From contig CM097884.1 of the NCBI GenBank assembly GCA_044892505.1, positions 70,680,001 through 70,744,000 on the forward strand: DNA of 64,000 nucleotides. The letters run 5' to 3'. Numbering within the stretch: the first letter of the stretch is position 1; every line of letters starts with the position of its first letter. A model generated the notes under the pieces. It was not told the origin of the DNA. It ran no database searches and saw only the letters and a program-made list of their open reading frames with translations. The stretch comes from Schmidtea nova (lineage: Eukaryota). A program made the position numbers and the translations under genes. This document shows positions 1 to 64,000 of the stretch, in pieces.

Positions 1-1
1 T

Positions 2-238
2 AAAATATACCAATACACGGGGATCAATATCGAAGAGTTGTTCGAAATGCACGTTGATATGGTTCTTAGGCCCGACATCAAGTGCGTAGAAAATTGCGTT
101 GTTTGTAAAGAACCAATGCGTGTTTCATGTACAAATGGATGTGCTTGTTGCCACGATTTTAAAAGACAACAATATGTGCATATTTTGGTTGCTGAAATGC
201 GAAAGGCATACTATGATGATCTTTACAATACAAAGTAA
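2..238 (+). CDS. 5'-truncated small Cys-rich ORF of unknown function, probably TE accessory
   Basis: Frame is open from the window edge (KIYQYTGINIEELFEMH...). Motif C-x3-C-x2-C...C-x3-C-x-CCH. AATAAA follows shortly after the stop. Confidence 0.3.
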   Translation, partial: KIYQYTGINIEELFEMHVDMVLRPDIKCVENCVVCKEPMRVSCTNGCACCHDFKRQQYVHILVAEMRKAYYDDLYNTK

Positions 239-329
239 TTGCCGAGGATTTATTTAAATAAAGATTTATTTTTAAAATACTTTGTGTTTTTATATGACTT
301 TTTTATTGTTGAGCGTAAAATTCTAATTA

Positions 330-660
330 TTTTTGATGTAAAAATTATTAAATTATGAGCATTTTTACCCAAATAAGGTTTTTGGTGTAAAATTTATCGG
401 AGGAGACTAATTTTTCATGTTTTCATTTTTTGTTGGCCTTTTAATTCTCAGTAGATTGATATAAAAATTATTGAAATCTGAGCATTTTTGATTTTTGGAA
501 TTTCCCCTAGTGGGACCCTTTTTACGAGTAAATTTGATCGGATGAGTTCAATTTTTCATGTTTTTACTGTTTGACCCTTTTTTGTTCACCATTCAATTCT
601 CAGTAGTATGGTATAAAAATTATTTGATTCTGAGCATTTTTGGAAATTTTGGGAAAAATG
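330..660. repeat. Degenerate tandem repeat, about 3 units of 120-150 bp
   Basis: AAAAATTATT..TGAGCATTTTT recurs near 357, 480 and 632. AATTCTCAGTAG and AATTTTTCATGTTTTT each occur twice. Confidence 0.6.
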
Positions 661-1599
661 TTGCAAAAATTAATTAATTTTATATTTTTTGTAAAATTTA
701 TGAAAAAATAAATAAAAATAATAAATTTCAGTATTATATCAACAGTTACATTATTATTTACATTGATTATTTAATTTTAAAAGTATTGCATAAGAATTAC
801 GCAATATATATATATATATATATATAAAGTGGTACGTAATATATAAAGTATGTCATCATTATTTAGGTATTATTATGTAGCATATAAAGTATTATGACAT
901 AATTATGTAATGACTACGTAACACATACAGTGTTGCGCGGTTCCTACATCATTATTACGAAATATGTAAAGGGATACGTCATTATTATGGTTTTATTATG
1001 TAACACATGTAGTACTACGTAATAATAACGTAATACATAATTATTAACGTAATACATAATACATAATTCTGTGGGCTGATCTTACCTACATGACTATTAA
1101 GTAACATATACAGTTGAGGGATAAATGACTTGTGCTAGACCGCTCACTATCCCCTACTGTCGGTGAATGAATGAATTTGTTTTGGATGCATGGAATGTTA
1201 TTGGATGAAACGATGATTTTCTCTGCAAGAAGTGTGTTAAGTTATTAAGATTTTATTGAATGAAATGTGTATTTTTATGAGTAGGGTATTAGATACGTAT
1301 TTATAAAGTAAATTATCCACGATAAAGCTTACATTTATAAAATAGATCATTTAATAAGGTCCGCAATAAAGTTTATATTCATTAAATATGATGATAAATA
1401 CTTTTATATAAAAATTTATAATTTTCAAATTAAAATCGAAAATGATATTTATATTAAAAATTTTTATTTAAAACATAAAGTAGAATGCGATTTTCATCTA
1501 GAAAATAAACCAAGTGGTAGTTTTTATGCTAAAATTTATATTTATAAAGTAAAATAAGTAATAAACTTTTTTGTTTTTTACTAAATTTTATTTGTATCA

Positions 1600-4560
1600 A
1601 TATGAAATGGGTAATAAATTTTGGCTTGTATTTATTGGGTCAGTATTTTTTTACATTTTTGGTCAGTATTTTAAATAAATGGTTAGTATTTATATTAAAA
1701 TGTCAGTACGTAATACAAATGGTCAGTATTACAGCGATCAGTATAAAAACGATCAGTATTTTAATTAAAATGCAGATAGATATATTAATTGGTCAGTATT
1801 ATAAATAAATGGTCAGAAATTAAAATTATGTATCAGTATCTGCAAATATAAATGTCAGTAACAATAATTTTAAATAAAATTTAAAAAAACCTCATTTGGA
1901 ATTTTATACTTATGTCTTATTTTTATTATTATAATTAATTTTTATAAAAAGCTATATTGTCTCACTGATAGTTTAAATTAAAATATATTTTATAAGAAAT
2001 TTATTGAAAATTCTAGTAATGTGGTTTAATGTATAGGAGTCATTATTTTTCTTGTTGCAAATTTCAGAATTTTGTAAATTTAAATAATTTCTTTTTTATA
2101 TGCACTAAGAATATTATTTTAATGAAGTAGCCAGTTTTGATTGCTATATTTTGAAAATAATCGCAGACTTTTGTCAAAATTACGCATTTTATAACAAAAT
2201 CAGTGAATTGACATTAGTCAATTTGTCCGCTGTGTTACTCGAATGTGTAATGTTATTTAAATATTAAATCATCTCCGTTTAAGATAAAATTAAAAAAAAT
2301 AACATAATTAAAATATATATTATAAATTCAAGTCTCCAACTTATTTTATACTAATATATTTGTTGTTCTTGATTATTAATGATGATTGTTTTATTTGTTT
2401 ATTTCTGAAAAACCATTTTTGTTTATTATTTGTTTGTTTGAAATTTAAAATAATTGAAGGTTCAAAATGGCATCAAATATAGACGAATATCTATCATCAG
2501 ATGATGAAGAAATAAATGAGATTTTAACTATTAAAACTCGTAGGACAAAAATACAACACAAATGGAATATGGTTTCAACATTTAATAGCAAAGAAGATGC
2601 TATGATTGTTATAAATTCAGAAGAAATTTGGAGTTTCCATTATCGGAATAATACGGCTGATGGAGGTAAAGCTTATTATCGATGTAACATGGTAAAAAGA
2701 CGCGGACAACAATGCGAGGCTGGAATATATTTGCTGTTTAATAATAACAACGATAGTGTAACAATGTTTAGAGCAGAAAACAAGCATACGCATGGAAACT
2801 CACAGCAACAAACTTTAAAGCTTTCAAATCAGATGAAAGAAGAAATTAAAAAGCTTTTTAAACTAAAAATAAAACCAAAAAAAATTTTAGAAATATTAAA
2901 TGATAAAGGTTTAAAGCTTAAAAACAAGACACAAGTTTCTAATTACTTAGTGCAATTAAGAAAAGAAGCATATGGGCCAGCCGCAATAAGCCTTGGAGAA
3001 TTTGAGCAGTGGTGTATTGATCATAGCGAAATTCCAGATTCTGATGAATTACCTTTTGTGGTGTCACATCAAGTGAAATATTGTGATGAATTAGATGATG
3101 CAGAGGATGAATACAATGAGGGTTCGCACTTCAGAGTTTTAATTTCAACAAAACGTTTGCTTAAAAACTGTAGCATGTCGAACAAAATTCATATTGATGC
3201 CACTTATAAACTGGTATGGGAAGGTATGCCAGTTATAATTGTTGGAACTACAGATCTTGATCGTCATTTTCATCCGATTGGTATTGCTGTATGTACGAAT
3301 GAAAAAAAAGCAGATTTTCAATTTATTTTTGAAACAATTAAGAAAATAAATGAAGAAATTGAATATTTAATATCAGATGCATCAAATGCCATTCGTAATG
3401 CATTCATCGCAGTATTTGGTGTGAATAAACGTTTAATTATGTGTTGGGCTCATATGCGACGCAATGTTACGAAAAAAGTTGAGTCTCTTGTTGAAAAAAG
3501 CATGAGAAAGGAAATAATAGATGACATCGATACATTACAGTTAGCTTCAAGCAAGCAAATATTTGATAAAGCATTACCATTGTTTATCAAGAAATGGCTT
3601 CAGAAAAGCCAAACTGAGTTTATTAACTACATGAAACTTCAATGGTTTACAACACATCAATATTGGTACGAAGGTGCTGCACAATACACGCCTTCTACGA
3701 ACAACTCATTGGAATCTTTCAATTTAGTGGTAAAAAAAGAAGAAACATTTCGTGAACGACTACCACTCTCAAGATTTCTTGAATTAATCAATAAATCTGT
3801 AGCAAAGTGGTCAAACGAATATTCATCCAACAGTCGAATATTCAATACTTCAACTACAATTGAATTGTCCCAATGGACAAAAGGATATCAATGGGCAAAA
3901 ACTAATGTAAACGTCTCATCAGCAATTTCTAACGATTCAATACAATATTTTTGTCCATCAAATCAGCAATGTAAGGCATCAGAAGAGGAAGCAGCATATG
4001 TATTGGAAATGCGTTGGAAAACATTTGATCAATTCAAACGTAAAGGTTTCAAAGTTTGGATTATAAATCTGCCAAAAGAAGCAGAAAACTGGATGCATGG
4101 TTGCTGTACTTGTCCAGAATTCTTAAAGAAATTTATATGTTTTCATATAATAGGTTTAGCTATTCGCTTAAAATATATTAAACCTCCTCCAGCAGCTAAA
4201 CAAATACCAATAGGGCAAAAACGTTCGAGGGGAAGGCCAAAATTAGCAACGCGTGCGCTTTTAATTGATTAAAAAAATTTATTTATATTATAAAAATAAA
4301 TACTATCATTTTTTATGTTATATTTTAAGGTAATAAATTTTTTCTAAAAAAAAATAACTGCTCTTTTATTGTTTATACAGACCAAAAATTTTAAATTAAC
4401 TTACCAAAAAAGAAAATTATACTGTCCAATACACAAAAATATACTGACACTTAATTATTTATACCGACCAAAATATTATTTTATACTGATATTTTATTTA
4501 ATAAAATACCGACCAATTATTAAAAAAAATACTGACCAAATAAATAAACCCCATAAATTT
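1600..4560 (+). mobile_element. Mutator-like (MULE) DNA transposon, termini approximate
   Basis: Transposase ORF flanked by inverted arrays of a short motif: GGTCAGTAT-like copies at ~1640-1860 and ATACTGACC/ATACCGACC copies at ~4420-4550. TSD not identified. Confidence 0.75.
2467..4272 (+). CDS. MULE transposase, intact 601 aa
   Basis: N-terminal WRKY/FLYWCH-like zinc region (YYRC...C...HTH), DDE core (IHIDATYKL, LISDASNAI, CWAH, NNSLESFN), SWIM finger (CTCPEFLKKFICFH), C-terminal AT-hook-like RGRPK. Confidence 0.92.
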   Translation: MASNIDEYLSSDDEEINEILTIKTRRTKIQHKWNMVSTFNSKEDAMIVINSEEIWSFHYRNNTADGGKAYYRCNMVKRRGQQCEAGIYLLFNNNNDSVTMFRAENKHTHGNSQQQTLKLSNQMKEEIKKLFKLKIKPKKILEILNDKGLKLKNKTQVSNYLVQLRKEAYGPAAISLGEFEQWCIDHSEIPDSDELPFVVSHQVKYCDELDDAEDEYNEGSHFRVLISTKRLLKNCSMSNKIHIDATYKLVWEGMPVIIVGTTDLDRHFHPIGIAVCTNEKKADFQFIFETIKKINEEIEYLISDASNAIRNAFIAVFGVNKRLIMCWAHMRRNVTKKVESLVEKSMRKEIIDDIDTLQLASSKQIFDKALPLFIKKWLQKSQTEFINYMKLQWFTTHQYWYEGAAQYTPSTNNSLESFNLVVKKEETFRERLPLSRFLELINKSVAKWSNEYSSNSRIFNTSTTIELSQWTKGYQWAKTNVNVSSAISNDSIQYFCPSNQQCKASEEEAAYVLEMRWKTFDQFKRKGFKVWIINLPKEAENWMHGCCTCPEFLKKFICFHIIGLAIRLKYIKPPPAAKQIPIGQKRSRGRPKLATRALLID

Positions 4561-4689
4561 TATAATGAATTTTTTATTCACAAAATAAGTTGGGATTTCT
4601 TTGGAGAGATTTATAACACTTCAAGTTCATATATTGAGGATAAAAGTCCGATTCTTTAAACGTAGATTAGTTTTATGTATTGCTATATA

Positions 4690-6900
4690 AATTAGATGAG
4701 TGAACTTTCTCTTGAAAGAATTTACGCTTAGTCATTCATTATCTTAAATGAAAAAGACTCTTAGATGAGGATAAATATAAGCATGCATTGGACAATATTA
4801 CGAATTGACCACTTTAGTGATATGGGTCGATGTAATATGTGTAAGGAAAAATATAATTCAACTGTTTCCCAACGTTAACGTATGGGATGAAGTGAACATG
4901 GGTGTGTTGGCCTCACCGCAGATAGAAATATGGGCTGACCGGTTGATGGGCCTCAACCAAACAGCGATCCAGCTCATGGGCTGGACTGACTTCAGGAGGC
5001 ATGGAAGATTTTTTAAAAAAATTATTTATTTATAATAATTTGAATGAAGATTTATATTTTATGATAATTATGTGGGAAATTTTGACATCGTCTTTTACAT
5101 TAGGTGTAAAAATTTAGTAAAATAAAATAAAATAAAATAAAATAATCATAATAAAATAAATTTTCAGGTTTTAACGTATATTATAAGGATATTTGATAAG
5201 TAAAATAAAATAAAATAATCATTATAAAATAAATTTTCAGATTTAAGATATCATAACACATAACAATACGAACGTTAAATATATAATTTTCAATAATCAA
5301 ATTAATGCAAATAAGAGCAAATAAAATAAAATGCACAATATGGTTAGTGGGGCATGATCACCAACCATGCTTTAAAATCATCAGACTTACATCAAACGTT
5401 GAGAGGCTCTCGATTTCCGAACTGTAATAGGACTATCGCTGGTCCGATCGACACAAAAGTTTTGGAATTATTGATTTGATTGGCAAAGAAAAGCTTCGCT
5501 GGATAGTTCGATGGCCAATATATTTTAGATGGTTGTATCCTATTAAATCTCTAGTGGGCTTTGGTCAAAACATTTCGCAGAGTTCTGCTTAATGAAAACT
5601 TCACCGGTCTGTGTCGCAAACTTTTGATGATTATGATTTTTATGGCGGTATATATAGGAGGTTTGGTCTGTTGTTTTCGTTGATGCATTAAAACAAATTG
5701 TTCTAGAAAGAATTTTTTATTCTTCCAAAATTAAATTAAATTTAAGCAAAATTATACTATTATTTTTGTATAAAGTTTTATTAAAACTTTAAATAATTTA
5801 TTTTTAATCTAAAATTTTAGTTTTAAATCAAAGTTTTTTCTAATTTAATTCCATTTGCTAAATCTTTAGCTAAGGCGATATTCTTTTATATTTTTTGAGT
5901 TTTTTTGGTAAAAATCGAAATTTTCCTATAATTTAATTTTCTATAATTGATGTTTTATGTTATATATATGTTTTTAACGTGTATATTTGATGTGCTTTTG
6001 TTCAGTTTATTTTTTAAACGTGTTTTAATTAATTATTTAGGTGTTTTGTTGTTAATTTGTTTTTCTTGGTGTTTCTCATGATAGAATTTACTTCGTGCGC
6101 GCTCTCTAAATGTTGTATTACCACGTTATTTTAACAAATTTCAGTTTTTGCCCAACAGTTTTAATGACCAAGATTGATGGTAATATTCATTTTAAACGCG
6201 GCTGATCGTTTTGAATTATCATCCGCTCTGACTGAGGTGTTTGGGGAGTGAAACAGGAAAAATCTTCCAAAATTCAAAATTTTTGACACTTTTGGGACAA
6301 ATTATTTTAATACTTTTGTTTTCTTTGTTGTTGTGCTATGTGTATCTGAAATTGATTCTTGAATGAAATTCAGAATGTTACATTTTGATGTACTGATGAA
6401 TTCCTACTGATGTGATTATTTATTTTAACCTACCGATTGGAAATCTTATTGAATATTTATAGATTATTTGTTGAATATTGGACTCAAAATGAGAATTAAA
6501 CTTCTATTGGTCGCTCTTAAAATAACTGAAATGTTCAGTCAATCATGGTTTCGATTTTTGACGATCATTGTTTGCGAACATTCATCCATTTGTTGCATTA
6601 CCAACGTTACATTGTGACAGTCAACAAGATGGTTTGACTAATTTTTGTGTTGAGTTGTTGATGGGAGACGATTAACAACCCACCAATAGTATCAATATGA
6701 CTGAGTTGCAATCACTGATAACGCAGCAATTACATGAAATTTCGACTAGCCTATGAAAGCACAAGAGATTTTATTTAGACCTTGATAATGATTGATAAGT
6801 GCCGATGTAAAATGCGACAAGTGAAATTTTGATCACAGATATATAGTACTAACGGTAAAGTACACAGGCCTGAATATCTACAACAAGTGAGAGACATAGT
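4690..6900 (+). mobile_element. Unclassified repeat element, copy A (small ORF plus LTR-like segment)
   Basis: Colinear blocks shared with the minus strand of 52230-48900: small ORF (WDEV...EIWADRL...FRRHGR), GGGGCATGAT (5349), CTTACATC.AA, exact 18-mer CAGTTTTTGCCCAACAGT (6142), TCAACA..TGG (6621), GATG(G)GAGACGA (6660). Confidence 0.55.
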
Positions 6901-6942
6901 AAGCTTCTCACAGCACTCAACGTGTTAAATTTATCATATTTA

Positions 6943-7799
6943 CAGTTTTAACTTTACTTGCGAAAAGCTCTTCACATCAAATTTTCAGGTTACGAAACGC
7001 CTCCTCGGAAAAATATTACCTCTGGTAACGAAAGAAATTTCAGTGAACTTAATACTTAATTTTGTTTAAATATTTGAGTTTTCAGATTTTAATAAAGATT
7101 TAAATTTGTCAAATTTTAGTACACTTTTATTAACTATGGATCCAAAGAAAGTTATGGGAAAAAGTGGTGAGAAGAAGAGATATGTTTTGTCCATACAAAC
7201 AAAGCAAGAGATAATATAAAGTACGAAAAAGTAATGCGTTTGGCTGATCTAGTCAAAGAATATGGCCACAATCCATCTACAATAGGTACGATATTAAAAC
7301 AAAAAGAATCTTTAAAAGCTATGACTCCTTCCAAAGATCATTTCGAAGAAGAGGTCCGGGGTGAACGATGAGATGGAGAGGTTGTTACTCGTGTGGATAA
7401 AGGAGAAAGAGATAGCTGGAGACACTGTGACTGAGACGATAATTTGCTAAAAGGCAACTGCAATCTTTAATGACCTCCTGAAGGAGAATGCAGACGATGG
7501 AAATTCAGTGCAAGAACCAAACTAGGAGTTTAAGGCATTTTAATTCATAATTCTTTGCTCTTTATTTACATTATGTATAATTCTAATTTTTATACTTTTT
7601 GTGCAGTAATCTAATTCTAACATGTATTTATTACAGATTTTGTTGCATCTTTATTATTTTTAAAAATAATTATGTTTTAATTTTGGGGGCTTGGAACATT
7701 TTACTGCATTTACAAGGAAAAAGCGACTCTACTTACGAAATTTTCACGTTACGAAATGACTTCCAGAACGAATTAATTTTGTAAGTAGAGGTACTGCTG
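6943..7799 (+). mobile_element. Tigger/pogo-type element, internally deleted
   Basis: Imperfect 22-bp TIRs (CAGTTTTAACTTTACTTGCGAA / reverse complement CAGCAGTACCTCTACTTACAAA) with TA on both sides. Degenerate CENP-B HTH peptides MDPKKV...TKQEII...LADLVKEYGHNPSTIGTILK and DEMERLLLVWIKEKEIAGD. Confidence 0.8.
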
Positions 7800-8131
7800 T
7801 ATTATAATTATAATCAACAAATTTTGATACATTTCTTTGATAAATGTTCAAAGTGATATATTAAAACTCTAAAATTTATTTCATTTTAATAAACTTTTAT
7901 CTAAATTCTAGATATATCTATATAATATTTTTTTTTCAGAAAATTATTTAAATTTTAAATTGTTATAATTTAAAAATCTTTTTTTTAGAAAAATACATTT
8001 GTTTATTTATATTGATTTGTTTTGGATTATATAAACATCGAATGTCAAAATAAGTTTTTTAACAATTAATAATATATTTTTTTTTGTCTACAATCAATAA
8101 TTAATTGAATTATCAATAAATTATTATAGAA

Positions 8132-45544
<37,413 letters not shown>

Positions 45545-45587
45545 TGAGATAGATGAGCACAAATCGCTTTCTCAGTCGATGTGAAGG

Positions 45588-45618
<31 letters not shown>

Positions 45619-48600
45619 GATAAATAATTCAATAAATTATTCATGTGCTCCTTATTTTAATAAATTTACAACATATTCCTTATATAATATCAACTTGTTT
45701 TTTTGAAGAAAATTGTAATTTTTGTTTGTGTAGCCATTGAACAACTGTAAAGATGCTGATGAAAAAGATTGATCAGGTTAATGTGTTCTGCAAGCAGCTA
45801 CCATTGTCAGTAAATATTTGCTGTTGAGTTCTTGATTTATTGTATTTTGTTAAGGTTTGTATAAAATTATTTGTACCTAAATACTACCAATTTATCATCA
45901 ATAAATTTCTTAGTGCTGTTTTTTTTGTTTTAACCTTTTTTTATTTTTGGAATTCAAACAGTTTGGTTCAAATTAATTTTTTCAAAAACCGCAGCAAAAA
46001 TGGACAGGATCATCATAAAAGAAGCTACTTATCCAAGAAAGGTGCGTCAGGAAGTGCCAGTTGTTAGTCACAGGCCTGTCAAGTCAGTCTCAGTGATGCA
46101 TTTAAAAGGGTTATTAGTTGCTAAATGTGTGCACACGGGTTTCTCATTTCCCGGACTTTTGTTTATCTGGTATACAACTGATTTTATTCTAGATAGATTT
46201 AATTATATGCAAAATATTCGGATTACCACATTTTTTTGTTGAACAACGAAATTTTTTCTTCAATCGCTTGTTATAGACGTGAGATTGTAATGGTTTGATT
46301 TTCCCGAAGTGCCTCATATTGCACTATTTCCATAATATCCTACCATATACACAACATAATATTTAAGGATGAAGACTTGCTTTAGACGTCCTAGAAGGTT
46401 TCTGATCTTTATCAACTCATTGCTTTCTGCGCTTAATATTTTTGTAAAGTATCCATGTCTAATCGTTGTAAGAATTCTCTCTTTCTAGTATAGACAGATG
46501 AGAAGTACAGTAGCAAATTCATATGGCACTCAACCGGTTTAGAGACTGTTCTAATAGATAAAAGATGTCTGTGTACTGTTGAATGAGTTGTAAATAACTG
46601 TTATATTTATGCATGAGGAGATATTTAATGAATTTGTTGAGTAATGTGTAAATTAACGGTTCGGTTTGTAGTAAATGTAGTAAATGATAAATTGCGGTCC
46701 TGTGTATTTTTTATATAATTTAAATAATATAATAAATTTAAAAATGATTTTATTTTAAAAAACAATTTATTCGAAAAAAATAACAAATATATAGGAATCA
46801 GGTATATAATTTTCTATTTCAGATAATTCTCCTTCTTCACCATTATTAAACTATATTAAACTAAATAGTTTTCAGTTTGCCACCTGACCCAAATTCATCA
46901 GCATGAAGAAACTTTATCTTTCCAGCTTGGTACCCGTTGCTTGGCAACGTTGAGACTATACAAAATAGTTGGATATGCTTGCATAAAGCGAGCTGTAACT
47001 CCGTGACTTTTAATGTCCAGGCAATTCATTGGGCTTAAATATCACAGATAGAAGGTTATGGTACTCTTATTTTCGGGTCCTTTTACCATATTTTTAATTT
47101 GTTTTTTATTTAAATCGCTTCCCAAAATCATGAATTCCTCAAACTACCATCTGATTTTTGCTTATAACTCTTGGACTCATTTTGCTTTTCAATCTACCTC
47201 ATTTAAACTAGATGTGAATTCAATCATATACCCATGATACGCTATTACTGTTGCACTAACTCAATAGCAGAAGACTGAAATTATTAACCAAAAAATATAA
47301 CGAAAACGCTAATTTTGATGATATTTATTTAGATTTTTTATTCCAATTGTAGTCGGTCTCTTATCCTTGCAATTTTTCGTAATTGTTTTTCTCGTCCTGC
47401 TTTGCCGGATCTCGGTTTTCGGACTTTATACTTTCTTATGGCCCCATTAGTTGATGCATCTATTCTATCGGGAAATAATTCTTGCTCAGAGTAAGACATT
47501 AGTTTTATCTCTTTGCTCTTGGCGTCTTATACGGTTACTTGGTTCGCTCTCGTAACTTGATCTTTAACGCACAAATTTCAATTTCATATTCGAGCACTTG
47601 GGCTTTTATAACTTCCGGGTTCAAATCAAGTATTTAAATCCTTTCCTGACGCTGAAGGAGATTCATTGCCCTTTTCTCTGCATCTAGTTTTGGACTGTAT
47701 CATATCCTTAAAGAAGAATTTTAACTCGTGTTTTGTTGTACACATCTATAAAAATGCAATACAAAAACCTTTGTAATTCTAATAGTATGCAGTATTTTTT
47801 TTAAATAAAGTCGTACTATTTTTTATACTATCTATGAAAAGGTAAGACAAAAGATCAAAGGTGAAAACTATATTATTTGAAAATTTTTATCAAAATGACA
47901 AAATTAAAATCATTCTCCTACGGAAATCTTATTTGCTTCTCGTAATTTGCTACGCAGCACTCATTTCTCTTCTCTATGTAAGCGACAGCGTGTTTGTTTT
48001 CCGGACTTATTCTTTGTCCTCTTGGTGAAATTAGATTTGCATTATCGTTGTTTTGGCTGGAGTAAAGTTTGCCTTCGTTCCTCCAGATCACTCACATCTA
48101 GTGACCTAATATCAGAAATGGTCAATTCTAGGTCCGCCGGTTCTCGTTTGAAAATAATAATCTTTTGGATAGAGTGAGCCTGATAAGACTCCAAATAATA
48201 TTGGGAATCATGTTCTCCTTCCAGAATGACGAGAAATCTTCGTTCATGGAACATCCTAATCGTCGTCTGTAAGGGTAGGAGAGTGTTCATTATGTTGGGT
48301 ATTTATTTGGTTAAGTCAGCTTTTATCTGACTCCTCGGTGTTCTTATTAAAATCAATGAACAAGACCCAACACAGTAACATTTATTAATAATCAATCTAA
48401 TACACAATTGTCTTTACAAATTATTTAACTGCTTTTCAGGTTTTCACTTAGGCGCAGGGATATGTCTCCCAACAGCAGATGTCCTTTTCTGGTGCTCGTG
48501 TTAACAAATGAATTTAAATTTGATTATGACTGACCTCTTTTATCTTTTACTTTTCACAATTCCTTTATTTATTTCGATCACGATACTTTTATTTTCTTCG

Positions 48601-48899
48601 ACCGTACTCGTGCTTTTCCTGATTTTGCCTCTTATTTTATATAAAATTTAGAGAGTTGATTTATTTGTTTTCTTTCGTTCAAATGGTAAATTGCCCGTAA
48701 GACCATTAAACCGTCAATTTTTAATCTCGAAATTCCAATTTATATTCTGAGGCAATTTAGATGCTAATTGCGATTTGCCTTCCGCCGGGAACATTAATTT
48801 TCAAAGCAATTAACTTGTCCTCATCGCTCGGGTTCTCCATTGGCTCGGGTTTTACGTTAGCTCGGGCTTTCCATTAGCCAATTAATTCTTAATTAATAT

Positions 48900-51800
48900 T
48901 TTAATTATTTAATTATTTCTTTCTGGGGACACACCATTGATTTTATTTTTATATATTTGAATTCGTCTCATCAATCGGCATACACTCATACCAATTTCCC
49001 CCACCATATGTTGATTTTCAATTTTCTTAATTTTTAATTAATGTTTTTGTATTTTAATTAATTTGCAATTTTTTGTGTATTTATTAATATCTACTTAATT
49101 ATTTAAATTTTCACTTTAAATTTGAGTCACTTCTGTCCAACCCCAACAATTACCTTCATGAGTATTGTTCTATAGTGATGTTTGTCGGTACGGGCTCTAT
49201 TCTGGGGTGATCTGTTTGAGGTTCCATTCGATGTGAAAATACTTAGGTATTCGGCTTAAATTATTTTTACCTAAATTAATTTTCTTTAAAAGTGGTTCAA
49301 AATATAAAAGGAAAAATATAGAATCTATTTTCCGAAATAGACACAAATTCTACAAAAATGGGTAAAAATTCCATAAATTCGATAAAACCACTATTCAAAT
49401 ATCGGTGAATTAACCCTAAATGTTAGAGTAAGATGGTTTGCGTTAATAAGGGTTTTCGGGTCAATTTCTTATTTTGAAAGTTCAATTTCGTTTTTTATAA
49501 GGTAAATTTCGTACATAATTTAAATTTCATTTTATCCCTATGATTTTTCAAAATAATATGGAACGGGAGCAATCACTTAACAACCATGAAAATCCGATTT
49601 TCTTATTGATAATAATCAATCGAACCTTGCTAACGAAACGGGAAATGATATAATAAATCAGGATGAAGACCATCTATTCAACTATTAACAGCGAGAAACA
49701 GAAGGCAATCCTATAATAAAATGGATGGAAAGCGTAGATCGCGGATTATTCAAGCATGTAACAATGTTCAATCTGTAGCTTCAATAGTTGCATATGAAAA
49801 TTACAAAATAGCACCATATATAGTATCACTGATACCTTTAAAAAGACCAGAAGAACTGTTGCTATTCCTATAGGTGGATTGAGGCACAGTAAAGTAAATG
49901 ATGAAGTAAATGAATTTATAAGAAATCTTGTAGACAACGATTTTATCCTCTCGTTAAGACGCATTGAAGCTACTGTCTTGAATAACCTTGGCATTAACAT
50001 TTATAATCCCATTATTCACTAGAGCCTTAAAAATTTTTATTATTCATTGAAGCTGATAAAGCCTATTCCTCAAAGAAGGAAGATGAAGACGCTATTGCAA
50101 TGAGAAGACTTTATGCTAAAAATCTTTTAAACCTTGGTGAAAATTTTTCACCTAAACAAATTATTTTTCTTGATGAAGTGCGTTTCAGTATAAGTCTTAG
50201 AATTAAACATGGAAGAGCACCAGTAAGAACGACACCAACTACAATTGTCATAAACATCAGATCTAGAAATATTTATGTATGCTGCGCAATGACAAGGTGC
50301 GGTAAGTTATTAAAAAAAGTAAGTAATATACCATAAAAAGAAATTGAATTTCAATATTATCTGAATTCGATCTTTGAATATTTACGAGAAAGAAATCTTG
50401 ATAATTATGTTGTCATCATAGATAACATAGGATTTCACAAATGTTCATCGAAAAGAACTTTGTTGGAAGCAAATAGACACATAGTGATTTATTTACCTCC
50501 GTATTCACCTTCATTAAATCATTTTGAGGAATCATTTTCCAAATGGAAAAATGTTGTTAGAAGAGCTAATTCTACTAATGTTGAAGATTGGATGGTGGCA
50601 TTTGTAGATGGATGGAATAGTATATCAATAGAAGATTGTGATGGCTATTATAGGCACATGAAACGTGAATTACAAGTTGCAATGGAAAACCGTCCTTTCA
50701 ATTAAAAAATTACGTTGTTTATTTGAATTTTTTATTTTTAACAAAAACAAAATATTTATACTCAATATTTTTTTATATATACTGTTGGGCAAAAACTGCA
50801 AATTGTTTTAATAAAACGGTAACCACATAAGTAGAGAGAGCGCAAGATCCAATTTTAACACAAACATTCATTAAAACCCGACGTGATTAAGTGGAAAACA
50901 CCAAAAAGGTGAAATGGACTCAAGCACATCAACCAGTAGAGAACGCGCTAGCTTAGAATTTGTAAGTCTTTACACTGAAACCTCGAGAAAAATGAAAAGT
51001 TGTCAAGAGAAGAACATTTGAAAGTTAGAATAGGCGGAAAACCCATTGAAAATGCCCATAAAGAACAGAATTGTGTCATAAAACTTCAGTGCAGAAAAAA
51101 TTAACGAAATTTTAGAAGAAAATTGTGATTTTACCATAAAATTTCACATTAAAGATAAAAAGAACTAATTTTGATCGAAATATCGAAAATTAAATCAAAT
51201 TGAATAAATTTTGATTCAAAAATAAAAATTTTGGATTAAAAATAAATTATTTATGATTTATAAAAATTATTACGTAAAAATGTTGATTTAATTCGGCGGA
51301 AAATCATTAGAATTGATTTAGAAAAATTAAAAAGAACATTCTAAAACAATTTGTTTTACTGCATTAGTGAAGGTAACACACAAGCGATGGTATATATACC
51401 GCCATCAAAATGGCAATAGGCAGAATTTGTGTGAATTTTTCGTTAAAAATTTTAATTTAATTTTGAACAGAAGATTTTGCTGAAGATTTCATTTGAGCTC
51501 GCGTCAGATAATTTTGAACAGAAGATTTTGCTGAAGATTTTATTTGAGGTCGTGTCAGATAATTTGGAATCAGAAGTTTGCGGAAGAATTTGTTTGAACG
51601 AGAATTTTTCGAAAGAATTTGTCTAAAATTTTTATCAAAAATTTAAATCTTAGTCTGAACCAGAAATTTCGGAAGAATTGATTGGATGTAAGTGTCATTT
51701 TCTTGTTCGGTGCGGGGTCATTGAACATCATGCCCCTTTAATTACCCCGTACCGGTAGTATTTTATTTTGTATTTTATTTTGTTATTATTTTTATATTTT

Positions 51801-52230
51801 ATTTATTAAACAAAATATTGGATGAATATTATTTTTTTTTCTTGAATTTCGAAAAGTCATAAATTCCCAGATTTAACCAAAATTTACTTTGAATAATAAT
51901 TATTGTACCAAGATAAAAGTAATAATTCTTTTTCTTCCATACCTCCTGAAACCTGTTTCTGGCCTTGTGCCGAGCGGGTGGAAGTAGCCTGAGCGGATCG
52001 CTGGTTCGATTCGTAATCGATCAGCCCATATTTCCGAGTTCATGTGATACGCCCAAACATCCATGATCACGTCATCCCAACTGGGGAACAGTGGCTTGGC
52101 CAAGGGCAAGGTGTTATATTAATAATCTATAATTTATAATAGTGTATTTTATTTGAATTATAATTTTTTAACATAATGAGCACTTAAAACTTAATACTAC
52201 CTAAAAACGTAAATTTCAATTCATCCATCA
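48900..52230 (-). mobile_element. Unclassified repeat element, copy B, interrupted by an IS630/Tc1 element
   Basis: Colinear homology to 4690-6700. Small ORF 51900-52109 (WDDVIMDV..EIWADRL..FRRYGR). About 3x51-bp tandem repeat at 51460-51600. Confidence 0.55.
49450..50780 (+). mobile_element. IS630/Tc1-family transposon, frameshifted transposase
   Basis: IIFLDEVRF, VVIIDNIGFHK, YLPPYSPSLNHFEESFSKWK (DDE_3-like). Right edge lies at a TA run where homology to copy A breaks. Left edge approximate. Confidence 0.8.
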
Positions 52231-53027
52231 ATGTCTTTTCCATTATATAATTTAACTGTACAAGAATATTCTACTCGTCATTCGCCTTCACTCTCACAAC
52301 AATTGCCATCTTATCCGAAAAACACAAGTAGAATAAAAAGCTAATATTGAAAAGAGAATCGCTTGAAATAATGCTCAAAGCTGATATAATGATCACGAAA
52401 TGAAACGAATTATGAAGACAAGTATTGATTGATCTGAATTAAACCTCATTCATTATCTAAATAATTTTCTCCAGTGAGCCTTGTTTTCGGGAGCCTGAAG
52501 TTCCTAAGTGAAGTATCTCGAAAAATTCGCGCGCACTTTGGTTAGGAAATTCATGCTCGAACGAAACCGAAATTCACTTTATTTAATGTTGAAAACTATT
52601 CTTTGAAGAATTTATAACTTATTTTACTTTTATTTTTATTCAGTATATAAAATTTTTTTTTAGATTGAATTCTTATTTGGATTGCAAAATTTGTGGATAA
52701 AAATTTATTATTGTGTAGATTTCGTTTTTGATCATAAAAAATAAAAATTTATTTTTTATTATATTGCGAAAAATTTATAATGAAAAATTGTAAACCAAAA
52801 ATTTTCCTAAGAGTTTGTAAATCAAAAATTATATTGAAACCCATGAAAATTATAAATCGAAAATATTATTATTATATTAAAAATTTTTTTTATCAATTTA
52901 TAAAATCCCATATTCGAAATTTCATAGAAAAAATTTTTGCGATTAATATATATATTCTTAAAATATAAAAATTTGAATTCAAAAATGTATATTATAAAAA
53001 TTAGAAATTTTATTATTATATAACTTT

Positions 53028-54192
53028 TGTTGGATGACGAGGGAAGACTCATAAAAACATTCAAAGTCAATAAGTATTATCATATCGGCAACAATAGATA
53101 CAGAATAAATATCTATCTGGAAAAATAACTCCCATCAATCGTCTGTCACAGTCATCATCCGTCTCAATATCCATCTCAATATCCGTCTCAAGTGCCCGTC
53201 TTAACCATCTCAATCCATCAGTAGAAATCCCTTTCGAAAAATAACTATAAACTATCTAAAACCCTAATTCACTCTACCAATCTCTGTGATCATCAATCAA
53301 CTATTGTCTGTCAATCTAAATATTTTAAATTATCTATGTGATCCGAACATTCTAAATTATCTGCATGATCTAAACATTTTAAATTATCTATGTGGTCATC
53401 TATCTATCAAACCCTTCGACTATGAACAATCCAGACTATCATCCTCATAAAAAATTGATCATGCATGAACTTTTAATATTGATTTTATTAATTTAGGATT
53501 TTATTTTATTTTTATTTTTATTAATATCAATATAAGTATTCAGTTAGATATTTCGAGATAATTATTATACCAAAACAGAATTTACTTCTGAATTGTTAAA
53601 TGTCAAATTTCCCCATTTGGGAATTTTCATAGAAAACATATCACTGCACACTATTATACAGTTCAATATATTGCTTATGACTTGAAGTCTTGTTCAACGT
53701 GCACAAAGTATTTAAACTTTAAAAAATTTGTATGTTAATTATTTCAAATGTCAAATTTTATAGTGTTAATAAAAATGTATATAGGAATAAATGTCAGGTT
53801 TTAGTGAATGCATGCCAAATTTTAGTATATAAGGAAAAGGCAATTCAGGCAAATTGCCATAAAATCTTATTTTTAAATTTAGCGTAATAGCTCTCTTAGG
53901 TACAAATCCTAAAGAGCGTTTAAAATAAGCCAGTTGGCTAAACAAAAAATAAGTTAAATATTTTTAAAGATTGCTAACTTTTGAAATCTGCACAAAATTT
54001 AAAGGATCTCAAAATCTGAAAGAGTTTGTAGTAGAAAGATTTTAAAGTCGTTGACAATTTTGTAAATTGTAATTGGTAAATTTTGTTATTTGAATAAACT
54101 TTATAAACAAGAGTCTTTTTGTCTTAATTATTTACATAGGAACCACCAACCCCCAGTTGAGATTTCAAGTATACATATTTGAGACCTCAACA
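53028..54192 (+). repeat. 5' LTR of giant retrotransposon (3' end firm, 5' end uncertain: TGTTGG 53028 or TGTTGA 52587)
   Basis: Ends ...CCTCAACA, 2 nt before the PBS. Contains ~12-bp tandem repeats (53157-53218) and 3x27-bp repeats (53315-53395). Confidence 0.55.
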
Positions 54193-54194
54193 TT

Positions 54195-54212
54195 TGGTGC
54201 CGCGAACCGGGA
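54195..54212 (+). promoter_or_regulatory. Primer binding site, tRNA-Phe-like
   Basis: TGGTGCCGCGAACCGGGA, 15 of 18 identical to the canonical tRNA-Phe PBS TGGTGCCGAAACCCGGGA as I recall it. Confidence 0.8.
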
Positions 54213-54443
54213 CAATAAAATATTATAATATCAATCGGGGGATAGGAATTGCGATCAGAGGGATAGTGTAATATATATTGGGAAAATATATCTATATTTA
54301 AATATTAATTGACCAAAATTAAACTCAAATTAAAGATATAAACACACAAGGTTAACAATAACAAAATAGGTAGAAAGATAAAGAAAGTCGATATAAAATC
54401 ACCTGAAATATTGCACAATTTAAGAAAAAAAGTAATTTACAAG

Positions 54444-55430
54444 ATGAGTAATAACAGTACAAGCAGCAGCAATAGTGGAAATAACAGTCATACAGAAAAC
54501 ACCAACAGTAATCATAATTTTATAAAAACATTACCAATAGAATCATATAAAGGAGACCCTGAAAAGTTCGACGACTTTTTTGCCGAAATCGCACAATAGG
54601 CAGAGGCTTGTGGATGGACAACAAATGAATTAAAACAACGAATCCCATTATATTTAAAGGGATATGCATTACAAGCATATAATAATTTAGCATGCAAAGG
54701 CATCAATTACAATGAATTAGTAAAAAAGGCATTTGGTGCAGGAGATCACACTAGTAGATTAATTGAGGATCAGTTTTGGAACGGAATCCAAAAATATTTA
54801 TACAAAGCATTAATTACAATAGAGTATGAAGACTTAAATGAGTTAGTTCAAAAAGCAAAACGTATTGAAGCAATACAAAGAGATAGATTTAAACCAGAGG
54901 TAGATGCTGTAGAAATTGAAAGACAACCTGAGGTAAAGCCTGAGTTGAGAAATAAAGATGATAGCATCCCTTGGGAAGAAATGAAACAATTATATTTGAA
55001 TTTTGTTAATAATAGACGAAGAGTTAGTCCAAGTAGAAGCCAATCAACTGAAAACAGGGGAAGGTTTAACAGTCCAGGAAATAAAAATTTCGATAATAGA
55101 AATAATTTTAAAGATAGTTATAAAAGGAATAATAATAGAGATAGTTTTAGAGACAATCGTTTTGATAATGATAGAGACAACAGAGACACTTTTAGAGACA
55201 GTCGTTCTGGTTATAACAGAAACAGTTACAATGGATACAATAGAAATAATAGAGATAATCGCTTTGAATATAATAGAAGAGATAATAGATATAGAGATAA
55301 TTCGAGAAATAGACAAGATAGCCCGGTAAGGTGAAATATGTATAATAATGATGGTAGAGATAAAGTAAATTTTAATGGACAAATAAAATGTTATAATTGC
55401 CAGAGGTATGGGCACTTAGCAAAAGTATGC
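54444..55430 (+). pseudogene. gag: Gag: capsid-like region, R/D/N-rich linker, CCHC knuckle, with two in-frame stops (TAG 54597, TGA 55332)
   Basis: One frame from ATG 54444: YKGDPEKFDDFF..AEACGW...PLYLKGYALQAY...DQFWNG, then CYNCQRYGHLAKVC at 55389-55430. Confidence 0.8.
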
Positions 55431-58400
55431 AATAAACCACGAGCTGGTTCACCAATTGGAGTAAGATTTAAAAATGAGCCTGAGATAAAACAGGTAAATA
55501 GTGCTGAGCTTGAGTCAGCAAATAAAGAGATAAATAATTTAAGAGAAGAATTAAAAGAATTTAAAATTCAATATGGAAGACTCATTGAGAGAAAACTTGA
55601 AATGTCTATAAATGAATTTAGCACTTTTACAAATGAGGTAGATATTGATAATGATGAGTTAAAAGAAATTAGAGAAGCAGATGAAGTATTTCTTACAGAA
55701 GAAAATAGACAAAAAGAATTAATAGAGGAATTTAAAGAGGTATTGTATAAGCAACCATTTGATGACAATGAAACATTAAGAGTAATCAATAAAATACAGG
55801 TTAATGGGATTGATTTAGAGAGACTTAGAAATTTGATACCAATGATGGTAAAGAGACAAAATGTAACGAGATTATTTGAATTAGAAATAGAAATAAAAGA
55901 GATGTTGAAATGTTATGGAGAATATATAAGAAAAAATGAAAAATTGCATGAAACACTAAATGTAACGATTGAATTAAATGATAATTATTTTTTTAGTATT
56001 AAACACAAGATGCATCCTTGCACTAAAGTGAGTAAATTAAAACGAATGGCAAGAGCCAAATGGCCAGGAACCATAGGAGAGAGAGATGTAATAAAATTAT
56101 ATTTTAATGGAATAGAACTATTGAATGACGAATATTTAATTGACTATGGGATAAACCCAGTAAGTGATAATATTGTGATAGCTACAATAGAAAAGCAAAC
56201 GATAAATGAAATAATGACACCAGCACCGTCAGTTGAGTTGAGTATAAATGAGGAAAATGATTTTGACAGGTTATTCAGAACATGGGATAAATCACCTAGT
56301 GAAACAATGAAATCGGTAACGGGGGAAGAAATTATATTTAAACCTATAGATGATAAATATAGTAAACTACAAGAAACAATAGAAAGAATAGCTGACGAAG
56401 CTAAAACAAAAGATGCAGAAACATCAAAGCGAGGTAGAGGAAGACCTCGAAAATCAGAAATTATAGAAAAATCAGAGAATAGAAAGACAGCAGAACGATT
56501 AAGAGAGATTGCAAATCAACAAAGACATGAACAATCAGAGTATGAAGATGATAATAATGAACTTAACAAAATAAAAGAAGTAATAAAAGCAATGAATATT
56601 AAGCTATTTCCAGAAACAAAGCCAACAGTACTAATTGAAAATATAACTGAAAGGATGATGTTAATTAAAAAGGATACTAAAGAACTAGCCACAGAGGAAG
56701 CAAATGAAAAAACAGTATTAAAAATCCTGTTTAATACAGGGATAGATAAAGATAAAATAATAACGGCCATGGCATACTTGGCCGCAAGATATAAAAAGCT
56801 CATAAAGGAAAATCCAAAAGAGCAATTAGAAAAAGTAGCAACAATGATGTTTAAAAGATTGAAAGAAGAGGCAATACCATGGATAAAAAGGAAAGGAGGA
56901 TGGAAAGTATTATATGATAAAGATATGACGAATAAAGAGAGTGATACAGATGATGTAATAAAACAATTAATAAAGAAAGCAACAGTAAAACCAAAGACAG
57001 AGAGTAAATCGATAACCTCCATAGTAATAGTCATAATCACCTTGTTATTAGATTTAATCAAGGGGGGCAATGCAATGGTAGCATATGATTGTCAAAATCC
57101 AAAGTGGGGACAAAAATACTCACTGTTAGATGTTGAAAATTGCCCTGAAGCAAATCCAACTAAATTAATCATGTCAGAGCCTCAAATATTCCATGTTTAT
57201 CAAGAATCAGACTTTATTCATACAGAGGCTAAAGAGTGCATAGTAAAGTATCAGGAGGAAGCATATATATGTCATGTTGGGGCAAGAACAGTGTTAAAAC
57301 CTACGTGGACACCCGAAGCAGTAATATTGTCGCCAATAGAGTGTGAAGATGCATTTAAAACAAAGAAAGTAAAATATAGCGGTCATAAAGGAATAGAACT
57401 AGAAGCAAGGATAGGAGCAAAAATGAGACAAGATGTGAATGTCGTGGGATGGACATCAAAAGGAGGATATTGTGAAGGAGGAGAATATACAATATGGGGC
57501 GAAAAACTGAGTAATGTTGTAGTAAGGAGACACTACATGGTAGAACTGAGAAAGTTCAAAGCATCATTCGACAGCAGCTCAAAGAAAATGATGATATACA
57601 AATTTTGTACATTAGAGGAATCTTATTGCGATACAGGAGAATCAATGCTAATATACAAAATAGATAAATACGATTGTCAGTTAACAAAATTAAAATCATT
57701 AAAATTTAGGGAAATCAAAGGAAAACAGTTCACAGAAGTAGACTCAAAAAGGGTGAGGGATCAAAAAAGGAAAACAACAATTGTACAAGAAAAAGATACA
57801 CCTACAATATATATGTCAGAATCTGAAAACGAAGCAATGAGGTTCGTTAGTAAAAGGAAAAGTGTAAAATGTGGTAAGGAAATAATACAAACTAATTATG
57901 AAGGGATATACATAAGCAAAGAAGAAGTCAAAGATGCAAAACAAAAAGTAAATAAATTCGACGTCAAACTTGCATCATACTTCAACAATAAAATCGATTT
58001 TTTCTATCATAACCAACTAGTACAATTAGATAAAGTATATCAATCAACAATTATGAGCGATTGCAAACTCAACAGAGAAATATTAAGGACAAAAATGGCA
58101 GTGGCGGTAACAAACCCAGATCTAATGGCACCAATAATCTTCTCAGAAGAAGGAACATTTGCAAGGATAGTAGGAGAAGTGATACAGACATTTCAATGTA
58201 AACCTGTTAGTGTATCGTTAGCAACAAATAATCAGTGCACTAATGAATTACCGGTAATATATAAAGGAGAAAGGGTATACCTTCAACCAATTACTAGAAT
58301 ATTAACAGAAAAAACATATATACCGAGAAAAATAGAAAAATGCACTAACTTATTAGACCCATTATACAAAATAAATGACGAAATGTGGATATCTATGTCA

Positions 58401-58913
58401 GATAGAAAGGAGGCAATGAAACCACTCAAATTAGAACTCATAGAGCTAGAAAAAAGATTAGAGTTCAAAGAAATCAACGATATGGACAGCAATGGTATAT
58501 ATACGAGAGAAGCTATAGAAAGTGCAAGAAAACATATGCTATTTCCAAACGAAAAAGAACGAGTACTTTCAATAATGGTTAACAGAGTTATCGAAGGAAG
58601 TTACGGAGGAAATTACAACTTTGATGTGTTATTATCAAAAGAATACTTCAAAAAAGTAGCATATAAAGTACTATATAGCATATGGGGATACTTTGCAGTC
58701 CTTGGAAACATGTTTTCTACAATCTTAGGTATATATTATACGGTTGCATTACTAAAAATGATATGTTCTTCTCTAGTATCACTGAGACAGTTAAAACAAG
58801 TATTTGGAAATTCATATAAATTATTAGCATGTTTGTGCCCATTTATAGCTAAATATCTTATTACGGCGAAACACGACAAGGAAATACGTTTAATAAAAGT
58901 CCAAAGGAATTGA
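55338..58913 (+). CDS. 1191-aa continuation of ORF1: zinc knuckle, ubiquitin-like domain, AT-hook, Bcl-2-like domain, signal/TM, envelope-type protein
   Basis: Ubl ~55953-56192 (KLYFNGIELLNDEYLIDYGI). KRGRGRPRK at 56427. BH1-like LFNTGIDKDKIITAMAY, BH2-like PWIKRKGGW. Hydrophobic SIVIVIITLLLDLI. Cys-rich ectodomain from AYDC (57075) to a C-terminal TM. Confidence 0.85.
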   Translation: MYNNDGRDKVNFNGQIKCYNCQRYGHLAKVCNKPRAGSPIGVRFKNEPEIKQVNSAELESANKEINNLREELKEFKIQYGRLIERKLEMSINEFSTFTNEVDIDNDELKEIREADEVFLTEENRQKELIEEFKEVLYKQPFDDNETLRVINKIQVNGIDLERLRNLIPMMVKRQNVTRLFELEIEIKEMLKCYGEYIRKNEKLHETLNVTIELNDNYFFSIKHKMHPCTKVSKLKRMARAKWPGTIGERDVIKLYFNGIELLNDEYLIDYGINPVSDNIVIATIEKQTINEIMTPAPSVELSINEENDFDRLFRTWDKSPSETMKSVTGEEIIFKPIDDKYSKLQETIERIADEAKTKDAETSKRGRGRPRKSEIIEKSENRKTAERLREIANQQRHEQSEYEDDNNELNKIKEVIKAMNIKLFPETKPTVLIENITERMMLIKKDTKELATEEANEKTVLKILFNTGIDKDKIITAMAYLAARYKKLIKENPKEQLEKVATMMFKRLKEEAIPWIKRKGGWKVLYDKDMTNKESDTDDVIKQLIKKATVKPKTESKSITSIVIVIITLLLDLIKGGNAMVAYDCQNPKWGQKYSLLDVENCPEANPTKLIMSEPQIFHVYQESDFIHTEAKECIVKYQEEAYICHVGARTVLKPTWTPEAVILSPIECEDAFKTKKVKYSGHKGIELEARIGAKMRQDVNVVGWTSKGGYCEGGEYTIWGEKLSNVVVRRHYMVELRKFKASFDSSSKKMMIYKFCTLEESYCDTGESMLIYKIDKYDCQLTKLKSLKFREIKGKQFTEVDSKRVRDQKRKTTIVQEKDTPTIYMSESENEAMRFVSKRKSVKCGKEIIQTNYEGIYISKEEVKDAKQKVNKFDVKLASYFNNKIDFFYHNQLVQLDKVYQSTIMSDCKLNREILRTKMAVAVTNPDLMAPIIFSEEGTFARIVGEVIQTFQCKPVSVSLATNNQCTNELPVIYKGERVYLQPITRILTEKTYIPRKIEKCTNLLDPLYKINDEMWISMSDRKEAMKPLKLELIELEKRLEFKEINDMDSNGIYTREAIESARKHMLFPNEKERVLSIMVNRVIEGSYGGNYNFDVLLSKEYFKKVAYKVLYSIWGYFAVLGNMFSTILGIYYTVALLKMICSSLVSLRQLKQVFGNSYKLLACLCPFIAKYLITAKHDKEIRLIKVQRN

Positions 58914-59523
58914 AGAAAGGCAATTATTGGTAGATGATGAAAACGATGAGGAAATAATTAAAGCGCATATATCACATGAAGGAAATGTACCACAACAAGG
59001 ACTATATGAAAACCAAAGAGAACAACTAAAAGAGCTACAAGAAAATATAGAAATCAAAATTCCTAGAGAAAACAAGAATTGTCACTGTGAACCTAAAAAG
59101 ATATATGGTTGTTATAACTTAGAAGTCGAAACAATGGAACGATTAGATGCAGCAAACGAAGCAAGACCAAGACTTAAAATAATTGTAAACAATATAATCA
59201 TAAATGCATTAGTAGATACAGGAGCAGCAACATCATTAATTAGAGAAGATCAACTGACAGATGATCAAAAAAGAAATATTATGAGCACAACAGATAAAGT
59301 AGTATCATTATCAGCACATTGTATTCCACTAAAGGGAGACATAGAACTAATAGTCGAAACACCAGAACAGGTAATAAACCACATATTTAAAGTGGTGCAA
59401 GAATGTAATAGCATATGTATATTGGGAATCGATATACTCAACAAGTTAGAAAATTGCATTATAGATTTAACAGATAATACGATAAAGAAAAAAGCAATTA
59501 AACATAAATCCAAGTTCACATAA
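58897..59523 (+). CDS. pol: Aspartic protease region of pol
   Basis: ALVDTGAATSLI and ILGIDIL motifs. Same frame as RT, separated only by TAA at 59521. Confidence 0.9.
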   Translation, partial: KSKGIEERQLLVDDENDEEIIKAHISHEGNVPQQGLYENQREQLKELQENIEIKIPRENKNCHCEPKKIYGCYNLEVETMERLDAANEARPRLKIIVNNIIINALVDTGAATSLIREDQLTDDQKRNIMSTTDKVVSLSAHCIPLKGDIELIVETPEQVINHIFKVVQECNSICILGIDILNKLENCIIDLTDNTIKKKAIKHKSKFT

Positions 59524-62500
59524 GTTGTTGCATTAGAAGCATTTGAATTGGAATATGAATGCGATCATATAATTCCCTTAAAAGTTAACATCAAAAGTGA
59601 GGACACTTTTATTTTTGAGCCAGAAACGGCAATTATACAAAATCAGAATATAATGCTAACCAATGAATGCGTAATTCCGAAGAAGGGAATAATACCATTG
59701 AGAATAGCAAATTATGAAAAAGGTAATGTTAAAATACACAAAGGTACGAAATTGGGAAAATTATTCAAAGGTGAATTAGAAAAAACGTACGAAGTCAGTG
59801 AGATAAGCGTGATGAAGGATAACGGCAAGGGAGTAGTCGAACCTAGTAAGATAAATAATATAAAATCATATGATAAGGTAAAAATTAATAATGAATACTT
59901 AACATTAACACAACAAGCACAACTACAAATATTGATAGATAAATATAGTGATGTTTTTGCAAAACATGAATTTGATCTAGGAGATACCGATATAATCAAA
60001 CATGTAATAGATACAGGTAATGCGAGACCAATCAAACAAAGACCATACAGCGTACCATATAAGTTAAGAGAGGAAATAAAACGACAAATAAAAGAACTAA
60101 ACGATGCAGGTGTAATAAAACAGAGTTTTTCACAGTGGGCATCACCCATTGTACCCGTTAAAAAGAAAGATGGAGAAATAAGAATGTGCATCGATTATCG
60201 CAAATTAAATGATGTAACAGTAAAAGACTCATACCCTTTCCCAAAAGCACAAGAGCAATACGATAAACTTAGGGATGCTAAGTATTTTTCAGTCATTGAT
60301 GCCAATAAGGGGTATATGCAAATTCAAATGGAAGAAGGGGATGCGGAAAAAACAGCATTTGTTATTGAGGATGGTTTATATGAGTACACACGACTACCTT
60401 TTGGATTAACTAACGCACCAGCTACATTTCAGCGTTTAATGAACACAATATTAGTAAATGTACAACACTGCGCAGTTTATATGGATGATATATTAATATC
60501 ATCAAAAACATTTGAGGAACATTTAAAGGATATAACAAATGTACTTGAGAGACTAAGAAAAGCAAGGATAAAAATTAAACCAACCAAATGTAAATGGGCA
60601 GAACCATCAGCATTATTTTTGGGGCATATAGTTACAGTTGAAGGGATAAAACCAAATCCAGAAAAAATAGAAGTCGTAAAAAAGTTCCCGATACCAAAAA
60701 CAGTGCAACAAGTACAAGGGTTTTTAGGTTTAACAGGCTATTACCGTAAATTTATACAAGATTATGCAAAGATAGCATCACCTATAATAGAACTAACAAA
60801 GGGAATTAAAACAAAAGGGGAATGCAAAGATGTGTTAATAGTCCAAGAAATTAACAATAAAGTTAACAAGATACAAAAGAAGTGGACAAAAGAACATCAG
60901 GAAGCATTCGATAAACTAAAAGAAAGATTGATAACAGCACCAGTGTTAAGGTACCCAGACTTCGAAAAACACTTTATAGTAATGACGGATGCCAGCGGGA
61001 AAGCCGTAGGAGCAGTCTTAGGTCAAGAGGAAGAGAAAGGGAAAGATTACGTAATAGCATATGCTAGCAAAACATTAAAAGGAGCACAGCTGAGGTATTC
61101 AACAATAGAGAAAGAATGTTACGCAATAGTATTTGCCCTAAAACAATTCAAACCATACATATATGGAACTGAAGTAATAATAAGAACGGACCATAAACCA
61201 TTAGAAGGCTTATGGAAACATAAGGATACATCAAGTAGACTACTAAAATGGGCAATGAAAATACAAGACATTCACTTGAAAATTATATATAAACCAGGTA
61301 GAATAAATAAAAACGCAGATGCACTGTCAAGAATACCAGAATTAGGAGCACTTGAAATATTTGCACTAGTAGCAGAAAAGCCAATCGATATATATGAGGA
61401 ACAGATGAAAGACCTAGAAATCAGCAGAATAAGAAATGAAATCAGAAAGGAAAGTAATTCAAAGTATAAAATATCAAAGAGATTAGTAGTAATAGAGGAT
61501 TTCAGTGGTAAACAATTAATAGTAGTACCTCAAAAATTAAGACAAATACTTCTATTACAATATCACGATGGAGCATTAGGAGGTCACTTATCATCTAGAA
61601 AAACAGCAAGTAGATTATTACAAAAATATTACTGGGAAGAGTTAAAGAAAGATGTTAAGAGATGGTGTAATGCGTGTACAATATGTGCAACAAGAAAAAA
61701 TACAGGTACTAAAACAAAAGCGCCGTTACATCCTATTCCAGCAACAACATCACCAATGGAACTATGTGCAATGGACTTCCTATGTAAATTACCTACTACA
61801 ATTAATGGGAATAAACATATACTAGTATTTAGTGATTATTTTACTAGATGGGCAGAAGCATTCCCAACAAAAGATGAAACAGCAGAAACCGTTGCTAAAT
61901 TACTCATAGAAAAAATAATTTTTAAGATAGGTACACCTAAAAGATTATTAACAGATAAAGGAACAAATTTTACTAGCGAATTAATAAAAAGGGTAGCTAA
62001 CATTTTTAACATGCAAAAGATCAACACAACAGCGTATCACCCTCAAACTGATGGGCTAGTAGAAAGGTTTAACGGGACATTATTAAGCAGACTAGCGGTC
62101 TTTGTAGGCAAAAATCAAAATGATTGGGACGAATACGTAAGTCAATGCACATACATCCATAATATCACTCCAAATGAAACAACAGGGTATTCACCGTATT
62201 ACTTAATGTTCTTAAGAGAACCAGCAACACCAATAGATACAATTTTTGAACCTCGAGTATCACAATATTTAGACGCACCAGACTATGTCACACTAATGCA
62301 GGAAAAACTGCAAGAAGTGTATAAAGTAGCTAATTTAAAAGTCAAATTTAGACAAGAACAGTACAAAGCCGACTATGACAAAAATAGTAAACCACATAAC
62401 TTTAAAGTAGGTGATAAGGTTAGACTTATGTCACCACAAGTAGGAAAAGGAAAAACAACAAAGCTAGCAAGACCATATAAAGGTCCATACGAAGTAGTTA

Positions 62501-63420
62501 AAGTAATAAATGAGAATCTACACCTACAAAAGCATAAGAATGAGGATCCAATAGTAGTACATGTTAACAGATGCAAATTAGCAGAGGCAGAGGTCACGAT
62601 AGATAAACCTCACAAGTATAATCTTAGGTCTCAGAACAAGCTAATAATATCGGCTATCTTCTTAACAATCATAACAGTTGTTGGTTCAACCAAAACACTA
62701 GAATTTGACAAATTATTAATAAAAATATCAACAAACGAAGTCAGAGTATTTATCATAAACAGGGGAGTAATCGACATATACATGCAAACAACAGATAAAG
62801 AAAATCCAAAGATGATAAAAAGAAAAGAGGACAGTACAACCAAGGAAATCGAAAGAGGAAACTATGTTAACTTCACAAAACTAACACCTAATACAATATA
62901 CAGAATCTGCATACAGAGAGACACAGATACAACAATATGGAGATGCAAGAGAATAAAAACAGAACAACTACCCAAAGATCCAAGTATAACAAAAAAGACG
63001 ACAATAACACCAGATAGAACAGAAAGCACAAGAACAAAGACAACGACAACAAACAATTTATTAAATATCACTGCACATATAGACAAAAAAACAACATACA
63101 CTAGAATAACAAAATTCCAAAAACAACAACAAAAACAAAAATATATCAAAATAAAACAAGGAAAACCAATAGTTATACATAACTTAGAGGAATTACAAGC
63201 ATTTCAAAAAAAGGATAAAAAGCCACATTGGCCATATTATGTAATCACAGCATCGGTAATAACATTAGCAGTCTTAGCTTTAGTAACTAGCACACAAATA
63301 TACAAAAAGTACAAATGGAAAAGGCAGCGGTATCGGAGCCGACTGGTCAAAGATGTACCAGGACATTTCCATTTGGGTAAATACATACCTGGCATATACA
63401 CATTATCAACACAAGTATGA
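59524..63420 (+). CDS. pol: Pol: RT, RNase H, integrase, plus a C-terminal membrane-protein extension
   Basis: WASPIVPVKKKDGEIRMCIDYRKLN, LPFGLTNAPATFQ, YMDD (60478), TDASGKAVGAVL, TDHKPL, HHCC finger, MDFL/TDKG/VERFN, GPY motif. Frame stays open ~265 aa past the integrase. Confidence 0.96.
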   Translation, partial: VVALEAFELEYECDHIIPLKVNIKSEDTFIFEPETAIIQNQNIMLTNECVIPKKGIIPLRIANYEKGNVKIHKGTKLGKLFKGELEKTYEVSEISVMKDNGKGVVEPSKINNIKSYDKVKINNEYLTLTQQAQLQILIDKYSDVFAKHEFDLGDTDIIKHVIDTGNARPIKQRPYSVPYKLREEIKRQIKELNDAGVIKQSFSQWASPIVPVKKKDGEIRMCIDYRKLNDVTVKDSYPFPKAQEQYDKLRDAKYFSVIDANKGYMQIQMEEGDAEKTAFVIEDGLYEYTRLPFGLTNAPATFQRLMNTILVNVQHCAVYMDDILISSKTFEEHLKDITNVLERLRKARIKIKPTKCKWAEPSALFLGHIVTVEGIKPNPEKIEVVKKFPIPKTVQQVQGFLGLTGYYRKFIQDYAKIASPIIELTKGIKTKGECKDVLIVQEINNKVNKIQKKWTKEHQEAFDKLKERLITAPVLRYPDFEKHFIVMTDASGKAVGAVLGQEEEKGKDYVIAYASKTLKGAQLRYSTIEKECYAIVFALKQFKPYIYGTEVIIRTDHKPLEGLWKHKDTSSRLLKWAMKIQDIHLKIIYKPGRINKNADALSRIPELGALEIFALVAEKPIDIYEEQMKDLEISRIRNEIRKESNSKYKISKRLVVIEDFSGKQLIVVPQKLRQILLLQYHDGALGGHLSSRKTASRLLQKYYWEELKKDVKRWCNACTICATRKNTGTKTKAPLHPIPATTSPMELCAMDFLCKLPTTINGNKHILVFSDYFTRWAEAFPTKDETAETVAKLLIEKIIFKIGTPKRLLTDKGTNFTSELIKRVANIFNMQKINTTAYHPQTDGLVERFNGTLLSRLAVFVGKNQNDWDEYVSQCTYIHNITPNETTGYSPYYLMFLREPATPIDTIFEPRVSQYLDAPDYVTLMQEKLQEVYKVANLKVKFRQEQYKADYDKNSKPHNFKVGDKVRLMSPQVGKGKTTKLARPYKGPYEVVKVINENLHLQKHKNEDPIVVHVNRCKLAEAEVTIDKPHKYNLRSQNKLIISAIFLTIITVVGSTKTLEFDKLLIKISTNEVRVFIINRGVIDIYMQTTDKENPKMIKRKEDSTTKEIERGNYVNFTKLTPNTIYRICIQRDTDTTIWRCKRIKTEQLPKDPSITKKTTITPDRTESTRTKTTTTNNLLNITAHIDKKTTYTRITKFQKQQQKQKYIKIKQGKPIVIHNLEELQAFQKKDKKPHWPYYVITASVITLAVLALVTSTQIYKKYKWKRQRYRSRLVKDVPGHFHLGKYIPGIYTLSTQV

Positions 63421-63541
63421 TATAAATTGGTCAATAATATTTATTAAAATTATATATATGTATATCTATATTTTGGTGTATGAGGGAAAACCAGCATTAC
63501 ACTTCAAACTTAAAATTATTTATTTAATTTGTAGAAAGAAA

Positions 63542-64000
63542 ATGTACAATAGCAATCAACCCGACAGACAATCAAATAGACAATTCAGTCAGCACCCAAA
63601 CAAACAATTCAAACAACACAACCAACCCAATCGTCAACACCCATACAAACAAAGTCAATCTCACAATAAATCGTTTGAAAAGTACGATCAAATGTTCAAA
63701 CAAAACGAGCAACCCGCATCTTATCAAAAATACACCTGTTTTATAAACAAACTGGGAAACAGTTTTTATAAAAATATCCAAAACAAAATCAGTACAGACG
63801 GACAACCTATCACCATAAGAAATTTCCCTAACCAAGTCTGCATACCCAATGAAATGAAGACAGACATCGAAGAGAGAGAAATGAGTATAATCAAATTTAA
63901 TGATGCTCGAAGAGTCAAACTCCGAGAACTCATTGGAAGTTTCGATCAATATAAAAATGTGGATAAAGCGGTGGCAGAAGGTAAAAAAGTACCCCACCAG
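63542..64000 (+). CDS. Additional ORF downstream of pol, 3'-truncated by the window (at least 153 aa)
   Basis: ATG at 63542, no stop to the window end (hence absent from the ORF track): MYNSNQPDRQSNRQFSQHPNKQ...AEGKKVPHQ. Confidence 0.7.
   Translation, partial: MYNSNQPDRQSNRQFSQHPNKQFKQHNQPNRQHPYKQSQSHNKSFEKYDQMFKQNEQPASYQKYTCFINKLGNSFYKNIQNKISTDGQPITIRNFPNQVCIPNEMKTDIEEREMSIIKFNDARRVKLRELIGSFDQYKNVDKAVAEGKKVPHQ

Follow-up and report, generated by a model that had tools for sequence, protein, structure and literature searches.

A retrotransposon in the planarian Schmidtea nova raises the question of whether a Bcl-2-family domain can be built into the polyprotein of a retrovirus-like element and, if so, what it does there. 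Viral Bcl-2 proteins have been studied in large DNA viruses. We analysed a stretch of 64,000 nucleotides (contig CM097884.1, positions 70,680,001 to 70,744,000), called the window throughout. An earlier sequence-only reading had proposed two BH3-like motifs, a BH1-like motif, a BH2-like motif and a hydrophobic segment in one frame with Gag. All four motifs and the hydrophobic segment were found at the proposed places in one open reading frame (55338-58913), and the assignment to the Bcl-2 family was borne out by Pfam, by a profile built from host genes only and by a structure model.

The element and its copies

The domain lies in a Ty3/gypsy LTR retrotransposon of 13.5 kb, which runs from position 53028 to about 2.6 kb beyond the end of the window, as seen in Table 1. 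The LTRs, the primer-binding site and the PR-RT-RH-IN order are those of Ty3/gypsy elements, and a 4-bp target-site duplication bounds the element. The primer-binding site presumably resembles the 3' end of tRNA-Phe. Placement of a class III env between gag and pol is a feature of GAG-ENV-POL errantiviruses of the HSV/gB type. A Retrotrans_gag match was found on the sister family D, and the weak ubiquitin/SUMO-like domain is without a C-terminal Gly-Gly. A genome search for copies, in which 150 of 2,252 candidates were scored, gave matches of 84-100% identity; by a hand count among the matches listed, 30 of the 150 copies hold a single frame of at least 3,000 codons. The polyprotein is 3,068 aa long, and its order in one frame of other genomic copies is Gag-UBL-Bcl2-TM-Env-TM-PR-RT-RH-IN-TM-domain-TM. 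Contigs of two runs from one study span 30 of 30 bins without a joint, which indicates presence only.

Table 1. Features of the element and of its Bcl-2-fold domain (positions in the window unless stated)
Feature	Position	Strand	Remarks
5' LTR	53028..54192	+	1165 nt, TG...CA; identical to the 3' LTR at G000:C3:70745406-70746570, outside the window
Primer-binding site	54195..54212	+	
Gag: capsid region, Arg/Asn/Ser-rich stretch, one CCHC zinc knuckle (55383-55433)	54445..55433	+	
Ubiquitin/SUMO-like domain, weak	55950..56200	+	Pfam PF11976 E 0.012, PF00240 E 0.02, both below cut-off; PDB E 0.65
First "BH3-like" motif	56367..56399	+	Insertion in family A alone; outside the fold
Second "BH3-like" motif	56487..56519	+	Conserved helix that precedes the fold; BH3 Asp absent
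Bcl-2-fold domain, helices 1-8	56538..56927	+	Pfam, profile searches, structure model
BH3-position helix (helix 2)	~56628-56663	+	
BH1	56727-56777	+	NWGR site 56745-56756
BH2	56871-56912	+	
TM segment	57009..57074	+	Predicted domain tail anchor and Env signal sequence
Class III (HSV gB / Monjiviricetes-type) envelope glycoprotein	57075..58910	+	TM ~58710-58766; Pfam PF24664 E 3.8e-87
Pol: protease, RT, RNase H, integrase	59134..62043	+	Pfam
Polyprotein end	62641..63420	+	Two more TM segments flanking a second predicted lumenal domain
ORF2 start	63287..64000	+	739-codon frame extending beyond the window; akin to the DEDD exonuclease ORF of a sister family

The copy in the window is broken by stops at 54597, 55332 and 59521, a gag deletion near 54714-54727 and a frameshift near 58910. 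The proposal that the domain is encoded in frame with Gag holds for the family, in which other copies have an unbroken Gag-to-Pol frame; the window copy shares the frame only, since the stops at 54597-54599 and 55332-55334 separate the domain from the capsid part. It combines identical LTRs with five internal defects and 0.7% internal divergence from another copy (L035), which suggests that it was made in trans from a defective template.

Two further parts of the element were noted. The second predicted lumenal domain (62641-63420) gave no Pfam match and is fast evolving, with a dN/dS of 0.59. ORF2 (63287-64000 in the window; L031:287-2503) is homologous (E 7e-19) to an ORF in the neighbouring family-D element that encodes an RNase_T/DEDD exonuclease and exceeds its Pfam cut-off; ORF2 itself gave no Pfam exonuclease match and its catalytic motifs look degenerate, so it is perhaps a pseudo-exonuclease.

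A Bcl-2 fold next to Env

With the Pfam Bcl-2 profile (PF00452), the excised region scored 32.3-33.2 bits (E 1.5e-7, 8e-8), over the cut-off of 31.4 bits, and the whole frame scored 29.1 bits. This match is limited to profile positions 31/32-100, the BH1-BH2 half. Two of the 10 family representatives passed the cut-off and one had no match at all. The profile made from host Bcl-2 genes only gave the domain 32.4 bits, a score reached by none of 1000 shuffles (best 9.5), with 2.4 bits for the reversed sequence. When a profile of 16 element sequences was compared with the PDB, Bcl-xL/Bcl-2 filled all 60 of the rows listed (best E 1.1e-7), and profile-profile comparison with eight host Bcl-2 loci returned a probability of 96.8 across 67 columns.

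AlphaFold2 was run template-free on an alignment of 16 element sequences that contained no host gene. The resulting model (pLDDT 81.7, pTM 0.73; four of the five models were near 80) has helices at residues 26-40, 52-63, 65-73, 78-85, 92-112, 114-132, 134-139 and 142-146, arranged as an eight-helix bundle around a central helix 5, together with an additional N-terminal helix of lower certainty. The alpha-helical Bcl-2 bundle that had been predicted was thus recovered in the model. In a comparison with a library of 48,161 PDB representatives, Bcl-2-fold chains made up the first 36 of the best 50 rows, 35 of them by title and one, 2k36, as what we take to be vaccinia K7. The top match was Trichoplax Bcl-2L2 (Z 12.4, rmsd 3.3 Å, 130 residues aligned), and the highest-ranked unrelated row had a Z of 5.2. 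For helical bundles the tool advises caution below about 13, and a Z of 12.4 is slightly under this line, but family members fill the top of the list without a gap, in agreement with the sequence evidence. Among the best 20 rows in BFVD, 14 were named Bcl-2, Bak, BALF1 or E1B-19K, none of them at E≤0.001. The structurally aligned range covers about residues 22-151 of the model, which correspond to 56538-56927 in the window.

Conserved and lost BH motifs

Motif conservation was counted in 132 of 134 matches; two gapped rows were left out, and some loci occur twice in the count. Near-invariance among copies was seen at the start of BH1 and at the Trp and Gly positions of BH2; for the BH2 pattern W-x-x-x-x-G-G-W, the residues were kept in 122, 129, 126 and 131 of the 132 matches, in that order. 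The loss of the BH1 NWGR motif was also seen as proposed, since its Gly was kept in 0/132 matches. Its Arg was kept in 44 matches and replaced by Lys in 59, the window copy included. The canonical pro-survival BH1, with both Gly and Arg, is therefore absent from the element. The 2/132 matches with Trp at this site stem from one genomic copy that was retrieved twice. We had considered the intact NW-R of a sister family as the ancestral state and rejected this, as the Trp occurs in that single genomic copy.

The two proposed BH3 helices were not supported by this comparison. Both lie upstream of the structurally aligned fold, and each is without either the Leu or the Asp of BH3. The first is an insertion found in family A alone. 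The second is shared by families A, B and C; it has a Glu in 126 of 132 matches and no BH3 Asp. We place the true BH3 position at helix 2, because the Pfam match of family D extends to profile position 7. Helix 2 is degenerate in the element and does not have the canonical L-x-x-I-G-D pattern of BAX/BAK or BH3-only proteins.

Six families, their constraint and their origin

The domain occupies the same position in six families of this genome: A, which includes the window copy, A2, B, C, D, which includes the neighbouring element, and D2. Domain identity across families falls from 82% to 15%, its length is near-constant and all six retain it. Evolutionary rates were calculated by a pairwise counting method with a kappa of 3 and bootstrap intervals. 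Whole-domain dN/dS was 0.23 (0.11-0.41) for A/A2, 0.22 (0.12-0.37) for A/A3, 0.39 (0.22-0.62) for A/B, 0.50 (0.29-0.80) for C/B and 0.57 (0.36-0.92) for D/D2, so that the intervals stayed below 1 in all five pairs. When the domain was halved, the intervals for D/D2 and C/B reached 1. Gag gave a dN/dS of 0.03-0.05. In the three closer pairs, Env gave 0.06-0.07 and RT 0.02-0.04, where A vs A2 is the only one of the three family-A comparisons counted for RT, RH, IN and the C-terminal part; Env rose to 0.23 in the distant A/B pair. The linkers that flank the domain gave 0.21-0.82 in the three closer pairs, like the domain itself. This check therefore supports coding constraint (0.22-0.57) and does not single out the domain. 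The constant length and core of the domain, next to linkers that gain and lose residues, are a stronger sign of constraint.

These rates bear on two other explanations. One is that the domain is a relic, a folded spacer kept just so that the polyprotein frame stays open and soluble. Its linker-like dN/dS, the half-domain intervals that reach 1 and the loss of the binding motif would all fit a spacer, whereas a length and a BH1/BH2 core kept at 15% identity next to linkers of changing length, and the lack of any deletion in six families, would not. We regard a spacer as quite improbable, the least probable of the readings discussed here.

The other explanation is that the fold has been reused for a non-apoptotic host target, as in the poxvirus Bcl-2-like inhibitors of NF-kB and IRF3, with the fast evolution reflecting host conflict. 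This precedent (PMC4358236, as far as its available text goes), the loss of the NWGR Gly in every match, a protein change several-fold faster than that of Env or RT and the adjoining ubiquitin-like domain all speak for it. However, whole-domain intervals never lay above 1, the BH2 Trp and Gly-Gly-Trp are near-invariant, and the model is nearer to BH3-binding Bcl-2 chains than to A52, B14, A46 and A49 (Z 4.2-7.8). Cellular and anti-apoptotic viral Bcl-2 chains gave Z scores of 10-12, compared to 5.9-7.8 for the poxviral A52, B14 and A46. On balance, a non-apoptotic target appears unlikely to us, if the least so of the three alternatives that we weighed.

Where the domain came from was addressed with a tree, in which 16 element rows fell on one side of a branch (95/92) and 14 host rows on the other. 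The element branch is compatible with a single capture from a host gene. The tree showed no sister donor among the host genes included and carries a long-branch warning. The top profile scores among host genes went to two degenerate paralogues, L041 and L043 (25.4 and 24.0 bits), with 20.9 bits for the canonical L036. Word-index searches found no relatives outside this genome at E≤0.001, and an Atlas search returned unrelated matches alone (<0.9); neither result says anything about range. A single match in a representative library, to 16 short stretches of a 2,367-aa protein, was taken as repeat noise.

The host Bcl-2 family itself looks expanded (L036-L064): of the first 30 loci, 14 do not belong to elements. 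Several of these 14 have a degenerate NWGR and one is BAK-like. A search of the 10 kb upstream of either paralogue did not find the BH3 exon of the BAK-like gene.

A putative shared membrane segment

The hydrophobic segment at 57009-57074 is positioned as had been proposed, as both the tail of the domain and the signal of Env, and is kept in 5/5 aligned families. It begins 37 residues beyond BH2 and is followed by Env. Signal peptidase requires small residues at -3 and -1 of its cleavage site, and small residues are found at these positions before the Env start in 5/5 aligned families. Families A, B and C have four hydrophobic segments: one follows the Bcl-2 domain, one closes Env and two lie beyond integrase. 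Four TM segments are predicted to alternate the chain across the membrane, with Gag-UBL-Bcl2 and Pol cytosolic and Env lumenal.

In all six families the domain sits directly before the Env signal, and it was seen nowhere else in the element. This fixed site could point to a structural role, in which the domain would act close to the membrane as a matrix-like adaptor: together with the TM it would tie Gag to the ER membrane receiving Env and so couple capsid and envelope. The BCL2-like domain of Burro elements also precedes env (PMC6431247, in the text available), and helix 5 in family D is hydrophobic enough to be scored as a TM. Against it, conservation of the element's structural proteins far exceeds that of the domain (Gag 0.03-0.05, Env 0.06-0.07). 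Other GAG-ENV-POL elements have been described without mention of Bcl-2, in a paper that was not aimed at cargo annotation (PMC13524379). We hold a structural role to be somewhat less likely than a non-apoptotic target.

A possible pro-survival factor

The most likely reading, with a probability of roughly 0.5, is that the diverged Bcl-2 domain acts as a pro-survival factor for element-expressing cells through a non-canonical groove. The steps would be as follows. The Bcl-2 domain, which probably goes back to a single capture of a host gene, lies between Gag and Env in a single polyprotein, as other copies show. The Env signal segment is predicted to hold it on the cytosolic face of the ER. 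Signal peptidase would cut after residue 579 of ORF 55338 and leave the TM on the Bcl-2 domain, giving the topology of a tail-anchored Bcl-2 protein, and the element protease may release the domain from Gag. The domain could then bind host BH3 helices of the BAK/BAX or Beclin type through its non-canonical groove, and death triggered by reverse transcription, integration or Env load would be dampened.

We favour this pro-survival role because the model is nearest to BH3-binding proteins and because viral Bcl-2 proteins without the motifs bind Bak and Bax; DPV022, which is without BH motifs, still binds Bak, Bax and Bim (PMC11209288, in its available text). In addition, the IAP cargo of Burro1 is anti-apoptotic and protects planarian stem cells, according to the accessible part of PMC13465017.

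Several results count against it. The domain is not singled out by dN/dS, as its values are not below those of the flanking linkers. An anchor linked to Env points to the ER and not to mitochondria. The fold evidence includes no BFVD match at E 0.001, a Z under the caution line and a Pfam cut-off passed by 2/10 representatives. Finally, the BH1 Gly is lost in 132/132 matches and the Arg is unstable, two residues to which a key role in BH3 binding has been ascribed (PMC7719400).

A more specific version of the pro-survival reading, which we offer as tentative, treats the domain as a retroelement vBcl-2 in the form of a polyprotein module. The Env signal peptide would be a leftover that serves as the ER tail anchor, the NWGR-less groove would neutralise host BH3 proteins, and the conserved upstream helix would be a tethered pseudo-BH3 plug removed by the element protease. 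Compact errantiviruses without IAP cargo might in this way protect the stem or germ cells in which they spread.

Relation to known elements

The novelty implied by the sequence-only reading was not borne out, since a BCL2-like domain is already described in planarian Burro elements. These carry BCL2-like, Ubi2/SUMO-like and in-frame env domains in the same order as here, and the domains were proposed to meddle with apoptosis and ubiquitination (PMC6431247, available text). Like the present element, the giant gypsy-like Burro and GYPSM1 elements (Grohme 2018 and Jurka 2007, as cited in PMC6431247) encode Gag, Ubi2/SUMO-like, BCL2-like, in-frame env and Pol parts in a single polyprotein; the ubiquitin-like match is weak here. 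They differ in size, as Burro elements exceed 30 kb and encode 4,873-5,140 aa (PMC6431247), whereas this element has 13.5 kb and about 3,070 aa. It also has 1.2-kb LTRs and one zinc knuckle, with no BIR, MATH or ankyrin Pfam match in the element frames scanned. Since there is no BIR match, the Bcl-2 domain is the only recognised apoptosis-type cargo of this compact element.

By size and cargo, then, the element is not a giant Burro and fits the compact GAG-ENV-POL class, which has been catalogued for Schmidtea mediterranea (PMC13524379, available text). Smed_errantivirus_3, of the GAG-ENV-POL HSV/gB type, has an Env roughly two-thirds identical by eye, a listed span of about 14.5 kb and the same gene order, the features on which the two were compared. 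The neighbouring family D resembles Smed_errantivirus_1 by eye. The paper that lists Smed_errantivirus_3 makes no mention of Bcl-2: "bcl" has 0 occurrences in the main text and seven supplements of PMC13524379, to the extent that these are available.

Viral Bcl-2 proteins of large DNA viruses (CNP058, A179L, KsBcl-2, M11, M11L, DPV022) have the same fold (Z 7-12), are virus-borne and in some cases are without BH motifs. They are stand-alone genes with shown BH3 binding, unlike the domain described here, which is a polyprotein module whose predicted anchor precedes Env. The B-IAP of Burro1 is likewise apoptosis-type cargo of a planarian retroelement, but it is a RING and BIR inhibitor at the caspase level with a shown function (Lee et al. 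2026, as described in PMC13465017). Our literature search found no functional study of this Bcl-2 domain; Grohme 2018 and Lee 2026 may bear on it, through compact elements or a test of the domain.

The presence of Bcl-2 motifs in such elements is thus already published, and the compact element is new. Added here are the full-fold model, the NWGR loss across six families, the predicted dual use of the TM and a small BIR-less element, which lets the Bcl-2 domain be tested alone. If the domain works as a pro-survival factor, retrovirus-like elements would have a hold on host cell death at the mitochondrial/ER step as well, beside the IAP cargo of Burro1.

Surroundings of the element

Upstream of the element, the window contains an intact-looking MULE transposase with FLYWCH and SWIM fingers (2467-4272), a Cullin-family exon (8132-8464) and a 157-codon frame on the minus strand (44034-44504), which by eye joins the end of a Penelope-type RT to the start of a GIY-YIG nuclease and has no good Pfam match. 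Just past the element lies an inverted repeat pair of about 7 kb (G000:C3:70746679-70762593; L031, L032), both arms of which contain AAT-type repeats and an ORF for a RING finger that exceeds the PF13920 cut-off. A distant relative of the element, with the same layout, is found 18 kb downstream on the minus strand (G000:C3:70764390-70780981; L033, L034), with 860-nt LTRs and, by eye, two ubiquitin-like stretches.

Follow-up and report, generated by a model that had tools for sequence, protein, structure and literature searches.

A predicted gB-like envelope module encoded in one frame with Gag and Pol in a young Ty3/gypsy retrotransposon family of Schmidtea nova

The envelope (Env) module at 57075..58910 of the window, the 64,000-nt stretch of the S. 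nova assembly analysed here, sits in a Ty3/gypsy (Metaviridae) LTR retrotransposon of 13.5 kb, measured from LTR to LTR; all features described below lie on the + strand. LTR comparison placed the 5′ LTR (1,165 bp, TGTTG...CAACA) at 53028..54192 and the 3′ LTR beyond the end of the window (L021:2406-3570). The pair is identical at 1,165/1,165 positions, a 4-bp target duplication, CTTT, flanks the element, and the primer-binding site at 54195..54212 is the complement of the 3′ end of a host tRNA-Phe(GAA). The Ty3/gypsy hallmarks of TG...CA LTR ends, target duplication and tRNA primer site are thus present, together with a PR-RT-RH-IN Pol order, a gypsy-type RNase H and an H2C2 integrase by Pfam domain search; the last 30 nt upstream of the 3′ LTR, checked for a polypurine tract, held no plain purine run. 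Since the LTRs are identical, the target duplication is present and 40/40 scored env matches, drawn from 557 candidates, stood at 99% or above, the family is young and of high copy number. Identity with Troyka is ruled out by the TG...CA ends and the 4-bp duplication. Env had no match among phage records, and a weak search of IMG/VR contigs gave 7 pattern matches, of which 0 were confirmed.

Ahead of Env lie Gag (54444..55433) with a CCHC zinc knuckle (55383-55433; zf-CCHC E 6e-4, below cut-off), a weak ubiquitin/SUMO-like domain (55998..56156; PF11976 E 0.029, PF00240 E 0.053), a weak AT-hook-like GRGRP motif (56427..56456; E 0.19-0.43) and the BH1-BH2 part of a Bcl-2-like domain (56706..56903; PF00452, 33 bits, cut-off 31.4; Bcl-xL E 0.004), in which DKDK stands opposite the BH1 NWGR of Bcl-xL in the alignment. 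Gag of a sister family matched Retrotrans_gag at E 8e-7. By eye, AT-hook-like motifs were also seen in P0001, P0003, P0008 and P0020. Behind Env come an aspartic protease with DTG (59158..59451; RVP E 5e-8), reverse transcriptase with RNase H (60157..61269; Pfam) and integrase with H2C2, core and SH3-like end (61525..62517; Pfam), then a predicted second type I membrane protein in the polyprotein frame (62641..63420) and the start of a further open reading frame, ORF2 (63542..64000).

In intact sister copies Gag, the ubiquitin-like and Bcl-2-like domains, Env, PR, RT, RH and IN are encoded in a single frame of ~3,060 aa. One of nine other copies chosen by env likeness was uninterrupted (3,068 aa), open frames of 3,057-3,082 aa contained 24/150 scored matches (our count), and a second family in the same genome has a 3,442-aa frame with the same domain order; database polyproteins P0002, P0003, P0007, P0019 and P0021 also carry env ahead of PR-RT-IN. 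Env is part of a polyprotein, with no separate gene. The initial annotation had put Env ahead of the protease in a Gypsy element, which stands, and had let it end at 58913, which does not. The window Env closes a frame of 1,192 codons (55335-58913) that opens with the Gag zinc knuckle, and, because the env transmembrane (TM) segment and the protease share one frame in 8/9 other copies, the stop at 58913 is the product of a frameshift near 58910 in the window copy and not the natural end of Env. The same read-through rules out a programmed frameshift between env and pol. The frame of the window copy is disrupted at four places, and this copy is therefore unable to encode the full polyprotein; its Gag is interrupted by stops at positions 54597 and 55332 and has lost 129 nt in frame near 54714-54727, and a stop lies at 59521, downstream of the protease.

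Env is an open stretch of 612 codons (57075-58910) with the N-terminus MVAYDC, comprising an ectodomain, a TM near 58698-58784 and a cytoplasmic tail. The ~610-aa region starting VAYDC that had first drawn attention is therefore real, as are its CTNELPV and YLQPITRIL blocks and a third block. It was also said to be flanked by a signal-like segment and a C-terminal TM, and hydropathy, from which all signal segments and TMs of the element's proteins are called, agrees: an internal signal-like hydrophobic segment precedes Env (57012..57068, hydropathy 2.1), with a similar one ahead of [AG][YF]DC in 15/15 relatives printed, and the predicted TM is only moderately hydrophobic (1.5-1.6). To call the region Cys-rich was an overstatement (17 cysteines among 612 residues), although each of the 14 ectodomain cysteines is conserved to 90% or more across 116 sequences. 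Env yielded no R-x-K/R-R furin site; such a site is not always retained in gB-type Env (PMC13524379, consulted in part).

The resemblance to chuvirus-type glycoproteins that had been proposed was confirmed by a match to Pfam family PF24664 (Monjiviricetes_fusion, E 3.1e-85), which is not due to chance, and 1,182 relatives of Env were recovered at E<=0.001. The predicted structure (pLDDT 88.9) contains a long central helix (299-346). Foldseek against the PDB gave herpesvirus gB in 38/38 rows shown (best E 8.7e-14), with TM-scores of ~0.4 and rmsd of ~10 Å between the model and solved gB; VIA aligned 430 residues with HSV-1 gB (Z 10.5, rmsd 9.5), and the top match in a viral structure library was a chu-like virus glycoprotein (E 3.8e-40). 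Sequence identity was 9–12% to gB and 17–22% to the top viral-library matches, a sequence search of the PDB with Env gave no match, and a word-index search at Env length gave 1 match only. Env is thus predicted to adopt a gB-like class III fusogen fold, which on the models it would have in common with herpesvirus gB and Jingchuvirales glycoproteins.

The sole N-x-S/T of the window Env is NPT at residue 27, and the lack of a usable sequon, remarked on at the outset, extends to 24/24 copies. This lies only marginally under the chance level (2.6 expected, 0 seen; 4.7% of 300 shuffles were equally low). Clade-wide avoidance of N-glycans is ruled out by the embedded relatives, 17/17 of which have 1 to 5 Env sequons; sequons seen and expected numbered 37 and 54.8 in 18 embedded Envs, and 275 and 298.4 in 82 stand-alone ones. 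A sequon-free Env is out of the ordinary among lumenal viral glycoproteins, and it takes away one easy sign of entry into the ER.

The predicted membrane protein after integrase consists of a signal-like segment (62641-62697; hydropathy), an FN3-fold domain (62692-62970; predicted structure), a Thr-rich stalk (62971-63225) and a TM (63238-63294; hydropathy) with a short tail. The FN3 domain was modelled with a pLDDT of 69.5. FN3 domains dominate the 50 rows returned for it by VIA (best Z 8.4, rmsd 2.7, 76 aligned), Foldseek E-values were only 0.003-0.02, a Pfam search gave no fn3 match at E<=1, and its Atlas look-alikes, at the level of a lead, are FN3 proteins (0.84-0.89). Sequons are present in 25/25 FN3 domains, unlike Env, and the protein is more variable than Env. 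Short homologues of the post-integrase part numbered 0 among 1,495 candidates; across families the ectodomains showed no significant sequence kinship, and only the layout and an L-x-P-x-T-x-Y motif (window, P0002, P0007) are common to them. The literature searched gave no description of a signal-FN3-stalk-TM protein after integrase.

Env between gag and pol, an arrangement initially thought atypical, is already published and normal in a described group, a finding that the initial annotation had itself named as grounds for refutation; the window element adds one family to the group. Chary and Hayashi (eLife 2026, PMC13524379, here and below from the part available) report the order in flatworms, nematodes and bryozoans. 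Platyhelminthes GAG-ENV-POL errantiviruses of HSV/gB type are alike in their Ty3/gypsy Pol, in a gB-type Env placed between gag and pol, and in their many near-identical copies; as in these, gag-env-pol order and a predicted gB-like ectodomain between signal segment and TM are both present here. Domains I-II of the window Env are identical to Smed_errantivirus_3 at 175/246 residues (~71%, hand count); that element has 32–38% identity to Smed_1 or _2 (PMC13524379), and the second family in this genome is similar by eye to Smed_errantivirus_1. The available main text makes no mention of polyprotein, fibronectin, Bcl, exonuclease or glycosyl, and its table gives no primer tRNA for six Schmidtea elements. 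The single frame, the post-integrase FN3 membrane protein, ORF2 and the tRNA-Phe site set the window family apart from those elements by description only.

A single polyprotein of Gag, CCHC, Ubi2/SUMO-like, BCL-2, Env, PR, RT, RH and IN is common to the window element and to Burro/GYPSM1, the giant planarian gypsy elements (Arkhipova and Yushenova 2019, PMC6431247, likewise in part). There too a ubiquitin/SUMO-type family precedes BCL-2, and the env of Burro, in frame between BCL2 and PR, was called the first such case. Burro/GYPSM1, however, exceed 30 kb, against 13.5 kb here, and carry MATH, BIR or ankyrin cargo, of which Pfam found none in the window element. Burro Env was likened to the Env of gypsy and to mononegavirus fusion proteins, wording that does not settle its fold class, and the available text on Burro mentions no post-integrase membrane protein (PMC6431247). 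The window element has the build of Burro, though it is not assigned to it. Anakin elements have the Pfam glycoprotein family of the window Env in common with it, and are LTR elements of another superfamily, BEL/Pao (PMC10084718, in part). The value of the present element is as a compact, clean and recently active example of the flatworm gag-env-pol type, using a single frame as the giant Burro elements do, with an Env constrained like integrase and a candidate second surface protein.

We consider it probable that this is a young, high-copy Ty3/gypsy gag-env-pol element, with Gag-Env-Pol in one frame in intact copies, whose predicted class III fusogen likely fuses its particles into neighbouring cells. 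Because a stop in env would also abolish Pol, which lies downstream in the same frame, the open frame proves nothing in itself, and Env could be a passenger. An in-frame passenger would, however, drift, as the stalk of the FN3 protein does in this very frame (dN/dS 0.79, 30/91 variable columns), whereas Env has a dN/dS of 0.05, 18/530 variable columns and a conserved set of ectodomain cysteines; the passenger reading has the slimmest of chances and is largely refuted. Env is under strong purifying selection, constrained like integrase (dN/dS 0.04; RT 0.02). Values for the Bcl-2-like and FN3 domains were 0.23 and 0.33, the latter giving no support to positive selection on the FN3 domain. A folded and conserved Env might still act within cells or where they touch, through budding into internal membranes or fusion of vesicles or adjacent cells, with no free infectious particle. 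Synthesis of Gag and Pol at 1:1, which is unlike most retroviruses, would suit such a role, as would the sequon-free Env and, weakly, the lack of any relative among IMG/VR contigs; entry of gB-type errantiviruses is moreover stated to be unknown (PMC13524379, in part). Against this, Env is under selection as strong as integrase is, and the other predicted surface protein, which has sequons in every FN3 domain scored, better fits an outward-facing particle; an Env that works with no free infectious particle appears unlikely.

The initial annotation had further proposed that this family captured a chuvirus glycoprotein by itself. The Monjiviricetes_fusion assignment and the chu-like virus glycoproteins at the top of the viral structure matches are consistent with such a capture, small env and RT trees disagree on the place of the window element, and gag-env-pol elements are non-monophyletic in the POL tree of PMC13524379 (in part). 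Yet those viral matches, at 17–22%, are more distant than the closest retroelement polyprotein Envs (35–40% identity) and than Smed_errantivirus_3 (71%). In a quick Env tree (45/82 stand-alone rows used, none of them named), the window Env falls in a set of 16 (SH-aLRT 100), 15/16 of them polyprotein-embedded, where it groups with 15 other retroelement Envs (14 embedded, 1 fragment) apart from stand-alone glycoproteins. The glycoprotein of P0097, downstream of DUF5641, which we take to be a BEL/Pao-linked domain, lies outside this clade. The comparison of glycoprotein with RT was divided: the small trees differ, while across 8 elements the identities of Env are correlated with those of RT (Mantel r 0.71, p 0.006), weak evidence given shared kinship. 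An independent capture by this family is highly improbable. As gag-env-pol elements fail to group as a single clade in the POL tree (PMC13524379, in part), the layout may have more than one origin, long ago and outside this family.

The polyprotein would be threaded through the ER membrane, its Gag, ubiquitin-like and Bcl-2-like domains remaining cytosolic. The internal signal would direct Env to the lumen and host signal peptidase would cut near MVAYDC, so that the hydrophobic segment stays on the Gag/Bcl-2 piece as its tail anchor; the Env TM would bring the chain back to the cytosol, and the element's protease would free PR, RT-RH and IN. The FN3-stalk protein, by a further signal and TM downstream of integrase, would come to lie on the Env side of the membrane, and synthesis of Gag, Env, Pol and this second protein would be 1:1, with all of them kept at one membrane. 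The FN3 protein is a likely candidate for the attachment partner of Env. More tentatively, one polyprotein might supply a two-part entry machine, a conserved glycan-free class III fusogen with a variable glycosylated FN3-stalk attachment protein after integrase, its modules shuffled between subfamilies by recombination. This, if true, would be the herpesvirus/paramyxovirus division of labour in a retrotransposon, and would explain how gB-only errantiviruses find cells without gD, gH and gL; cell entry by gB-type errantiviruses is left open in PMC13524379 (in part), and the post-integrase protein offers a concrete candidate.

ORF2 contains an ISG20/REX4-like DEDDh exonuclease domain, the catalytic set of which is degenerate; the pattern is lost in the window family and kept in the sister family. 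Its stop-to-stop frame runs from 63287 to L021:2506, where it terminates within the 3′ LTR. A splice-acceptor-like site (63534) lies 7 nt upstream of the ORF2 ATG, no match to a strict splice-donor pattern was found within 54193-54700, and contigs of two sequencing runs of unidentified kind covered all 30 bins with no GT-AG joint, which is uninformative on splicing. Bdelloid rotifer LTR elements also possess an extra post-pol ORF with a DEDD-type nuclease, although their ORF3s are of the DEDDy type and ORF2 is DEDDh (PMC5408684, in part).

The 612-codon open stretch at window positions 57075–58910 contains every motif that the initial annotation had quoted from it, and the assignment made there, to the chuvirus-type glycoproteins, was upheld by a Pfam match to PF24664 (Monjiviricetes_fusion, E 3.1e-85) and by comparisons of a predicted structure. 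All 38 PDB rows shown by Foldseek for the model, which was built on a 96-row alignment (mean pLDDT 88.9), were herpesvirus gB (best E 8.7e-14, TM ~0.4); a structure search without Foldseek returned gB chains as its top five (Z 10.5–8.5), followed by thogotovirus and rabies glycoproteins (Z ~6), and chu-like virus glycoproteins headed the viral-library ranking (E 3.8e-40, 21% identity). The ectodomain cysteines were conserved (14/14 at ≥90%, 116 sequences), and Env is predicted to be a class III fusogen. The noted lack of sequons also held, with none in 24/24 copies; 2.6 were expected and 4.7% of shuffles were equally low, while 17/17 embedded Env relatives had 1–5 sequons, making this a trait of the family of the window Env, of marginal weight.

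Env lies in a 13.5 kb LTR retrotransposon with a CTTT target duplication, a 5′ LTR (53028–54192) identical at 1,165/1,165 bases to the 3′ LTR past the window end, and a primer site (54195–54212) matching a host tRNA-Phe(GAA) gene. The Pol domains are ordered PR-RT-RH-IN, and the interval from Gag knuckle to Env holds a Bcl-2-like domain above the Pfam cut-off, preceded by a weak ubiquitin/SUMO-like match and an AT-hook-like motif. Copying has been recent: a genome search gave 557 env candidates, and all 40 scored were at least 99% identical. The tRNA-Phe(GAA) genes form a tandem array of 240-bp units (L064–L066, G000:C1 near 566.9 Mb), and a genome-wide pattern search gave 2,591 matches. The 30 nt before the 3′ LTR (L021:2376–2405) held no plain polypurine tract.

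The position of Env between gag and pol is a real feature, but the initial annotation's view of it as atypical is refuted, because the arrangement is already known. In the text of Chary and Hayashi (PMC13524379), gB-type Env in the order GAG-ENV-POL is described for errantiviruses of Nematoda, Bryozoa and Platyhelminthes, spread over several POL clades, and the same glycoprotein type is tied to Chuviridae and mosquito BEL/Pao elements; one published flatworm element, Smed_errantivirus_3, shares 175/246 residues with the window Env by hand count over domains I–II. The Burro polyprotein, as described in the text of Arkhipova and Yushenova (PMC6431247), likewise carries Ubi2/SUMO-like, BCL-2 and env parts in frame ahead of PR, an order like that of the window element. 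In agreement with published gag-env-pol membership, a quick tree, unsuited to a donor test (45 of the 82 stand-alone rows, no named viruses), placed the window Env in a 16-member set (one fragment, the rest polyprotein-embedded; SH-aLRT 100), apart from 44 of the 45 stand-alone glycoproteins it covered. Env and RT identities co-varied over eight elements (r 0.71, p 0.006), and the two small trees, of env and of RT, placed the window element differently.

Since sister copies and a second family encode a single frame, Env is one of several domains in a polyprotein. Among nine plus-strand sister copies chosen by env likeness, one had an uninterrupted 3,068-aa frame and eight joined the env TM to protease; of 150 post-integrase domain matches that were scored, 24 fell in open frames of 3,057–3,082 aa. 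A single frame ran from gag through env and RT to the post-integrase part in 15/20 copies, which is not a rate, the copies having been hand-picked for long frames and identity spread. The second, abundant family has a 3,427–3,442-aa frame of identical domain order. The end initially given to Env is thus a by-product of a frameshift near 58910 in the window copy, and not a natural end. Although its LTRs are identical, this copy is damaged between 54193 and 59523 (stops at 54597, 55332 and 59521, the frameshift, and a 129-nt in-frame gag deletion); copying of a defective template in trans, LTR conversion or assembly error may account for this.

The second family (L040–L043) is the more abundant, a related Env query having drawn 2,749 first-look candidates; it has four knuckles, a longer post-integrase ectodomain and, judged by eye, two ubiquitin-like stretches. 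Related polyproteins P0003, P0007, P0008, P0009 and P0015 contain two or three aspartic-protease-like domains each. P0002, a 2,627-aa gag-env-pol polyprotein labelled Flavobacteriaceae, most likely reflects animal DNA binned as bacterial.

Selection was gauged by pooled pairwise dN/dS over the window element and 24 picked copies (23–25 sequences per domain, copies covering <80% of a domain left out; pairs are not independent). Values were 0.05 for the Env ectodomain, which rejects Env as a passenger, 0.02 for RT, 0.05 for RH, 0.04 for IN, 0.10 for PR, 0.17 for knuckle-Ubl and 0.23 for the Bcl-2-like domain. Env also moves as one block. Among 18 copies with RT 93–94% identical to the window, env was 98.4–98.9% identical in 14, 96.9% in one and 93% in three, and this mosaic is consistent with template switching between subfamilies. 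The Bcl-2/env block (56550–58664) was 97–99% alike across subfamilies (L044–L062) that differ by 6–7% in RT and 10–17% after integrase.

In frame after integrase lies a predicted second type I membrane protein (62641–63420), built from a signal-like segment followed by a 93-residue domain and a Thr-rich stalk, then by a TM with a short tail. The domain was modelled as a beta-sandwich (pLDDT 69.5) whose best structure matches were FN3 domains (Z 8.4, rmsd 2.7, 76 aligned); an Atlas look-up also gave an FN3 lead, Foldseek matches were weak, and there was no Pfam fn3 match. This protein varies more than Env and bears sequons (one in the FN3-fold domain in 25/25 sequences, 1–3 in the stalk in 23/23); its dN/dS was 0.33 for FN3, possibly raised by choosing copies partly for FN3 divergence, 0.33 for the TM-tail and 0.79 for the stalk. 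Two hydrophobic segments after integrase recurred in the second family, P0002, P0007 and P0019 and were absent from P0003; the P0021 sequence stops within integrase. Sequence kinship of these ectodomains across families was not significant. No such protein came up in the papers searched, among them PMC6431247 and the main text of PMC13524379, from which "fibronectin" is absent. That it is a partner of Env is a tentative suggestion, and the part worth following.

The domain order, the single frame, selection and recent copying are shown by the sequences, and the folds and membrane segments are predictions. In the proposed mechanism, four membrane crossings would leave Env and the FN3 protein lumenal and Gag and Pol cytosolic, and the chain would be cut by signal peptidase and the element's protease, by analogy with flavivirus-type polyproteins. 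Budding particles would bear both surface proteins, and Env would mediate their fusion with other cells. A membrane tail would stay on the Bcl-2-like piece, which may damp cell death despite a degenerate BH1 motif.

A further frame, ORF2 (window 63542 to L021:2506, in the locus holding the 3′ LTR), has an ISG20/REX4-like DEDDh domain, and its frame runs 100 bp into the 3′ LTR. The catalytic pattern is degenerate in the window element and kept in the sister family (L041:3226–4704). The ORF2s of the two families are related (E 7e-19), and that of the sister family matches ISG20L2 (E 8e-8). In both families a splice-acceptor-like site lies a few bases ahead of the ORF2 ATG (window 63515–63544; L041 near 3240), for which a strict pattern found no donor. 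DEDD ORFs are known on LTR elements of rotifers, as described in the text of PMC5408684, a likeness to the window element. Elsewhere in the window, two short frames (50031–50705) resemble, by eye and by their motifs, a broken transposase of Tc1/mariner type.

Follow-up and report, generated by a model that had tools for sequence, protein, structure and literature searches.

Why does the integrase reading frame of a planarian retroelement run on past the enzyme, and does the extension encode a functional surface protein? We examined this question in a 64,000-nucleotide stretch of the Schmidtea nova genome (contig CM097884.1, positions 70,680,001 to 70,744,000), which we refer to as the window. 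An initial annotation had proposed that a type I membrane protein module is fused in frame behind the integrase and cleaved from Pol as a second surface protein, acting in attachment, receptor interference or immune decoy. Every motif quoted in that annotation lies at the expected place in the integrase frame (59524 to 63420), and the module has the following parts.

62641 to 62688, forward strand: internal signal-like hydrophobic run, predicted ER entry (hydropathy 1.81; counterpart run in all lineages)
62689 to 62970, forward strand: predicted FN3 domain with two Cys and one sequon (AlphaFold2, Foldseek, pN/pS)
62971 to 63165, forward strand: Thr/Lys-rich stalk of variable length, neutral (pN/pS 0.9 to 1.2; alignment)
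63166 to 63228, forward strand: conserved juxtamembrane segment (91% identity between subfamilies A1, that of the window, and A2)
63229 to 63303, forward strand: predicted transmembrane helix (hydropathy 1.94)
63304 to 63420, forward strand: basic stop-transfer and cytoplasmic tail, C-terminal S-T-Q-V, then TGA (sequence; 78% identity to families C and D)

Hydropathy reaches 1.6 in no 19-residue window of the 1,298-aa frame apart from the signal run and the helix, which together with the motifs confirm an in-frame membrane module behind the integrase. The type I layout (signal, one helix, basic stop-transfer) fits both hydropathy and anatomy, with signal cleavage predicted only. The beta domain carries the motif L-x-P-x-T-x-Y at 62881, which in its strict form appears by chance in 0.45% of 2,000 shuffles, and cysteines at 62908 and 62944. 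Two details of the annotation needed amendment. Both sequons and the stalk are present, but NFT (62869) belongs to the FN3 domain rather than to the stalk, and this sequon is missing from families C and D in the alignment. The basic stop-transfer sequence KKYKWKRQR is also present, but the tail continues for 29 residues beyond it, to S-T-Q-V.

The module is hosted by a 13.5-kb Ty3/gypsy element in which Pfam matches place a gag region with a CCHC knuckle, a Bcl-2-like domain, a class III fusion glycoprotein (env), protease, reverse transcriptase (RT), RNase H and integrase in that order.

53028 to 54192, forward strand: 5' LTR, TG...CA (99.9% identity to the 3' LTR just past the window; 4-bp target duplication)
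54195 to 54212, forward strand: primer-binding-site-like 18-mer, beginning TGG (sequence)
54342 to 55433, forward strand: gag region with CCHC knuckle, two in-frame stops in the window copy (Pfam and ORFs)
56706 to 56903, forward strand: Bcl-2-like domain immediately 5' of the env signal (PF00452, E 1.5e-6, 29.1 bits, below the cut-off of 31.4 bits; 33.4 bits in a second search)
57012 to 58780, forward strand: class III (gB/Monjiviricetes-type) envelope with signal, ectodomain and membrane anchor (PF24664, E 3.8e-87; hydropathy)
59158 to 59451, forward strand: aspartic protease; in the window copy a frame change lies upstream and a stop downstream (PF00077, E 5e-8)
60157 to 61269, forward strand: reverse transcriptase and RNase H (Pfam)
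61525 to 62631, forward strand: integrase with zinc finger, core and C-terminal GPY region, last residues Y-N-L-R-S (Pfam)
63542 to 64000, forward strand: start of ORF2 behind a T-rich TAG acceptor-like site, continuing past the window (DEDDh-exonuclease-like in relatives)

The LTRs, the primer-binding-site-like sequence, the target duplication and the order of protease, RT, RNase H and integrase are those of a Ty3/gypsy LTR element. A class III env between gag and pol, in single frames of 3,057 to 3,082 codons, is the arrangement of GAG-ENV-POL gB-type errantiviruses, and a BCL2-like domain before an in-frame env is that of Burro. Judged by this layout, the element is a Burro-like GAG-ENV-POL errantivirus. 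No Pfam chromodomain match was found 3' of the integrase at E ≤ 1; the domain at that place is predicted to fold as FN3. Three in-frame stops and one frame change interrupt the window copy 5' of Pol, so that it cannot itself yield the whole polyprotein. Its near-identical LTRs contrast with these four main-frame lesions (53028 to 63420), which may mean either that it moved in trans or that the assembly contains an error. The Bcl-2-like domain adjoins the env signal (56706 to 57080), in the same order in family B, and the env signal could double as the C-terminal membrane anchor of the Bcl-2-like domain once cleaved.

We scored 147 of 905 candidate genomic matches to the module, best first, so this set leans to intact copies. 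There was no stop inside the module in 131 of the 147, and 24 lay within stop-free frames of 3,057 to 3,082 codons. Conservation of the frame in other copies, which the annotation had put forward as a check, held at 73 of 78 stored loci, where the integrase-signal junction is in frame; none of these 73 ends right after the integrase (83 motif matches were counted, five were removed as chance, and some copies are stored twice). Modules of subfamilies A1 (window), A2 and A3 share 78 to 79% identity; the figure for families C and D is 39 to 42%. Families B (3,393 to 3,401 codons) and E (3,232 codons), with RTs 52% identical to that of the window, have modules of their own. The family E module (L133, L135, L136) is shorter, with a helix interrupted by three Arg, an S-R-V end and no visible FN3 motif. 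Separately, the envs of A1 and A2 are approximately 100% identical (pS 0.06; window 57081 to 58655 compared with L037 and L041), whereas pS is approximately 0.3 in Pol and 0.7 to 0.9 in ORF2, which marks these subfamilies as recombinant mosaics.

Relatives outside this genome carry the same arrangement. A search with env returned four long polyproteins (38 to 43% identity), and all four have a signal and a helix behind the integrase. A metagenome scan with the integrase yielded 10 loci, with the module in 4/4 at 47 to 53% identity and 0/6 at 29 to 34%. One element is common to the two sets, giving seven outside relatives in total; the L108 and L109 contigs begin inside Pol, so env is not visible there, and L119 was left out of the locus examination. 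The layout is kept in elements with RT identity of only 52 to 56%, while ectodomain length and FN3 number differ between lineages, FN3 being duplicated in several. In integrase and RT trees, a branch with mixed support (93/89, 56/93, 88 and 98) separates the module-bearing elements from the others; the outgroups are long-branched, some with stops, and the branch does not imply a single origin of the module-bearing group. Searching the S. nova genome with the L110 module gave a single match, in an unrelated frame (E 0.63). L118 has a chromodomain-like region followed by a hydrophobic run at the contig end and is ambiguous. The retroelement proteins P0004 and L118 are of eukaryote type although their records belong to bacterial metagenome-assembled genomes; mis-binning is probable. 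ORF2 (window 63542 onward) is under purifying selection, and RNase_T matches occur in three of the four metagenome relatives (downstream ORFs of L109, L110 and L111); Pfam gave no RNase_T match in ORF2 of the window's own family. DEDD ORFs are known in rotifer LTR elements, according to passages of PMC5408684. We rejected the idea that the tail shifts frame into ORF2, because where the two overlap, the ORF2 frame bears no sign of selection (pN/pS 0.8 to 1.9).

AlphaFold2, run on 62686 to 62970 with 14 natural copies, predicted an all-beta sandwich with a pLDDT of 87. The best Foldseek matches in the PDB were FN3 domains of NCAM2, Dscam, BOC and CDO (E 8e-4, TM about 0.55). In a wide structural search (VIA), the best hit had a Z score of 9.3 and an rmsd of 2.7 over 80 residues aligned to a Dscam FN3 domain, and FN3 domains occupied nearly all 50 rows. 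The predicted domain is thus a seven-strand sandwich matching solved FN3 domains, in agreement with the initial description of a beta domain with an FN3-style motif. A profile built from 12 multi-lineage units matched fibronectin repeats (E 1.2e-4), and a viral fold library returned generic FN3 matches only. The Pfam fn3 model (PF00041), proposed as a check on the fold, matched the window weakly (E 0.06, 14 bits against a cut-off of 25); it stayed below cut-off in all members, with E ≤ 1 in 5 of 14 and, in a second set, 1 of 13. We therefore describe the domain as FN3-fold rather than as a Pfam fn3 member.

The strict L-x-P-x-T-x-Y motif is present in 4 of 10 lineages, at a shuffle rate of 0.3 to 1.1% each. 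With leave-one-lineage-out profiles, 12 of 16 FN3-like units, which were anchored by eye, outscored all 300 shuffles; the remaining four were equalled by 2, 8 (P0002), 10 (L108) and 17 (P0001) of the 300. The family B ectodomain gave no confident AlphaFold2 fold (pLDDT 35), and hhalign found no match between family A and family B modules. Sequence searches for homologues of the module found none in longer proteins or among 1.84 billion protein representatives, a search with the integrase end was likewise empty, and the module was present in 0 of 79 viral contig stretches. A narrow profile run against the PDB gave four weak gp41 rows, which we took as chance. Atlas feature scores of 0.88 to 0.89 to single-FN3 type I proteins are a lead and no more. 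The FN3 fold is widespread and by itself says nothing about function.

A lack of purifying selection on the domain had been named as grounds for rejecting the module, and the natural copies show the opposite: in comparisons between copies of A1 and A2, FN3 pN/pS is 0.32 (95% interval 0.16 to 0.67) and 0.41 (0.19 to 0.96). Corresponding values are 0.27 and 0.18 for the tail (0.14 to 0.27 across tail estimates), 0.9 to 1.2 for the stalk, which is neutral, and 0.01 to 0.02 for RT. A comparison of families C and D, near saturation, gives omega values of 0.30 (FN3), 0.13 (helix) and 0.04 (tail). There is no depletion at synonymous sites of the tail, whose conservation is therefore at the protein level. 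Identity to family C falls from 89% in integrase and 85% in RT to 78% in the tail, 71% in the env ectodomain, 49% in the Bcl-2-like domain and 29% in FN3. FN3 is the fastest-changing folded domain, and the tail is among the slowest parts outside the enzymes. With FN3 at 29% and the env ectodomain and tail at 71% and 78%, the rates fit what would be expected of a binding protein that varies next to a fusogen that is conserved. Between A1 and A2, however, FN3 is 82% identical while env is nearly invariant, so no tight Env-FN3 co-evolution is visible.

The consensus for class I PDZ binding is a C-terminal S/T-x-V/I/L, which the S-T-Q-V end of the window tail fits. Such an end occurs in 6 of 10 lineages (7 of 11 counting family E), compared with 3.7% expected from composition. 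Families C and D end in T-x-C, and P0001, P0002 and P0004 have no motif, leaving 4 of 11 lineages without a strict PDZ end. Because the lineages are related, the count shows conservation rather than independent gains, and binomial P values for it are too favorable. The host genome has 77 PDZ domain matches. The conserved PDZ-type tail adds a putative cytoplasmic function beyond the three roles initially suggested. HTLV-1 offers a functional analogy only: its Env tail binds Dlg1, so that a PDZ-binding tail links a viral surface protein to this host protein (passages of PMC3395148).

At the integrase-signal junction, neither a splice acceptor nor a Met is conserved across the subfamilies and families compared, which makes release of the module from the polyprotein likely. 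In P0001 and P0002, an extra protease sits between integrase and signal. The main frame of L111 contains, at aa 1585 to 1770, a second signal-FN3-stalk-helix unit between two protease domains and 5' of RT; a module in mid-frame between proteases would work only by membrane threading. We propose that the polyprotein would cross the ER membrane four times, with the env signal leading in, the env anchor out, the module signal in and the module helix out. Signal peptidase would free the N-terminus of the module, and the element's own protease would free the integrase from the leftover signal. If true, a retroelement polyprotein is threaded through the membrane in a flavivirus-like manner. We assign little probability to the alternative that the module comes mainly from a spliced RNA and that its in-frame join to the integrase is incidental. 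Two YAG sites near 62625 to 62635 in the window would suit splicing, but they are lost in A2; families C, D and A3 have a Met within the signal, but A1 and A2 have none. The join is in frame in every lineage, and the L111 module lies mid-polyprotein, both of which speak against a separate product. For ORF2, a T-rich TAG lies shortly 5' of the ATG in A1, B1, B2, C and D, and not at the chosen Met in two A2 copies.

The module is very probably a real, selected FN3 membrane protein. As to its function, we favor, at roughly even chances, the reading that it is an accessory surface protein, partner to the class III fusogen, which serves attachment and directs spread to cell contacts. This reading builds on the observed anatomy, frame continuity, selection and group-wide spread and on the predicted FN3 fold; from these we infer membrane threading and a PDZ role. 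The S/T-x-V tail would bind host PDZ scaffolds at junctions or polarized membrane, gathering budding particles there, and the fast-changing FN3 domain would engage the neighboring cell so that Env can fuse. We count against attachment the missing Env-FN3 co-evolution, the degenerate family E module and the four lineages without a strict PDZ end. In herpesviruses, the Ig-like accessory glycoproteins gD and gE/gI serve the class III fusogen gB in binding and junction spread; the likeness to the module is a functional analogy only, with no homology found. Retroelements are described with one envelope gene, and a second conserved surface protein in the Gag-Env-Pol frame would, if true, mean a herpes-like split of binding and fusion. 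Only tentatively do we extend this to a widespread invertebrate retrovirus-like group with two-protein entry (a gB-type fusogen beside a captured adhesion protein of FN3 type whose tail binds PDZ domains), one membrane-threading polyprotein and synapse-like contacts for cell-to-cell passage, possibly into stem cells.

The surface protein might instead stay on the producing cell and alter its signaling, polarity or survival, as a decoy receptor outside and by PDZ sequestration inside, in concert with the Bcl-2-like domain. The presence of that domain fits such a role, as do FN3 domains of cytokine and interferon receptors among the structural neighbors and an unrelated 527-aa ORF of BIR/TRAF-carrying elements that also ends in E-T-F-V; Burro elements, moreover, are rich in apoptosis and ubiquitin regulators (PMC6431247, section 7). 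We nevertheless consider it unlikely, given that the module would be made one-to-one with Gag, Env and Pol while ORF2 stands apart behind an acceptor-like site, that ectodomain length and FN3 number vary, unlike a mimic of one receptor, and that no host donor gene for the FN3 module was found. A surface protein on the producing cell might also mask or remove the entry receptor, preventing re-infection or particle trapping. This would fit the type I anatomy, the fast change of the ectodomain and a tail of sorting type, as well as the Tyr residues and the coexistence of many subfamilies in one genome. In retroviruses, however, receptor interference is usually done by Env alone, and divergence of FN3 beside identical Env in A1 and A2 is unexpected if both must meet the same receptor, making this function quite improbable.

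An anchoring role is more improbable still: the membrane tether and tail would place Pol and budding, and FN3 would be a folding spacer that passes ER quality control. Two observations would suit such an anchor: family E retains the signal, the helix and the S-R-V end but shows no FN3 motif, and the tail is far better conserved than FN3 (78% compared with 29%). Against it stand the purifying selection on FN3, its recurrence in most lineages and its duplication in several, and the polyprotein is already tethered by the env anchor. Non-functional read-through or a decaying captured fragment, finally, has almost no probability left. The neutral stalk and the lack of sequence homologues in public protein sets agree with it, but it has largely been refuted already by selection on FN3, helix and tail, by the confident fold and by elements that keep the layout at RT identities of 52 to 56%. 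Under the attachment reading, the module offers a small, well-folded bait for the receptor of class III Env elements and its tail a handle on host scaffold; young copies are numerous in this family.

Among known systems, the Platyhelminthes GAG-ENV-POL HSV/gB-type errantiviruses resemble the window element in their Ty3/gypsy Pol, gB-type env between gag and pol and length of about 14 kb, as presented in parts of the paper by Chary and Hayashi (PMC13524379). Compared by eye, the env of Smed_errantivirus_3 resembles that of the window (21 of the 25 first residues) and the env of Smed_errantivirus_1 matches family B. C-terminal to the integrase, those parts of the paper treat chromodomains alone, whereas the window has an FN3 module; the word "fibronectin" is absent from its main text, and "fibronectin" and "fn3" are absent from seven supplements. 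The giant planarian Burro/GYPSM1 elements likewise encode one polyprotein with gag, BCL2-like domain, in-frame env between gag and pol, protease, RT and integrase (section 7 of PMC6431247). Burro exceeds 30 kb and has 4,873 aa, compared with 13.5 kb and about 3,070 aa here, so the window element is not of giant size, and no Pfam match to Burro-type BIR, TRAF or ankyrin cargo was found in it. That section on Burro does not mention FN3 or a post-integrase membrane protein.

Like the module, sORF2 of Drosophila MDG1-group retrotransposons is a membrane protein encoded by a retrotransposon and, as proposed for the module, it is linked to direct passage between cells (PMC11952523). It is, however, short, fusogen-like and encoded by its own ORF in elements without Env, whereas the module is an FN3 protein in a polyprotein beside Env. 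Cellular single-FN3 type I proteins (FNDC5/irisin, FNDC4, FNDC9) are like the module in fold and layout, and adhesion-receptor FN3 domains (Dscam, NCAM, DCC) match it with Z scores of 8 to 9; identity to cellular FN3 proteins is just 8 to 22%, and no donor gene can be named. We found no description of an FN3 membrane protein after an integrase in the literature searched; Grohme 2018, Jurka 2007, repeat databases and the deposited models of PMC13524379 lie outside that scope and may bear on it. New findings are a fold predicted with confidence, selection in four families, the seven relatives from outside this genome, the module inside the L111 frame and the conserved PDZ-type end.

Other elements of the genome and window were noted in passing. 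A search with ankyrin for autonomous giant Burro copies returned mostly short frames. Abundant elements (L078 to L089) carry protease-ankyrin, RING-TRAF, BIR-RING and coiled-coil ORFs, with 1,295 BIR candidates; their coiled-coil ORF has the C-terminus E-T-F-V, and another ORF carries a signal and a helix. The window contains a broken Tc1/IS630-like transposase fragment at 50031 to 50705, judged by eye. Two full-length copies of the module-bearing element lie in tandem, 12,588 bases apart (G000:C2:234318056 and 234330644).
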